64,000 bases of DNA, taken from an uncultured Desulfospira sp. (lineage in GTDB: Bacteria > Desulfobacterota > Desulfobacteria > Desulfobacterales > Desulfobacteraceae). The notes beneath the pieces are model-generated. The model was not told the DNA's origin, did no database searches, and saw nothing but the letters and a program-made list of their open reading frames with translations. The stretch is from positions 6,080,001 through 6,144,000 of the forward strand of contig OY760175.1 of the NCBI GenBank assembly GCA_963663165.1. The letters are read 5' to 3'. Positions 1-64,000 of the stretch are shown here, in pieces (position 1 is the stretch's first letter; each line of letters starts with the position of its first letter). Made by a program: the position numbers and the translations under genes.

Positions 1-239
1 CCAGAGCATTTGGTGCTTCCCCTGGACAGAAAAGTCCCGGCCAGGTGGAAGTCTTTGGCCTGCCGGTTCCTTTTTTCGATAAAGGCCCGCTGAATGTGGC
101 CGCAAGTACACTTGTATTTAAACCGGGTAATGGGATCGGCCAAAGGACGGTCGGACATCTGGAGGATTTTTTTGTTCCCGCATTCAGGGCATCTGATCAG
201 GGCAGTATCAAGGTTGTCTATAAATATTTTCTGTTCCAT
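1..239 (-). CDS. Partial (runs off window) zinc-ribbon + PilZ-type protein
   Basis: Not in ORF track. Manual translation from ATG 239: MEQKIFIDNLDTALIRCPECGNKK...YKCTCGHIQRAFIEKRNRQAKDFHLAGTF; CxxC/CxC ribbon then an Arg-rich motif like deltaproteobacterial PilZ proteins. Confidence 0.6.
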   Translation of the reverse strand, partial: MEQKIFIDNLDTALIRCPECGNKKILQMSDRPLADPITRFKYKCTCGHIQRAFIEKRNRQAKDFHLAGTFLSRGSTKCS

Positions 240-526
240 GCCAAATTTCATCCTCAAGGGTTAACCACCGGGCCCGGACAGGTTGCCCGGCATGTGATAT
301 TTCCTATGAAGAATAGTTATCATTTTTTGTGCCAATGGTTGAAATTTGAGCTAACTGTTTAAAATTGTATGTAATATTATAAGGGGTGCCGTTTTTGGGA
401 AAAAATTCATAAAGAATGAAATTGGTTTTATTTGGCACAGACTGTTTTTATATGATACAAATAGCTAAATATCATCAACCCACGGCTAAAAGCTAACAGC
501 CAACAGCTTAAAAAAAGGACCTTGCC

Positions 527-2050
527 ATGGAAAATCTCGATCTTTTCAGGGAACTGGATCCGGTAAAGCTCAGGAAAAAATTCCTGGCGGCCCTGCTCAA
601 TATCCAGAATGTGAGCCGGGGCTCGATCTGGCTTATAGAAAATGGCTCCTATGTCTGCGTGGAAGCGGCCGGGGATGAAAGTGACCGTGTCATCGGTGTC
701 CGGTTAGAGCCTGACCAGAAGAGTATTGTGGGCTGGGTGATCCAGAATAAAAAAATGGCCATTGCCGAACCTGAAAGTGACCACCGGCATTATGGGCAGC
801 TTGAAGACCGGTTTGCCGTCAAAAGCAGCATGATCCTGTGTTTTCCCTTGTACTCGGCAACGGATCAACCCTTTGGGGCGGTTCAGATCATTGACACTTC
901 TGTGGCCAAAAGCCGCCTGAACCTGGACAAAGCATATCTTGCCACCTTGCAGAATCTGGTGGATGTCTGCTCCATCGCCCTTGGCAATGCCATCTTGTTT
1001 TCCAGGGAAAAGGAAAAAAACCGCCACCTTGAAAGGGCCCTTTCCCGGGCTGAAAAAAAAGAGGACATCGTGGGGATAAGTCCGAATTTCACCCAAAGCA
1101 TGGCCCTGGTTAAAAGTTATGCCGGCACAGATTTCCATGTGCTGATCACCGGTGAAAGCGGCACCGGAAAAGAGCTGGCCGCCCAGCAGATTCACCAGTT
1201 AAGCAGCCGGAAGGATAAACCCTTTCTGGCCCAGAATTGTTCGGCCATTCCGGAAACCCTTCTGGAAAGCGAGCTGTTTGGGTACAAAAAAGGGGCCTTT
1301 ACCGGCGCATTAAAAGATAAAACCGGGTTGTTTGAGGCGGCTGCCGGGGGAACGGTTTTCTTAGATGAAATCGGGGACATGCCCTTAGGGACCCAGGCCG
1401 GCCTGCTCAGGGTCCTTCAGAAAAACGAGATCAAGCCCCTTGGGGAAAACCGGGCACGGCATGTGGATATCCGAATTGTGGCGGCCACCAACAAGGATAT
1501 TAAACAGATGATCGCAGACAACACCTTTCGCCAGGACCTGTTCTACCGGCTGTCAGTGCTGCCGGTCCATCTGCCGCCGTTAAGGGAGAGAAGAGAGGAT
1601 ATCCCGCTGCTGGCCCGATTTTTTCTGGAAACAGAATCGGCCAGGGCCGGGATACCGGAAAAGAGCATTTCCCCGCTGGCCATGCGGCACCTCATGACCT
1701 ATGACTGGCCGGGCAATATCCGGGAGCTTGAAAATTTGATCCGGTATTTGATCGTGGTTACCCCCACACCGGTTATAGAGTCAGTTACACTTCCCGGCGG
1801 CAGCCCTGGTGCTGCGGCACACCCGGGAGAAACCGGCTGGGATGCGGCGGGGACGGACCCTTCCGGGGAAAGGCCTGTGGCGTTAACCGCCATGTCCTGG
1901 CTTGATCTTGAGAAAACATACGTGAAAGCCCTGCTCAAAAAGCACAACTGGAATGTGACCTGGGCCGCCCGGACATCGGGGATCAACCGGTCTACCTTTG
2001 CGTCGAGAATGCGAAAGCTGAACATCCGGCGGGACGATTTTTCGGAATGA
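527..2050 (+). CDS. Sigma54-dependent enhancer-binding protein (GAF-AAA+-Fis HTH)
   Basis: N-terminal GAF-like domain, GESGTGKE, ESELFG..KGAFTGA, FLDEIGD, WPGNIRELEN, C-terminal HTH. Confidence 0.93.
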   Translation: MENLDLFRELDPVKLRKKFLAALLNIQNVSRGSIWLIENGSYVCVEAAGDESDRVIGVRLEPDQKSIVGWVIQNKKMAIAEPESDHRHYGQLEDRFAVKSSMILCFPLYSATDQPFGAVQIIDTSVAKSRLNLDKAYLATLQNLVDVCSIALGNAILFSREKEKNRHLERALSRAEKKEDIVGISPNFTQSMALVKSYAGTDFHVLITGESGTGKELAAQQIHQLSSRKDKPFLAQNCSAIPETLLESELFGYKKGAFTGALKDKTGLFEAAAGGTVFLDEIGDMPLGTQAGLLRVLQKNEIKPLGENRARHVDIRIVAATNKDIKQMIADNTFRQDLFYRLSVLPVHLPPLRERREDIPLLARFFLETESARAGIPEKSISPLAMRHLMTYDWPGNIRELENLIRYLIVVTPTPVIESVTLPGGSPGAAAHPGETGWDAAGTDPSGERPVALTAMSWLDLEKTYVKALLKKHNWNVTWAARTSGINRSTFASRMRKLNIRRDDFSE

Positions 2051-2216
2051 GCCGAATGTCTTAAAAAGAGCGAATTAAGGTTGCGCATTTGCGACTTTAT
2101 GTCCGTTTGCAATCCGATGTATTGGGTTTTTCAAAAACAGATTAGACCCCAAGATAGGCACAACCTGCTGAATATATAAGCGCTGTCCAACAACAGCCGG
2201 TTCGATCCCCTGGTGT

Positions 2217-2232
2217 TGGCATGTCCATTGCA
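2217..2232 (+). promoter_or_regulatory. Sigma54 -24/-12 promoter
   Basis: TGGCATGTCCATTGCA (GG-N10-GC), ~40 bp before the CGGC gene and just downstream of a sigma54 activator gene. Confidence 0.75.
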
Positions 2233-2273
2233 GCACAAATTTCAGACAAAAAGTAACCCTAACAAAAGGTGGA

Positions 2274-2645
2274 ATGAAAATGGAAAACGTATTGATTGTC
2301 GGCTGTAAAAAAGCCATGGATGACGTGTGCATCGGATGCAGCAGGTGCCTGGTGGGATTCAACCGGAGAGAAGGTGAATTCGCGGTTTATAAAGACAAGG
2401 ATGCCCAGGTCATGGGTCTGCTCAACTGCGGCGACTGTCCCGGCGCCACCATTGTGACCCGGCTGGCCCAGGTCAGTCTCTGGAACAAGCCCATGGGCGA
2501 AAAAGTCACCAAGGTCCATGTGGCCCCCTGCATTACGGATCACTGCCCCCACAAAGAGGTGATCCTCAAGAAAATCAAAGCCAAAGCCGGGGTTGAGGTG
2601 ATTGAAGGAACCCATCCGTATAAACCGGAGAATATTTTTGCCTGA
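2274..2645 (+). CDS. CGGC-domain metal-binding protein
   Basis: GC..CIGCSRC..NCGDCPG..VHVAPC..CPH..GTH pattern. Confidence 0.85.
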   Translation: MKMENVLIVGCKKAMDDVCIGCSRCLVGFNRREGEFAVYKDKDAQVMGLLNCGDCPGATIVTRLAQVSLWNKPMGEKVTKVHVAPCITDHCPHKEVILKKIKAKAGVEVIEGTHPYKPENIFA

Positions 2646-2749
2646 GCCATATTGACCGGAGGCCTTAAGAAGGCCGACTGGACACCGGATGCACCCCTCC
2701 AGGGGAACCCAACATCCGGCGTCTATGGTTACATTTTGAGTCAATTCAA

Positions 2750-2802
2750 GGTTGGAGCAGGCCATGCCCGCGATCCAATCGCGGGCATGGCCTGCTCCAA
2801 CC
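2750..2802. repeat. REP-like perfect palindrome (25-bp arms)
   Basis: GGTTGGAGCAGGCCATGCCCGCGAT-cca-ATCGCGGGCATGGCCTGCTCCAACC; second copy at 11802-11854. Confidence 0.85.
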
Positions 2803-3023
2803 CGGAACTTGCCGTAATCGGTCTCCCGTCTTCATTCCTCCGGTATCCGTTCTTTATTATCAGCGAAATCGACGTCACCAGTATGCCAGTTCCATGCGAT
2901 CACCCGGTCCTGTTTTCTTATTCGTCTTGACAGGATGTGCCGCTAAATTTAAGGTGGGGTTGCTTACAACCGTTTGATCCATTTGCATAATTTGTTCAAT
3001 TTTAACCCCAAAAGGAGAAAATT

Positions 3024-4457
3024 ATGCAAGAGTATCAGCAGTTTATCAATGGCGCACTGGTCAATTCCCACGCATCGGACATGATCCAGGTGGAAAACCC
3101 CTACACCAACGAAATCGTGGCAACAGCCCCCAAAGGCGATGCGGTTGATGCCCAGAATGCCCTGGAAGCGGCCAGGGCAGCCCAGGTCTCATGGGCCGCC
3201 ACCCCGGCGGTGGAGCGGGCCCAGGCCTTAAAGAAAATGGCTCAAGTCATCCGGGAGAACCGGATTGAACTTGCCAGAATTCTGGTTCAGGAACAGGCCA
3301 AAATCCTGCCCCTGGCCCAGGTGGAAATTGATTTCACGGCAGATTATTTTGATTATTATGCCGGTTGGGCCCGGATTTACGAAGGCGAAATTATTCAAAG
3401 CGACCGGGCCAATGAAAATATTCTCCTGTACCGGCAGCCCATTGGCGTGGTGGTGGGGATCTGCCCCTGGAATTTCCCGTTTTTTGTCATGGCCAGAAAG
3501 GTGGCCCCGGCCCTTTTGACCGGCAGTACCATTGTGGTCAAACCTTCCAGCGAAACCCCGGCCACCACCCTGGCCTTTGGGAAACTGGCCGCCGGGCTTG
3601 ACCTGCCGGCCGGCATTCGCAATATTGTTTCCGGTGCCGGTGCCACCCTGGGCGAAACCCTGGTTAAAAGCCCCATCACGGGCATGGTCACCTTAACGGG
3701 CAGCGTGGAGGCCGGCACCCGGATCATTGCCGCCAGCGCCGAAAATATCACCAAAACCTCCCTGGAACTGGGGGGAAAGGCCCCGGCCATTATCTGTGAA
3801 GACGCGGATATAGATCTGGCGGTCAAGGCCGTGAAGGATTCCAGGGTTATTTTCAGCGGGCAGGTCTGCAATTGTGCGGAACGGGCCTATGTTCATGAAA
3901 AGGTCCGGGACGAGTTTGTGGAAAAGCTGACCGCCGCCATGAAGGCCACGGTATTGGATGACCCCTTTGCCGATCCCGCACCGGAAATGAGCAGCCAGGT
4001 CAGCAAAGACCAGCTTGACAAAATATCGGCCATGGTGGACCGGGCCAGGGCTGACGGGGCCCAGGTCCTTTGCGGCGGCAAACAGGCCGATAAGGGCACG
4101 GGCTATTTTTATGAACCCACGGTACTGGCCAACTGCCGACAGGATATGGAAGTGGTTCAAAAAGAGGTGTTCGGGCCGGTGCTGCCGGTGCTGACCTTTT
4201 CGGACTTGGACGAAGCCATTGCCCTGGCCAATGACTGTGAATGCGGCCTGACCTCCTCCATCTACACCACCAATGTGAACACGGCGTTTAAGGCAGTCAA
4301 CCAGCTTAAGTTCGGCGAAACCTATGTGAACCGTGAAAACTTTGAGGCCATGCAGGGATTCCATGCCGGATGGCGCAAATCCGGCATTGGCGGGGCCGAC
4401 GGAAAGCATGGGTTGATGGAGTATCTCCAGACCCATGTGGCCTATATTCAATATTAG
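3024..4457 (+). CDS. aldA: NAD-dependent aldehyde dehydrogenase (lactaldehyde/glycolaldehyde, AldA type)
   Basis: PWNFP, LELGGKAP, GQVCNC, EVFGP, and the AldA-like C-terminus GFHAGWRKSGIGGADGKHGLMEYLQT. Confidence 0.85.
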   Translation: MQEYQQFINGALVNSHASDMIQVENPYTNEIVATAPKGDAVDAQNALEAARAAQVSWAATPAVERAQALKKMAQVIRENRIELARILVQEQAKILPLAQVEIDFTADYFDYYAGWARIYEGEIIQSDRANENILLYRQPIGVVVGICPWNFPFFVMARKVAPALLTGSTIVVKPSSETPATTLAFGKLAAGLDLPAGIRNIVSGAGATLGETLVKSPITGMVTLTGSVEAGTRIIAASAENITKTSLELGGKAPAIICEDADIDLAVKAVKDSRVIFSGQVCNCAERAYVHEKVRDEFVEKLTAAMKATVLDDPFADPAPEMSSQVSKDQLDKISAMVDRARADGAQVLCGGKQADKGTGYFYEPTVLANCRQDMEVVQKEVFGPVLPVLTFSDLDEAIALANDCECGLTSSIYTTNVNTAFKAVNQLKFGETYVNRENFEAMQGFHAGWRKSGIGGADGKHGLMEYLQTHVAYIQY

Positions 4458-4566
4458 GAGACCGGGGGAAGGCAGACAGGAGACAGGAAGCCTGAGACCG
4501 GATGTGTAAACCGAAGGATTCGCGACATCCGGTCTCCCGTTTCCGGTTTCCTGTCTGCGGCCGGGA

Positions 4567-4863
4567 TCATTTTAGTTTCATGGGAAAGGTTTTGCCTTCC
4601 AGCGTAATGTCAACTTTGGGATGATCCTGAAAGACGGACAGCTTAACCCGGGCATGTCCGCAGGAAAGGGCAGGGAAAGCGCTTCGGGTGTGGGCAAAAT
4701 CCCCATGTTCCAGGAGCCAGGCCAGGGCATTCAGCCTGGCTTCAATGTCATCCAGGCTGGTTCTTTCTGAATGGGCCTTGAAACAGTCTTTGATCAGTTT
4801 TTCATGGCACCGTTTGGCCGCGGTTTGGATGCAGCACTCTTTGAGTTCCAGGTAAATGTCCAT
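4567..4863 (-). CDS. Hypothetical protein
   Basis: 98-aa ORF directly downstream of the Mrp gene, same strand. Confidence 0.6.
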   Translation of the reverse strand: MDIYLELKECCIQTAAKRCHEKLIKDCFKAHSERTSLDDIEARLNALAWLLEHGDFAHTRSAFPALSCGHARVKLSVFQDHPKVDITLEGKTFPMKLK

Positions 4864-4869
4864 AAAGGG

Positions 4870-5718
4870 CTATGACTTGTTTTTTATCAGGGTCACCATC
4901 TTGTCTGCAATGGACTGCAATGCCCTGGCCGCAGCAGACTTTGGGTATTTTCCCTGGAAGGAAACCCCGTCATCGCCGCAAACCACCATCAACGGGTCCA
5001 TGGGAATTTTCCCAAGAAAGGGAATCCCGGTCTGTTCCGCTGTTTTTTCTCCGCCGCCGGAACTGAAAATATCCACCACCGTGCCGCATTCCGGGCAGGT
5101 ATAGCCGCTCATGTTTTCCACGAGCCCGAAAATTTCCATGTTGACCTGGCGGCAGAACCGGATGGATTTCCTTACGTCTGCCAGGGCCACCTGCTGAGGG
5201 GTGGTTACAATAATGGCTTTGGCATCCTTGATCAACTGGGCTACGGTCAGCGGCTCATCGCCGGTCCCCGGGGGGGAGTCAATGATGAGAAAGTCAAGAT
5301 CGCCCCAGGCCACATCACCGATAAACTGGCGGATGGCCGTGTGCTTCACCGGTCCCCGCCAGATGATGGCATCGTCTTTATCCGGCATCAGGGCTTCAAT
5401 GGACACCGCACTCAGGTTGTCGGAATAGGGCATGGGGGCCATTTTTTTGTCCGGGTTGACCTGAATCATTCCCTTGAGCCCCAGCATCCGGGGAATGTCC
5501 GGCCCGTGGATATCCGTATCCATGAGACCGACCTTATACCCTTTATCAGCCAGGGCCAGGGCCAGATTGGCAGACACGCTGCTTTTGCCGACCCCGCCTT
5601 TGCCGCTCATAATAATAAAACTGTTCTTGATATGTTTCAGAGCGTCGCGCGCCCTGTCATTGGGGCCTGGTTCAGGCGGCCGGTCCATGATGCCGACACC
5701 TTTTGTTTTTTTATTCAT
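4870..5718 (-). CDS. Mrp/NBP35 (ApbC) Fe-S cluster carrier ATPase
   Basis: SGKGGVGKS, DIHGP, IIWRGP, DSPPGTGDE, ENMS..CPEC; start moved to ATG 5718 after a GGAGG RBS. Confidence 0.93.
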   Translation of the reverse strand: MNKKTKGVGIMDRPPEPGPNDRARDALKHIKNSFIIMSGKGGVGKSSVSANLALALADKGYKVGLMDTDIHGPDIPRMLGLKGMIQVNPDKKMAPMPYSDNLSAVSIEALMPDKDDAIIWRGPVKHTAIRQFIGDVAWGDLDFLIIDSPPGTGDEPLTVAQLIKDAKAIIVTTPQQVALADVRKSIRFCRQVNMEIFGLVENMSGYTCPECGTVVDIFSSGGGEKTAEQTGIPFLGKIPMDPLMVVCGDDGVSFQGKYPKSAAARALQSIADKMVTLIKNKS

Positions 5719-6304
5719 GTCATTCCTCCAATTGTAAAGGCCTGTTTCAAAAATATCGCCGGCCTGCGGTAAAAAGTCTATCAAGGATCATACCATTTGG
5801 CTATCTTTGAAGATAAAATATATTTGTGGTTGTCATTTCAATTGGTTGTAATGTATAATAGACAAAACTTACAGAGCGGCATGGTTAAGCCGATGCAAAA
5901 CAGCGACCCGATAGCTGCAAATCGCCGCCCTGTATCGTATGAAAAAAATACCGTAACATTTTTAAAAAAGGTGAACAAATTGGAGAATTTTTCACAGATC
6001 TCTTGACAAAAGGCCTCTTCCTGCCTAAACATTTTAATGGGTGGTGTTGAATTTTTCGCCCGGTTGGTTGAGATTAAATCTTTCGGCGACTATATCGCTT
6101 GCCTGGCTGAAAACGATTGATCATGGAATTTCAAAGAACATCAGAAAAACATCCCGAAAGACTGACTTTCGCCCGGGTTGTTGAGGGCTCGTTTGGTTGG
6201 GATATAAAACCGTTGATCTGCCAGGGGAATCTCCAAGCAGCTGTTTCGCCCTATGCGGTCCGGCTGTGCTTGACGATGGGATTATTTCAATTTAAGGATG
6301 CATA

Positions 6305-7675
6305 ATGAAAAAAGCAAAGGTGCTGATTGTTGACGATTCCAGGTCCGCCTTGTTCGCGATTAAGGCGTTGCTGAGTCCTGCAGGGATTCAAATGACGACT
6401 GCTTCTGACGGTTTAGAGGGGCAGCAGGCCCTTAAGAAGGGGAAGTTTGACCTGGTGATTACCGATGTGGACATGCCCAATATGAACGGGTTGGAATTCT
6501 GCCAATGGATCAAGACAAATGCGGATACCGCCAATGTCCCGGTAATTGTGCTCAGCTCCCTTGATACGGATCTGGATATTGAAAACGGTTTCAGGGTCGG
6601 GGCGGACGCCTATGTGCCCAAGCGGCTGGCCAACAAAGAGCTGATTCCCCGCATTGAAAGCGTGATGAATAAGTGTACCTTTGTGGAGAATAAAACCATT
6701 CTGGTGGTTGAAGACAGCAAGACCATTCAGGCGGTCACCAAGGACGGGCTTGAGACCGCCGGATTTGAAGTGGCCCTGGCCGATGACGGCCAGCATGCCC
6801 TTGAGATCATTGACGATGTCAAGCCGGACGTCCTTTTAACGGATTTGAATATGCCCCGAATGGACGGTGGGGAGCTGTGCAACCGGTTGTTCAATATGGA
6901 AGCGTATAAGTTCATGCCCATCGTGGTCATGAGTTCCATCACCGACAAGCCCCTCATGAGGCGGTTGATTCAGGACGGCGTCACCGCTTTTATTGTCAAG
7001 CCGTTCAATGTGGACATGCTGGTGGTGACCATGGAAAAGCTGTTGTCCGACCACTTTCAGCACATGCTTGAGGAACGCGAACGCCTGGTTGTAGAACAAA
7101 AGCTGACCATCGGCTCCATCAGCAGCCTGATTAATGCCCTTGAGGCACGGGATAAATATACCAGCGGCCATTCTGAAGCAGTGACAAGGCTTTCTGTGGC
7201 CATTGCCAAGGAGCTGGGGTTTGACAATTCAGCAATGGTGCGCCTGCAAATCGCCGCCAGCCTTCATGATTTAGGGAAAATCGGTGTGCGCGATAACGTG
7301 CTGCTCAAACCCGGGAAGCTCACGGATCCGGAATATCAACACATTCAAACCCATACCGTTGTGGTGCAGGATATTTTAAAACCGCTTCACGATATGGATG
7401 ATGTCCTTGAAGCGGCGTCGTCTCATCATGAGAAGTGGGACGGCTCGGGGTATCCCAACGGGCTTAAAGGAGAGGAGATCCCCCTGATCGGAAGAATTAT
7501 TGCCGTAGCCGATGTGTATGATGCCTTAACCAGTGACCGCCCTTACCGGGACGGCATGCCCGTGGAAAAAGCCATGAAAATTATTTCCGAAGGGGTCGGC
7601 ACTCATTTTTGTCCCACAGTGTCGGCCGCTTTTTTTAAGTACATGGGCATGCTTGAGAAGGGAAACCTTTCTTAA
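6305..7675 (+). CDS. Response regulator REC-REC-HD-GYP (putative c-di-GMP phosphodiesterase), copy 1
   Basis: Two receiver domains (VDD..TDVDMP; VED..TDLNMP), HDLGK and HHEKWDGSGYP. Confidence 0.92.
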   Translation: MKKAKVLIVDDSRSALFAIKALLSPAGIQMTTASDGLEGQQALKKGKFDLVITDVDMPNMNGLEFCQWIKTNADTANVPVIVLSSLDTDLDIENGFRVGADAYVPKRLANKELIPRIESVMNKCTFVENKTILVVEDSKTIQAVTKDGLETAGFEVALADDGQHALEIIDDVKPDVLLTDLNMPRMDGGELCNRLFNMEAYKFMPIVVMSSITDKPLMRRLIQDGVTAFIVKPFNVDMLVVTMEKLLSDHFQHMLEERERLVVEQKLTIGSISSLINALEARDKYTSGHSEAVTRLSVAIAKELGFDNSAMVRLQIAASLHDLGKIGVRDNVLLKPGKLTDPEYQHIQTHTVVVQDILKPLHDMDDVLEAASSHHEKWDGSGYPNGLKGEEIPLIGRIIAVADVYDALTSDRPYRDGMPVEKAMKIISEGVGTHFCPTVSAAFFKYMGMLEKGNLS

Positions 7676-7725
7676 CATGAGGGGTGCTGCCATACCATAT
7701 TTATCGTCTTTTGATTTAAGGAAGC

Positions 7726-9099
7726 ATGATGGATAAAGCAAAAGTGCTGATTGTTGATGACTCAAGGTCTGCTTTAGCGGCTGTTAAAGCCTTGCTGTGC
7801 CCTGCTGGAATTCATACTGTGACCGCCGGAGACGCCCTGGAGGGGCAGAAACTGCTCAAACAGGAGAAATTTGACCTGGTGATTACCGATGTTGAAATGC
7901 CTGAGCTTTCCGGCCTGGAATTTTGCCAGTGGATAAAATCAAATCAGGATACAGCCGGTACGCCGGTCATCGTGTTAAGCTCCCTTGATACCGACACCGA
8001 TATTGAAAACGGGTTCCGGGTGGGCGCTGATGCTTATGTTCCCAAGCGGTTGGCCAACAAGGAGCTGATTCCCCGTATTGAAAGTGTGATGAATAAGTGC
8101 ACTTTTGTCCGAAACAAAACCATTCTGGTGGTTGAGGACAGCAAGACCATTCAGCTGGTGACCAAAGAGGGGCTTGAGGACGCGGGATTTAACGTGGTCC
8201 TGGCCAATGACGGTCAGCATGCGTTTGAGATTATGGAAGAGGTATCTCCCGACGTTCTGTTAACGGATTTGAACATGCCCCGGATGAACGGCATGGAGCT
8301 TTGCCGCAAACTGTTCCGGATGGATAAGTACAAGCTTCTGCCCATCGTGGTCATGAGCTCAATAGGGGATAAGACCCTCATGCGGCGGCTGATCCAGGAT
8401 GGTGTGACCGCATTTATTGTCAAACCCTTCAACGTTGACATGCTGGTCATGACCATGGAGAAGCTGCTGTCCGACCATTTCCAGCGGATGCTGGAGGAAC
8501 GCGAACGGCTGGTCCTTGAACAGAAGCTGACCGTGGGCTCCATTGCCAGCCTGGTCAATGCCCTGGAAGCGCGGGACAAGTACACCAGCGGCCATTCCGA
8601 GTCGGTCACCCGGCTTTCTGTTGCCATTGCCAAAGAAATGGGATTTGTGGATGCGGAGCTGGAACGGCTGCAAATCTCTGCCAGCCTTCACGATCTTGGC
8701 AAAATCGGGGTAAGGGACAATGTCCTGCTCAAACCCGGGAAATTAACCGATGAGGAGTATCAGCACATCCAAACCCATACCGTGGTGGTGCAGGATATTT
8801 TAAAACCCCTTCCGGGTATGGATGATGTGCTTGAGGCGGCATCTTCCCATCATGAAAAGTGGGACGGCTCCGGGTATCCCAACGGGCTCAAAGGGGAAGG
8901 TATTCCTTTGACCGGCAGAATTATTGCCGTTGCCGACGTGTTTGATGCCCTGACCAGTGACCGCCCCTACCGGGACGGCATGCCCGTGGAAAAAGCCATG
9001 AAAATTATTACCGAGGGCGTGGGCTCACATTTTTGCCCCACGGTTGCGGAGGCTTTTTTCAGGTATATGGAGAAGCTGGATCTCGGCCACCTCTCTTAA
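7726..9099 (+). CDS. Response regulator REC-REC-HD-GYP, copy 2 (tandem paralog)
   Basis: Same architecture, highly similar to 6305-7675 over its full length. Confidence 0.92.
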   Translation: MMDKAKVLIVDDSRSALAAVKALLCPAGIHTVTAGDALEGQKLLKQEKFDLVITDVEMPELSGLEFCQWIKSNQDTAGTPVIVLSSLDTDTDIENGFRVGADAYVPKRLANKELIPRIESVMNKCTFVRNKTILVVEDSKTIQLVTKEGLEDAGFNVVLANDGQHAFEIMEEVSPDVLLTDLNMPRMNGMELCRKLFRMDKYKLLPIVVMSSIGDKTLMRRLIQDGVTAFIVKPFNVDMLVMTMEKLLSDHFQRMLEERERLVLEQKLTVGSIASLVNALEARDKYTSGHSESVTRLSVAIAKEMGFVDAELERLQISASLHDLGKIGVRDNVLLKPGKLTDEEYQHIQTHTVVVQDILKPLPGMDDVLEAASSHHEKWDGSGYPNGLKGEGIPLTGRIIAVADVFDALTSDRPYRDGMPVEKAMKIITEGVGSHFCPTVAEAFFRYMEKLDLGHLS

Positions 9100-9200
9100 A
9101 AGAGGGGATTCGGCTGAAGGCGGAAAGGAGATTAGGCCAAAGGAAGTATCGCCTTTTTATTCTACCGGCCTTCAGTCTAAACCCCTTCAGTCTATCTACC

Positions 9201-9617
9201 TTACGCCTGACAGGTTTTGTGGGCCATCTTTCCGATGGTTTCAACGGCGTCTTTTAAATCAGCCAGCTCCCCTTGAGTCGGGCTGCGGCGCTGGTATTTG
9301 TCAATGGAACAGATGGACTGGATGCTCTCATGTGCCAATATTCTGTCCCTCAGGTCCTGCTCAAGGGGGATCACTGTTTCAAGGGCCATAATCAGGTCTG
9401 TAAAGGTATGATTTTCCGGAAGGGCATCATGAAAATCCATGATGGCCATGACATACCCTTCCAGGGACATGGACAGCAGGTTGTACAGAAGATCCGGGCC
9501 GAATTTGCTCTTTTCCCCTTTGGGCGTGGCCGCTGCCAGGTACTGGTCTCCGTTTTTGAGCCATTTTTCCCAGTTTAAGTCGTTTTCCCAGGGCACTTGT
9601 TTCTGGATTTCAATCAT
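9201..9617 (-). CDS. Hypothetical helical protein (weak HEPN-like pattern)
   Basis: 138-aa ORF with RBS; ENHTFTDL recalls the HEPN THDL region; fold call is weak. Confidence 0.55.
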   Translation of the reverse strand: MIEIQKQVPWENDLNWEKWLKNGDQYLAAATPKGEKSKFGPDLLYNLLSMSLEGYVMAIMDFHDALPENHTFTDLIMALETVIPLEQDLRDRILAHESIQSICSIDKYQRRSPTQGELADLKDAVETIGKMAHKTCQA

Positions 9618-9709
9618 TTTGCGTTGGTTCCTTTGGTGCAGCTGTTAGCCTTTAGCGACTGGCTGTCAGCCTGGCTGGTGTCACCCAGCAGAACGCTGAC
9701 AACTAACCG

Positions 9710-10468
9710 CTAAAAGCCGTCAGAAATATTCCGGTTAAAAAAATGATACACATAGGGGTTGGACGGGTCCTGCTTCATTGCCTTGGGATCCCCCTGGGCA
9801 ATGATGCCTTTGGCTTTTTTTTCCAGCATGATGACTTCATCGGCAATGGTCAGGATGCTTTCTAATTCATGGGTGACAATGATAAAGGTGATTTTCAGGC
9901 CGTCTGCCAGGTCCATGATCAGCTTGTCCAGCCCGGCCGAAGTCAAGGGATCCAGGCCTGCCGAGGGCTCGTCCAAAAACAGAACCGAAGGATCCAGGGC
10001 CATGGCCCGGGCAATAGCGGCCCGTTTTTTCATTCCCCCGGACAGCTGGTCCGGCATGAGAAAGGCGGCATGGGACATGTCTACCAGATCCAGCTTGATC
10101 CGGGCAATGGCCTCCATGGCATCCTGTGAAAGACGGGTATACTCTCTTAAGGGAAGCATAATGTTTTCAAGGACGGTCATGGAGCCGAAAAGGGCCCCGT
10201 TCTGAAAGGCCACGCCGATTTTCTGCAACAGCTCATTTCGTTGCTGTCCCGCCGCCGAGACCATATCCTGTCCATGGATGAAAATTTTGCCTGAAACCGG
10301 GGGAACCAGTCCGATCATATGCTTGAGCAGCGTGCTTTTGCCGCAGCCTGACCCCCCTAAAATGACAAATATCCGTCCCTTTTTAATGGAAAAATTTAAG
10401 TTTTCCATGATGGCATTGCCGTTGTATCCGGCAAACAGGTTTTCAACTGTAATAATGTCTTCTTTCAT
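9710..10468 (-). CDS. mlaF: ABC ATP-binding protein, MlaF/Mkl type
   Basis: GGSGCGKS, FQNGALF, LSGGMKKR, FLDEPSAGLDP. Confidence 0.85.
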   Translation of the reverse strand: MKEDIITVENLFAGYNGNAIMENLNFSIKKGRIFVILGGSGCGKSTLLKHMIGLVPPVSGKIFIHGQDMVSAAGQQRNELLQKIGVAFQNGALFGSMTVLENIMLPLREYTRLSQDAMEAIARIKLDLVDMSHAAFLMPDQLSGGMKKRAAIARAMALDPSVLFLDEPSAGLDPLTSAGLDKLIMDLADGLKITFIIVTHELESILTIADEVIMLEKKAKGIIAQGDPKAMKQDPSNPYVYHFFNRNISDGF

Positions 10469-11595
10469 AGCCCCAGAGAATAATAAACCACACTGAAAAT
10501 GCCGTCAAATACGGCAATGAGAATAATACACGACACCACCGCCCGGGTGGTGGCGTCCCCGACGGCCGATGCGCCGGTGCCGGTCTGGTATCCCCTGATG
10601 CAGCCGGTGGCGGCAATAAGGATGCCGAAGACAAAGCATTTGACAATGCCGCCCACAAAATCCTGCCAGGTGACAAACCCCGTGACCTGGTTGACATAGG
10701 TGACAAGGGGGTAGCCAAAGGAGAGAATGACCACGGCACCGCCCAGGATCCCCACCAGGTTGGAAAATATGGTCAGCAACGGGGTGACTATTGTTGAGGC
10801 AATGACCCGGGGAACAATGAGAAACCTTACCGGCTCCAGCCCCATGACCGTGAGGGCATCAATTTCCTCGTTGATTTTCATGGTGCCGATTTCAGCGGCA
10901 AAGGCGGATGCGGACCGGCCGGCCAGGACAATGGCGGTCATCAAGGGGCCCAGTTCCCGGACCATGGCAATGCCGATGAGGTTGGCCACATAAATTTCCG
11001 CCCCGAACATTTTCATGGGAATGGCCGCCTGAAAAGCCATGACCAGCCCCACAATAAAGCTGATCAACGCCACAATGGGAAGGGCATCCACCCCGGACCG
11101 CTCCATGACCCGGAACATGTCGGCCCACCGGATCTGCCAGGGATTTTTAAGGCTGGCAAAAAGGGCCCAGGTGATCTGTCCGGTAAAGGTGACAAAGGTG
11201 CGGGTATCCGCGAGAAAATCGGCCAGGGCCTGGCCTTTTCTTTCAATATAGGAAAGAGACGGGGGCAGGCTTTCCTCTTCCGGATGCCCTTTGGCCCGGG
11301 CAAGGTTTAAAACCGCCTCAAATTCCGGCGCAAGTCCCTGGCTCCGGATATCGTTAACCCCATTTTTTTTTGCCTTTTTTTCCAGGTCCAGGATCATCAC
11401 CGCCCCGGCCGTATCAAGGTAGGCCACCTTTTCCAGGTCCCATATCAGTTGGGAAGCCTTGCCGGATTCAAGGGCCTTTTGGGCCTGTTTCCAGACAGCG
11501 GCGCTCCCATGGGCATCCAGGCGTCCTTCAATAGAGACGGTCAACTGGTTTTCGGCTGTCCGGATTTGAAGTTGTGTTGTTTGAGAAGGGTCCAT
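10465..11595 (-). CDS. mlaE: STAS-MlaE ABC permease
   Basis: N-terminal STAS (YLDTAG); RELGPLMTAIVLAGRSASAFAAEIGTMKINEEIDAL. Confidence 0.88.
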   Translation of the reverse strand: MDPSQTTQLQIRTAENQLTVSIEGRLDAHGSAAVWKQAQKALESGKASQLIWDLEKVAYLDTAGAVMILDLEKKAKKNGVNDIRSQGLAPEFEAVLNLARAKGHPEEESLPPSLSYIERKGQALADFLADTRTFVTFTGQITWALFASLKNPWQIRWADMFRVMERSGVDALPIVALISFIVGLVMAFQAAIPMKMFGAEIYVANLIGIAMVRELGPLMTAIVLAGRSASAFAAEIGTMKINEEIDALTVMGLEPVRFLIVPRVIASTIVTPLLTIFSNLVGILGGAVVILSFGYPLVTYVNQVTGFVTWQDFVGGIVKCFVFGILIAATGCIRGYQTGTGASAVGDATTRAVVSCIILIAVFDGIFSVVYYSLGL

Positions 11596-11801
11596 TATAT
11601 ATTTTTTTTAAGCCGCCATTGCGTTGTTTTATAGTTATTAAGGTAAGCATAGCAGAAGGATGGAATCAATACAAATTATCATGGTAAGCGTGCCTGGCTT
11701 ACATAAAGGTCGAAGCCAAATTTGAATGGATAATAAAAAAGGAAACCGGAGAAAAGGAGACGGGAGACCGAAACCGTCAAGTTCCCTGGTTTGAGCGGTA
11801 G

Positions 11802-11854
11802 GGTTGGAGCGGGCCATGCCCGCGATTCGATCGCGGGCATGGCCCGCTCCAACC
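11802..11854. repeat. REP-like perfect palindrome, copy 2
   Basis: GGTTGGAGCGGGCCATGCCCGCGAT-tcg-ATCGCGGGCATGGCCCGCTCCAACC. Confidence 0.85.
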
Positions 11855-11994
11855 TTGCATAGACCAAAAATGGAACGATAGCTGCCGGATGCCGGGTTCC
11901 CCTGGAGGAGCGTATCCGGTCTGCGGTCTCCTTTCCTCCGGTCTCCCTGCGTTTTATTGGAGACAACCCATATTCACAGAATTAACAGGCCAAT

Positions 11995-12531
11995 TTAAGG
12001 CCTGCCGTGGGCAGCAACAACCGCCTTGAGCCGTTTGATCTTGGGCTGGATGTGGAATGCTTCGGGGATTTGTTCCTGATATATTTCTAACACGGCCAGG
12101 GCTTTTGCTGCCGTAGAAACAGCCGGTCCTGTCCGGCCATAGGCCAATAATTCAAAGGTGCCGGCGGTCCGGATCAGGGCCTGGCGAAGGTCCCTGTCCC
12201 GGCCATGAAGTCCTGCAAATCCCTGTTCAAGCCATTCATGGCATTCAAAAAACAACCCTTCATCCCAGAGCAGGCCGGCTATGGGGTAAAGGTCTTTTGA
12301 GAAATATTTTTTTGATTTCATCATTCCCATGACCGCCTCATACCGGGACAGCCGGTCCCGGATATAGGCGGTGACGGATGGGGACAGGGGCGCGGTGTCA
12401 ATATCGGCTGCCATGGCCGTGACAGCATCAGGGGATTGCCTGGCAATGGCCTTGAGCAGGGCGCTGCCCAGGTGGTTTCTGACATCCCGGCACGCCCGGC
12501 TTTCAAATGGATTGAAGTTTACGTCTGCCAT
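11995..12531 (-). CDS. DUF309-domain protein
   Basis: LLWDEGLFFECHEWLE..QALI motif. Confidence 0.75.
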   Translation of the reverse strand: MADVNFNPFESRACRDVRNHLGSALLKAIARQSPDAVTAMAADIDTAPLSPSVTAYIRDRLSRYEAVMGMMKSKKYFSKDLYPIAGLLWDEGLFFECHEWLEQGFAGLHGRDRDLRQALIRTAGTFELLAYGRTGPAVSTAAKALAVLEIYQEQIPEAFHIQPKIKRLKAVVAAHGRP

Positions 12532-12548
12532 ACCGGTTTAAACCAAAG

Positions 12549-13433
12549 CTAAAGGTGATTGGTTTTGGCAATAATATCCCAGGCCTCCTGGGCATGGTTT
12601 ACAAATTGGAACAGTTCCAGGTCTTTGGGGGAAATGGTCCCCTGTTCTACCAGAAAATCAAAGTTAATCAGGGTGTTCCAGAAATTTTCACCAAACAGGA
12701 TCACCGGAATGGGCTTGATGGTCCGGGTCTGGATCAGGGTTAAGGCCTCAAACAGTTCATCCAGGGTTCCAAACCCGCCGGGAAATGCCACCAGGGCCTT
12801 GGCCCGCATGAGAAAGTGCATTTTTCTGATGGCAAAATAATGAAACTGGAAACACAGCTCCGGGGTGATCCAGGGGTTCGGGGCCTGCTCAAATGGAAGG
12901 ACAATGTTCAGGCCGATGCTTTTGGCCCCCACATCGGCTGCCCCTCGGTTGGCCGCCCCCATGATCCCCTCTCCGCCGCCGGTCATGACCACATGTTTGA
13001 GTTTTTCCGTATTCTGGGAAATCAGCCGGCCCAAGGTCCTGGCCTCGGCATAGTAGACGCTGTTGTCAACGGCCCTCTCAGCGGCAGCTACCGCCTGGTC
13101 AAGGCCCGGTTTGTCCGGATGGCTTTTTTGTTCTTTTTTAAGATCCGCCAAATTCTGTCGGGCGGTTTCCGGGTCCGGGATCCGGGCACTGCCGAAAATG
13201 ACAATGGTGGATTCAATACCGTGCCGGGTCATTTCCAGCTCCGGCTTGACCATCTCAAGCTGGAGCCTTACCGGGCGCAGCTCGTCTTTGAGCAGCAGGT
13301 CCGTGTCCTGAAACGCCACCCTATAGGATGGGGACTGGCACTGGGGGGATTCCACATGGAGTCCGGCGGATTTTGCGCCGTCTCCGGCCGTGGGCAACGG
13401 GGTAAAATGGTTAAAGGGTTCTTCAGATTTCAT
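12549..13433 (-). CDS. LOG family (Rossmann-fold) nucleotide phosphoribohydrolase-like protein
   Basis: FGSAR, TGGGEGIMGAANRGA, RKMHF, PGGFGTLDE. Confidence 0.9.
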   Translation of the reverse strand: MKSEEPFNHFTPLPTAGDGAKSAGLHVESPQCQSPSYRVAFQDTDLLLKDELRPVRLQLEMVKPELEMTRHGIESTIVIFGSARIPDPETARQNLADLKKEQKSHPDKPGLDQAVAAAERAVDNSVYYAEARTLGRLISQNTEKLKHVVMTGGGEGIMGAANRGAADVGAKSIGLNIVLPFEQAPNPWITPELCFQFHYFAIRKMHFLMRAKALVAFPGGFGTLDELFEALTLIQTRTIKPIPVILFGENFWNTLINFDFLVEQGTISPKDLELFQFVNHAQEAWDIIAKTNHL

Positions 13434-13565
13434 TTTATTTCCATTCTGGCGGATTACCGCGTTTGATTTAGGGGATGATCAGGCTGAAGGGGGGGGGTAG
13501 GCTGAAGGCCGAAGGGTTTTTAATTCCGCTCACCTAACAGCCTTTGGCCTTCAGCCTTTAGTCTT

Positions 13566-15143
13566 TTAAACCGAGACCGTTTCCCCGGTTTGGGGAACAA
13601 AGGCCTTATATCCTGATTTATTCAGGTGATCGGCAAAGGCAAGGGCGCTGTCTTCCTCGCCGTGGACCACGGCTATTTTTTTTATGTTTAAATTAGAGTC
13701 ATTTAAAAAATGCATCATTTCGTTCTGGTCGGCATGGGCTGAGAACCCCCCAAGCTTAACCACACGGGCCTTTAGCGGATATTCTTTTCCCAGGATCTTA
13801 ATGACGGGGGGCTGTCCTTTCCGGTTGTTTTCCATGTATTTTTCCCCTAAGTTCAGAATTTTCCGGCCCAGGGTGTGTTCGGCCATGTAGCCGACAATCA
13901 GAACCGTGTTGTTGGGGTTATGGACCCGGTACCTTAAGTGATGAAGGATCCGGCCGACTTCACACATGCCTGAAGCTGAGATGACGATATGGGACTTTTC
14001 TTCGCGCATGAGCCGCATGGACTCGTCCACGGATGAGACAAAATGAACCTTGTCAAACATAAAGGGATTCTTGCCTTTTTCAAGAAAAGTTTCGTGGGTG
14101 TCTTTGTCATAATTTTCCGGGTGCTCCCCAAATACCTTTGTGATGGCTGTGGCCAGGGGACTGTCCACATAAACCGGCACCTTGGGCACCTCCCCGTTCA
14201 TGAACAATTCGTGGATCACGTAGAGCAGTTCCTGGGCCCGGCCGAAAGCAAAAGACGGGATCACCACGGTGCCGCCCCGCTCAAAGGTGGTGTTCAGTTC
14301 CTGTTTGAGCCTTAAATGAAGGTCCCCTGCACTTTCATGGGTCCGGTTTCCATAGGTGCTTTCCATGATCAGCAAATCTACATTCCGGTCCTCGGACGGA
14401 AAATCAAGGGTGGGGTCCCTTAAGATGGGTTTTCCGAATCGGCCGATATCCCCGGTATAGCAGATGGTGGTTGTTTTATCCCCTTTTTTGTGTTTGAGTA
14501 TGCTCATGGCCGATCCTAAAATATGGCCGGCATCGTACAGGGTAAGGGTCATGTCTTTGCCGATGGTGACTTCGTTTTTGTAGGGAATCCCTTCAAAGCA
14601 GCTTAAGGCGGCCGTGGCGTCTTCCGATGAATAGAGGGCCTGGGCCTTTTCCAGGCCAAATTTGTTGATGAATTCAAAAATGGTGTCCCTGTTCAGCTTG
14701 TTCTTCCCGCTTTTGAGCAGTTTGGTGGCCTGGCCTGAACTGATGCTGTTGGCAGCACCTTTGGCCTTTCCCTGTTCAATTTTGGACAACAGGTTCCGGA
14801 CATTTTTATAGTTGAGGTAATCGGCATCGGATTCCTGAATATGGGCTGAGTCGGGCAGAAGATACTCGCAGGCCCCGTGGGTGGCCCGGGTGGTGAAGAT
14901 CCGGCCGGTAAAATTGTTTCTCACCAGCAGCGGAAGCCTTCCTGAATGGTCAATATGGGCATGGGACAGGACCACATTGGTCAGGATTTTGGGATTAAAG
15001 GGAAGAACCCTGTTTTTTTCAGCCGCCTCTTTGCGCCGGCCCTGAAACAGGCCGCAATCAAAAAGAATTTTGTCTGAAGCGGTCCCGACCATGTGCATGG
15101 AACCGGTTACCTCTCTGGTCGCGCCGTAAAATGTTGCCAGCAT
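13566..15143 (-). CDS. MBL-fold beta-CASP ribonuclease
   Basis: SHAHIDHSG, AGHILGS, GDIG, MESTYG, SAHAD, VHGE; start ATG 15143 after GGAG. Confidence 0.9.
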   Translation of the reverse strand: MLATFYGATREVTGSMHMVGTASDKILFDCGLFQGRRKEAAEKNRVLPFNPKILTNVVLSHAHIDHSGRLPLLVRNNFTGRIFTTRATHGACEYLLPDSAHIQESDADYLNYKNVRNLLSKIEQGKAKGAANSISSGQATKLLKSGKNKLNRDTIFEFINKFGLEKAQALYSSEDATAALSCFEGIPYKNEVTIGKDMTLTLYDAGHILGSAMSILKHKKGDKTTTICYTGDIGRFGKPILRDPTLDFPSEDRNVDLLIMESTYGNRTHESAGDLHLRLKQELNTTFERGGTVVIPSFAFGRAQELLYVIHELFMNGEVPKVPVYVDSPLATAITKVFGEHPENYDKDTHETFLEKGKNPFMFDKVHFVSSVDESMRLMREEKSHIVISASGMCEVGRILHHLRYRVHNPNNTVLIVGYMAEHTLGRKILNLGEKYMENNRKGQPPVIKILGKEYPLKARVVKLGGFSAHADQNEMMHFLNDSNLNIKKIAVVHGEEDSALAFADHLNKSGYKAFVPQTGETVSV

Positions 15144-15355
15144 GTGTGTCTCCTTAATGCAGATCAATGTTCCTGAACTCATATCATAACCGGGATGCCA
15201 GAGACAAGAAACAAGTGGGGAGAAGGGGAGACCGGAGGCCGGAGACGGGGAGAACGGCAGTAAAAGTTGAAGGGATTGACATGGGATATGCCCATGTGTA
15301 TTAGAGATTCTTTTGCCTGAAGGTTTCAGGCCCGAATATGAAAAAGAGGTGCAAA

Positions 15356-15862
15356 GTGAAAACAAACCTTACACTGATCGGGATGCCCGGGGCCGGTAAA
15401 AGCACGGTGGGTATCATCCTGGCCAAAAATATGGGGCTGTCCTTTCTGGACACGGATATCCTGATCCAGATCAACCAGCAGAAAACCCTTCAGGACATCC
15501 TTGACCAGACCGGCCATATGAATTTAAGGGCTGTGGAAGAACAGGAAATTCTAAAAATCAATATTGACCACCATGTGATTTCAACGGGCGGCAGTGTGGC
15601 CTACAGCGAAAAAGCCATGACCCATTTGAAAGGCCTTTCTACCGTCATCCACCTGAATGCGGCTTTTGAGGTCATTAAAGACCGGATCAATAATTTTGAT
15701 ACCCGGGGGATTGCCAAGGCCGAAACCCAGACCTTTGAGCAATTGTACCGGGAACGGCAGCAGCTTTACCGGAAATATGCAGACCTGGTCATAGATACCG
15801 ACGGCATCACCCAGGACGAAGTGTCGTTTCAGATTCAAACGGCGTTGGGGGAAAGGGGATAA
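15356..15862 (+). CDS. aroK: Shikimate kinase
   Basis: LIGMPGAGKST, DTD, STGGS, RQQLY; GTG start after AGAGGT. Confidence 0.8.
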   Translation: MKTNLTLIGMPGAGKSTVGIILAKNMGLSFLDTDILIQINQQKTLQDILDQTGHMNLRAVEEQEILKINIDHHVISTGGSVAYSEKAMTHLKGLSTVIHLNAAFEVIKDRINNFDTRGIAKAETQTFEQLYRERQQLYRKYADLVIDTDGITQDEVSFQIQTALGERG

Positions 15863-16002
15863 AAAACGCAGGCCGGAGGAAGGGAGACGGGAGACCGGAT
15901 CCCTATTCCCACCCCTTTTTCCGGATGTGGTCCGCCAGGTGGTCTATAAAAAGCGTGGTGGTGTCATTGTCATGCAACAGCAATATGTGCCCGGGGGAGC
16001 GG

Positions 16003-17571
16003 CTAAAAAGGAAGCTTGGCCCGGATCTGCCTGAAGAAAATCGTGGTTTCTTCGATTTTCATCAGCTTTCCGGCCAGGGGCAGAAGACCTAAGAACAGGA
16101 TGCCGCAAAGCAGGCAGACACCAAGTGCCTTGACAGTGGAATCCGGGTGGATCACCCGGATCAGACCCTGGTGGGCAACGAAAAGAATCGCCCCCGTCCC
16201 AAGGCTTAGGCCCGCCATTTTCATGAAAAACAGATAAACGTCTGCCTTGCCCGTATTGTTTATTTTCCGGCTTAGGCACTCATACAGGACCAGGCAGTTT
16301 AAAACAGCGGACAGGCTCAGCCCCAAAGCGATTCCCGTAACCCCCATGAGTTTCATCAATGCATAAATCAGGGGCAGGGCCGCACCCACGCACAGGGTGG
16401 AAAAAATGGCCGGAAACAGGGTGTTCTGCATGGCGTAATATCCCCTTGCCACAATGGTCTGGCCGCAAAAGGCAAAGGTGCCGGCAAGGAAAAAAACCAG
16501 AACCCCGGCGGTGACCAGGGCGGCATGGGCGTCAAACTGCCCTCTCTGGAATAAAACCTGGACGATTTCCTGGCGCAGGATCATGAACAGCACGGAAAAG
16601 GGAATGGACAAAAAGATAAATTTCAAGGCCTGGTTGATAATCTGGTTCAACCGGGCCAGATCCCCCTTGGCCGCGATCTTGGCCATGAACGGATAAGAGG
16701 CAGTCCCCACGGCCTGGCCGAAAAACCCTACCAGGATGAACAGGATCCGGACGGCGTAATTCATGGCGGCAATGCTGCCCTCATCCAGAAAGGATCCAAA
16801 AAATTTGAGCAGGATCTCCGTGGAAAAGGTCATGGTCAGCCCGAGCATCAGGGGAAGGGTGAGCAGAATATAGGTTTTAAGGTCCGGGTGGCGAAAATCA
16901 AAACAGAAGAAATACGTTAAGCCGTTTTTTTTGGCACCTATCCACTGAATTAAAAAATTTCCCAGAAAGGCACCGCACAGGACCCCCCAGGCAAAGCCTT
17001 CCATGCCGATATACGGGGAAAGAAAAATGCCCCCAGAAATGATGCCGATATTGTAGATCAGGGGGGCCAGGGCCGGAATGAAAAATTTTTCCCTGGTAAA
17101 CTGCACGGCCATGAACAGCCCGCCGCAAAAAAAGAAAAACTGGGCCGGGATAATGATCCGTGTCATCTTTACGGCCAGCCGGAAGGTCTCGGGATCCTTG
17201 ATGCCCGGTGCCAGGAGCTTGATCAAATCCGGGGCAAAAATCATGGTGATGATGATAAAGCTTAGCAACAGCCCCCCGAAACCGTTGAGGATGATGGAAA
17301 AGACCTTGAAGCCTTCATCTTCCTGACCCTTGGAGATATACCGGGCAAAAATGGGGATAAAGGTGATGGATAAAAACCCGCCGGCAGAAATATGATTGAG
17401 AATTTCCGGGATCACAAAGGCAATCTGGTAGGCGTCCACCGGCGCTTTGGCCCCGCCGTAAAAGGCAATGGCCGCTTCCCGGCCAAGCCCGATGACACGG
17501 GATGCGGCCACGGATGCCATCATGATAAAAGAGGCAAACCCGATTTTTTTTATGGTGCTGGTGTCAGGCAT
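16003..17571 (-). CDS. murJ: Lipid II flippase MurJ
   Basis: SRVIGLGRE, DAYQIAFVIPE, FIPIF, many TM segments, RGYYA. Confidence 0.9.
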   Translation of the reverse strand: MPDTSTIKKIGFASFIMMASVAASRVIGLGREAAIAFYGGAKAPVDAYQIAFVIPEILNHISAGGFLSITFIPIFARYISKGQEDEGFKVFSIILNGFGGLLLSFIIITMIFAPDLIKLLAPGIKDPETFRLAVKMTRIIIPAQFFFFCGGLFMAVQFTREKFFIPALAPLIYNIGIISGGIFLSPYIGMEGFAWGVLCGAFLGNFLIQWIGAKKNGLTYFFCFDFRHPDLKTYILLTLPLMLGLTMTFSTEILLKFFGSFLDEGSIAAMNYAVRILFILVGFFGQAVGTASYPFMAKIAAKGDLARLNQIINQALKFIFLSIPFSVLFMILRQEIVQVLFQRGQFDAHAALVTAGVLVFFLAGTFAFCGQTIVARGYYAMQNTLFPAIFSTLCVGAALPLIYALMKLMGVTGIALGLSLSAVLNCLVLYECLSRKINNTGKADVYLFFMKMAGLSLGTGAILFVAHQGLIRVIHPDSTVKALGVCLLCGILFLGLLPLAGKLMKIEETTIFFRQIRAKLPF

Positions 17572-17904
17572 GTTCGGCTTTTGGCAGTTAGCGGTTACCG
17601 GTTAGCGGTCAAAAAAAGCTGAAGACTAACCGCTGATAATGATACTCGCCCGGAGTATGGCCTTGAAATAAGGTTTTGTCAATCTGCAGGGACACCAAAC
17701 AGTGCTGACGCATGAATAAAAAAAGGTTGGCTTTAGTCGATCTAACCACTCCCTTTGGGGGGAGATCCAGCCTTTTTTAATTCAAAAAGGCAGTCCTTCA
17801 GACACTGACTATGGCCGAAACGAAAGACGGTCCTTCGGTCCGAACATAGCGTTCCCACCTCTCTGCTTGGGAGAGTGTTTTCGATTACCCGTCCGTCGTT
17901 GCCG

Positions 17905-19431
17905 TCATACTAATCGGAGTTGAAAGGGAGTGGACAGACGATCTTCCAGCCACATGTAATCCAGCCACGGGCCGGACATGGTATCCCGGACTAAACGAAT
18001 CAGGCCCCGTGCGCCGGTATCTTCAATAATCCTGGCAAGCCGCTGCGAGTATCTGGCCAAAACGTTAAACATATGGCCCAGGCGCATCAAGGCATGATAC
18101 CCCTTCATGACGTTCCAATCATACGAAAAACAGTGCTCGTACTCATATCCATGATGTTTCTCAACGAGAATACCGGTTTCAATACACCAACGGGAACGGG
18201 CGGCTATGTTGCATCGTTCGTGAAGATTAAATCTGTCCAAAGGTTCGCTGGACAACCACACATGACGACTATTTTTCTTTTCCGGTTGACCGCTTTCCCG
18301 GCTAACCTCTTTCCAGCTCTCTTTGCATTCAACAACGTGCAGGATTTGACTTTTCTTGCCGTTCGGACCAAACCGGTAGTCAATGGCGTTGATCCACCGA
18401 AAAACCTGTTTCCTATTGCCCCATGTGTGTTGGTGGCAGTTTTCTGTATCGAGTGCGGCAAGCGTTTCAAATTCATTCATTACGCTGGGTAGAGCGTCAT
18501 CTTTCAGTACAATCATGAACTGCCATTTGTTTGTTCGGCAAATTTCTGCCACGGGGCCCTTGGCATAAAGCCCATCCAAAAGCACCATAATTTTTAGGGC
18601 GGGAAATGCCGCCTTCAGGCAAGAGGCTAACCGGTAAAACGCCTTGAGTTCGCAGTCCTGCTTATCATTAGCGGTATCTCCTTCGGTGTAGCTCAGGATT
18701 TCGCTTATCAGCGGAATGCTCATGCCATCGGAAAACGCAAGATTAGCTTCCAGAACATAGACATGATACTGTTTCCTGGTGCCATCCTCTTTCTTGATGT
18801 TACGTTCCAGGCACTCTTCATCCCAAAGCCAGTCGCGTTTGAATTTACCGGTACCATCTATGGCAATCGGATAACAGCCATTGACCAGGTACCGTCGAAA
18901 TTTCTTTTTCCGGATCAGATCTCTGACCAGATCGAGATGAAGCTTCTTGATTTGATTGATATCAATCTTAGACAATAGGCGTTTTAACGTATCATGATGG
19001 GGAAGCGTTTCAAGCTCCGGGAAAAAATATTGAAGATTCTTCCAGAACATCGGCCGGCTCATTTCTTTGTTGGCCTCACGGCAAGAAGCCATCTGAAACA
19101 CAAAGGTCAGTATCCCATAGATCATGAGTGTGGATATTTGGTGTTTTATCTTCTTAGGGTTTCGAGGGTCTTCAATCTTGGCCATACGTTTGAGCAGAAT
19201 TGGCAGCTTAGCGCGAAAAATACTCATTTTCTCAGCCACGGCCTCATTGCGGATGCGCCCCTCCTGTTCTACACTTTCATATCGGCATTTGCAGTTAGAA
19301 ATTGTGCCATGAGAGGGCGGCTGAAATCCCCTGGCCTCTTCATCCCGACGTAATTTTCTCTGCTCCTTTTTAAACTGCTTTCTTTTGGCCTTTATCTCCT
19401 CACGATTGGGGCGTCGGCTAGGCTTGCTCAT
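17905..19431 (-). CDS. DDE transposase with ISAs1-like N-terminal domain
   Basis: IEDPR..KH..L, IAIDGT, KQDCE, LDGLY, RSRWCIE..K; exact family uncertain. Confidence 0.85.
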   Translation of the reverse strand: MSKPSRRPNREEIKAKRKQFKKEQRKLRRDEEARGFQPPSHGTISNCKCRYESVEQEGRIRNEAVAEKMSIFRAKLPILLKRMAKIEDPRNPKKIKHQISTLMIYGILTFVFQMASCREANKEMSRPMFWKNLQYFFPELETLPHHDTLKRLLSKIDINQIKKLHLDLVRDLIRKKKFRRYLVNGCYPIAIDGTGKFKRDWLWDEECLERNIKKEDGTRKQYHVYVLEANLAFSDGMSIPLISEILSYTEGDTANDKQDCELKAFYRLASCLKAAFPALKIMVLLDGLYAKGPVAEICRTNKWQFMIVLKDDALPSVMNEFETLAALDTENCHQHTWGNRKQVFRWINAIDYRFGPNGKKSQILHVVECKESWKEVSRESGQPEKKNSRHVWLSSEPLDRFNLHERCNIAARSRWCIETGILVEKHHGYEYEHCFSYDWNVMKGYHALMRLGHMFNVLARYSQRLARIIEDTGARGLIRLVRDTMSGPWLDYMWLEDRLSTPFQLRLV

Positions 19432-20303
19432 CCGATCTGCCTCAAAACCTGACGGAAATTATTCACCAGCGGATAAACGAAGATTTTTTTGGGACTGGTC
19501 CTGTAACTTCTACCCTGCCGGACAAGCCCCTTTCCGCTGGTCATGCCAAGGTGTCTAAAATTGGCCGCCCGATAGCACGTCCCATCGAAGTGTTGTGGGT
19601 CGACAAAGGTCTCCAGCAAAGCCGGCCGATACCCCCAGCTCCGCTCCCAGTCTTGCACCAGATCTCTGACAATTTTACCCAATACGTGACTTGCCAGATA
19701 CCGGACCTTGACCCACGGAAAAATCAGGAAGCGTCCATTGTTTACAACAAATCCCAAGTTTCTTAAGCGTTCGTTGGTGCTCCAGCCGATCCATCGATCC
19801 CTCGGGGTCAGCGCCTTGGCCGCCCCTGAGAACAGCATACATCCCAATATGCGCTCTTGAGCTTGTATCAAATAACGCAGATGACATCCGAACGGCCGCT
19901 TGTAGCCAAGATAATGGTAACGGTGCAGGTATTCATTAACCAGTGAGCGTTCTTCCGTGTCTTGTGCGACCCTGACAACGATCGGCCCGATATCCGAAAG
20001 CGTGCCCGCTACCTTATCTTGGGGCTGGGTCCTGTCGTCCGCTACCGGCAGTTTCTGTTGAGAGCCCTTTATGGGACCGAGTTTCTCTTTTTCAGGCAAC
20101 CGTATGAGACCTTGGGACTCCAGTCGCAGAAGCAATTTCCGGCAGGCATCCACCTTGTTCCTACCAGAAGCGGTATACCAGCCCAAATGTTCGCATATTG
20201 TATGAGCCAGTTCAGTCTGACTCAAATTCGAAAAGGTCTCTACTGTCTCGCAAATCTGTATAAGCTCTTCGTCTTTAATTTTCCGGCCACATTGGACAAT
20301 CAC
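19428..20303 (-). CDS. DUF4338 / DruA-like protein (IS passenger)
   Basis: RYHYLGY, LRYL, RDRWIGW, VVNNGRFLIFPW, LASHVL, LETFVD, GTCYRAANF; 4-bp overlap with transposase start. Confidence 0.88.
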   Translation of the reverse strand: MIVQCGRKIKDEELIQICETVETFSNLSQTELAHTICEHLGWYTASGRNKVDACRKLLLRLESQGLIRLPEKEKLGPIKGSQQKLPVADDRTQPQDKVAGTLSDIGPIVVRVAQDTEERSLVNEYLHRYHYLGYKRPFGCHLRYLIQAQERILGCMLFSGAAKALTPRDRWIGWSTNERLRNLGFVVNNGRFLIFPWVKVRYLASHVLGKIVRDLVQDWERSWGYRPALLETFVDPQHFDGTCYRAANFRHLGMTSGKGLVRQGRSYRTSPKKIFVYPLVNNFRQVLRQIG

Positions 20304-20508
20304 GACATCCTCCTCTTCAAATGTAGTGTCTCGATTGGGGGGGCGCTCATTCGTACCCTATGCTACATTATCAAAAGGCCGAAATTTTGTCTATTTAAAT
20401 TTTGCGACAAAATAATTTTGGATATCGAGCTGCGTCATTGATATCATTGACTATAAATTTTCATGCGTCAGCACTGGACACCAAACAAGGCCAATGCGTG
20501 TAAAAAAC

Positions 20509-20604
20509 TAGTGTCTGAACGAAACCCCGTGTTTGGGCGAAAAGTTGCCCAGATGCAAATTTTTCTGCAACCCAGCAGATGGGTGACTTTTCGTTCAAAC
20601 ACGA
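20509..20604. mobile_element. MITE-like element
   Basis: Imperfect TIR TAGTGTCTGAACGAAA / TTTCGTTCAAACACGA; related longer copy at ~63397-63530. Confidence 0.6.
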
Positions 20605-20605
20605 A

Positions 20606-20918
20606 CTAACGGCCACGGGCCGCCTTGGTTATCCAACCAAGCACCGCCCACAACGAAAAATGAAAGTCTTTTCAGCTTGTTAGTGAGACTTTCTTATAAA
20701 TGGCCACGGGCCGCAAGCCCACAACGAATAATGAAACTGAAGATACCAGCAACGGTAGGCTATAAATTGGGCACCGCAGGTGCTTCGCCCTCTTGTCTCT
20801 TGTTTCTTGTCTCCAGTATCTTATAAACGGCCACGGGCCGCTTTGGTTATCCAACCAAGAGCCGCCCACAACAAATATTGAAAGTCTTCTCAGGACGTTA
20901 GGGAGACTTTCATGTAAA
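20606..20918 (+). repeat. Three tandem units of a (T/A)AA(C/T)GGCCACGGGCCG hairpin repeat family
   Basis: Units start ~20606, ~20698, ~20824; units 1 and 3 contain TTGGTTATCCAACCAAG and GAAAGTCT..AGACTTTC hairpins. Confidence 0.8.
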
Positions 20919-21062
20919 CGATATCCGTCTGCCACGGTTTCCGTTCTTCCGGTCTCCCTTTTCCCTTAATTTGCCTATTTTCCTTGACTTGCCGGACGCT
21001 TCTGATTAAAAGAGTTGTCGATAACTTTTTTTTTATAAAAATAAAAATAAGTCGAGGTAAAA

Positions 21063-22040
21063 ATGAAAAGTAGATATTTATTTATTGTTGTCATGATAAC
21101 TCTATGCTTTCCATACGGGTCCCCGGCCAAAATCAGCGAACTGGTCATCGCCGGTCCCCGGTCCTGTGTGGTTCACCCCTTAATCTATATGAAAGAAGCC
21201 GGGCTCCTGGACCCGGCAGCGGATAACATCAAACTGATTATCTGGAACAACCCCGACCAGCTGCGCGCCCTGATGGCCGGGGGACAGGTCCATTTCAGCG
21301 CCGTGCCCAGCTACGTGGCGGCCAATTTCTACAACAAAGGCCTTGGGTTAAAGCTGTTGAATATCTCCACCTGGGGGCTGTTGTGGCTGGTCTCTTCAGA
21401 CCCTGAGGTTAAAACCCTGGCCGATTTAAAAAACCAGACCATTACCCTGACCTATAAACGGGATCTGCCCGACCTGGTGTTTACAAATCTGGCCCAGGCC
21501 CAGGGCCTTGATCCCCAAAAGGATTTTAATTTAGCCTACCTTCCCGACTTCAAGGCCGTGGCCCAGGAACTGCTGAGCGGCAGGACCCACCATGCCATGC
21601 TGGCCGAGCCCATTGCCTCCATCACGGTGTTAAAATCCTCACAGCAGGGAATTTCAAAGGTCTACAGGGCCGTTGATATCCAGGCAGAATGGCAAAAGGT
21701 TCACCAGACAAAGCGGGGAATGCCCGAAGCCGGTATCTGTGCCTTGCCCTCAATTCTGGGCCAGCCCCAAATTGTCACCGCCTTTCAAAAGGCCTATGAA
21801 ACCGCCATTAATTTTTGCAAAACCCATCCGGATGAAGCGGCCGGTATCGTGGCCCGGTATTTACAAAAGACCAAGCCGGCCCCCATTGCCGCAGCCCTGA
21901 AAAATGCCCGGCTTGAATTTGTCACCGCCCTGGATGCCCGGCCCGAGCTGACCGACTTTTACAATGTGTTAATGGCGCTGAATCCGGAAAAAACAGGGGG
22001 CCGGCTGCCCGGGGACGGCTTTTACTGGCAAGACCGGTAA
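21063..22040 (+). CDS. ABC substrate-binding protein, NitT/TauT family
   Basis: Signal peptide; LADLKNQTI, LAEP, GGRLPGDGFY; first gene of SBP-permease-ATPase trio. Confidence 0.8.
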   Translation: MKSRYLFIVVMITLCFPYGSPAKISELVIAGPRSCVVHPLIYMKEAGLLDPAADNIKLIIWNNPDQLRALMAGGQVHFSAVPSYVAANFYNKGLGLKLLNISTWGLLWLVSSDPEVKTLADLKNQTITLTYKRDLPDLVFTNLAQAQGLDPQKDFNLAYLPDFKAVAQELLSGRTHHAMLAEPIASITVLKSSQQGISKVYRAVDIQAEWQKVHQTKRGMPEAGICALPSILGQPQIVTAFQKAYETAINFCKTHPDEAAGIVARYLQKTKPAPIAAALKNARLEFVTALDARPELTDFYNVLMALNPEKTGGRLPGDGFYWQDR

Positions 22041-22046
22041 CCGCCC

Positions 22047-22814
22047 ATGCCGGACCCGTATGTTAAAAAAACAACCCGGGCCCGTATTTTCACGGGCCTG
22101 GGGGTTGTCCTGGTTCTCGCCATATGGCAGGTGTTATCCCTTTTTGTGCATGACATTCTTCTGGCCTCTCCGGCCCAGGCAGGGGCCGCCCTTTGGCAGA
22201 TGTGGGGAACGGCCTATTTTGAGAACCATTTTACCGTCAGCCTCAAGCGTATTTTTTTAGGCCTTGTCCTGGGCACCTTCACAGGGTTTGCCCTTGGGAT
22301 CGGTGCCGGGCTCAATGATGATATCAAGCATCTTCTGGCACCCTTCCGGTGGATCATGCTCAGCATCTCCCCGGTGGTGCTGGTGGTGCTGGCCATGCTC
22401 TGGTTCGGCATGGGCAGCCGGATGGTGGTCTTTATTTCCACGGCCCTGACCGCTCCCATAGTTTATGTCAACACGGTCAAGGGAATTGAGATGGTGGATG
22501 ACCGGCTGGTGGAAATGGCCGACATCTATAAATTCGGCTTATGGCGGCGCATCAAAGATCTTTACATCCCCGCCATTACCGGTCCTTTGAGTGCGGCCAT
22601 GGTCCTGGTGACCTGCATGGGGGCACGGGTGGTTCTCCTGGCAGAGATCATGGGGGCGGACAACGGCATCGGGTTTGCCTTGGGCGAGGCCCGGGCCAAT
22701 CTTGAGGTGCCCATTCTCTTTGCCTGGGTCCTGGTCAGCCTGGCCATTGTGGCCCTGTTTGAATTTGTCCTGGTGGGGCCGGTTGAACGGTATTTTACGC
22801 GGTGGAAATCTTGA
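22047..22814 (+). CDS. ABC permease, NitT/TauT family
   Basis: SLKRIFLG, VKGIEMVD..LVEMA, LAEIMG..GIG. Confidence 0.85.
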   Translation: MPDPYVKKTTRARIFTGLGVVLVLAIWQVLSLFVHDILLASPAQAGAALWQMWGTAYFENHFTVSLKRIFLGLVLGTFTGFALGIGAGLNDDIKHLLAPFRWIMLSISPVVLVVLAMLWFGMGSRMVVFISTALTAPIVYVNTVKGIEMVDDRLVEMADIYKFGLWRRIKDLYIPAITGPLSAAMVLVTCMGARVVLLAEIMGADNGIGFALGEARANLEVPILFAWVLVSLAIVALFEFVLVGPVERYFTRWKS

Positions 22815-23443
22815 ATCCGGCCATTGAATTTAAAGGGGTGACCAAGACTTACCAGGGCAGGGATGTGCTGTCCAATTTAAGTTTTAAAATTAATCCCCAC
22901 GATGCGGTGGGCCTTCTGGGCAACAGCGGCATGGGCAAAACCACCATTTTAAAACTCATCGCCGGCATTGAAACCCCGGATGCCGGCACGGTGTCGGTCC
23001 ATGCCCGGCGGATCGGCTATGTATTCCAGGAGCCGAGGCTATTGCCGTGGAAAACAGCCCTTGACAACATCCGGCTGCCGTTGCGGGCCATGGGGGTTCC
23101 CAAGACACAAGCCCGTAAAAAGGCAATGGAGCTGCTTGATCTGATGGGACTGTCTGAATTTGCCCGCTACTATCCGTTAAAACTGTCCGGCGGCATGAAG
23201 CAGCGGGTTTCCCTTGCCAGGGCCTTTGCCGTAGACCCGGAGATCCTGTTGCTGGACGAACCCTTCAGCTCTCTTGACATCACGCTTAAAAATGAATTAA
23301 CCCTGATGCTCAAAGAGCGGCTTAAGATTCGGCCCGCCACCCTTTTGTACGTGTCCCACGCCCCTGATGAACTTGAACTATTGTGCGGCAAAATATTTAA
23401 TATGATTGCATCAGATGCGTTGAGCCTTGCCAAACCAATGTAA
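22802..23443 (+). CDS. ABC ATP-binding protein, NitT/TauT family
   Basis: GNSGMGKT, VFQEPRLLPW, LSGGMKQR, LLDEPF. Confidence 0.88.
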   Translation: MEILNPAIEFKGVTKTYQGRDVLSNLSFKINPHDAVGLLGNSGMGKTTILKLIAGIETPDAGTVSVHARRIGYVFQEPRLLPWKTALDNIRLPLRAMGVPKTQARKKAMELLDLMGLSEFARYYPLKLSGGMKQRVSLARAFAVDPEILLLDEPFSSLDITLKNELTLMLKERLKIRPATLLYVSHAPDELELLCGKIFNMIASDALSLAKPM

Positions 23444-23486
23444 AAGCCGCAAACCGCGCAGCCTTTCGCACGCCTTGCGGCTTTTT
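23442..23486. terminator. Bidirectional intrinsic terminator
   Basis: AAAAGCCGCAA...TTGCGGCTTTTT between convergent genes. Confidence 0.65.
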
Positions 23487-23507
23487 GTTCCTGTCCCTAT
23501 GGAGGGG

Positions 23508-24080
23508 TTAACGGGTTCTTCTTCTCAATCCCGAAAGACCGGCAAGGCCTGTGCCCAGCAGCAAAATGGTTCCGGGAACCGGAACCGGATTGATGGCCTC
23601 AACCCCATCGAAAAATTTCGCCGGGCCGGCGCTTAAGCGTACATATTGTGCCGAAGTCACGCCAAAGTCGGTAAAAAGATCATATCCCCATTCGGCAGCC
23701 GAACCCGGACTGGACTTGCCGAGCGCAACCTGATTCGACCAAGTTGCACCGTCCAATGAAACCGAGATATAGGCATTTGAACCCGGTCCGAATCCATAGA
23801 CAATCAGGTCGTCCCCGTCCCCATCGGTAAAAACCTGGTCAAATCCAAGCTCAATGTAGCCGGCCTCGCCAGCCCCCCAGCCGGTATAGCCTGAGCCGTC
23901 CATGGCGTCGGTTGGCGTCCCCAGGATAACCGACGTATCCAGAGCCCCATGGCAAGTGCCGTCCCAGTTATGAGCCGTGGTCCCGCCGATAATGGAAGAC
24001 GCATAAATCCCCGCGCTGGCCGATTGTGCTGCACATACAACCAAACCTGCCGTCATTAACATGGCTAAAATTTTTCTCAT
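23508..24080 (-). CDS. PEP-CTERM/VPLPA-CTERM-like surface protein
   Basis: Signal peptide; C-terminal PVPVPGTILLLGTGLAGLSGLRRRTR (motif, TM, basic tail). Confidence 0.88.
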   Translation of the reverse strand: MRKILAMLMTAGLVVCAAQSASAGIYASSIIGGTTAHNWDGTCHGALDTSVILGTPTDAMDGSGYTGWGAGEAGYIELGFDQVFTDGDGDDLIVYGFGPGSNAYISVSLDGATWSNQVALGKSSPGSAAEWGYDLFTDFGVTSAQYVRLSAGPAKFFDGVEAINPVPVPGTILLLGTGLAGLSGLRRRTR

Positions 24081-24104
24081 TTTTTAAAATCTCCTTTTAG
24101 TTTA

Positions 24105-24205
24105 GGTTTACATATGAAAGTCTCACCAACATTATGTAAAGACTTTCATTCTTTGTTATGGTCCGGATGCCTGGCTGGATAACCAGAGGCGTTCCGTGAC
24201 CGTTA
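24105..24205 (-). repeat. Diverged copy of the TAACGGCC repeat starting at the S8 stop codon
   Basis: Minus strand TAACGGTCACGGAACGCCTCTGGTTATCCAGCCAGG...GAAAGTCT..AGACTTTC. Confidence 0.7.
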
Positions 24206-26839
24206 TTCAAACGGTGCGGTTGTCCCCCATCTTTGCCTGAACATAATGAAATCATTCCTGTCAACCGTCCCGCTGCCGTCAAAATCGGTATCGGCGTTAC
24301 TGGTGCCCCAGGCCTGCCGGAATGTTATGAAATCGGACCGGTCAACACGCCCGTTATTATCCAGGTCACAATCACACATATTGCCATACCCGTCATTGTC
24401 CGTATCCTTCTGGTCCGGGTTGGCTGTTAAGGAACAATTGTCCAGATAATCGGGCACGGTATCATCGTCGGAATCAATGCCAAGATCCGCCAGGGCGCCG
24501 AAAAGATTAAGATGCCCCCCTGTCAGGGTTTTGCCGTCAAGGGCATTGGCCGGGGCGGACCCCTTAAGAAGTTTGCTTTTTATCTGGGCTGAACCGATTT
24601 GCCCAAATGCCGAAGCCACCAGCGCAGCCGCCCCGGTCACCTGGGGCGTTGCCATGGACGTGCCGCTTAAGTATTCATATCCGTATGTGTTTTCAGGAAC
24701 ACCAATGCCGATATCGTCGATATACACCCCGTCCTTTTGGATGGAGTAATCCGAGCTCATGACAAATTTAAATTTGAACCCGTCCCAGAAATATTTGGGG
24801 GGAATTTCATAGCTGTAAGATTTCCAGGCACCGTCGGAGCTGCCGGCAAATTCTCCGGCTTTTTCCCACCTGGCCGGGGTCGGCGCCACCGCCTCGCTGC
24901 CCGGTTCCCGCCACAGGCCCATGCCGTCTTCGACATCATCAAAGAAAAACACTGTTTGGCCATGGGCAATTTCAACATCATCCAGATAAATTCCGTCTTT
25001 GGTGACGGAATAATCTGTGGTGAGGACAAAAGCGGCCATAAATCCCGGGGCAAGGTACGCGTCAGGGACAGCAATGGAAAATTCCTCCCACCCGGCGGTA
25101 TGGTCCCCGTCAATGGCCAGCATGGATTCGGACCAGGTGTCACCGTTATCCTTGCTGAAATAGACGTCCAGGGAATCATAGCCGGATTCCACGATGCCGG
25201 TGAGCTTGAACTTAAATTCGGTTCCCGGTAAAGCCTTGGAAAGGTCTACCCCGGGCGACAGCAGCCATTGCTCCTTGTTGTTGGTGTATTCCCCGCCGGG
25301 GCTGTCGGTCCATGAGGATATGCCCGAAGCCGCCTTTTCCAGGGTGATTTGCCACGCCTCGGGAACAATGGGCGCTCCGGCCGGTTCCCCGGCAGTTCCC
25401 GGCGCAAGGTACCATACCTGCAAGGCGTCAAAATAGCCGTTGGCATAGACCTGTTCCATCTCATGCAAAGCCTTGAATCCAATGGAAAGCGGCGTTTCAA
25501 TGCCGGACAGGTCAATGGTGCGGCTAATGGCCGCAATGTCGGTTGATTTTTCATATGTCCCGCCCGGGCTGTCAGATAAGGCATGGGAGGGGCTTGATGC
25601 GTTCTCCTGGGTTATGGCCCAGGTTTCCTCCAGGGTAAAGTTGCCGGTTCCCGACTCAAGATCATCATAGAATACGGCATTGCCCGGATCAGGCTCATAA
25701 GCTGTTTCGTGCAGGTAAGTGCTTAAAATATCCTGGCCCGGTGCGCCCAGGTCAACGGTGGCAGCCCCGTAATTTGAAAAATAGGCCAGGCCCCCGTCAC
25801 TGTCTGTAGCGGCCACACTGATTATATTTTCCAGGGGATAGGAACTTGGATAATGGCCTGACCCCGAGGTTGAGTCATTGTTGGCCGCATCATTTCCGGC
25901 GGCGGCAACAAAGAGGATCCCGGCCTGTCCGAGGGCTTCAATGGCCTCCTGTTCAACGGTGTCCGGATCGCCGGTAAACCCAAAGGATGCATTGACCGCC
26001 ACAATATTGATATGTTCATATGTCTTCATATAAAGCAGGTAATTGATGGCTTCAAGCTCCATGGTTGTACTCATCCCGTCAGAATCCTGTTCAAAGCCTT
26101 TCAGGGCCATGATGCCCACCTGCCAGTTCACCCCGGCAACCCCAATTCCATTATTGCCTGAGGCCCCGATAATACCGGCACAATGGGTGCCGTGGCCGTC
26201 ATAATCCATGGGGTCTGAGTCTCCGTCACCGGAATCAATACCATAAATATCATCCACATACCCGTTGCCGTCATCGTCTATATGGTTTCCGGCAATTTCC
26301 CCCTCATTTACCCAGATATTGGCGGCCAGGTCAGGATGGGTATAATCCACCCCGGAATCAAGCACCGCAACCACCACATCCCTTGATCCTGTAGTGATGT
26401 CCCAGGCAGAATCCGATGCCATATCAAAGCCTTTGGTGCCGGGATTTGAATGGCACCACTGCTGCGTATAATACGGGTCATCGGGCAATGTGTTTTCAAG
26501 ATAACGGTAAACCACCGGCGAGACCGTGACCCCGCTGCTCTTTTGATTAATCTGTGAGAGTCCTTTATCCGCCTCTTCTTCCTTTGTTTCTATGACGTAG
26601 TACGCCCTGCCCGTAAATTCGGAAAGGGTGGTAAACCGTTTGGGGCCAAGGGATTTTTCATTTTTGAAAATGCTTTTCAGGGCATATTCTGCCCCGGCCT
26701 GGTCAACACTGAGAATATATTCTTTTTTGCCGGTTTTTTGATCTGCTGTTGATGCATGGCCTGCCAAGGCCTGGCCGGATATCAGGAACAGCGCGGCCAG
26801 CAGGGCCAGGGTAAACCCGGCGATATTGTTTTTTTTCAT
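24203..26839 (-). CDS. Secreted S8 subtilase with inserted jelly-roll domains and a TSP3 + dockerin-like tail
   Basis: Triad VAVLDSG / HGTHCAG / GTSMATPQV, oxyanion AAGN; tail DNC..NPDQ..GNMCDCDLDNNGRVDRSDF..DFDGSGTVDRNDF; start ATG 26839 with signal peptide. Confidence 0.9.
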   Translation of the reverse strand: MKKNNIAGFTLALLAALFLISGQALAGHASTADQKTGKKEYILSVDQAGAEYALKSIFKNEKSLGPKRFTTLSEFTGRAYYVIETKEEEADKGLSQINQKSSGVTVSPVVYRYLENTLPDDPYYTQQWCHSNPGTKGFDMASDSAWDITTGSRDVVVAVLDSGVDYTHPDLAANIWVNEGEIAGNHIDDDGNGYVDDIYGIDSGDGDSDPMDYDGHGTHCAGIIGASGNNGIGVAGVNWQVGIMALKGFEQDSDGMSTTMELEAINYLLYMKTYEHINIVAVNASFGFTGDPDTVEQEAIEALGQAGILFVAAAGNDAANNDSTSGSGHYPSSYPLENIISVAATDSDGGLAYFSNYGAATVDLGAPGQDILSTYLHETAYEPDPGNAVFYDDLESGTGNFTLEETWAITQENASSPSHALSDSPGGTYEKSTDIAAISRTIDLSGIETPLSIGFKALHEMEQVYANGYFDALQVWYLAPGTAGEPAGAPIVPEAWQITLEKAASGISSWTDSPGGEYTNNKEQWLLSPGVDLSKALPGTEFKFKLTGIVESGYDSLDVYFSKDNGDTWSESMLAIDGDHTAGWEEFSIAVPDAYLAPGFMAAFVLTTDYSVTKDGIYLDDVEIAHGQTVFFFDDVEDGMGLWREPGSEAVAPTPARWEKAGEFAGSSDGAWKSYSYEIPPKYFWDGFKFKFVMSSDYSIQKDGVYIDDIGIGVPENTYGYEYLSGTSMATPQVTGAAALVASAFGQIGSAQIKSKLLKGSAPANALDGKTLTGGHLNLFGALADLGIDSDDDTVPDYLDNCSLTANPDQKDTDNDGYGNMCDCDLDNNGRVDRSDFITFRQAWGTSNADTDFDGSGTVDRNDFIMFRQRWGTTAPFE

Positions 26840-26940
26840 TTGCTTGCCTTTTCCTTTCAAGAGATCAGGCTCAAGGGGGTCAGGCCCAAGGATATCAATA
26901 TCCACCAGCCTTTGCCCAACCGCTTTGAGCCTGACAACCA

Positions 26941-27597
26941 TTAGTCTTTAATCCTGGGGCGGTTCAGCCCGGTAAGGCCAAGCAGGCCTGCCCCGAAAAG
27001 GAAAAAGGCACCGGGCACCGGAACGGCAGAAACGTTCCCGGTGATGGTGATTCTGTAATCCCCGTAATCGCCCTCACCTTCGGAGTATGGAATGATCGCT
27101 ATCTGATTGAGGCCGGCAACGGCTTCGTCCACCGAGAAGTAGCCTGGGGGGTATCCACAGCTGCTGATGGCAATAATATAATCCCCGGCTTCAAAATCCT
27201 GGGAAATGTAGGCGTCATTTCCCCGGATAGTGCCGTCATTCCCTAAGCTGGCAAAGTTGTCGTCATTGGAGACATAGATATTCCCAGAAGAAAGCGAACC
27301 TTTGAATATGTGGACGGAAGCATCGATAAAAGATTGTTCTCCATCCTGATTGACATCTTTCCAAGACCAGTCATCAGGATCCTTTTCCCATGACAGAACG
27401 TCAATGGTAACGGTTCCGGCCTGGGCAACGGTAAAGTTCCAGTAGTCAACAGAAATGGTATCCAGACTTGTATCGTCTGCATCGTAGAACTCCTGGATAA
27501 TGGCACCCTCCATGACAAGCGTTGCTGCATTTGCCAGGGGAATGGTGAACATCCATAAAAATAAGGCCAGTAAAAGCAAACCTGTTTTCCGTTTCAT
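26941..27597 (-). CDS. PEP-CTERM-like protein (DVUA0089/PPC-like domain)
   Basis: Signal peptide; VDYWNFTV..VTIDV..NDD..AGDYIIAIS; AVPVPGAFFLFGAGLLGLTGLNR. Confidence 0.85.
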   Translation of the reverse strand: MKRKTGLLLLALFLWMFTIPLANAATLVMEGAIIQEFYDADDTSLDTISVDYWNFTVAQAGTVTIDVLSWEKDPDDWSWKDVNQDGEQSFIDASVHIFKGSLSSGNIYVSNDDNFASLGNDGTIRGNDAYISQDFEAGDYIIAISSCGYPPGYFSVDEAVAGLNQIAIIPYSEGEGDYGDYRITITGNVSAVPVPGAFFLFGAGLLGLTGLNRPRIKD

Positions 27598-28164
27598 TTA
27601 TATTTTCCTTTTTTTTCTTAATCCGGCAAGCATGATAAGACCTGATCCCAGAAGGGTTATCCCTCCCGGGACAGGGACAGCTGAGAGGGTGGCCAGGTCC
27701 AGGTCAACAACACTGTACTTTTTGGTTCCCGGTTCCAGGACAAAGGACCAGTTGTCTCCGGCCGTTATCATGTCACCGGGGTTGACCAGGAATACCTGTT
27801 CCACCCAAAGCCATTCTTCGCCGTTCCAATCGTTGGAGTAGACAAGGTCGTCCAGCAGGAAACGGGAATTGTCTCCTTCCATATAGAGTTTCCACTGCTC
27901 CCGGTCATTGTTGCTGTTGCCGGCATGGCGCAGGGTCATTTCATAGGATATTCCCTCTTGTGCGGCAAACCCGTTGAAGCTGAAATAAAAAGGCGTATGG
28001 CCGCTTGAAGAAACACTTCTGTAATCGCGTTCTTTTACCCCGTCAATGATGTTGTACCAGTCAATTTTGTTGTTTGCATTGGTCTGGGCATAGGCGGCAA
28101 AGGCTGTTGCACTTGACCCGGCCACCAGGGCCAGGACGCAAAACAATATGAATAATTTTTTCAT
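27598..28164 (-). CDS. PEP-CTERM-like surface protein
   Basis: Signal peptide; AVPVPGGITLLGSGLIMLAGLRKKRK. Confidence 0.88.
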   Translation of the reverse strand: MKKLFILFCVLALVAGSSATAFAAYAQTNANNKIDWYNIIDGVKERDYRSVSSSGHTPFYFSFNGFAAQEGISYEMTLRHAGNSNNDREQWKLYMEGDNSRFLLDDLVYSNDWNGEEWLWVEQVFLVNPGDMITAGDNWSFVLEPGTKKYSVVDLDLATLSAVPVPGGITLLGSGLIMLAGLRKKRKI

Positions 28165-28175
28165 TGGCGCTTCCT

Positions 28176-28790
28176 TTAGGCCCTTCTAAGGCCGGCAAGG
28201 GCGACAAGGCCTGTGCCCAAAAGAAGAACCGCGCCGGGAACCGGTACGGCAGACCCCGTGCTTTTCACCGTTACATCATCCACCTGGTATTCATAGTATG
28301 ACCATTCAGGCTGGTAGTATTCAAAGGCAAGCATCAGCTGCGTGGTGCCCTCAGCAAGGGTGATCTCCCAGGAGGCAGCCCCCTGAAACGTTTGGGTCCA
28401 CTCCTGAAGAGAGGTCCAGGTAGTCCCGTTATCAACGGAATAGGAAACGTCTGCATAACCGTCGGTTGTATCATGCTGATAGCTGACCTGTGCGATTACG
28501 GTAATACTCCCCACACCCGTCACGTCAATTCCCGGGCTGACCAGGGTGTCGTACCAGTCATCGGCCCAGGAACTGTAGGAATCGGCCATGGCAAATCCGC
28601 CGCTGCCGCCGGTAAAATTCCAGGAGCCGTTGCTGCTGTGTTCCCAGGTATACCCGTCACTATTGTTGTCGTTTACGGTCCAGCCTTCCAGGCCTGAACC
28701 AAAGTTTTCCGAAAAAAGAATATCTGCACCGGCGGTTGCGGCAACACTTAAAAAGAGAACCACCAAAAAGGTTATCCCTGTTTTTTTCAT
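28176..28790 (-). CDS. PEP-CTERM-like protein with cleaved-adhesin/MAM-like jelly-roll domain
   Basis: FSENF..GW..LVSPGIDV..VDDVTV; AVPVPGAVLLLGTGLVALAGLRR. Confidence 0.85.
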   Translation of the reverse strand: MKKTGITFLVVLFLSVAATAGADILFSENFGSGLEGWTVNDNNSDGYTWEHSSNGSWNFTGGSGGFAMADSYSSWADDWYDTLVSPGIDVTGVGSITVIAQVSYQHDTTDGYADVSYSVDNGTTWTSLQEWTQTFQGAASWEITLAEGTTQLMLAFEYYQPEWSYYEYQVDDVTVKSTGSAVPVPGAVLLLGTGLVALAGLRRA

Positions 28791-29230
28791 TTCAATTACT
28801 CCTTATTTTAGTTATGCGGTCATTATAAAAATATCTTTAACTAACTTATTTGCAAATAAAAACCCTCTGTGTAACTTGTTCCTCCTTATCATTTTTCCTT
28901 AAAATTTTAAAAAAACCGGTCGGGTTATTGTGAACCTCTCTTCACTTTTCCTGCTGGGCGATCCATACATCAGCTAATCTGTTGTGTCAAACTTTTTTTA
29001 AAATTTTAATATTTTTTTAATCTACAAATAAATTTTTATTAATTATTATTTTACATAAAAAAATCTTTTTTTGTTGACATAGATTGGATTTTGCTCTAAC
29101 AAACAATTCCGTGTTTTACAAATATCATTGGAAGATATTATTTTTAATTGCAGCAAAAACTATGAATGTCTCGACTAGTTAATCTTGCGTATAGACCGAT
29201 GTCGAGTAAAACCGAAAAAAAGGAGAAAAA

Positions 29231-30910
29231 ATGAAACAACGGTTCAGAAAAATCATTGCCACCGGCGCAATGATATTCATGTCAGGCTTTTTAGCTTCTG
29301 CGGCTATGGCTGATCCCAATTTCATGGTAAACGCCGCCACCTCGGGCACCGATGCCTTTTATGCGGTGGATACCACCCCCGGGGGGGGTTCTGTCGGCTT
29401 TGGCCAGACCGACGGTGATGTCGTGGCCGCCAAATTCAACCCTTACGGGAACATGGAATGGGCCCGGGCGTTTACCGATATCGGCGGCAGCAACTGCAAC
29501 AGCGGTGCCGCCGGTGACGACGGGATTTTCCTTACCGGCCGGGTTTCCGCCACCCAGTTGTGGATGGCCAAACTCAGCTTCCAGGGAGACGTTATCTGGC
29601 AGATGCAGTATGAATACGGCGGCTACTCCGGCCCCAACCTCATCGGCGTTTCCGTGGCCCCCACAGAAGACGGCGGCTGCCTGGTTCAGACCCGAATCAA
29701 ACCCAATGCGGACAATAACTATGATATCGGTCTGCTGCGGCTGGATGCCGACGGTGGCCTGCTATGGTCCAAAATCTACGGCACAGCCAATTATGACAGT
29801 ACCGGTGTGGTGATTGCCACCCAGGACACACAGGGCAATGCCGACGGTTTCCTTATCGCCACCCAGGAAGACGGCTGGGGCGGTGCTGCCCTTGACAACG
29901 AGATTATCCTGATCAAAATCAACGACAGCGGCGTTAAACAGTGGGTTAAAGCCTATGCCGGGTATGACTCGGCTGATTCCTTTGACGGCAACGAGTTCTT
30001 CAAGGGGATTACCCAGACCGCTGACGCCGGGTACGCCGTGGTGGGGCAAAGTTATTCAGCCGCTGACCCGTCCTGGACTTCCAACATCCGTATACCCTAT
30101 CTGCTCAAGGTGGACAATGCCGGTGCCGTAGTCTGGGGCAAGCGCTTCGGATCCCTGACAACCAATCCCGGCGACCACGCCTTTACCTACAGCGATGTGG
30201 CCCAGGCCATCAACAATACCGACCTGATTGTGGCCGGCCATACCCATGAAGCCAAGTTCTGGCTGCTGCGGTTTGCGGCTGACGGCAGCCTCCTCAACGA
30301 GATTGCCTATCCCTCAACTGATTCCGCATACGACCAGTTGGGCAGCATTGCCCCGGCACTGGACGGCGGCGCCGTGGCATCCCGCTGGTCCAAATCTTTT
30401 GGCGCGGGCGACTATGACGCGTTCATGATGAAGTTTGATGCCGATCTTAGCTTTAGCGGCACCGATTGCGACGGCGGATTTGATCCGGCATCCGAAATTG
30501 CCGCCATGCGCTTTGATGCCCAGGACGTTACCGAAAACTGCCGCGAGGAGGATATCACTGACCAGTGGACCGTATCAGCGGCAACTGCGGATGTTTACAA
30601 TCCCGGATTCTACCTGTGGTATTGCGCCGAAAATGCCGACACAGACGGCGACGGTGTATACGACCACCTGGACAACTGCCCGCTCACAGCCAACGCCGGC
30701 CAGGCCGACACCGACGGCGACGGCACCGGCAATGCCTGCGACTGTGATCTGAATAACGATGGAAGCGTAAGCCGCAGCGACTATGTCCTGCTCCGCAATC
30801 TGTGGAACAGTTCAGACGAAGCGGCTGACTTCAACGCTGACGGCAAAGTGAACCGGTCTGACTACATCATCTTGAGAAACCTGTGGAACACCAGCTATCC
30901 CTGGTATTAA
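29231..30910 (+). CDS. Secreted beta-propeller-like repeat protein with TSP3 + dockerin-like tail
   Basis: Repeats GNMEWARA/GDVIWQMQY/GGLLWSKIYG/GVKQWVKAY/GAVVWGKRFG; tail DLNNDGSVSRSDY..DFNADGKVNRSDY. Confidence 0.82.
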   Translation: MKQRFRKIIATGAMIFMSGFLASAAMADPNFMVNAATSGTDAFYAVDTTPGGGSVGFGQTDGDVVAAKFNPYGNMEWARAFTDIGGSNCNSGAAGDDGIFLTGRVSATQLWMAKLSFQGDVIWQMQYEYGGYSGPNLIGVSVAPTEDGGCLVQTRIKPNADNNYDIGLLRLDADGGLLWSKIYGTANYDSTGVVIATQDTQGNADGFLIATQEDGWGGAALDNEIILIKINDSGVKQWVKAYAGYDSADSFDGNEFFKGITQTADAGYAVVGQSYSAADPSWTSNIRIPYLLKVDNAGAVVWGKRFGSLTTNPGDHAFTYSDVAQAINNTDLIVAGHTHEAKFWLLRFAADGSLLNEIAYPSTDSAYDQLGSIAPALDGGAVASRWSKSFGAGDYDAFMMKFDADLSFSGTDCDGGFDPASEIAAMRFDAQDVTENCREEDITDQWTVSAATADVYNPGFYLWYCAENADTDGDGVYDHLDNCPLTANAGQADTDGDGTGNACDCDLNNDGSVSRSDYVLLRNLWNSSDEAADFNADGKVNRSDYIILRNLWNTSYPWY

Positions 30911-30946
30911 CCATAAAATCACATCTATATCTTTGGAGAAAATAAC

Positions 30947-31522
30947 ATGAAAAAGCACATGATTACCGTATTAACCCTTTTGTTCCTGGCCCTGGCGGCA
31001 ACCGCTGCCCAGGCCGCCCTGACCACAGAAAACTTTACCGGCACCATCACCACCGCAGCAGACGGCAACGTCTTCGGCGTATCCTCAGGCGACATCTTCA
31101 CCTGGTCCACGACCTATGATCTGGAAACATACCTGGCCAGTGATAAATGGCTGGTCATTGGCGACAGCGAGGACATGGCCCTGTCCGTAACCGTGGGCAG
31201 CCGCACCTTTGTCGAGACTGATGATGACTGTTATGGTGACGGTTTCATGGGTGCACCTTTGTTAAAGTTCGACAACGATAACAACATTATCGCTATCAGC
31301 TTTACGGTAAGTGATTATGACAACGGCTACCAGTTTATCACTAATACCAATAACGGAACCTTTAAGATTTACCTGTTGGACGAAGAGGGCGAAAAAGCAG
31401 GCACCGAAATCACCGGTGTTTTTTCCTTCGAACCTGCTGCCGTACCGGTACCCGGGGCCGTCTGGCTGCTGGGTTCCGGGCTGTTGGGCCTTGCCGGCCT
31501 GGGCCGCCGGTCCCAATCCTGA
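30947..31522 (+). CDS. PEP-CTERM-like surface protein
   Basis: Signal peptide; AVPVPGAVWLLGSGLLGLAGLGRR. Confidence 0.88.
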   Translation: MKKHMITVLTLLFLALAATAAQAALTTENFTGTITTAADGNVFGVSSGDIFTWSTTYDLETYLASDKWLVIGDSEDMALSVTVGSRTFVETDDDCYGDGFMGAPLLKFDNDNNIIAISFTVSDYDNGYQFITNTNNGTFKIYLLDEEGEKAGTEITGVFSFEPAAVPVPGAVWLLGSGLLGLAGLGRRSQS

Positions 31523-31538
31523 TTTTTTGATACAGTTC

Positions 31539-31578
31539 AAACCGGCCGGGCCGCTGAAAAAATCAGCCCGGCCGGTTT
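31539..31578 (+). terminator. Intra-operon stem-loop
   Basis: AAACCGGCCGGGC...GCCCGGCCGGTTT between the anchor-protein gene and the protease gene. Confidence 0.55.
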
Positions 31579-31645
31579 CATAAATTCCCAACTGCTGGCA
31601 GCTAACGGCTAATGGCTGACAGCTAACATACAGGAGTACCCCGCC

Positions 31646-34600
31646 TTGAAAAAACGATTTGGCGGCCTTTTAACGGCCGCATTATTTTTGGTGGCCATGA
31701 CCACATCAACAGCCTTGGCCAAGGGAGCGGATTATATCAAAAACCACCCCGGGGCCGATGCTTCCCCGGCCTACGTGGAAGGCCGCCTGTTGATTAAAAT
31801 GAAATCCGGCGCCTCAACCAGTGCCGTGCACAGCAAACTGATGAAGCTTTCGGCCTCAACCAGGACCGTCGGCGCCGGGGCCGCTGTTTTTAAGCGCTTC
31901 CCGGCAATTAAGGCCCGCAGCGGCCAGGACCTGGTAATGATGAGCTGTCCGGGCCGGACCACGGAAGAACTGCTCAAGTCCTTTCAGGGCCGGGAGGATG
32001 TAGAGATCGCTGAACCCGATTATATCATTACCATTGACGCTGTGCCCGATGACACCGAGTTTGAACAGCTCTGGGCCCTGGAAAATACCGGCCAGGAAGT
32101 GGACGAAGAAACCGGCACCGCCGGGGCCGACATTTCAGCCCCGGCGGCCTGGGACCGGTTAAGCGATTCCGACGCAACGGTCATTGTGGCGGTCATCGAT
32201 ACCGGCGTGGATTATACCCACGAAGAGATTGCCGCCAATATGTGGACCAATGATGCCGAACTCAACGGCACCGCCGGTGTGGATGACGACGACAACGGGT
32301 ACGTGGATGACATCTACGGCATCGACACCTGTAACGGCGACGGCGACCCCTATGACGACCACTACCACGGCACCCACGTGGCCGGCACCATTGCCGCCGT
32401 CACAGACAACGGGACCGGCATTGCCGGCATCACCTGGAACCGGGCCAAGGTCATGGCCCTGAAATTCCTGTCCGCCAGCGGTTCCGGGGCCACCTCTGCA
32501 GCTGTTGAATGTATTGAATACCTGCTGGAAATGAATGACAGAGAAGAAAACAACATTGTGGTCATGAATGCGTCCTGGGGCAGTGATTCCCCCAGCGACA
32601 CCCTCAAGGCGGTTCTGGAAACCGCAGCGGACGCCGGCATCATCCTTGCGGCCGCGTCCGGAAATGATACCAGGGATTGCGACGGAGAGCAGAAACATTA
32701 CCCCAGTTCCCTGGATGTGGCCAATATCATCTCCGTGGCCGCCACCAATCAGAACGACCGTCTGGCCTATTTTTCCAGCTACGGGGCCTCTGAGGTGGAC
32801 ATTGCGGCCCCGGGCACCAACATCTTAAGCGCCATCCCCGGCGGGGGGTATACCGCCGTTTCCACGGACCCGTTCTACGACGGCATGGAAGACGGTGACG
32901 GCCTCTGGGATATGGACGCCAGCACCGGCCAGTGGGCCATCAGCGACGAGAAGGTGTTTGATGATACTTATGCCTGGAGCGACAGCCCCGGAGGCGATTA
33001 TGAGTACGGCGAGATGGGGGTGGAAAAAAACTGGTGCCTGGTGAGCAAACCCATTGACCTGTCGGCCGAAGCGGACAAGAACCTCATGCTTGGCTTTGTC
33101 CTTTATAAGGACCTGCTCCCCGACAGCACGGCCTGCGGGAAAAAAGACACTTTTTATGTGGAAGTCTCCGGCGATGACGGGGACACCTGGACCACCCTGG
33201 CCGGCCACAGCGGATCAGACCCGGACTGGAAAACCTACTCCTATGCCATCCCGGCAGACCTGGTTACCGAAACCTTCCGGATCCGTTTCCGCTTGGACAT
33301 CTGGCCCAACGGATCTGCCGACGGCATCTACCTGGATGAAGTCGGCATTGGTGAGGCCAATGCCATGGGCGCGTTTAAATTTGCCAACGGCACCTCCATG
33401 GCAACCCCCCATATCAGCGGCGCCATTGCCCTGATGGCCGCTCTTTTCCCTGACGAGGGCATGGATGAACGGATCAGCCGTCTGCTGAACAGCAGTGACC
33501 GGCTGGACATCCTGAAAGGAAACCTGGCCAGTGACGGGCGGCTAAATCTGGATGCGGCTCTGGACCCGGATCTGCCGCTCAGCCCCGTGGTCAAAACCTT
33601 TGAGCTGACCGGCGACCGCACGATATCCATTGAAGGCCGCTTTTTCGGCGACGAGTCCGGCCGGATCATGTTTCACGATGCGTCTGACCCGGACAACGGC
33701 CTGGACGGCCAGGTCACCGCCTGGAGCGATACGGCCGTTACCGTGGAAAAACCGGCTTATTCCGGCGGGTATTTTTACGTGATCGACAGTGACGGCAACC
33801 GTTCCGGCCGCCGCCCCATGAAGGTGAGCCTGTGGGGTGATAAAAACGAGGCTCAGAACAAAAGGGATTCGGGCACGGCCTGCCTGGTGGACGGAAAAAT
33901 CTACAGTTTCGGCGGATTTGCCGGGGGCAACAATGCCCTGCGCAGCTGGGAGGTGTATACCCCTCAGACCGATACCTGGGAATACCCTTACGGCAACTGG
34001 ATGCTCAAAAACCGGGCCCACCTGACCTCAACGGTACTGGACGGCAAAATCTACATCATTGGCGGCTATACCACTGTGGGGGACGGCGGGAACGTGGACC
34101 TGGTCAGCGTGTTCGATGCTCAAGAAAGAAGCTTTACCCAGGTTGAGAGCCTGCCCGAGGCCATCTGTCTTGCCTGGGCGGTGACGGCCAATGACAAAAT
34201 TTACCTGACCGGCGGCATAGATGATGATGACAATGCCCTTGCCACCATCTACACCTTTGACCCCGATGCCGGCGAGGGCACCAAATGGCAGGCCCTGTCA
34301 ACGGCCATGACCACGCCGCGTTTTGCCCATGGTGCCGTGGCCCTGGAAGATAAAATTTATATCTTCGGCGGCCTGGAAGACTGGGAGGATGAGGAGGTCT
34401 ACCTGTCCACCGGTGAAATCCTTGACCTGTCCACAGGGACCGTGAGCGCCATGGCCGACATGCCCATTGCCTTAGCCCGGTTTGGCGTGGCCTGCGACGG
34501 CCGGTATATCTATGCGGTAGGGGGGACCAACAACGATTTCTGGTATACCCCCAAAGATGTGGTGCTGCGCTATGACACAAAGACCGATACCTGGTCCTCG

Positions 34601-35050
34601 CTGCCGGACCGCCAGCTTACCCAGGGCAAGCTGGCCGCCCCGGCCGTCTTTATTGAGGACCTCGGGTTGTTCAGCATCACCGGCGGCATCAACGCCACAG
34701 CCACGGGCACCAGCATTTCCAGCTCCAGCTTTGCCGCCACCAAGGCGGTCTCTTTCCTGGATGTATGGGCCGTCACCGACGATGACGCGGACCTGATCCC
34801 GGATACGGACGACAACTGCCGGCAGACCGCCAATGCGGCCCAGCTGGATACGGATGAGGACGGCTACGGCAATGCCTGCGACTGCGATCTGGACAATGAC
34901 GGCCGGGTTAACCGCAGCGATTATATCATCTTCCGGACCTACTATAACTCGAATGAGGCCCTGGCCGATTTCAACGGCGACGGCAGTGTCAACCGCTCAG
35001 ATTATATGATCCTTCGCAGCCGCTGGAATACATCGGCACCGTTTGAATAA
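31646..35050 (+). CDS. Secreted S8 subtilase + jelly-roll insert + IPT/TIG-like + Kelch repeats + TSP3 + dockerin-like tail
   Basis: VIDTG / HGTHVAG / GTSMATPHI; Kelch GKIYSFGG, GKIYIIGG, KIYLTGG, KIYIFGG, YIYAVGG; tail DLDNDGRVNRSDY..DFNGDGSVNRSDY; TTG start after AGGAG. Confidence 0.9.
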   Translation: MKKRFGGLLTAALFLVAMTTSTALAKGADYIKNHPGADASPAYVEGRLLIKMKSGASTSAVHSKLMKLSASTRTVGAGAAVFKRFPAIKARSGQDLVMMSCPGRTTEELLKSFQGREDVEIAEPDYIITIDAVPDDTEFEQLWALENTGQEVDEETGTAGADISAPAAWDRLSDSDATVIVAVIDTGVDYTHEEIAANMWTNDAELNGTAGVDDDDNGYVDDIYGIDTCNGDGDPYDDHYHGTHVAGTIAAVTDNGTGIAGITWNRAKVMALKFLSASGSGATSAAVECIEYLLEMNDREENNIVVMNASWGSDSPSDTLKAVLETAADAGIILAAASGNDTRDCDGEQKHYPSSLDVANIISVAATNQNDRLAYFSSYGASEVDIAAPGTNILSAIPGGGYTAVSTDPFYDGMEDGDGLWDMDASTGQWAISDEKVFDDTYAWSDSPGGDYEYGEMGVEKNWCLVSKPIDLSAEADKNLMLGFVLYKDLLPDSTACGKKDTFYVEVSGDDGDTWTTLAGHSGSDPDWKTYSYAIPADLVTETFRIRFRLDIWPNGSADGIYLDEVGIGEANAMGAFKFANGTSMATPHISGAIALMAALFPDEGMDERISRLLNSSDRLDILKGNLASDGRLNLDAALDPDLPLSPVVKTFELTGDRTISIEGRFFGDESGRIMFHDASDPDNGLDGQVTAWSDTAVTVEKPAYSGGYFYVIDSDGNRSGRRPMKVSLWGDKNEAQNKRDSGTACLVDGKIYSFGGFAGGNNALRSWEVYTPQTDTWEYPYGNWMLKNRAHLTSTVLDGKIYIIGGYTTVGDGGNVDLVSVFDAQERSFTQVESLPEAICLAWAVTANDKIYLTGGIDDDDNALATIYTFDPDAGEGTKWQALSTAMTTPRFAHGAVALEDKIYIFGGLEDWEDEEVYLSTGEILDLSTGTVSAMADMPIALARFGVACDGRYIYAVGGTNNDFWYTPKDVVLRYDTKTDTWSSLPDRQLTQGKLAAPAVFIEDLGLFSITGGINATATGTSISSSSFAATKAVSFLDVWAVTDDDADLIPDTDDNCRQTANAAQLDTDEDGYGNACDCDLDNDGRVNRSDYIIFRTYYNSNEALADFNGDGSVNRSDYMILRSRWNTSAPFE

Positions 35051-35096
35051 CGGCCACGGGCCGTCTTGGTTATCCAACCGGGCACCGGTCCACAAC
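35048..35096 (+). repeat. TAACGGCC repeat starting at the S8 stop codon
   Basis: TAACGGCCACGGGCCGTCTTGGTTATCCAACCGGGCACCGGTCCACAAC. Confidence 0.8.
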
Positions 35097-35114
35097 CCCT
35101 TCCAAAAAACAGCG

Positions 35115-35152
35115 GGCCGGACACCCTTGGCGGTGTCCGGCCTGGTTTTTTT
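35115..35152 (+). terminator. Intrinsic terminator
   Basis: GGCCGGACACC-cttggc-GGTGTCCGGCC followed by a T-run. Confidence 0.75.
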
Positions 35153-35179
35153 ATTGTACAGCACAAAAATAGAGGTGCC

Positions 35180-35268
35180 AGGAAACAAGAAACTGGAAAC
35201 AAGAAACAAGAAACAGGAAACAAAAAACTGGAAACAAGAAACAGGAAACAAGAAACTGGAAACAAGAA
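35180..35268. repeat. Heptamer tandem repeat (AAGAAAC/AGGAAAC/TGGAAAC)n
   Basis: About 12 consecutive 7-bp units. Confidence 0.85.
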
Positions 35269-35480
35269 AGGAGTCGAAGCCCCTCTGTGGTGTTTGGCGA
35301 AATCCAAACCTCTGTGCCCTCGGTGATTTAAAAATATGAAATCCCAAAGGGATTGAAAGGTTCTTCTTTAGCCTTTCGGTTTTTATAAATTGTGGGCTTC
35401 GCCCACGCTTTAAATTTAACCACAGAGGGGCACAGAGCGGCAAAGCCGCAACCAAAAGATGTGTTTTTTGCTGGTAAATT

Positions 35481-35563
35481 TAATGTATAAAATGGGGACT
35501 TGGGATATGGGACTTGGGTAGGCCGTGGATACTGCAATCCCCAAGTCCCATATCCCAAGTCCC
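35481..35563. repeat. Heptamer-armed palindrome, copy 1
   Basis: (GGGACTT/GGGATAT)n arms around GGCCGTGGATAC(T/G)GCAATC; copy 2 at 37848-37943. Confidence 0.8.
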
Positions 35564-35681
35564 AAGGTTGGAGCGATAGATGTCGGATGCCGGGTTCCTT
35601 TGGAGGGCTCATCCGGTCTCCTTCTTCCGGTTTCCGGTCTCCCTATGTTTTATTTCTCCCAGGATAATCTTAATAAAATTT

Positions 35682-35833
35682 GTAACTATTCAGCTAATGC
35701 TGAAAACTATGCAAAACCAGGGTCCGTAACTGTTCATCAGTGCTTCATATTTGTTTAGTCAGGACTTCGTAGCATACTTTTGCTATGTGAGAAGGCCTGA
35801 ATGAGCGAAGATGGGGCACTGCCGAATAGTTGC
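35682..35833. mobile_element. MITE (152 bp) with 8-bp TSD
   Basis: TIR GTAACTATTCAGC / GCCGAATAGTTGC (11/13 match); TAAAATTT on both sides (35674-35681, 35834-35841). Confidence 0.75.
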
Positions 35834-35874
35834 TAAAATTTTAAGCTTTTGGAGCTGAGTAGCACAGAGTTTCA

Positions 35875-36003
35875 GTCGGAGGCGGGTGGGCAAAAGCGCA
35901 GCGTTGCCCACCATTGGGCGTATAGCATATAGTTTTTTAAGGATAAATTAAATGGTTTTACGGCAACCGGTGGGCACAAAAAGCGTGCCACCGACTACCG
36001 ACT
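35875..36003. repeat. REP doublet (REPIN-like)
   Basis: GGGTGGGCAAAAGCGCAGCGTTGCCCACC and GGTGGGCACAAAAAGCGTGCCACC. Confidence 0.6.
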
Positions 36004-36090
36004 GGTGATGTCGATTTCGATGATAATGACAATGTATAAAAGGTAGACCGAATACGGCAAGTTCCCTGACAACCGGCTTTGTTTTATGGC

Positions 36091-37731
36091 TCAGCTTTTT
36101 GCCCAGGTGGCCGAAAGGGTGTCGGTGATAAACCGGTCTGAAATGCACAGGGCTGAAAAAGAAAATAAAAATTCAATGAGTTCCGGCACGGATATGGGCT
36201 GGTTAAACCCCCCTAAGTGGGGACCGGTGAGCAGCAGGATTTCCTCTTTTCCCCGGGTATACGGGCTGGTATCTTCAATTCCCCGCTCCTTGAGAAACAG
36301 GGAAAAGGCGTCATCGTCCATGTTTTCCTGGTCTTCTATCCGGAGCCGCTCTGCCATGTGTTCATCTATGCCCATCTGCTCAATCAGCCGGCGGACCAGG
36401 TGGTCCACGGGCAGTTCCAGGGAGGGGGGGCGGCCGGTCAGGGCATGGTGAAAAGCTCTGGCCGTTTCCCGGATCAGCCCGGCAAAAAGGCCGGGATCAA
36501 AAAGGTGCCTGGCATCAACGGGTTTTCCCTGGCTGTCCAGCCCCCGCAGGGAAGGCGCTTTGTTCCGGAACCAGGAGCCTGCCACAAGGATCAGGCTTAA
36601 GATGTACTCCCCAATGGTGTGGGCCAGCTGCCGGCTGTTCTCCAAAACCGTCAGATGTTCAAAATCCCTGACCCCTGAGGTGCTGAAGTTGGGGTACTCG
36701 CAGGATTCAAGCCACTGGTCCAGCCGTCCGGCATGCTCCCACAGGTAGACCCCCTGATCCTGGCGCCGGTCCTGCTGGACCCGGTTGTGGAACAAGGGGA
36801 TAAGGGCCGTATGGATGATGCCCATCCGGCCTAACCGGCCCAGGATGCCGGCGGTTTGGGAGAATATTTGTCGGATTTCTTCCGGGTCTTTTAAATCCTT
36901 GGGGTCGTTGGGATAGTCAAAATAGGCCTCATGGACAGTGTAGGCAATGGCCATGGGCAATACGGATTTATTTTTTAAAAGGTCCTTTGGGATCTGGTCA
37001 ATCTCAAGGAGGCGGCGTTGCTGGATCAGCACCGGTTCGGGCAAAAGAAAACGGGTTTCAGGGCAGGGGGTATGTTCTGAAAACCAGGTCATCCAACGGC
37101 TTTCGCCGGCCAACTGCGGAACATTTTCCATAGAATTGGCAAATTTAATAACGCCCACAAGGTTGGTGCCGGCCATGGGGCAGACAATGCTCCGGCCTTT
37201 GGGGTTCAGGCGGCCCGGCCTGGCCCCGGTGATCCGTGAAAATTGAGACAAAACCTCATCAAAGGGTATGGCCACCGTTTTCTGGACAGGGATATCCGGG
37301 ATGTCCGGCATATTCAGCCGGATGGGAAGGTGGCTTAAACTCTCCGAGGCCGCCCGGTTCCGTTTCCCGGTTGAACCGATCATGATTTGCTGGATCCGGG
37401 GAATGATCTCCTGGCACAGGGCCTGGTCCGGGACATTTAAAACCATACTGACCAGGGCTTCAAATGCCTTCCGGTAAAGAAAAAGAATCTGCTTCTGGGT
37501 TTCAAACCGGTCGGATTCGACAAGGACAAAAAGGGCGGTACAGGTTTGCCGGGTAATGGTTTCCGGGACGGTTTCGATCTGGTCGGCTATATATTGAATG
37601 CCCATATAGGCACCGGAAAAATCAAGGGCCTGCTCGAGCATCTGCCGTTCGGTCCTTATCCGGCTCCCAGGACCGGCTTTATGGGGGGCTTCCTGAAGGG
37701 GGGACAGGGTTTTTTCAAGTTGGGCATTCAT
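36091..37731 (-). CDS. SidJ-related pseudokinase
   Basis: GVIKF, YFDYPN, GIIHTALIPLFHNRVQ..R.D.GVYLW..GRLDQWLESCEYPNF..SGVRDFEH, HLGGFNQPIS, recalled as the deltaproteobacterial SidJ-related family. Confidence 0.75.
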   Translation of the reverse strand: MNAQLEKTLSPLQEAPHKAGPGSRIRTERQMLEQALDFSGAYMGIQYIADQIETVPETITRQTCTALFVLVESDRFETQKQILFLYRKAFEALVSMVLNVPDQALCQEIIPRIQQIMIGSTGKRNRAASESLSHLPIRLNMPDIPDIPVQKTVAIPFDEVLSQFSRITGARPGRLNPKGRSIVCPMAGTNLVGVIKFANSMENVPQLAGESRWMTWFSEHTPCPETRFLLPEPVLIQQRRLLEIDQIPKDLLKNKSVLPMAIAYTVHEAYFDYPNDPKDLKDPEEIRQIFSQTAGILGRLGRMGIIHTALIPLFHNRVQQDRRQDQGVYLWEHAGRLDQWLESCEYPNFSTSGVRDFEHLTVLENSRQLAHTIGEYILSLILVAGSWFRNKAPSLRGLDSQGKPVDARHLFDPGLFAGLIRETARAFHHALTGRPPSLELPVDHLVRRLIEQMGIDEHMAERLRIEDQENMDDDAFSLFLKERGIEDTSPYTRGKEEILLLTGPHLGGFNQPISVPELIEFLFSFSALCISDRFITDTLSATWAKS

Positions 37732-37847
37732 ACTGTCGTGTCCATATATAAAGGAACCCCAAGTTTGTAAAGGGGTTTTTATAAAGGAGACAGGGGGATC
37801 TCATGTAACTTGCCTTCCGGTGATGTGAATTTTGATGATAAGGATAA

Positions 37848-37943
37848 TAATGTATAAAATGGGGACTTGGGATATGGGATATGGGACTTGGGGAGGCCGT
37901 GGATACGGCAATCCCCAAGTCCCATATCCCATATCCCAAGTCC
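37848..37943. repeat. Heptamer-armed palindrome, copy 2
   Basis: Same core as 35481-35563 with one more heptamer per arm. Confidence 0.8.
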
Positions 37944-38138
37944 AATTTTTTGAAGTTATGTTGCGAGCGGTCCTGAAGCCTTGATTGACGGTGGTTTGGG
38001 CGCCGTAATGCCGTAAGTCAAAATCGTTCAAATAAACAGTGGGTTATCAAGGGTATGACAAATTTGCAACAAATCACTAAACATAATAAACAGCTACAGT
38101 TTGCCCTGAGGAGTGCTGGTGATGAAGTCTGTAAGGAT

Positions 38139-39158
38139 CTATAGACTATCCAGCCACTCAAGAACGTTTTGCTTGTTTTCCCACTGGATCAACTCCTCAA
38201 TCTTCGGATCAGATTTCAGGTGCTGTTTGGTGAACTGGATGAAGTTCTCTTGTAAATGTCGCTTCTGGCCTAGATCAAGCTTTAAGTAAACCATTGTGGA
38301 TTTGACATTAGAATGCCCCAAGCGATTCTTAATTTCAGATAAAGGCCGATCCTCTGAGAGCATTCGAACGGCACACGAATGACGGAAGCTATGGACGGGG
38401 TGCATGGTCGCTGTCCGCTTTGCCGGTAAAGCCTGTTCAAGGTAGTTTTTACAGATCCGGTTGATACCGTGGCGGGTCAAGCTTGTTCCTCTTTGGTTGA
38501 TGAACAGCCTTTTTTTAAACGGATGGATTGGCGTATTGCGATGTTCTTCAATATACTGATGCATAAGCTCTACTGTTTTCCCAAGCAACTGAACTTGTCG
38601 ATATCGGTTACCCTTCCCAAGAATCGCCAGAGTTTGATTTTCATAATCAAAATAATCCATCTCAAGGGTAGCGATTTCCGTTGCCCTGGCACCGGTATCA
38701 TATAATAGATACAGAAGGGTATAATCTCGGAACCCGTCCTTTCTTTTAAGTTGGACCGCATTAAGGATTTGATTGATCTCCTGGGGATACAAAAATCCGA
38801 TCAACTTGTGTTGGCTTCGTTTCCGGGGAATATCAAGGATCGCATTGGTCAGTTTTTGTTGCTCGGGATAAATAAAACGGATCATTTTGGCAAAAGACTT
38901 TAAAACGGCCAGGCGCTGGTTCCGGGTTTTAGCCGTGTTGGACCGTTTGGATTCAAGCTCATTGAGAAACTGCAAAATTAATTCTACCGTGATATGTTCC
39001 AGATTGAGCGAACTGACCTTTACGCTGTGGTACTCGGCAGCAAACGGTAAAAAAAAGCGCATGGTATCCCGGTAACTTTTGATCGTATTGGGGCGGCACC
39101 CTTTGACATAAGGCAGGTATTGGTCAAAAAATTGAACAACGCAACGGGTCAGGTTCAT
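38139..39158 (-). CDS. Tyrosine recombinase (RitC-like)
   Basis: TGARATE, GKG, HSFRHS, LGHS, TMVY; NTIKSYRD and TRNQRLA typical of the third RIT recombinase. Confidence 0.9.
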   Translation of the reverse strand: MNLTRCVVQFFDQYLPYVKGCRPNTIKSYRDTMRFFLPFAAEYHSVKVSSLNLEHITVELILQFLNELESKRSNTAKTRNQRLAVLKSFAKMIRFIYPEQQKLTNAILDIPRKRSQHKLIGFLYPQEINQILNAVQLKRKDGFRDYTLLYLLYDTGARATEIATLEMDYFDYENQTLAILGKGNRYRQVQLLGKTVELMHQYIEEHRNTPIHPFKKRLFINQRGTSLTRHGINRICKNYLEQALPAKRTATMHPVHSFRHSCAVRMLSEDRPLSEIKNRLGHSNVKSTMVYLKLDLGQKRHLQENFIQFTKQHLKSDPKIEELIQWENKQNVLEWLDSL

Positions 39159-40129
39159 GATTCATCCCTTCTGCCGGTGGTAAATTTGAACAGGCTGTCG
39201 CGGCTTTCAGCATCAACTGCTTTCAAATATTCCATGGTGTATTTATACTCAACATGACCCATATAGCCGGCAAGCACCGGCAGCACATTCCGGGGTGATT
39301 GTTTCCGGGCAATGGCTGCCTTCAAGGTGTTAATGGCAAAAGAGTGCCGTAAACAGTGCGGAGTGGGCTTCCCAAAGGTCGTGTCGCCGATAATTTTCCT
39401 TGGGCGGCGGATCCCGATTTGACGCACAGCATCGTGAAAAACAGAGCGAATACGGTTATCGTTCAAGCCGTTTTCCCCTATCCCCATGAACAGGTAGGGA
39501 TTCATATCGTTTTCAATTAAAGCGGCCCTGGTTAAAAGATAGTTGTCAATCTGCATGGCAGTTGATTTTGGAATAGGGATAAGACGGTCCTTTTTGAACT
39601 TGGTTTTCTCTATGTAAATCGTCTTTTCATCCGGCCGGTAATTTTTCAATCTCAGGCGCAAGGGTTCATTCATCCTCAGCCCACAGCGGGCAAGCAGAAG
39701 GATCACCAGATATTCACTGTAATCTTTAAGGAACCGCATAGGGGTTTGCCGGATCCGTCCGCATACCACCCCCAGTAACATTTCTACCTGCTCCGGTGAG
39801 AATATAAAGGGGATGAAGGTGCGTCGGGCCGGAGCGGTCACATCTTTCAAAGGGTTATCAAGATTTATCCGCTGCCGTTTCAGATAATCAAAAAAGCCTC
39901 GAACTACATTTAGAATGCTGGCTACGCCGGAGGGCTCAAGGCCAATCTCATTTTTAAAGGTGATATAAAAATGGGGCATCCAAATGTCTGAGAGATCCGG
40001 CTGCCTCATTAAAAAATCGTCAAAGGTAAGCAAGGCCCACCGGAGCATATGGCAACTGTATCCCAGTCCTTGCCGGTAAACAATAAAGTTTTCCATCTCT
40101 GTGGCCAAAAAGCTTTTAAACGGTTTCAT
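39155..40129 (-). CDS. Tyrosine recombinase (RitB-like)
   Basis: PFIFS, CGLRMNE, TKFKKDR, HCLRHSFA, YMGH, TMEYL. Confidence 0.9.
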   Translation of the reverse strand: MKPFKSFLATEMENFIVYRQGLGYSCHMLRWALLTFDDFLMRQPDLSDIWMPHFYITFKNEIGLEPSGVASILNVVRGFFDYLKRQRINLDNPLKDVTAPARRTFIPFIFSPEQVEMLLGVVCGRIRQTPMRFLKDYSEYLVILLLARCGLRMNEPLRLRLKNYRPDEKTIYIEKTKFKKDRLIPIPKSTAMQIDNYLLTRAALIENDMNPYLFMGIGENGLNDNRIRSVFHDAVRQIGIRRPRKIIGDTTFGKPTPHCLRHSFAINTLKAAIARKQSPRNVLPVLAGYMGHVEYKYTMEYLKAVDAESRDSLFKFTTGRRDES

Positions 40130-41033
40130 CGAACAACACCCGGCGCATCAATTCCTTGTGGATACTTAGATATACTTTTGTGGAATCAATGATGGAATGC
40201 CCCATCATTTCTTTGATTTCAAAAATGCCGGCACCTGCTTCCAGCATGTTTTGTGCAAAGGTGTGGCGCAGCCAATATCCTGTACCGGGAAGACCGGCAG
40301 CCCGCAACGCCTTTGTTAAATCGTGCCTGGTGAGCCAGGCACTTACAGCTCTGTAAGGTGGGCAATGGCTGGTTAAAAAAAGAGAGCGAGACTGACTTTT
40401 AGGCCTGCCTCCAACGATATAAGCGGTGATTGCTTTGATAACTTCATCGGGAATGGGCAATTGAAGGGGCTTTGCATTTTTTGTGTTTTCCAGGTTTAGC
40501 AGTCCTTTGGCAAAACAGATATCGTCCAGAGTAAGGCGGCTGATTTCAATGGGGCGCAATCCAAGATAATAAGCCAGGTGAACCTGTGCATAGACACGAA
40601 GCTCTTTGGATGTTGCACAGGGCAAATGATCAAATAACTGACGGACTTCACCGGGTCTTAAAAATTTAGGAGGCTTGACTTGAGCAAACATTGGCGGACC
40701 GGTCACAAGCGGGGCTAAATTCTGTTGGATCAAATGCCGTTCATTATACAGGTAGTGCAAAAAGCCTCGAAAACAGGAACGGTATACCCCCTGGGTACTC
40801 TTTGCATATGGGGCATTGAACCTTGCCAGAAAATCATCAACATGCCCTATGTTTATATTGACCAGTGAGACTCCCGATGTTTGCAGATAACTGTCAAACG
40901 CTTTGATAATTTTGGTCCTGCAACAGGTTTGAGAAGGAGAGCTTTCCTTGATTTTAAGCATATGGTCCAGATAATCCCGGCGGATCTGATCCAGATCATA
41001 ACCGGGCGGACTTTTGGGTGTCTGCTCAACCAT
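40116..41033 (-). CDS. Tyrosine recombinase (RitA-like, short)
   Basis: LGLRPIE, YWLRHTFA (first His replaced by Tyr), MGHS, TKVY. Confidence 0.85.
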   Translation of the reverse strand: MVEQTPKSPPGYDLDQIRRDYLDHMLKIKESSPSQTCCRTKIIKAFDSYLQTSGVSLVNINIGHVDDFLARFNAPYAKSTQGVYRSCFRGFLHYLYNERHLIQQNLAPLVTGPPMFAQVKPPKFLRPGEVRQLFDHLPCATSKELRVYAQVHLAYYLGLRPIEISRLTLDDICFAKGLLNLENTKNAKPLQLPIPDEVIKAITAYIVGGRPKSQSRSLFLTSHCPPYRAVSAWLTRHDLTKALRAAGLPGTGYWLRHTFAQNMLEAGAGIFEIKEMMGHSIIDSTKVYLSIHKELMRRVLFDETV

Positions 41034-41466
41034 GATCGGCCTCCATAACCAGTTTGCTCAAAATTTTTCCAACTGATTCAGGTTGACGGCTGTTCAGGGA
41101 AGATTTTTTTTGTACAGCAGATTGTATAAGGTTGGCCGGTAAGGAAAGCACCTGGTAAATGGTGCCGTCAAAGGCAATCAGATCATTTTCCATCAATCCA
41201 TCCCGAGCTTCAATGTACTGGTCCAGTTGCATTTTTAGCAGGGTGCATATTTTATCATAACTGTAAAAACTTAATCCGTTGCGGTCACCGGCCAGAACCA
41301 GGAAAAAATACAATAACAACTCGTCCCGGCTTAATGCTCGCAAAAATCCACCCGTAAGAAACCGATGGGGGATAAAACTAAATCCTCCTTTGATACAACG
41401 CACCCTTGAAGGGTTCAGGATTTCTTTTTTTACCATGCCGCGCCTCCAGTTTTTACGTTTATCCAT
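41026..41466 (-). CDS. Winged-HTH-like mobile-element protein
   Basis: GFSFIPHRFL..LLLYFFLVLAGDRNGLSFYSYDKIC; overlaps both neighbours; alternative start 41436. Confidence 0.7.
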   Translation of the reverse strand: MDKRKNWRRGMVKKEILNPSRVRCIKGGFSFIPHRFLTGGFLRALSRDELLLYFFLVLAGDRNGLSFYSYDKICTLLKMQLDQYIEARDGLMENDLIAFDGTIYQVLSLPANLIQSAVQKKSSLNSRQPESVGKILSKLVMEADHG

Positions 41467-41845
41467 ATCCCCGCCGGGGAAATTGTGTGACGACTTGACC
41501 TGAAGAGCCGCAGAACTGACAATATGGTTTGATTGGAAGGCCCTGAATCTGAAACAAAATCCACAATATTATTGTCCTACACCAAGCAGGCAGCACTGTG
41601 GAAGCTGTATCATCCATGTTTTTTGTCTCTTGAATTTTTTTTCGATGCCGACGCCGGTTCTCGGCTTCCCGATGCCGTCTTTTCCCCTTCTCGGTCTGGC
41701 GGTATCGTCGCTGTGCTTCTCTTTTGTTTCTGAGGATTCCGGCCTTACGGCAGTCCCTGCAACAATAGGCCTGCCCTCTCCAGCAGAACCTGCAAACAAA
41801 AAATACGAAATGGCACCATCGGCATGTATTTGGAATTAAAAGCAT
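41459..41845 (-). CDS. Cys-rich, basic zinc-finger-like protein
   Basis: CRWC..CRFC.RGQAYCCRDCR..AQRRYRQ..GKRRH, plus C-terminal CQFCG. Confidence 0.7.
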   Translation of the reverse strand: MLLIPNTCRWCHFVFFVCRFCWRGQAYCCRDCRKAGILRNKREAQRRYRQTEKGKRRHREAENRRRHRKKIQETKNMDDTASTVLPAWCRTIILWILFQIQGLPIKPYCQFCGSSGQVVTQFPRRGYG

Positions 41846-41940
41846 TTTAGATTTTTCCGGTATTGCAGATAACCGGAAAATGATATAGAAATATAACTGT
41901 GTGTGTGGGCTTCTCCGGCTATCGACGGGAGTTCACAATC

Positions 41941-41970
41941 AAAGCCCGGAGGGGCTACTCCGGGCTTTTT
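41941..41970 (+). terminator. Intrinsic terminator hairpin
   Basis: AAAGCCCGGAG-gggcta-CTCCGGGCTTTTT. Confidence 0.7.
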
Positions 41971-42232
41971 CTATGCATATGATTTGGAATTATACGAATA
42001 AAATGAAAGATTTGAAAAATCTTTTTGAATAAAAATGAATAAAACTCACAACATAATCAAACACGCTACATAATTGGAGATTATCCTTATTTTCAATTCC
42101 GGAAGGGTGCAATCCCATTTAGTGGCATGAACTGACATGTATCCAATTTTTCCGTTTTTCATGCTGCATTGAATACTCTGCCCTCCCAAAAAAAGCTGGA
42201 CTCCTGGCTCATGAAAGGTTATATAGATTTGC

Positions 42233-43105
42233 ATGAGCAGGACTTTAACCATTCAAGGACGTGAATTTTCAGAAGTTGATATACAAACGATACGCCATTT
42301 GATTAACGACAATCCCGCCTGGCACCGCACTCGTTTATCCAAAGAATTGTGTGCTCGCTGGGATTGGCGCACGGAAAAAGGTCTGCTCAAGGACATGGCC
42401 TGTCGAAGCATGCTGAGAAAACTTGAGCAAAAAGGGATGGTCACACTTCCCGTTGCCCGTCATAGCGGTAACCGTCAGCGGCGTATTCCCGATGTCCCCC
42501 ATGATTGTAAGCCGATAGAAACCACTTTGCGTAAGATCCGCCCGATACAATTGATACCGGTATCGGGCCGTGGAGATATTGATGATTTATTCCATTGCCT
42601 TATGGATCGACATCATTACCTTGGGTGTAAAGGGTATGTCGGAGAACATATGAAGTATATGGCTTTTGATCGCAATTCTCGTCCGGTTGCCTGCCTGCTT
42701 TTTGGCTCAGCAGCATGGAAAACGGCCCCTCGTGACCGATTCATCGGTTGGGATAGGTCGGCTCGTCGCAGGAACCTGCATATGACGACCAACAATACCC
42801 GATTTTTGATTTTGCCATGGATTCGAATTCCCCATCTTGCCAGTCATATTCTGGGTTCATGTCTTAGGCGGCTGAGCCGGGACTGGACAGCTAAATATGG
42901 TCACGATATCTGTCTGGTAGAAACTTTCGTGGATCGATCACGCTTTGCCGGAACTTGCTACCAGGCGGCAAATTGGCAAAAAATTGGTCAAAGCAAAGGG
43001 CGAAGCCGTCAAGACAGGCACCACAGACTTCAGGTGCCGATAAAAGACATCTATGTATACCCGTTGACTTCCAATTATAAAAAGCAGCTATGCACACAAA
43101 CTTGA
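42233..43105 (+). CDS. DUF4338 / DruA-like protein (IS passenger)
   Basis: HHYLG, RDRFIGW, TNNTRFLILPW, LASHIL, VETFVD, GTCYQAANW. Confidence 0.88.
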   Translation: MSRTLTIQGREFSEVDIQTIRHLINDNPAWHRTRLSKELCARWDWRTEKGLLKDMACRSMLRKLEQKGMVTLPVARHSGNRQRRIPDVPHDCKPIETTLRKIRPIQLIPVSGRGDIDDLFHCLMDRHHYLGCKGYVGEHMKYMAFDRNSRPVACLLFGSAAWKTAPRDRFIGWDRSARRRNLHMTTNNTRFLILPWIRIPHLASHILGSCLRRLSRDWTAKYGHDICLVETFVDRSRFAGTCYQAANWQKIGQSKGRSRQDRHHRLQVPIKDIYVYPLTSNYKKQLCTQT

Positions 43106-43162
43106 GGGTTTCAGTCATCGAAATGACAGGTAATTTTTCAACCTGCAATTCGAGGACTGATC

Positions 43163-44563
43163 ATGAAACTTGCTTCCACTATAAGGGATATTCGAACCCT
43201 TCTAACAAAAGCCGTAGCTGATTTCCAAAACCATCAAAATGCTAATATCCTGTGTGAGCAGGTACGGAACGGCCTCTTCATTATTGTGGAAGCATTTCTG
43301 GTTCCCGTCATTGAAAAGGCACTGTCTGACCCGGATCTTTTATCTGAACTGAAAATTGGTGCCGGTAAAAAGGGACTGCGTTTCAACGGATACCGCCCCA
43401 GCAGCATTCGATTATTGACAGGAACTACCCTGAGCATCCGATCCCCTTACTTTTCAAAAGTTGTTTCCAAACAACGGCCAGGCCCTAAAACAAAAAAACG
43501 ACAAAAGGGGACAGGCCGCCATTTTGGGCTTGATTACCTTGGTTTTATCGGCAGGTGTTCAACGCTGTTCGCTTCGTCGGTGGTCCATGCAGCATTGCTC
43601 TGCCCCTCTTTTGAAATTGCCCGAAGATCCCTGGAAAACCATGCAATCAACTTAAATGTCAAAACCATACGCCGCATAACAATGAATCTTGCACAGGAAG
43701 CTATGCCCCTGCGTGGCCGGGTATCTTTTGGAGATACTGATCGCGTTGGTGGCAAAACGGTTCTGGTTTGTATCGACGGCGGTCGCCTTCGAGAACGGAG
43801 GCCAAAACGGGGACGTAAATCAAAAGGCCAAAAGCGGCAGGGATATCATACTGAATGGAAAGAACCCATTCAGTTTGTCATACATATTGTCGATCCGGAC
43901 GGCACAATATCCAAAAAACACTTGCCGGTTTATGATGCCACAATGGGCGGTATTGATGCCGCTTTTGATATTCTTGAGATCTACTTGCGTGAATTAGATA
44001 TTCCCAAAGCCAAGCGTGTTGTTTTCTGCTGTGACGGTGCACGTAGCTATTGGAAGCGAACAGGCCCGCTGGCCAAACGGCTTGAAATCGAATCCTATTA
44101 TGAGGTAATCGACTACACCCATGCAAAACAGAATTTACATGAAATCGTGGACAAATTGCCAAAGAGAATCCCTATAAAAGAAAGAAACCGGATAGCAGAA
44201 TCTTGGAAGAACCTCCTTTGGGATGGCAGATTCAAAGACCTTAGAAAAGAAATTGTAAAACACATTACGTACCCTAAAAGGCGCATAGAAGCACTATCCA
44301 AATTTAAAAGTTACTTCGTGAAAAATCGAAACAGAATGCAGTATCGCCAGTTCCGCAGCCTGAAAATACCTACTGGCAGCGGCTGTGTTGAAAGTGCAAT
44401 ACGTCGGGTTATAAATCTCAGAATGAAATCACCGGGTATATTCTGGAAACCGGAAACATCCGAATCAATGTTGTTCTTAAGGAGTCAGCTCCTTTCCGGG
44501 AGGTGGAACATCTTGACTGACAATATCTTCATACAAATTCGGTCACTTTGCTTAGGCCACTAA
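43163..44563 (+). CDS. DDE transposase, ISKra4/ISLre2-like
   Basis: CIDGG, WKE, CDGA, IDYTHA, NRNRMQY, TGSGCVESAIRRVINLRMK..G..W. Confidence 0.85.
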   Translation: MKLASTIRDIRTLLTKAVADFQNHQNANILCEQVRNGLFIIVEAFLVPVIEKALSDPDLLSELKIGAGKKGLRFNGYRPSSIRLLTGTTLSIRSPYFSKVVSKQRPGPKTKKRQKGTGRHFGLDYLGFIGRCSTLFASSVVHAALLCPSFEIARRSLENHAINLNVKTIRRITMNLAQEAMPLRGRVSFGDTDRVGGKTVLVCIDGGRLRERRPKRGRKSKGQKRQGYHTEWKEPIQFVIHIVDPDGTISKKHLPVYDATMGGIDAAFDILEIYLRELDIPKAKRVVFCCDGARSYWKRTGPLAKRLEIESYYEVIDYTHAKQNLHEIVDKLPKRIPIKERNRIAESWKNLLWDGRFKDLRKEIVKHITYPKRRIEALSKFKSYFVKNRNRMQYRQFRSLKIPTGSGCVESAIRRVINLRMKSPGIFWKPETSESMLFLRSQLLSGRWNILTDNIFIQIRSLCLGH

Positions 44564-44923
44564 ATGGGAATGCACCCATTCCGGAATAGATGGCTTTCTT
44601 TTACAGGCGATTGCCCTGACCATGTCCACTAGGTCCACAAGGGGAACAAAAGCCAACAGTCATGATGGATTCTTCTCATGGGGCCCAGACCTTTGACTCG
44701 AAATCGCTATCGACCTCAAGAACCGTTCGATAGCGATCCCGATCGCGACAGTGAGGGGAGTCCCCGATATTTTTAATGGTATAGATTGATCAAGCGGTAA
44801 TTGTTTGACGTTCGCCTGTCCTACCGACCCGGCACAGGTTCACCACACAGAAAAAATACGGGTTCGAACCCACCGCCCGGGGATTCGAACCCGTCCGTAC
44901 TTGTTAAAAAAATCTAAAAGGGT

Positions 44924-45310
44924 TTATATTTTAAAATCCTTTCCCATGCATATCAGGCCCACGCATCGCCAATCCTTGGGATGGGCTGTGTGCCCGGGCA
45001 AAATTTTATGTTCCAGGACCCCGGCATTCATTTTTTCATAAACCAGGAAACATTTGTCTTCAATGGGCCGGATATTTTTCCCGGAAACCAGCAACGCGGA
45101 TGTGCCTGAAAAATTTTTTCTTAACAGCTTCCCCTTTCTTGAGAACTCCTTGTAACTGCCGTTGCCGTTTTGAATGTACTTATGCCCTGTCTTCACATCA
45201 ACATAGCTTAAGGCCGTTGCCCGAAGGGTTTCTTCCTGGCCGGCCCATGAACTGAAAGCCGGGATAATAACCAGTGCTACAATGATCATTCGGATAAGCT
45301 TTGCCATCAT
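44924..45310 (-). CDS. Secreted hypothetical protein
   Basis: Signal peptide ending ..SSWA; RBS AGGAG. Confidence 0.65.
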   Translation of the reverse strand: MMAKLIRMIIVALVIIPAFSSWAGQEETLRATALSYVDVKTGHKYIQNGNGSYKEFSRKGKLLRKNFSGTSALLVSGKNIRPIEDKCFLVYEKMNAGVLEHKILPGHTAHPKDWRCVGLICMGKDFKI

Positions 45311-45431
45311 TTTTCTCCTTTGTTTTTGAAAGAACCTTTAATCGCCGTAAATTCTTTCATTGTCTGTTGCGGGCAGATCCTGGTTTAACCACCAGGCCGG
45401 CCCGGATTCGGCCCTTCAGGGAACGGCCGTT

Positions 45432-46184
45432 TTACGAATTTATGTTCTGCCCAATTTTTATTTCGCCGGATTCCAAAGCCTTGTAATATGATTTGAGCAA
45501 GCGGACATCCATGGGAACGGTAAATACCCGGACCCCTATGAAACCAGGCTTGAGATGATATCTATAAAGGGCGCCTTCCCGGAAAACGACGATATCGGCG
45601 GATGTTCCAATGCTGTCTTTTTTAACCTGGGCGATCAGGGCTCTGGCATGAATGATTCTGCGGCCCTTATAGGTAATGATGATGTCATCGGGTTCAAGTC
45701 CGGCGTGCTCTGCCTGGGTCTCTTTCATTACGGAGCTGATCTCCACGGCGGTCCCTTTAAATCGCAAAGGAACCGTGGAATCTGAAACAACCGGGATTTC
45801 GGGCGCCGGATCCGGCCCCACTGGTGTTACCACCGGAAAAACAGCCACCCGGGTTAAGCGGTCCCGGTGAAAGGTGAACGCGCAGTTTTGTATGTGGGCG
45901 GTTTTGAGAAGTTTCTGGATAATATCGGGCACAGATCCTGAGCAGGACAGGGAAACCCGTTTTTCCATTTGATCATCAAATCCAGTGAACGTAACGGCAA
46001 ACCGGCTTTTTAATTCAAGCAGAACCTGGGCAAGACAGGCATTGTCTGCCTTAAGGCGAACTGCCGGGGCTTTTCCGGATAACGAAACCCCATTTGAAAG
46101 CACGGTGTTGGCTTCGGTGATGCGGCCGCCAAAGACCCCTGTTCCGATCAGGGCAAATAAAAGAATACATTTAGATGAATTCAT
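45432..46184 (-). CDS. Secreted protein with C-terminal PDZ domain
   Basis: Signal peptide; VEISSV..TQAEHAGLEPDDIIITYKG..VFREG. Confidence 0.75.
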   Translation of the reverse strand: MNSSKCILLFALIGTGVFGGRITEANTVLSNGVSLSGKAPAVRLKADNACLAQVLLELKSRFAVTFTGFDDQMEKRVSLSCSGSVPDIIQKLLKTAHIQNCAFTFHRDRLTRVAVFPVVTPVGPDPAPEIPVVSDSTVPLRFKGTAVEISSVMKETQAEHAGLEPDDIIITYKGRRIIHARALIAQVKKDSIGTSADIVVFREGALYRYHLKPGFIGVRVFTVPMDVRLLKSYYKALESGEIKIGQNINS

Positions 46185-46428
46185 TTTTCCCTCCTGGTGT
46201 CGTCATTTACAAACATAGACGGGAGGGCTCAGGATTTCTTACAAACCAGGCCGGTTTTTTCTCAAAGGGTATATATCTGTTGCTGGAATTTTAAAGCGGC
46301 CGGGTGCTGGAAGGCCCGGGCGTGAAGAATTGGACCAACCGCTTAAAGAAAAACCGGCTGGCGTCTTATGGCGGAAAGGGTGCTGCTGGGTTTAAATCCG
46401 GACTGGCATACGGCAGCTGATCTAAAAT

Positions 46429-48149
46429 TTAAACAGGCCGTTGAAAGGCCTTAAGATCCTGCCGGTCCAGTTTCTGAAGTTCGCTTTTGGCATAGGCATA
46501 TCCTGCCTGAATAATGGCCTCCATGCTTTTGAACTCAAAAAAGCCAAACTCATGCACCGGGGGGCAAAAATACAGGTCAGCCTCCTTTTTAACCTGTTCC
46601 TTTTTGTAAAGGCTGGCAAGCATGGTGGACCGGACAAGAATGTCCAGGATGGTGGGATCACCCGAAGTGTTGGCAAAGGGTGAAATTTTTTGTAATGCCG
46701 TACGCCACGGGGATATCACCTGAGGGGTTACGGCCATGTTGTCACTCAGGCTCACATCTACGGCGATGAGTTCCCCATGGTTTATTCGTTTCATGATATC
46801 CCCTGGCAGATTGTTCAAGACCGCACCATCCACCAGTAAATCTGAATCTTTAAGCCAGGGGCGGAAAATACCGGGCAAAGAGCCGCTGGCCCGTAACGCT
46901 TTCCACAAAAGACCGGTCTGGTGGATCAACGGACAGGCCTGGGTCAGGTTGCTGGACACACAAAAGAAATTAATGGGCAAATCTTCAATGGTTTGAGCGC
47001 CAAAAACGTTTCTGGAGTTTCTGTTCACCCGGTTCCCGCTTAACAGGGAATAAACAGGAAGCGTGTAATCGTTTAAAGGCCGGGTCTGGATCCAGGCGGC
47101 CCGGTTTTTTTCAATAATGGTGTTAATATCCCACCCCATGGCATACTGGGCCGAAATAATGGCCCCAAAACTGGTTCCCCCCACAATGTCAATGGGAATC
47201 CCGGCCTCCTGCATGGCCTGGATGACCCCAATATGGGCAAGCCCCTTTGCCCCTCCGCCGCCCAGCACCAGTCCCACGGCGCTGTCAGTGATAAACCGGG
47301 CCAGCCGTTCCATATCCCCCTTTTTTTCAGGGCAGATATGATGGTGCCGGCTTACTGTCCGGTTGGCAAGCCAGTCCCTGGTTTTTTCAGGACGCTGCCC
47401 GGTTTCATGAAAAAGAACCAGGGTCTGATCAACCAGGGCCTCTTTTTTGCGTTTATCCTGAAAAGCCAGTTCAATGGGACCAGGTTCGCAGGGCCCGCCT
47501 GCCGGGGCCACCCAGATAATATGATCGGCCCTGTTCATCACCCGACGGGTCCATGGGGAAAATTCAAGGTCTGTTTCAAAAAGAATAAACTGATGTATGG
47601 CCTCTTGTTTTTCAAGCCATGCATCCAGACTCAAAGACCGGGGATCGGTCCGGCCGGCTTCGGAGATCCCCCGGGCACCGAGCAGGTCATCTACTCTTGG
47701 GCTTGAAAGATGAAGCACCGGGCCAAAGGGGTCTAAATATGCTGAAAGGCTTTTAACAAAGGAAGAAATGGGAAAAGGCGTTCCCGCCGGGGCTAGGCCA
47801 CCTTTTTAATCCGTCTGGCAGGTGTCGGGCATAAGCTTTGATTTTGAAGGCGTTTGATCAATACCTTCATCAGTCTTCGATTGACAATGGGGTACTTGTC
47901 CATGATGGTGAGAAAATCATTTTTTGTAAACCGGACCAGAAGGCTGTCCTGAATTGAAAATACCCCGGCTGAGCGGCATTCTTCTGAAATGACACCCATT
48001 TCCCCGATACAGTCTCCCCGGACAATTTTCCGCAAAAAGATTTTTCCGGGGATAAACACCTCAAGCCGTCCTTGTTTGACAATAAAAATGCGGTCTGCCG
48101 GATCTCCCTGGTTGAAAAGGATTTCCCCTTCTTTGAGGGTAATTTTCCT
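46429..48149 (-). pseudogene. cNMP-binding + patatin phospholipase (NTE-like), frameshifted and 5'-truncated
   Basis: cNMP domain (LKEGEILFNQGD..GEMGV..RSA) has no start codon; frame changes at ~47793-47797 (KKVA|APAGTPF); patatin GGGAKG, GTSFG, DGA intact. Confidence 0.75.
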
Positions 48150-48334
48150 TTATGTACAAATAGTTACGTGATTTTTTTGCTCTATCTTGAAGGAAATTTA
48201 TTGTCAAGGAATTACTTTAGGGGATTTAAATTTTAATTGCCGCTTAACAATTGTAGAAAATTTAAAATTATGGTTATTATACCGCGGTATCATTCGAATT
48301 TTGCAGGAAAACTGATGGGCATTAAAAGGAACTG

Positions 48335-49072
48335 ATGATGGACTATGACAGCCTTCTTGAACTGGTACAAAAAAGACGAAGTATCCGCCGGTTTAAACCG
48401 GATGTGATCCCCGATGAACAGATTGAACAAATTATTGAAGTTGCCCGATGGGCACCCTCGGGATACAACATGCAGCCATGGGAATTCGTGGTTGTCAAAA
48501 AAAAGGAATTAAAAGATAAAATTGTCGAAAACATTAATTTTTATCTGTCCCAGATTCCTGAAATGGAAAAATGGCGTGAGCCCTGGCAGGGAAGGCCCTG
48601 GAAGGCAAGCGGCCTCATCAATGCGGAAGGGGATTATTCTGTGGCCCCGGTATTCATTATCCTTTACGGTGATCTGCGCACCCGGGCCGGCCTTCCCATG
48701 GGGGTCCGCTATGAAAAGCAGCGCCAGGATCTTATTTTTACATCCAGCCTTGCCAACGCGTTCATGTATATGCATCTTGCCGCAACCACCCTGGGCCTTG
48801 CCTCACAATGGATATCCGGTATTCAGAACGCCTATGCCAACATTGCCGTCAGGGGGCTGTTGGGCATTCCGCCTGAAATGGTCATATTTGATATGATGGC
48901 GCTGGGGCAGCCCGCATTGAAACCCAGTGAAAAATTTATGAGGGACCGTCGCGAGATCGTCCACTATGATGACTGCGGCACCGATGATTTCCGGTCTGAT
49001 GAGCAGGTCAGGGAATTTGTCAAAAAAGCCAGAAGCTGGAATATCGGGGTGCATCAACGGAAAAAAGGGTAG
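48335..49072 (+). CDS. Nitroreductase family protein
   Basis: RRSIRRF, ARWAPSGYNMQPWEF, LAATTLGLASQW. Confidence 0.9.
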   Translation: MMDYDSLLELVQKRRSIRRFKPDVIPDEQIEQIIEVARWAPSGYNMQPWEFVVVKKKELKDKIVENINFYLSQIPEMEKWREPWQGRPWKASGLINAEGDYSVAPVFIILYGDLRTRAGLPMGVRYEKQRQDLIFTSSLANAFMYMHLAATTLGLASQWISGIQNAYANIAVRGLLGIPPEMVIFDMMALGQPALKPSEKFMRDRREIVHYDDCGTDDFRSDEQVREFVKKARSWNIGVHQRKKG

Positions 49073-49230
49073 AAACGGAGACCGGAAGACGGGAGACTGG
49101 AAGAAAGGAGACCGGAGACCGGAAATGGCGAGTCCTTTGTTTTATTTTCATGCTCTTGCTCAAATTCGATAGAACAAGATTAAGAGCAAGAGCATGGGCA
49201 AGATGGGGGGGAGACGGCCAGCGGTTTAAT

Positions 49231-52200
49231 TTAATTGGCCGCAATATAGGTTTCAAAAATTTTTTCATGGGAAATGTATTTTTCCCGCTTAACGTCCTGA
49301 AGATAGAACCTTATGGCGTTGACCCGCTTGAGAATTTCGTCTTCGGCCCGTTTTCGCATGATTTTTTTGGTCTCGATGATATCTTCTTTCAGATGCGGGG
49401 CTTTATCGGCATCGTAATATTTTTCGGTCTTGTATTTGATTCGTTTTTCAATTAACTCTTCGCGCAGCTTGTTGTGGGCGTCATCTAAGAACAGCACCTC
49501 GGGCATGAGATCGGCAAAGTGGGTTACGGCAATAATATCCTTGTCCCGCTGCCAGTAGCCGATCAGAAATTCAGGTTCAAGATCCTGGTAGTTCAGCAAG
49601 GGCATGTACATCCGCCGCAGATAGAGCAGCACTTTTTCAGTTTTTTTCCGGTGCCCGCCGATGATGACCGACCCGCCGATTTCATCTTTTCTAACCCCTT
49701 TGGTCCAGGGGGCGCCGGTAATGCCGAAATCAATGCAAAGGGGAATCTGCAACAGGGCCGACATGGTATTCAGGGCCAGGGCATATCCGGCAGAGGGGCC
49801 GCCGACATTGTATGATGCGGACAGCAGCTGGTGGTGGATGGAATACCGCTTAAGAAAATCCCCGAACAGCCAGGGAATGCTGACATCCGGGCACAGGCCC
49901 TGGATATAGTTTTTCACCATGGTCAGGGCCTCCTGGGCCGACTGCTTGGTCATTTGGACGGCCATGTCCATCTGGGCGGTCTGGGCCGAGGCCGTGGCCA
50001 CTGCCCCGGTGACAATGATGGGGGCATTCTCAACCCGGCCGGTGAGGCTGGTGGCAATGGGCATAAGCATGCCGGTCATGTCGTTGGCCCCCACGCCAAT
50101 GATAAATCCCACCTGGGGCTCCTTGCTCAGCTCGGTTTCCAAAAATTCGTTGAGCTGGACAGATCCCTTGCGCACCGGACTCTGGGAGATCTCCCTCCGG
50201 GCCGATTCCAGATGGTCCACCACAATGGGATACTCTTCCTCCCGGGTGATGTGATCCACACTCTCCAGTATCCGGTCATAATGCTCCACAAAGTTTTTCA
50301 GGTCGTTTTTGATTTTGGATTTGATCAGGGGCGGGGCTTTAAGGGCGTCGAGAATGCCCAGGACGGTTTTAAAGTTAAGCTTGACAAAGTTGTACTTTTC
50401 ATCCCGGGTTGAGGATTTAAGGTCCCGAAGCTTGAGCAGGACTTTAAATTCCGTGCTGCAAAGGGCAATGGCCTTTTCCGTAAACGAGGTATAGTCGGCC
50501 GGGGTGTTGCAGATTCCCTGGGCGGTTTCAATGATTTTTTCAACTTCGAATTCCCGATTGTGGGGAACATTTTTGAATTGTTTTTTGATAATTTCAAAAA
50601 TATCTTTTTGTCGCATATGCCCTGATATTTCAAGGGTTTTCAGCCGCTTTGACCGGATCAGGGCCGGGTCCAGGATATCCAGGCGGTTGGTGGTCAGCAC
50701 GGTAAAGACCTTGTTTAACGGGATCTCGCCGTCAATGATGTTTAAAAATTTGTTGGTCAGGGCGTCTGACGGCTGGCCCCCGGTGCCGCTTCGTTTGGGG
50801 GCCAAGGCATCCCCCTCGTCAAAGAAGATCACCGTGGGGGCGATCATTTTGGCAATGTCATACACCTTTTCAAGATTGGAGACGGCGCCGTGAACCGGAC
50901 TTGACGGGTCCTGAAGGGCCGAGGGGCTGGTGGCGATATCATGGACCTTGGTATTAGAGGAGAGCCAGGTCCTGACCAGATAGGTCTTGCCTGATCCCGG
51001 GGGACCGGTCAGTACCACGCCCTTGTCTTCACTGACCCCGTAGTGGAAGCAGTTGTTGGCCATCTCGGAGAACTTGTCCTTGATATCGCCCACATACTCC
51101 TCCCAGTTCAGTTTCCGGTCCATCCGGTCCACCACCTTGTCGTACAATTCTCCGTATACGTTTTTGGCCACTAACTGGAAGGCGTTTCTGATCAGGACGG
51201 GATCATCTAAAAACTCAAGGACAAAATCCCCCTGGATGGTGATGACCGATTCAATGAGTTTTCGTACATAGGCCGGGCTGATCTTCAGGCTTCTTTCTTT
51301 AAAAACAGCATAGATTTTATCGGCGGCCTGGTCGAGCTTTTCCGAGTCAGGCTTAAACCGGGTGGGGATCTGGTGGCGCCGGGTTTCAAGGATAATGATT
51401 TTTTTTAGGTTTTCCCGGTTCATCCAGTATTTGGAGATGTCGATGATCACGCCTTTTTCCACGAACCGCCGGTAAATGGCAGAGTCAAATCGGTGGGTCT
51501 GGTCGCTGGTGGCAATCACAAAGCAGTCCCGCCGGCCGTCGATGATCTCATCTAAGACAATATTGGAGGTGTCGATGAGGGTTCGCTGCTGTTTTTCCGT
51601 TCCCCCGCTGCCGGCCCCGGATTCAGATTTTCCAAAGGCCGAGTGGGCCTCTTCAATGTGGCGGATGGACGTGACCTTGGGGTGGCCCATGGCCCGTTTA
51701 AAATAGTTGCCCGGCTCTCCGGACAGGGCGGTCTGGTAATCGTTGGGGGTGATGACGGACATGTCTACGGAAAGCCCTAAATCTTCAAAATCCGTCAGGT
51801 TGCTCATGATCCGTTTTCTGAAGATCCGTTTAAGGATGGGAATTTTGGCCAGGCGCCGGTAAAAGTCGGTTTTCTTTTTTTTGGCGATCTGCATGGCAAA
51901 TTCCGGGTCCACATCTTCAAGCTGGGTGAGCAGGCTGTGGCCCCCTAAAATTTCGTCCCGTTTTTTGCGCCAGTCCACTGTGGGGATCACCTCGTTTCTG
52001 AACACCACCTTTTCAAGGGCTTCCCTTGCCGTGGCGCTTTTCCCCGAGCCCGAAGTCCCTTCAATGAGGACGATGGGGGCTTTGGGAACGTTGGGGTCTT
52101 CCAAATGCTCTTTTCGGATATGAACCCGGTAAATTTTTTCAAAAATCTCCTCTAGCTCCATGGGCACGTGAAGGTCGGTCAGTTCCCTGTCCAGTACCGC

Positions 52201-52548
52201 GATAAGGTAGAGGTATTCCGCCTTGGTCAGTTCTTTTTCAATGATCCGGTTCCAGGAGGCGGCCGGGTTAATTTCCCCTGAATATAAAAATCGTTTTTTC
52301 CAGTCGGTTAAGATCTGGGGGTTGTTGAGAACATTCATCTGCTTTTGCCGTTTTTTCATGAAAAAAACGACGAAGAAAAGATTTTTCACCCAGGCAATGA
52401 ACCGGTTGGGCGGTTTATACTGGTTCAGGCGGGACCTGACAAAGGCCTTGGTGTCATAGGTCCAGGTTTCCACCATGGATTCAATTTTTGCAATGGCCTC
52501 TTCAGGCAGGGTAATGTATCTTTTTTCCTTTGTGGGTCGTTTGGCCAT
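49231..52548 (-). CDS. Tandem AAA+ ATPase fused to a Lon-type (S16) protease domain
   Basis: AAA1 GTSGSGKS / HIEEAH; AAA2 GPPGSGKT / IFFDEGD / TTNRLDILDPALIRSKR; C-terminal GGPSAG..ITG..IIGGHRKK. Confidence 0.8.
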   Translation of the reverse strand: MAKRPTKEKRYITLPEEAIAKIESMVETWTYDTKAFVRSRLNQYKPPNRFIAWVKNLFFVVFFMKKRQKQMNVLNNPQILTDWKKRFLYSGEINPAASWNRIIEKELTKAEYLYLIAVLDRELTDLHVPMELEEIFEKIYRVHIRKEHLEDPNVPKAPIVLIEGTSGSGKSATAREALEKVVFRNEVIPTVDWRKKRDEILGGHSLLTQLEDVDPEFAMQIAKKKKTDFYRRLAKIPILKRIFRKRIMSNLTDFEDLGLSVDMSVITPNDYQTALSGEPGNYFKRAMGHPKVTSIRHIEEAHSAFGKSESGAGSGGTEKQQRTLIDTSNIVLDEIIDGRRDCFVIATSDQTHRFDSAIYRRFVEKGVIIDISKYWMNRENLKKIIILETRRHQIPTRFKPDSEKLDQAADKIYAVFKERSLKISPAYVRKLIESVITIQGDFVLEFLDDPVLIRNAFQLVAKNVYGELYDKVVDRMDRKLNWEEYVGDIKDKFSEMANNCFHYGVSEDKGVVLTGPPGSGKTYLVRTWLSSNTKVHDIATSPSALQDPSSPVHGAVSNLEKVYDIAKMIAPTVIFFDEGDALAPKRSGTGGQPSDALTNKFLNIIDGEIPLNKVFTVLTTNRLDILDPALIRSKRLKTLEISGHMRQKDIFEIIKKQFKNVPHNREFEVEKIIETAQGICNTPADYTSFTEKAIALCSTEFKVLLKLRDLKSSTRDEKYNFVKLNFKTVLGILDALKAPPLIKSKIKNDLKNFVEHYDRILESVDHITREEEYPIVVDHLESARREISQSPVRKGSVQLNEFLETELSKEPQVGFIIGVGANDMTGMLMPIATSLTGRVENAPIIVTGAVATASAQTAQMDMAVQMTKQSAQEALTMVKNYIQGLCPDVSIPWLFGDFLKRYSIHHQLLSASYNVGGPSAGYALALNTMSALLQIPLCIDFGITGAPWTKGVRKDEIGGSVIIGGHRKKTEKVLLYLRRMYMPLLNYQDLEPEFLIGYWQRDKDIIAVTHFADLMPEVLFLDDAHNKLREELIEKRIKYKTEKYYDADKAPHLKEDIIETKKIMRKRAEDEILKRVNAIRFYLQDVKREKYISHEKIFETYIAAN

Positions 52549-52651
52549 CTGTCTTTCCTTCAAGCATGGGTTAGAAGTTCTTCCGAATCGGTTCCGGCCC
52601 CTTCATGAAACGCGTTTTTGCGTCCTTAAGGAAATGATATCCGGGGCGTTT

Positions 52652-53620
52652 TTAATTGCCGGCCTGTTGTTCGGTCCCGGAAGCGGTAACGCCGGGAGTG
52701 CCGGTGGCCGGGGAGGGCAGGGTGAGTGCCGGTGACTTCCCGCTGTCATGGAGGACAAAGGTTTTCTGGTTTGATTCGGTCTTCTCATAGGCGGTGGCCC
52801 ATTTTTGCTGGGATAAAAATTCAAACAGATTCGGGTTGACCTGACGGCCTTGTTGTCCGCCTAAGGCCAGGTGGAGGGCCTGGATGCCGTCAAGGTAGGC
52901 CTTGTATAGTTTTTTGATTCGCTGGGCTTCCTGGTCCGCCGCATAGTTATCCGCCTCTGCGATGAGCTGGCGCCGTTTTTTCTCTTCCGTGGCTTCCACT
53001 AACTTATCGCCGAACCGTGTTTCGTTGAGTACAAAACTGACCACCTCAATGCCGTACTTTCCCTCAAGGGTGGGGCCGTTCTGGTTGATGGGCCGGTTTT
53101 TCAGGGCATGGAAGATTTCTTCTTTAATGGTTTCCCTGTCCGAGATCAGCCGGTTGACCTCTTTGCCCTGTAAAATATCCTTGGCAATGCCGTCGTAATC
53201 GCCCTGGAGAAGGATCTCAGGGGATAGATTCTCAATGCCCCAGACCTTAAGGTCCTTGATCCGGAAAGTCATCAGCGCAGAGGTCCACAGGGCCACATTT
53301 TCCCGGGAAATGATCTTAATGGGGTCAGTGGCACCGCCAATGTACATGTTCTGGTTCATCAAGGGGACCTCTTTTTCCAGCCGGGTAAAAAACGGAAGCC
53401 TGAAATGCCAGCCCACATCGGTGACCGCCTGCCGTTTCCCCCCAAACTGTTCAAGGATCACCGCGTAGTTGAACTTGACTTTATAGATCACCTGGGTGGA
53501 ATACACCACGGCGGCCATGGAATAAATCAGGGCAAGGCTGACCAGTAAAAAAGCGAGTCTTCTCACCATGGTGAAAACCCGGGCCCGCTGCAGAAAAACT
53601 TCAGGTTGCTGTTCTTTCAT
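52652..53620 (-). CDS. SPFH (band 7/prohibitin/HflC-like) membrane protein
   Basis: N-terminal TM, VILEQFGG..VGWHFRLPFF, YGIEVV, helical EAEA-type region. Confidence 0.82.
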   Translation of the reverse strand: MKEQQPEVFLQRARVFTMVRRLAFLLVSLALIYSMAAVVYSTQVIYKVKFNYAVILEQFGGKRQAVTDVGWHFRLPFFTRLEKEVPLMNQNMYIGGATDPIKIISRENVALWTSALMTFRIKDLKVWGIENLSPEILLQGDYDGIAKDILQGKEVNRLISDRETIKEEIFHALKNRPINQNGPTLEGKYGIEVVSFVLNETRFGDKLVEATEEKKRRQLIAEADNYAADQEAQRIKKLYKAYLDGIQALHLALGGQQGRQVNPNLFEFLSQQKWATAYEKTESNQKTFVLHDSGKSPALTLPSPATGTPGVTASGTEQQAGN

Positions 53621-54312
53621 ACCTGCTCCTTTGGTGTAAAGATAAATGTCGGGGTGCCGTTATAACCGGCGAAAAAAAACGTTTAAATGGGTAGATCTTC
53701 AACTTCAGGACGCGAACGAAGAGAAGCTGGTTTAATTAGGAAATTCAAGAATATAAAAAGTATACATGAAGAGTTGGTAATGGTCAAAACATATTTGTGT
53801 TCTCAACGTTAACCGTTGATTCCGGCCATGGCGGCACCGCATGGAAAAGTACAGGATGGGCGGTATACGGGTTAATTCCCCTGTCCTTCAGGTATGCCCG
53901 CGATCAAGATAAATGAGATAACTGAAGTCATATTCAGATGCCGGTTATTTGAACTGAATGTGAAATATTTTTCACAGGTTATTACCTTTTTTACCCAAAG
54001 TGTCCAAATTTTTTCTCTATAAAAAAGTTCATAAAAAATGCTTAAATCCCTTCTGTAAAGGGGAATAAACTTTTTGAGATTTGGTCTGATTTTTGCATAT
54101 TTATCCATTGATTATCCCAAAAAATGGTTTCCGGTCTATGGTAAATTTGCTTTTTTTACAGGCCGGTCATAGAAGAACATGAATGAAGAAATTTAAAAAA
54201 CGCTGTATTTGGAACGAGCTTTAAGATCGCTTTTCATATTGTGTCTCAGGTGTTCATGCAACAGGGCGGAAGGTTCGCCTTGTGTAACCATATAATCATA
54301 ATGGAGGAAATC

Positions 54313-54864
54313 ATGAAAATCAGGTTTTGGACGGTTTCTTTACTTTTTCTTCTTGTGGTAACAGTAAATCAAGCCGGGGCAGCTACATTTTTGACATCTG
54401 GGGACAGCGATTATTGGTTTAACGCTGTTCTCGGGTTAGAAACCACCGTGGGGACTTATAATATAGAAATAAGTTATATGATCGGCAGGGACTATGGCGG
54501 GAGCGTTGATGTTAATGAAACGGTGGCTTTGGCTATTGCCAGCGCACTTGTGAATGAGCTCAATTCCAATGCAATGGTTTACAGTTATGACGACTCATCC
54601 GTCGGCGCCGGTACCGGGACCACAAGCAGTTTTCTTCTGATCGGGTATAACTATCATCGCAATGATACTGGTGATACGGTGGACGTTGTCAAAATTTACA
54701 GGGCTGACGCGGCGCAGGCCAGTTCCTGGGCCTCAACCATTGTGAATAATTATGCAGGAGGAGCTTACACCAATTATGGAAGGGTTGCCCCGGTACCCGT
54801 GCCCGGAACGATTTTACTCTTTGGGATTTCTTTGCTCGGCATTGCCCGGATAAAACGGGCATAG
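54313..54864 (+). CDS. PEP-CTERM-like surface protein
   Basis: Signal peptide (start after GGAGG); PVPVPGTILLFGISLLGIARIKR. Confidence 0.85.
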   Translation: MKIRFWTVSLLFLLVVTVNQAGAATFLTSGDSDYWFNAVLGLETTVGTYNIEISYMIGRDYGGSVDVNETVALAIASALVNELNSNAMVYSYDDSSVGAGTGTTSSFLLIGYNYHRNDTGDTVDVVKIYRADAAQASSWASTIVNNYAGGAYTNYGRVAPVPVPGTILLFGISLLGIARIKRA

Positions 54865-54993
54865 GGGACTATCCTTCACTATGGGTCCGTTCCGGGGCCA
54901 CCTGGCAGCGGATGAAAAATTTGACTGCGCTCAGGGCCCTTGCCGCTTAAAGCGCCTGTTTTGGCCGGATGGTTATCATATGGGCCTGGTTTT

Positions 54994-55143
54994 TTATAAG
55001 AAACTGGAGACAAGAAACAAGAGACAAGAGGGCGAAGCACCTGCGGTGCCCAATTTATAGGCTACCGTTGCTGGTATCTTCAGTTTCATTATTCGTTGTG
55101 GGCTGTTCTTGGTTGGATAACCAAGACGGCCCGTGGCCGTTAG
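54994..55143 (-). repeat. TAACGGCC repeat family copy
   Basis: Reverse complement matches ~20717-20827 almost exactly and carries the full left hairpin. Confidence 0.85.
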
Positions 55144-55196
55144 TAGGGAAAATAATTCCTATCAAAAAGCCGTATTTGCCAAAGTGGAGAACCAGG

Positions 55197-56045
55197 CTAT
55201 TCGGCTTTTCCAAGGCCATAGTCCGTGGTGTATGCTTTCCAGGCCGCCAGGAGGGCTTTGGTTTTATCTCCGGGTTTTTTGTCCCGGATAACCAGGTCGT
55301 CCACCTGGATGACGGGGACGATTTCCTTGTTGGATGCGGTGATGAATACCTCATCCATGTGGTGTAATTCTGTCAGCGGAATGTGGTCCAGGGCAATATC
55401 ATAGGTGCCCTCGAGCAGTTCGATGACAGCGCCCCTGGTGACCCCGGGCAGGATCCGGTCCGGCGGCGTGATGACGGTGTTTCCCTTAAAGCAGAAGATA
55501 TTGGTGGTGGTGCCTTCAAGAAGTTGCCCGGCCTGGTTTTTGTAAATGGCTTCCACAGCCCCCTCCTTGCGGGCTTTCTGCTGGGCAAAAACCGCTGACA
55601 GGTAGTTGAGGCTTTTGGCTGTGGGGATGAACCGGTCCATGTCAACGGTGATGAGCTTGACGCCGTCGGTATACCACCATTCGGGCAGCTCATGCTTTGG
55701 CGTGACAAGGACCATGAGAATCCCGTTGCCCTGGGGGGTGACCCCGTCCGGGCTGATGCCGCCGGTGTAAACCATGCGGACATTGGATTCCCTGTGATGG
55801 GGGTTTTTGTCAAGGGTCTCCATGACAATGTCACAGATCTGGCTGTTGGAATGGTTCAGGGTCAGCCCGATTTCCCGGGCCGAGTTTTCCAGCCGGGCCA
55901 CGTGCTGTTTGAGACGGAACGGACGCCTGTTATAGGTGAGCAGAAAGTCAAACACGCCATACCCTCTCAATACCGTGATATCTTTTACCGAAAGTGCGGC
56001 CTTGTCTTCAGGTACAAATTCTCCGTCAATATAATAGGTGTCCAT
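55197..56045 (-). CDS. Class IV PLP aminotransferase (D-amino acid/BCAT-like)
   Basis: RGYGVFD, HVARL, AKSLNY, EGTTTN, ILPGVTR. Confidence 0.88.
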   Translation of the reverse strand: MDTYYIDGEFVPEDKAALSVKDITVLRGYGVFDFLLTYNRRPFRLKQHVARLENSAREIGLTLNHSNSQICDIVMETLDKNPHHRESNVRMVYTGGISPDGVTPQGNGILMVLVTPKHELPEWWYTDGVKLITVDMDRFIPTAKSLNYLSAVFAQQKARKEGAVEAIYKNQAGQLLEGTTTNIFCFKGNTVITPPDRILPGVTRGAVIELLEGTYDIALDHIPLTELHHMDEVFITASNKEIVPVIQVDDLVIRDKKPGDKTKALLAAWKAYTTDYGLGKAE

Positions 56046-56268
56046 TTTATGTCCTTCCTTTATTGGTGAGTGCCGTTTGGTGCCCGGGCCCGGCCCGGAT
56101 ACGGCATTCGTCCTAACCATATCTGATATAGCAACAATGGCTCTGAGTCAAGGGGGGATTACGATTAATGGATAATAATTGTATTTTGATATGGAAAACA
56201 CATAAACAATAGCTAAAAATTGCGTTTTACATTATTTTTGCCGTCCTTTTTCCAGGCCGGCACAAGGG

Positions 56269-57441
56269 TTAATCCGGATAATACGACTTTGGGACAATGT
56301 CAAACCGGGTAAATGCCTGGATCATCTCCTTGATGGCGGCGGCGGTCCCCCTTTTTTCAAAGGGGGGGGTCATTTCCTGAATGGACCGGGAAAATTCAGG
56401 GGACAATGCCTTTAATACAGCCGACAGGATCCCGGATGCTTCCATGGCACAGTTGATGACGCTCAGGGGATGGGAAAGTTCCTTTAAACGGGTCCCGATA
56501 TTGACGGCCGGTGTTCCGGCGCTGGCACCTTCAATAAAGGCCGAAGCACTGTTCCCCGCCATGGCGGAACAATAGATAATAGCTCCCTTGGTATCCATGG
56601 GGCTCATTTGGGCCGGTTTAATGACCCTTCCGGGGATTTTGGGGGCAAAGGCATCAATTTTTTGATTGATCAGCCTGCCGATTCCCCGGTCCGGGGCTTT
56701 GGGGATGATATATTTATATGCCTCAAGGCTGGTGTCGGACAAGGCCTCAAATATTGAGTTCACCAGGGCGTCATTCCGGGACCCCAAGGCCTGGTCCGGC
56801 GACAGGTTGACCAGCATAAACCGGTCCCGGGGATCAAGCCCCATCTGGGCGCAGAATACCTCTTTGGGCAAAACCGCCTGCCGTTGAAAGGCCTCAACCG
56901 ATAGCGCACCGACATTGTAGACCCGGTCCGGATGTTCCCCAAAGTCAATCACCCGCTGCCGGTCCATTTCCGATGGGGTAAAGTGAAGGTTGCACAACTT
57001 GCTGATCCCATAGGTGAAGGTCTGTTCAAAAAGCCGTTCCGGCGGGTTGCCGGTCCGGATATGGGCCACCGGGATATCCAGGACCAGGGAACCGGCCATG
57101 GCGGCGGCAAAGGTATCGCAGGAAATGCCGGAAACCAGAAGGATGTCCGGTTGGATCTGCCTTAGAAGTTCACTGTATGCCAGGTACCGGGTGCTCAGGG
57201 AATGGTCCTTTCCGGAACTCAGGGACGGGGAAATGCAGACCGATGGTGTTAAGTGAATCGGGGCCTGTTCCATAAACCGGCAGGAAAAATCAAGCCCGCC
57301 GTCCCATACCCGGGTACCGGACAGGACGGTCAGGTCAAGGAATCCGTCTTCCCGGATGTCATCAATCAACGGGGTTAAAGTGTTTAATTCATCGGTATTG
57401 GCCGGGGCGATACAGATTCTTTTCATGGTCATCCTCTCCAT
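56269..57441 (-). CDS. NeuC/UDP-GlcNAc 2-epimerase homolog with degenerate active site
   Basis: QPDILLV, IPVAHI, SKLCNLHF, RVIDFGEHPDRVYNVGA, GNSAS, PAVNIGTR retained; catalytic motifs altered. Confidence 0.75.
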   Translation of the reverse strand: MERMTMKRICIAPANTDELNTLTPLIDDIREDGFLDLTVLSGTRVWDGGLDFSCRFMEQAPIHLTPSVCISPSLSSGKDHSLSTRYLAYSELLRQIQPDILLVSGISCDTFAAAMAGSLVLDIPVAHIRTGNPPERLFEQTFTYGISKLCNLHFTPSEMDRQRVIDFGEHPDRVYNVGALSVEAFQRQAVLPKEVFCAQMGLDPRDRFMLVNLSPDQALGSRNDALVNSIFEALSDTSLEAYKYIIPKAPDRGIGRLINQKIDAFAPKIPGRVIKPAQMSPMDTKGAIIYCSAMAGNSASAFIEGASAGTPAVNIGTRLKELSHPLSVINCAMEASGILSAVLKALSPEFSRSIQEMTPPFEKRGTAAAIKEMIQAFTRFDIVPKSYYPD

Positions 57442-57527
57442 GGATTCCGGCGGCTCAAATCAAAGGTTAATTAAAGTTTTTCCACCGGGGAAATTTTTTC
57501 CTGGTTTTTCCTTTAAAAGAGGATTGT

Positions 57528-57543
57528 TGCATGAACCGTGCCG
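57528..57543 (-). promoter_or_regulatory. Sigma54 -24/-12 promoter
   Basis: Minus strand CGGCACGGTTCATGCA, ~90 bp upstream of the NeuC-like gene. Confidence 0.55.
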
Positions 57544-57713
57544 ATTTAATTCTATTGGTTGCACAACTTGCAACTTGAAGGCCGTTGATTTATAATCCTG
57601 CTTCTTTGAATAGATTGTGAAGGGGCTGCCGCCGGCGGCCCGGTTTACGACGGGGGAAAGCCTGACCCCCTTGGGGCCCACATTTACAACCCTTTGGCTT
57701 TGGAATATGCCGT

Positions 57714-58178
57714 ATGACACTCATGGACAGCAACCTGGACGACCTGGAAGTAAAAATTGTCCAGGCCCTGCAAAAAGACGCCCGGAAATCTTTTAAAAGC
57801 ATTGCCGCAGATCTCAATGTGTCTGAAGGCACCATCAGCAACCGGGTCAACCGACTGATACAAAAGGACATCCTCAAGCTTGAGGCCAGAATCAATCCCT
57901 TTAACCTGACCAATAAGATTGCCGCCCTTCTAGGGCTTACCCTGGACCGCCGCTCCCATAACCAGACCCTCAAGGAAATACAAAAGCTGCCCAATGTCAA
58001 TGCGGTCTGGGTGACCACAGGCAAATACGATATCTTTGTGGAAGTCCTGGCCGATTCCATCAACGACTTAAATGATTTTATTTTCAACGGCGGGCTGAGC
58101 GAGATCGAAAACATCACCTCTACGGAAACCCATATCATGCTCCATTCGGATACCAAATTTTTCAGGATAAAGGACTGA
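57714..58178 (+). CDS. Lrp/AsnC family regulator
   Basis: LDDLE..I..L..DAR.S...IA..LNVSEGTI..RV..L; TGKYD. Confidence 0.9.
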   Translation: MTLMDSNLDDLEVKIVQALQKDARKSFKSIAADLNVSEGTISNRVNRLIQKDILKLEARINPFNLTNKIAALLGLTLDRRSHNQTLKEIQKLPNVNAVWVTTGKYDIFVEVLADSINDLNDFIFNGGLSEIENITSTETHIMLHSDTKFFRIKD

Positions 58179-58364
58179 TCCCTGACAAACCGCCCGGGGT
58201 TTTCCTGCAACCCTTCTTTTGCAAAGTCAAGGTTGCATTTGTGCCTCTGCAGGGTCTTGGAAATACCCCGCCCGACACGGCCCCCTTGGGGTTGCTGCTT
58301 TCTCTGGTTTTATAACTATCCAGAATAAAAACATATATAAATGTCTGTTCTGCTCAAAATGGTG

Positions 58365-58380
58365 TGGCATGTTCCTTGCT
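58365..58380 (+). promoter_or_regulatory. Sigma54 -24/-12 promoter upstream of tmc operon
   Basis: TGGCATGTTCCTTGCT. Confidence 0.6.
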
Positions 58381-58685
58381 GTTCTTTACCAACCGGTCAC
58401 CAATCGGTGTCTGTCGATGCCAGGGCAACGGCGGCCGGAATGCGTCACCGGCCATGGCCGGCAGGCATTCAACAACAGGACCTGGAACCGGCGGTATACG
58501 GTTTGCCTGCCGGTGATGAATCTGTTTTAGAATTTGAATGTTTATTAAAAAAATGGTAGGGTATGGGAAAACAAACTGTATTTTAGCTAACCATTTGTTA
58601 TTACATATAAATATTTCAATTTTTAATAAGGCCGGACAGGATGCGGGGCATCAATTAATTTTTCTATATTCATTCGGAGAAAAAT

Positions 58686-59927
58686 ATGGAAGACAAACAA
58701 TCGTGGGACTGGCATACGGATCTCAAAGAAATCCCGGTTAAAGAGTGGGAATCTCAGTATAACTGGGCACAGGATCATATGATCAGTCCTGACGGAGAGC
58801 GGGTTGCCGTCATTGCTAATGTGGATGACATGGGTTTCAGCATTTGTGAAAATGGTGAACTCTGGGACCTGGAATATGAAAAAATCTGGAACCTGAAACC
58901 GCTTCCTTCCAATGGATTTGCGGCCTGTGTCTGTCAGGATGATGAATGGACCCTGGCGGTAAACGGCCAGGAGTGGGAGAATAAATTTGATTTTATCTGG
59001 GACCTTCAGGTGAGCCTGGACGGATCCTTTATCGGTGCGGCGGTGCAGACCGACTCGGAATACGGCATGGTGGTCAATGACGAACCCTGGGATGACCTGT
59101 ATGAAAATATCACCGGCATGGTCATGGGAGAAAAAGGGGCTACTGCCGGGGTTGTCCAGGTGGAATCCATGGCCGCAGCTGACGTGGAAACCTTTAAAAA
59201 AGGCATTTTTTCCGTTGCCCTTAATGGCCAGTCCTTTGAAAATAAGTATCTGAATATCTGGGATTTAAGTTTTGATCCGGAGAACCAGCACCTTTGCTGG
59301 GGGGTCCGGCTGGACAGGGAAACCTATTCCATTGCGGTCAACGATCAGCTCTGGTCCAGCCGGTTCGGGTCGGTCTGGCGGCCGGTGTTCTCCCCTGAAG
59401 GCGCGGTGCTGGCCCCGGTAAGGCATGAGGGGAAATGGCGGCTGTTCAAGGATGACGCCCTGTTTTGGAAAACCGGATACGAACAGCTCTGGCACCTTTG
59501 CCTTTGTCCTGACAAAGAAAAAATTGCCGCCATCGTGGCCCCGGTTTACGGAAAGTGGAGCGTGGCGGAAAACGATTCGGTCTGGCCCCTTTCCATTGAT
59601 ACCATGATCCGGGAGATCCGGTATTCTGCTGACGGGTCATCCCTGGTGGCCGTGGTCAAGGACAATGGATACTGGACCCTGGCCAGGGATGGGAAAAAAT
59701 GGCATCTTCCCTGTGACAAGGTCTTTAACCCTGTTTTAAGCGCCGACGGTTCTGTGGCCGCAGCCGTGGTTGAACAGAAAGGCCATTTTTTCACGGCGGT
59801 TAACGGCGAGCTGTTGACCGGGCCCTATGACATTATGTCTGATCCGGTGATCAGCCCTGACGGCACAAAAATACTGGTCAAGGGAATTGAAAAGGGCGTT
59901 TATAAACGCCGGGTGATTGCCCTTTAG
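58686..59927 (+). CDS. tmcD: Tmc complex subunit TmcD
   Basis: Trp-rich repeats (SWDW, SPDGE, W..AVNG..W); first of four tmc genes. Confidence 0.82.
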   Translation: MEDKQSWDWHTDLKEIPVKEWESQYNWAQDHMISPDGERVAVIANVDDMGFSICENGELWDLEYEKIWNLKPLPSNGFAACVCQDDEWTLAVNGQEWENKFDFIWDLQVSLDGSFIGAAVQTDSEYGMVVNDEPWDDLYENITGMVMGEKGATAGVVQVESMAAADVETFKKGIFSVALNGQSFENKYLNIWDLSFDPENQHLCWGVRLDRETYSIAVNDQLWSSRFGSVWRPVFSPEGAVLAPVRHEGKWRLFKDDALFWKTGYEQLWHLCLCPDKEKIAAIVAPVYGKWSVAENDSVWPLSIDTMIREIRYSADGSSLVAVVKDNGYWTLARDGKKWHLPCDKVFNPVLSADGSVAAAVVEQKGHFFTAVNGELLTGPYDIMSDPVISPDGTKILVKGIEKGVYKRRVIAL

Positions 59928-60003
59928 CAAGCTGATAGCTCACAGCTGACAGCCGGCAGGTTTAGACAATACACATAAAGAAAAAGGATAAGAGGAGCCG
60001 CTG

Positions 60004-60663
60004 ATGAACGCTTTTATTGATTTTATCATGGGGCCTATGGTCTGGATATCGGTACTGGTTTTTCTGTTTGGGCTGGCATTTAAATTTTTCAGAATTTATG
60101 CCCAGATGAAACAAAAGGAAAACTTTGTGTTTTCCTATCTGTCATTGAAGTACAGCCTTCGGTCCATCGGGGCCTGGCTGATCCCGTTTTTTCCCAAAAG
60201 CACCCGGAACCAGCCGGTTTTCTGGGGGGTCACCTACGGCTTTCACATCCTGCTGTTTCTGGTGCCCCTGTTTTTATCGGCCCATGCCGTCCTTTTTGAC
60301 GAGGCCTTTGAAATCCCATGGCCGGCGTTGAATGACAGCCTGGCCGACCTGTGTACGGTGCTGGTTATCCTGGCCCTGATTTTTTTAGGGATTAGAAGAA
60401 TGGTGGTGCCTGAAGTCAAATACCTGACTTCATATAAGGATTATCTGCTGCTGGCCATTGTCCTGCTTCCCTTTTTAACCGGATTTATAGCCTATCACCA
60501 GGCATTTGCATACCAGTGGATGGTCATTGTCCATATTTTGTCCGGGGAACTCATGCTCATTGTGATTCCTTTTTCACGGTTTTCCCACATGCTGACCGCC
60601 CCCCTGACCCGGGCCTATACCGGATCGGAATTCGGCAACGTCAGGCATGCAAGGGACTGGTAG
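60004..60663 (+). CDS. tmcC: Tmc membrane cytochrome b subunit TmcC
   Basis: NarI-like TM protein; FHI..AH, HILSGE..IPFSRFSHM. Confidence 0.85.
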   Translation: MNAFIDFIMGPMVWISVLVFLFGLAFKFFRIYAQMKQKENFVFSYLSLKYSLRSIGAWLIPFFPKSTRNQPVFWGVTYGFHILLFLVPLFLSAHAVLFDEAFEIPWPALNDSLADLCTVLVILALIFLGIRRMVVPEVKYLTSYKDYLLLAIVLLPFLTGFIAYHQAFAYQWMVIVHILSGELMLIVIPFSRFSHMLTAPLTRAYTGSEFGNVRHARDW

Positions 60664-60675
60664 ACGGTAAAGGAG

Positions 60676-62025
60676 ATGAAAATGGAGAGTGTTCAAGCAG
60701 TAACTGAAGTTGAAAAAAATACAGATCAGGCCATTGAAAGCGGTCTTGAAAAACTGACCCCTGAAAGAATCGAATCCGTGATTAACCAGGTCCTGAACAA
60801 GGAAACCGGCCCACGGTTCAAGGCCTATGTGGACACCTGCATGCGGTGCGGCCTTTGCAGCGATGCCTGTGCTTATTTTCTGTCCAACGACCGAAATCCC
60901 AGGTTTTCCCCGGCCGCCAAGGTCAAAGACACGGTCTGGGAGATGCTGGAGAAAAAGGGAAAGGTGTCAAAGGACTTTTTAAGGCGGGCCGTTCGCATCT
61001 GCCATCTGGAGTGCAATGTCTGCAAGCGATGTTCCATGTATTGTCCCTTTGGCATTGATGTGGCCTATATGATGCTGCTGGTCCGCCGGATCTGCCATAA
61101 GCTTGAGATTACCCCCCTTTATATCCAGGATACGGTGAACTCCCACTCCGCCACCATGAACCAGATGTGGGTCAAGGAGGACGAGTGGATTGACACCCTT
61201 CAGTGGCAGGAGGAAGACGCCAGAGAGGAATTTGAGGATTTAAGAATCCCTTTGGACAAAGAAGGGGCGGACATCATGTACTCGGTGATTGCACCGGAAC
61301 CCAAGTTCCAGGCGGGCCTTATCTACCAGGCGGCCATCATGATGCATGCGGCCGGGGTCAACTGGACCATGCCGAGCCTGCCGGGGTGGGACAACTCCAA
61401 CATGGCCATGTATACCGGGGACAACGAAATTTCAGGACGGATTGCCCGGGCCTTTTACGAGGCGGCGGCCAAATTAAAGGTCAACCGGATTGTCATGGGA
61501 GAATGCGGCCATGCCTTCCGCTCCATCTATGATATGGGAAACCGGTGGATTTCCTGGGCCATGCCGCCCTTTGAGGTGGTCCATGCCCTGGAGTTCTACA
61601 ATGAACTGATCACATCCGGAAGGATCAAAATCAAGGAAAAATACAAGGCAAAGGTCACCCTTCACGATCCCTGCAACGTGGTCCGGGGCCGGGGACTTCA
61701 TGAAAAGGCCAGAGAGGTGGTCAACATGGTCTGTGAAGACTTTGTCGAGATGACCCCGAACAGGGAGCATAACTATTGCTGCGGTGCCGGGGGCGGGGTG
61801 ATCAACTGCGGCCCTCCCTATAAAACCGAACGGATGGTCAACAACCGGGTAAAGGCCGAACAGCTCAAGGCAACGGGTGCCGAAGTCCTGATTGCCCCCT
61901 GCCACAACTGCCACAGCGGCCTGGAAGATATTGTCCACCACTACGGGCTTGGCATGGAAGTCAAGTTCCTCGGGGATATCATTTATGAAACCATGGAAAA
62001 AAAAGTCTATAAGCCGGGGGAATAA
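60676..62025 (+). CDS. tmcB: Tmc Fe-S (HdrD/DsrK-like) subunit TmcB
   Basis: CMRCGLCSDAC, CNVCKRCSMYCP, ECGH, HDPC, CCGAGGG, PCHNC. Confidence 0.88.
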   Translation: MKMESVQAVTEVEKNTDQAIESGLEKLTPERIESVINQVLNKETGPRFKAYVDTCMRCGLCSDACAYFLSNDRNPRFSPAAKVKDTVWEMLEKKGKVSKDFLRRAVRICHLECNVCKRCSMYCPFGIDVAYMMLLVRRICHKLEITPLYIQDTVNSHSATMNQMWVKEDEWIDTLQWQEEDAREEFEDLRIPLDKEGADIMYSVIAPEPKFQAGLIYQAAIMMHAAGVNWTMPSLPGWDNSNMAMYTGDNEISGRIARAFYEAAAKLKVNRIVMGECGHAFRSIYDMGNRWISWAMPPFEVVHALEFYNELITSGRIKIKEKYKAKVTLHDPCNVVRGRGLHEKAREVVNMVCEDFVEMTPNREHNYCCGAGGGVINCGPPYKTERMVNNRVKAEQLKATGAEVLIAPCHNCHSGLEDIVHHYGLGMEVKFLGDIIYETMEKKVYKPGE

Positions 62026-62026
62026 C

Positions 62027-62413
62027 ATGAAACTCAAACTCATTTCGCTGACCATGATCGGGATTTGTGCCGTGGCTTTGGCGGTCTGTTGCGCCGGTGA
62101 GGACATAGAACGCATGAACACATCGGCCTTTGAAAACCCAAGACGGCCCGGTGCCGTGTTCAGCCACGACGACCATAATGAGGCTGCCGGCTTGGAAGAC
62201 AATTGCGCTGTCTGCCACCATGTATATGAAAACGGCAAGCTGGTTGAGGACGAATCCAGTGAGGACAGCCCCTGTTCTGACTGCCACGCTGTTAACCCCG
62301 GACCGGACAACAAGATGTCACTGGTCAATGCGTATCATCAACGGTGCCGGGACTGCCACGTTGAGACCGGCAAAGGGCCGCTGCTTTGCGGCCAGTGCCA
62401 CAAGAAAGAATAA
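62027..62413 (+). CDS. tmcA: Acidic tetraheme cytochrome c3 TmcA
   Basis: Signal peptide; CAVCH, CSDCH, CRDCH, CGQCH. Confidence 0.9.
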   Translation: MKLKLISLTMIGICAVALAVCCAGEDIERMNTSAFENPRRPGAVFSHDDHNEAAGLEDNCAVCHHVYENGKLVEDESSEDSPCSDCHAVNPGPDNKMSLVNAYHQRCRDCHVETGKGPLLCGQCHKKE

Positions 62414-62424
62414 GGAGGCCTGTG

Positions 62425-62775
62425 ATGACCAAAAAGATTATGATCGTTGATGACGATCCTTCCATTACCAAATACCTGGACGCCTTGTTCCGGGACAACG
62501 GATATGAGACCTGTATTGCCGAAGACGGCAAAAAAGCCATGGACGTATATGAGGCCAACTCACCGGATCTGATTACCCTTGACCTTGAAATGCCCGAAGA
62601 GTGGGGTCCCCGGTTTTTCAGGAAACTGTCCAAAAAAGGATATTCAACCCCGGTGATCGTGGTGTCAGGACTGTCCGGCCGGAAATATGCCATTCCCAAA
62701 TCCGTGGCTTATTTTGCCAAGCCTTTTGATGCCCAGGAACTTTTGGATAAGGTTGGTGAGGTGCTTGGGGCGTGA
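62425..62775 (+). CDS. Single-domain response regulator
   Basis: IVDDD, LDLEMPEEWGPRF, KPF. Confidence 0.88.
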   Translation: MTKKIMIVDDDPSITKYLDALFRDNGYETCIAEDGKKAMDVYEANSPDLITLDLEMPEEWGPRFFRKLSKKGYSTPVIVVSGLSGRKYAIPKSVAYFAKPFDAQELLDKVGEVLGA

Positions 62776-62778
62776 GGA

Positions 62779-62840
62779 AGTGGGAAAGTGGGAAAGTGGG
62801 CCGGTGGGAAAGTGGGAAAGTGAGCCGGTGAGCCGGTGAG
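62779..62840. repeat. Octamer tandem repeat (GTGGGAAA/GTGAGCCG)
   Basis: About 7 units between convergent genes. Confidence 0.75.
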
Positions 62841-62845
62841 GGCGG

Positions 62846-63367
62846 CTACCACCAGTACCGGTATGGCCAGGGGCCCGGGGGATGGTGCGGGGGAGGGCCA
62901 AACGGGGGGTCCTGAAGGGGCGGCCACAGATGAATTTCTTTTATCGAAATGAGCGGATAGGTGTACTCGATTTCGTCCAGGGGCTGGGCCCGGCTGCCCT
63001 TTATTACACCTGCCACGGTAACGGCCCGGCCCTTTGCGTAAATCTCTCCATCCAGGAATCCATCATAAAGGGCCAGGAACCTTCCGCCGGAACGATCACC
63101 CCGCCACGGCTTTTTTCCCCTGTCCAGGGGTTTTTGAACCACCTCTATAAGGGTCCCTTCTTTCAGGTTCCTGGTTGACACAATATCACCTCCCCAGAGA
63201 ATGGTGATTCCTTTAACCAGCTCAGGGTCATCAAATGCCTTTTCAAATGTGACAGACGGGTCTATCTGCTGCATCAGGTTATTTGAAATCACCGGGGCGC
63301 AGCCTGATGCGGTTCCTAAGATAAGCGACAGGATCAGGCTGATGGCAGCCATGTTTAAACGGTTCAT
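62846..63367 (-). CDS. Slp family outer-membrane lipoprotein
   Basis: Lipobox ASGC; WGG.I, GRFLA..GFLD..Y..GR.VTV.G, YTYP. Confidence 0.85.
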   Translation of the reverse strand: MNRLNMAAISLILSLILGTASGCAPVISNNLMQQIDPSVTFEKAFDDPELVKGITILWGGDIVSTRNLKEGTLIEVVQKPLDRGKKPWRGDRSGGRFLALYDGFLDGEIYAKGRAVTVAGVIKGSRAQPLDEIEYTYPLISIKEIHLWPPLQDPPFGPPPHHPPGPWPYRYWW

Positions 63368-63396
63368 AATCTGCTCCATAGTATGCTGGTACCGGT

Positions 63397-63530
63397 ACCC
63401 CATGTTTGGGGCAAAAGTTGCCCATATGCAAGGTGCACAAAAAAATGGCGGCCTTAAGCAACCTCTCGGTTGTGGGGATTGCCATTTTTTGTGCAACGCA
63501 GCAGATGGGTAGCTTTCCGTTCAACCATTT
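63397..63530. mobile_element. Degenerate MITE related to 20509-20604
   Basis: Shares TGTTTGGG..AAAAGTTGCCCA.ATGCAA and GCAAC.CAGCAGATGGGT..CTTT.CGTTCAA. Confidence 0.55.
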
Positions 63531-63580
63531 ATATGAAAGTCTCACTAACGGCCATACCCTAAAGGGCAGAAACCGGGCCG

Positions 63581-64000
63581 TTAGTTCGTAAAATCGTAGG
63601 TGACCATTTCCTCATACCGGCTGTTGAATGCGGATAAAAACAGCAGGGCCGTGTCATATAAAATTACCAAGCAGAAGACAAACATGGCCAGGGCTTCCAC
63701 ATAATAGAAAGGATACAGCGGAATGAGCAGAACGCAGGTAACCGCTCCCTTGGTCATGGCCGACTGTGCCTGGATAATTGCGGCGTAAGCTACGGCAAGG
63801 GCGGTGGCCGCTGACAGCAGTTCCATTAAGCCGAACATAAAATACTTGAGAAACCGGGGAAAAACCCGGACGATCAAGGTGATGTTGATATGGGTTTTCT
63901 TGGACTGGCCATAGGCAAAGGAAGCCATCACCGTACACAGCAGCAGTACTTCCGATATTTCATAAGCCCCGGTAAAAGACCGGTTAAGGGTTTTGGTCAT
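63581..64000 (-). CDS. TRAP transporter small permease DctQ (partial)
   Basis: GAYEISE, FAYGQ..KTHINIT, LLIPLYPFY. Confidence 0.8.
   Translation of the reverse strand: MTKTLNRSFTGAYEISEVLLLCTVMASFAYGQSKKTHINITLIVRVFPRFLKYFMFGLMELLSAATALAVAYAAIIQAQSAMTKGAVTCVLLIPLYPFYYVEALAMFVFCLVILYDTALLFLSAFNSRYEEMVTYDFTN

Follow-up and report, generated by a model that had tools for sequence, protein, structure and literature searches.

Organisation of the gene pair

A pair of genes encoding an SPFH/band-7 protein and a large AAA-AAA-Lon_C protein has been identified on the minus strand of the 64,000-nucleotide stretch of DNA analysed here (the window). The SPFH gene (52652..53620, minus strand) encodes 322 aa, and the Pfam family Band_7 has been assigned to residues 48-232 (E-value 1e-14). 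It is situated 103 nt upstream of the second gene (49231..52548, minus strand), whose product comprises 1105 aa (126 kDa) from the ATG; an in-frame TTG at 52563 would add 5 aa. In this large protein Pfam assigns AAA to residues 511-637 (E-value 3e-27) and Lon_C to residues 801-975 (23.6 bits, cut-off 21.1), and the structure predicted for the 1105 residues has a mean pLDDT of 80.7. An earlier note on this DNA had described the two open reading frames as lying on one strand about 100 bp apart, which is borne out, and all the motifs quoted in it have been located: Walker A at 164-171 and 515-522, Walker B at 297-302 and 574-580, the SRH at 619-635 and GGPSAG with Ser919.

Purifying selection acts on all the domains of the protease, with dN/dS values over 10 chosen pairs of 0.034 in the Lon domain, 0.033 in the second AAA module (D2) and 0.05-0.06 in the first (D1). 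A sigma-70-like site (10/12 positions; 53759..53787, minus strand) about 140 nt upstream of the SPFH start is regarded as a lead only, 8 such sites having been found against 5.5 +/- 2.5 expected by chance.

The Lon-like protease domain

The Lon_C (S16) protease domain (residues 800-1022; 49483..50151, minus strand) is assigned by Pfam and by structure comparison. Its fold matches that of M. jannaschii Lon (1xhk; VIA Z 17.8, rmsd 3.0, 182/187 residues aligned) and E. coli Lon (1rr9; Z 17.2, rmsd 2.7), and its sequence matches in the PDB are Lon proteases, the best being LonBA of B. subtilis (E-value 6e-5). The Lon-like reading of the C-terminus is thereby upheld.

Ser919 (codon 49792-49794, minus strand), Thr944 (Ser+25) and Lys969 (Ser+50; codon 49642-49644, minus strand) are invariant in all 152 full-length homologs, with identity down to 31%, as is Pro918, which precedes the catalytic Ser. 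Lys968 and Lys972 were considered as the catalytic Lys and rejected, since both vary in distant homologs; invariance of the three residues next to such variable neighbours shows that the pattern is not due to chance. In the alignment to 1xhk, Lys969 falls on the Lys of its IGGxxxK motif, and a 7-residue insert lies between Thr944 and the IGG motif, so that 49 residues separate Ser919 and Lys969, as had been proposed from the letters. Ser919-Lys969 is the predicted catalytic dyad.

The domain is followed by a C-terminal helical hairpin (residues 1023-1105; 49234..49482, minus strand; helices 1023-1044 and 1051-1084), the least constrained part of the protein (dN/dS 0.20). The Lon-like and C-terminal part of this family is also found fused to a caspase domain (P0160).

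The AAA modules and the N-terminal domain

D2 (residues 471-789; 50182..51138, minus strand) is a classical AAA module with best matches to VAT, Cdc48 and p97. Its catalytic residues Lys521, Glu578, Asn621, Arg632 and Arg635 are invariant in 152/152 homologs. An aromatic pore-loop-1 residue is absent, the loop being of P-V-H-G or P-I-D-G type in nearly all 152 homologs, and the lid carries an 85-residue helical insert (693-776).

D1 (residues 151-470; 51139..52098, minus strand) is a divergent classical module. The Walker A Lys170, Walker B Glu300 and Arg finger Arg361 are conserved in 152, 151 and 149 of the 152 full-length homologs, and the sensor-1 Asn is missing. A helical insert (185-256; 51781..51996, minus strand) with a basic amphipathic helix is located between Walker A and the pore loop; without it D1 aligns to D2 in hhalign with a probability of 94.8 (E-value 5e-8). 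The pore loop reads A-L-S-G in the present protein and M-W-Y-G in most distant homologs, the position being occupied by Leu in 111/121 close homologs and by W-Y in 25/31 distant ones. The TMWYGE loop of the latter resembles the Cdc48 D2 motif.

The protein scores 88.6 bits against the CDC48 profile (cut-off 802.65), and its homolog P0125 is aligned to this profile as one stretch from D1 through D2. Both modules are classical and colinear with Cdc48 D1-D2, which extends the original claim of two P-loop modules, the second of classical clade. The two-ring unfoldase postulated along with it stands as to the tandem classical modules and is weakened by the pore loops: with no aromatic residue in D2, Leu in D1 of most close homologs and no sensor-1 Asn in D1, processive threading is uncertain in this clade.

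The N-terminal domain (residues 1-150; 52099..52548, minus strand) is mostly helical, as judged from the full-protein model, which leaves room for a known fold. It has no family in Pfam or NCBIfam, its Atlas matches are all below 0.9, and no CDC48 N-domain occurs among the 25 of 27 Pfam matches listed. Helix 49-66 is hydrophobic and basic, being basic in all 17 homologs listed, and is a candidate peripheral membrane anchor; the hydrophobic moment of the amphipathic helices of the protease does not outrank that of internal helices.

The SPFH protein and membrane topology

The SPFH protein is made up of a basic N-terminal helix, one TM helix, the SPFH domain, a coiled coil (206-252), a C-terminal helix and a low-complexity tail. 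Its model is of low confidence (pLDDT 57), with the top 11 fold matches, all SPFH proteins, at Z 9.7-11.5; as to subfamily (HflK/C, QmcA, stomatin or prohibitin) the fold matches are tied at Z 10-11.5. It has no match in NCBIfam, and the best sequence matches of its profile are stomatins, at weak E-values of 0.02-0.1.

The TM helix (about residues 22-40; 53501..53557, minus strand) is preceded by a conserved Arg-rich segment and has a mean hydropathy of 2.4 in 120 homologs, which are the best 120 of 1326 matches and all at least 75% identical; the SPFH partners in alignment A3 are 53-88% identical. K/R residues average 4.0 before the helix and 2.4 after it, the former exceeding the latter in 112/120 homologs. 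By the positive-inside rule this excess favours an HflK/C-like arrangement, in which the anchor is probably N-in/C-out and the SPFH domain periplasmic. Scaffold and protease would then be on opposite faces of the membrane, so that the scaffold may not cage the protease and only about 20 SPFH residues would be able to touch it.

No transmembrane segment has been found in the protease, in which the best 19-residue hydropathy is 1.42; across the family, most of the maxima lie in beta-strands of the Lon domain. Association of the protease with the membrane can therefore only be peripheral. Prediction of a complex of the N-domain plus D1 (1-470) with SPFH 1-302, run without controls, scored 0.00 and carries no weight for or against a complex. 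The membrane-associated machine of the earlier note is reduced to at most a peripheral association, and of its dedicated SPFH scaffold the gene linkage holds in Desulfobacterota, although the SPFH domain is probably on the side opposite the protease.

Distribution and genomic context

The SPFH gene adjoins the protease gene in all 26 named loci with upstream DNA, where it lies upstream, in 9/9 distant Desulfobacterota genomes and in 2/2 assessable metagenome loci; these counts cover Desulfobacterota or Desulfobacterota-like loci. The gaps are mostly shorter than 50 nt (1 nt in four loci), and gene order and spacing are fixed down to 48% identity. Among 301 genomes of the order, the SPFH gene is encoded in 61, the protease in 63 and both in 60, with 56 of the 64 protease copies adjacent to SPFH on one contig. 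Seven discordant genomes were checked: six are explained by contig breaks and one (G668) by a single deletion through both genes, so that no intact gene of the pair occurs without its partner among the assessable genomes of the order. One genome (G673) carries a duplicated pair, and two families retain the pair throughout (f137, 7/7; f121, 3/3).

The pair is found in about a fifth of the order and in only 10/401 genomes of the phylum, and the source genome also encodes five full-score Lon_C genes and ten other Band_7 genes; the pair is therefore accessory. Its SPFH gene has no second tblastn match in its own genome. As the flanking genes vary among loci, the pair moves as a unit. Some loci have proteostasis genes nearby: a FloA-NfeD operon is convergent to the pair in 11/29 loci, which come from related genera and may represent one event, and Hsp20 is directly downstream in 2/9 distant loci. 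Of the 87 proteins that flank the pair in 17 loci, only 2 match PADLOC at E<=1e-15 (a CARF-AAA-HTH/RtcR-type regulator profile and the mad2 profile), and a reading of the locus as a defence island is weak.

A metagenome scan revealed 3 protease-family loci among 54, all Desulfobacterota-like (48-81% identity), and full-length relatives at 31-38% identity bear Woesearchaeota, Nanoarchaeota and CPR names. In a quick, unrooted tree the Desulfobacterota-type rows form one branch (support 99); the tree being unrooted, no donor is claimed. An archaeal SPFH cluster at 0.96 in the Atlas, listed there without sequences, is a lead only. Searches of viral contigs with A1, A2 and A3 gave no family member, three A2 matches being generic AAA stretches, and plasmids gave no match.

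Comparison with known systems

A close functional parallel is drawn with FtsH and HflK/HflC (also m-AAA with prohibitin and i-AAA with SLP-2), in which a classical AAA module is fused to a protease and has an SPFH scaffold partner, with the SPFH domain, here probably as well, across the membrane from the protease. There is precedent for SPFH-AAA protease complexes whose cage is periplasmic and whose protease is cytoplasmic (PMC12048511). The present protease differs from FtsH in its two AAA modules, in a Ser-Lys Lon domain in place of Zn M41 and in lacking a TM or periplasmic domain, and it is paired with one SPFH gene instead of two, of a subfamily distinct from the other SPFH genes of the genome.

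With the Lon proteases (LonA, LonB, LonBA, LonC; MEROPS S16) it shares the C-terminal Lon_C fold and the active-site Thr and Lys, with LonA and LonBA the GPSAG motif with Pro before Ser, and with LonB an insert between Walker A and B. In Lon there is one AAA module, of the HCLR clade, and Ser is separated from Lys by exactly 42 residues (PMC9569914), as against two classical modules and 49 residues here, and the lon profile scores 38.4 bits (cut-off 608). The membrane anchor of LonB is located between Walker A and B (PMC9569914), as is the D1 insert, which is yet not hydrophobic enough to be transmembrane; Pro918, and not Asp as in LonB, precedes the catalytic Ser.

Tandem D1-D2 classical modules and the best sequence and fold matches relate the protein to Cdc48/p97/VAT and VAT-20S. 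The N-domain of Cdc48, p97 and VAT is a double-psi beta-barrel, whereas a mostly helical one is predicted here, and D1 and the D2 lid carry inserts. The aromatic pore loop of the family is in D1 (of distant homologs) and not in D2 as in Cdc48, and the protease is fused in cis, unlike the separate 20S of VAT-20S. The AAA-AAA-Lon_C protein thus belongs neither to the Lon proteases nor to Cdc48.

Fusion of the Lon_C fold to a non-Lon ATPase is also seen in BrxL, RadA/Sms and ComM, which act on DNA. BrxL is devoid of the Ser-Lys dyad (PMC12839542) that is invariant here. In the SPFH-NfeD operons (QmcA-YbbJ, FloA-NfeD, PH1510/1511) an SPFH gene is likewise joined by a partner, which may be a protease; here the partner is a 126-kDa predicted ATP-dependent Lon-type protease and not NfeD. 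No published description of the architecture was found in literature searches, which reached few subscription journals; the statement of the earlier note that none was known holds within this literature.

Proposed mechanism and alternatives

The pair is probably a variant of the membrane-side protein quality-control machines. We propose, at about even chances, that it is a two-gene operon encoding a hexameric, self-compartmentalising, ATP-dependent AAA-AAA-Lon protease that docks beneath a patch of membrane held by the SPFH protein. By analogy with classical AAA and Lon families, the hexamer would form three stacked tiers (D1, D2 and the Lon proteolytic chamber), with basic amphipathic helices on its N-face (49-66 and the D1 insert) binding the inner membrane peripherally from the cytoplasmic side. 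D1, the keeper of the pore loop, would grip the substrate; D2, with all its catalytic residues but no aromatic pore loop, would hydrolyse ATP and couple to or gate the chamber, where the conserved Ser919-Lys969 would perform cleavage. A ring of SPFH oligomers, its dome most likely periplasmic and HflK/C-like, would fence the membrane patch and may recruit or regulate the protease through the lipid it encloses and through its N-terminal helix, which is conserved and would be cytoplasmic. The physical cooperation and the ATP-dependent proteolysis are inferred; membrane or membrane-bound proteins are the likely substrates, and the working mode would be that of FtsH-HflK/C, built from Cdc48-type and Lon parts.

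The same partnership could have the opposite geometry, with the SPFH domain in the cytoplasm, as predicted for QmcA, and with the protease or its substrates enclosed or capped by the cage on that same side. A same-side scaffold is the simplest tether for a protease without a TM segment, the stomatin matches (though weak) agree with it, and 2.4 K/R also follow the TM helix; the K/R bias of 112/120 homologs nevertheless favours N-in, and the short coiled coil is unlikely to provide a cage for a hexamer of about 760 kDa, so that we consider this geometry unlikely. The two genes could also be co-regulated and yet act separately, one for a soluble AAA+ protease of the cytoplasm and the other for a membrane scaffold unrelated to it, which would suit the lack of a TM segment and the probably periplasmic SPFH domain. 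This is very unlikely, in view of the fixed order and spacing and of the absence of either intact gene alone from assessable genomes, even though only about a fifth of the order has the pair.

The AAA rings may instead serve as a remodeller that assembles, disassembles or trims the SPFH ring or one bound client, while a LonC-like chamber cuts only loose chains. Loss of the aromatic pore loop, family-wide in D2 and in this clade in D1, points this way, and the strict one-to-one inheritance, including the duplicated pair, fits a dedicated substrate; in yeast Cdc48, threading to the 20S protease is reportedly restricted by the lack of a D1 aromatic residue (PMC5511170). Such a role appears improbable given the W-Y loop in D1 of most distant homologs, the Walker A/B motifs and Arg fingers kept in both rings and a protease domain that is covalent and strongly selected. 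A stress- or infection-triggered effector of defence or envelope surveillance, with an SPFH ring that senses membrane damage or injection and switches the protease on, would accord with the patchy distribution, the variable flanks, the DPANN- and CPR-named relatives, the caspase-fused homolog and the ATPase-plus-protease pairs known in defence (the IteA match has 42 bits, cut-off 510). The retention of the pair by whole families, the high sequence conservation, the scarcity of PADLOC matches in the flanks and the absence of the family from the viral contigs and plasmids searched make it a distant prospect; the PADLOC matches of the protease itself are short AAA-module stretches, and the SPFH protein has none.

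Significance

Few architectures of AAA+ proteases are known, and none was found described in which a Lon chamber is joined to a tandem motor of the classical, Cdc48 type. The hexamer docked under an SPFH patch could, as a tentative and rather doubtful extension, represent a further, unrecognised family of ATP-dependent proteases alongside Lon, FtsH, Clp, HslUV and the proteasome: a one-chain Cdc48-plus-peptidase of three stacked rings, pulling membrane proteins from the cytoplasmic face without a TM segment, guided across the bilayer by an SPFH ring of its own and common to sulfate reducers, CPR bacteria and DPANN archaea. If so, prokaryotes would possess a ubiquitin-free equivalent of extraction of the erlin/p97 type. 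In this single-chain, two-gene system one ring has the pore loop and the other the best-kept catalytic site, which suits it to asking how a two-ring motor divides labour. Being also a third and independent case of an SPFH protein paired with a protease, it lends itself to asking whether SPFH rings inhibit proteases, feed them or simply position them. The pair is testable now, as it is encoded in the cultured Desulfobacula toluolica (CCK82476/CCK82477) and Desulforapulum autotrophicum HRM2.

Domain organisation of the gene pair

An SPFH gene on the minus strand of the window (52652-53620), whose product of 322 residues carries a Band_7 domain in Pfam, is followed 103 nt downstream by an ORF of 1105 residues on the same strand (49231-52548), to which Pfam assigns AAA (511-637) and Lon_C (801-975) domains, the score of the latter barely exceeding the cut-off. 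These assignments bear out an SPFH gene beside a large ORF with a Lon-like C-terminus, as read in the earlier note, and all the motifs quoted there are found in the pair. The protease scores far under the cut-off of every NCBIfam model (CDC48 88.6 against 802.65 bits, lon 38.4 against 608). Its closest named relatives, at 89-98% identity, are from Desulfospira and Desulfobacter. The flanking genes in the window, encoding a nitroreductase and a PEP-CTERM protein according to Pfam, are unrelated to the pair.

Lon protease domain

The AlphaFold model of the protease has a mean pLDDT of 80.7 and a pTM of 0.55. Its C-terminal domain matches the Lon proteolytic domain end to end (1xhk: Z 17.8, rmsd 3.0, 182 of 187 residues), with further matches to B. 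subtilis LonBA (Z 17.7) and E. coli Lon (Z 17.2); this model and Pfam confirm the Lon_C fold anticipated from the sequence. Lon proteases also account for 22 of the 24 matches of the C-terminal 305 residues to PDB sequences at E-values up to 10.

All 152 full-length homologs (at least 92% query coverage and more than 1040 residues, fragments excluded), comprising a close set of 121 at 45% identity or above and a distant set of 31 below it, have Ser919, Thr944 and Lys969. The Ser/Lys conservation that was earlier put forward as a check is thus complete. Lys968 and Lys972, considered as alternative catalytic residues, are both variable in the distant set, unlike Lys969. Between Ser919 and Lys969 there are 49 residues, against exactly 42 in known Lons (excerpts of PMC9569914); the seven additional ones sit between Thr944 and the IGG motif. 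The dN/dS of the Lon domain is 0.034 over 10 hand-picked close pairs. Judged from conservation, the active site looks active.

ATPase modules

D2 (471-789) is a classical AAA module with VAT, Cdc48 and p97 as top matches, and its Lys521, Glu578, Asn621, Arg632 and Arg635 are invariant in the 152 homologs. D1 (151-470) has no match to the Pfam AAA core; once its 71-residue insert is taken out, hhalign pairs it with D2 (probability 94.8%, E 5e-8), and each of the two modules of generic tandem AAA proteins likewise aligns to it. In a Woesearchaeota homolog a single CDC48-profile match spans both modules (271-685 against profile 242-664), and fold searches spanning D1 and D2 retrieve p97, Cdc48, NVL and Rix7. 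The proposed Cdc48-like double-AAA architecture is upheld.

Among the same homologs D1 keeps Lys170 (152/152), Glu300 (151/152) and Arg361 (149/152), and the sensor-1 Asn is not kept. The pore loop of D2 is devoid of aromatic residues; in D1, W-Y is present in 25 of the 31 distant homologs, and 111 of the 121 close ones, the window's protein (Leu275) among them, have Leu. This pattern, the reverse of that in Cdc48, argues for D1 as the putative gripping ring. Since the aromatic loop is confined to D1 and mostly replaced by Leu in the close clade, the two-ring unfoldase of the earlier note stands as to its two classical modules and is tempered as to unfolding in the window's clade. Absence of the D1 aromatic in yeast Cdc48 is reported to restrain degradation (PMC5511170).

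Linkage of the SPFH and protease genes

Of 29 named loci, 26 have the SPFH gene immediately upstream of the protease and three start inside the protease gene; in 2/2 assessable metagenome loci SPFH has this position too. In a phylum sample of 401 genomes the protease occurs in 10, the window's own included, and SPFH is directly upstream in all 9 further genomes. Conservation of the gene pair, a check named in the earlier note, is seen in 26/26 assessable named loci and 9/9 further genomes. Gaps are mostly below 50 nt, and 1 nt in four loci. Among 301 order-level genomes 61 encode the SPFH protein, 63 the protease and 60 both, and 56 of 64 protease copies adjoin SPFH on one contig. Seven discordant genomes were checked, a set outside which G596 and G515 lie: six are explained by contig breaks and the seventh, G668, by a deletion. 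Because these genomes are kin, the counts overstate independence, although the genes flanking the pair vary among loci.

In G668 (L103:6417-6578) a single out-of-frame deletion, removing most of SPFH and protease residues 1-452, leaves residue 54 of SPFH joined to residue 453 of the protease; the junction represents either a decaying operon or an assembly error. In another locus (L023:8001-11317) the protease ORF is split between two frames near residue 976.

The pair is accessory and dedicated, because the window's genome has a single copy of each gene beside five strong Lon_C and ten other Band_7 genes.

A second SPFH-type system, a FloA-NfeD operon, converges on the protease 3' end in 11 of the 29 loci (L009:11332-14925; L010, L011, L012, L014, L023-L026, L028 and L029) and is absent at the corresponding place in the window. 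In 2 of the 9 distant loci (L047:1200-1727, L048:9608-10060) the protease gene is immediately followed by an Hsp20 gene of the same orientation. Two more Band_7 genes, an HflK/C-like pair, are divergently placed upstream of the SPFH gene in L046:14824-16775.

Wider family

The word-index search provided the best 120 of 728 matches, and a representative search full-length relatives at 31-39% identity. Most of these relatives are nameless; the names among the rest are Woesearchaeota, Nanoarchaeota, Falkowbacteria, Parcubacteria and Marinimicrobia. The DPANN/CPR homologs include MBR9683063.1, MCG2719043.1 and OGF26766.1, and the protein is also encoded by D. toluolica and HRM2. SPFH linkage is known here from Desulfobacterota members. 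Six proteins of 695-733 residues stop at a common point in the D2 lid insert, at which a 405-residue protein carrying Lon_C with the dyad starts. These proteins (P0135, P0310-P0314 and P0151) suggest a split form, with an AAA-AAA protein (~720 residues) and a separate Lon_C protein. In P0160 a caspase (C14) domain is fused to the family's Lon-like and C-terminal region, with an altered GPSAG motif.

Possible membrane association and proposed mechanism

No transmembrane helix is found in the protease (top hydropathy window 1.42; family maxima mostly in Lon strands). Helix 49-66 is hydrophobic and basic, and the D1 insert, which like the LonB membrane anchor lies between Walker A and B (excerpts of PMC9569914), has a basic amphipathic helix. 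Both are basic in most homologs, yet their hydrophobic moments do not exceed those of internal helices, so that peripheral binding is plausible but unproven. The membrane-associated protease proposed earlier therefore survives as a possible peripheral protein, not as a membrane-spanning one.

The SPFH protein has one transmembrane helix. In 112 of 120 close homologs (the best 120 of 1326 matches, all at least 75% identical) Lys/Arg are more numerous on its N-terminal than on its C-terminal side, so that the orientation is predicted to be N-in, C-out, which points to the HflK/C type and not the QmcA type (contrasted in excerpts of PMC10434171). Its model is poor (pLDDT 57), and the top 11 fold matches are all SPFH proteins, without discriminating subfamilies.

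FtsH-HflK/C, with a periplasmic cage and cytoplasmic AAA and peptidase domains (excerpts of PMC12048511), would be the closest system in mode of working, although the pair is not a member of it. Two classical modules and the Ser-Lys spacing set the protease apart from Lon; another N-domain, reversed pore loops and a fused protease domain from Cdc48; and the invariant dyad from BrxL, whose Lon domain lacks it (excerpts of PMC12839542). No published description of the AAA-AAA-Lon_C architecture was found in a literature largely outside subscription journals; the available parts of a survey of Lon architectures that appeared in 2008 and covered 91 genomes (PMC2605481) hold no tandem classical AAA form, and those of PMC11188069, PMC6393860, PMC5070193 and PMC8630662 do not mention it. 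The pair is real and well conserved, and apparently an undescribed variant of SPFH-associated AAA+ proteases.

Around the observed domains, conserved catalytic residues, selection and operon, family knowledge suggests that the protease would form a three-tier hexamer in which ATP drives substrates into the Lon chamber; more tentatively, it may dock peripherally on the inner membrane beneath an SPFH-fenced patch and act on membrane-bound substrates. We give this whole picture about an even chance. An SPFH cage on the same side as the protease is unlikely, beside the charge bias of the SPFH helix, and equally doubtful is a remodeller with limited proteolysis, a reading that the Leu pore loop of the close clade would fit. 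That the two proteins act independently is still less probable, next to their adjacency. A defence role is possible but weak, and about as improbable: of 87 flanking proteins taken from 17 loci, only 2 match PADLOC at E-values up to 1e-15, the matches of the pair itself are partial AAA stretches, and the pair is kept by whole families.

Other features of the window

The stretch 39155-41845 looks like a mobile element: it has two tyrosine recombinase genes in tandem and, behind them, two small ORFs without annotation (146 and 128 residues). At 42233-44563 a DruA-domain (PF14236) ORF precedes a 466-residue ORF without Pfam match that looks transposase-like by eye. A patatin/NTE-type phospholipase gene at 46429-48059 is apparently in pieces, its cNMP-binding-like part being a separate upstream ORF.
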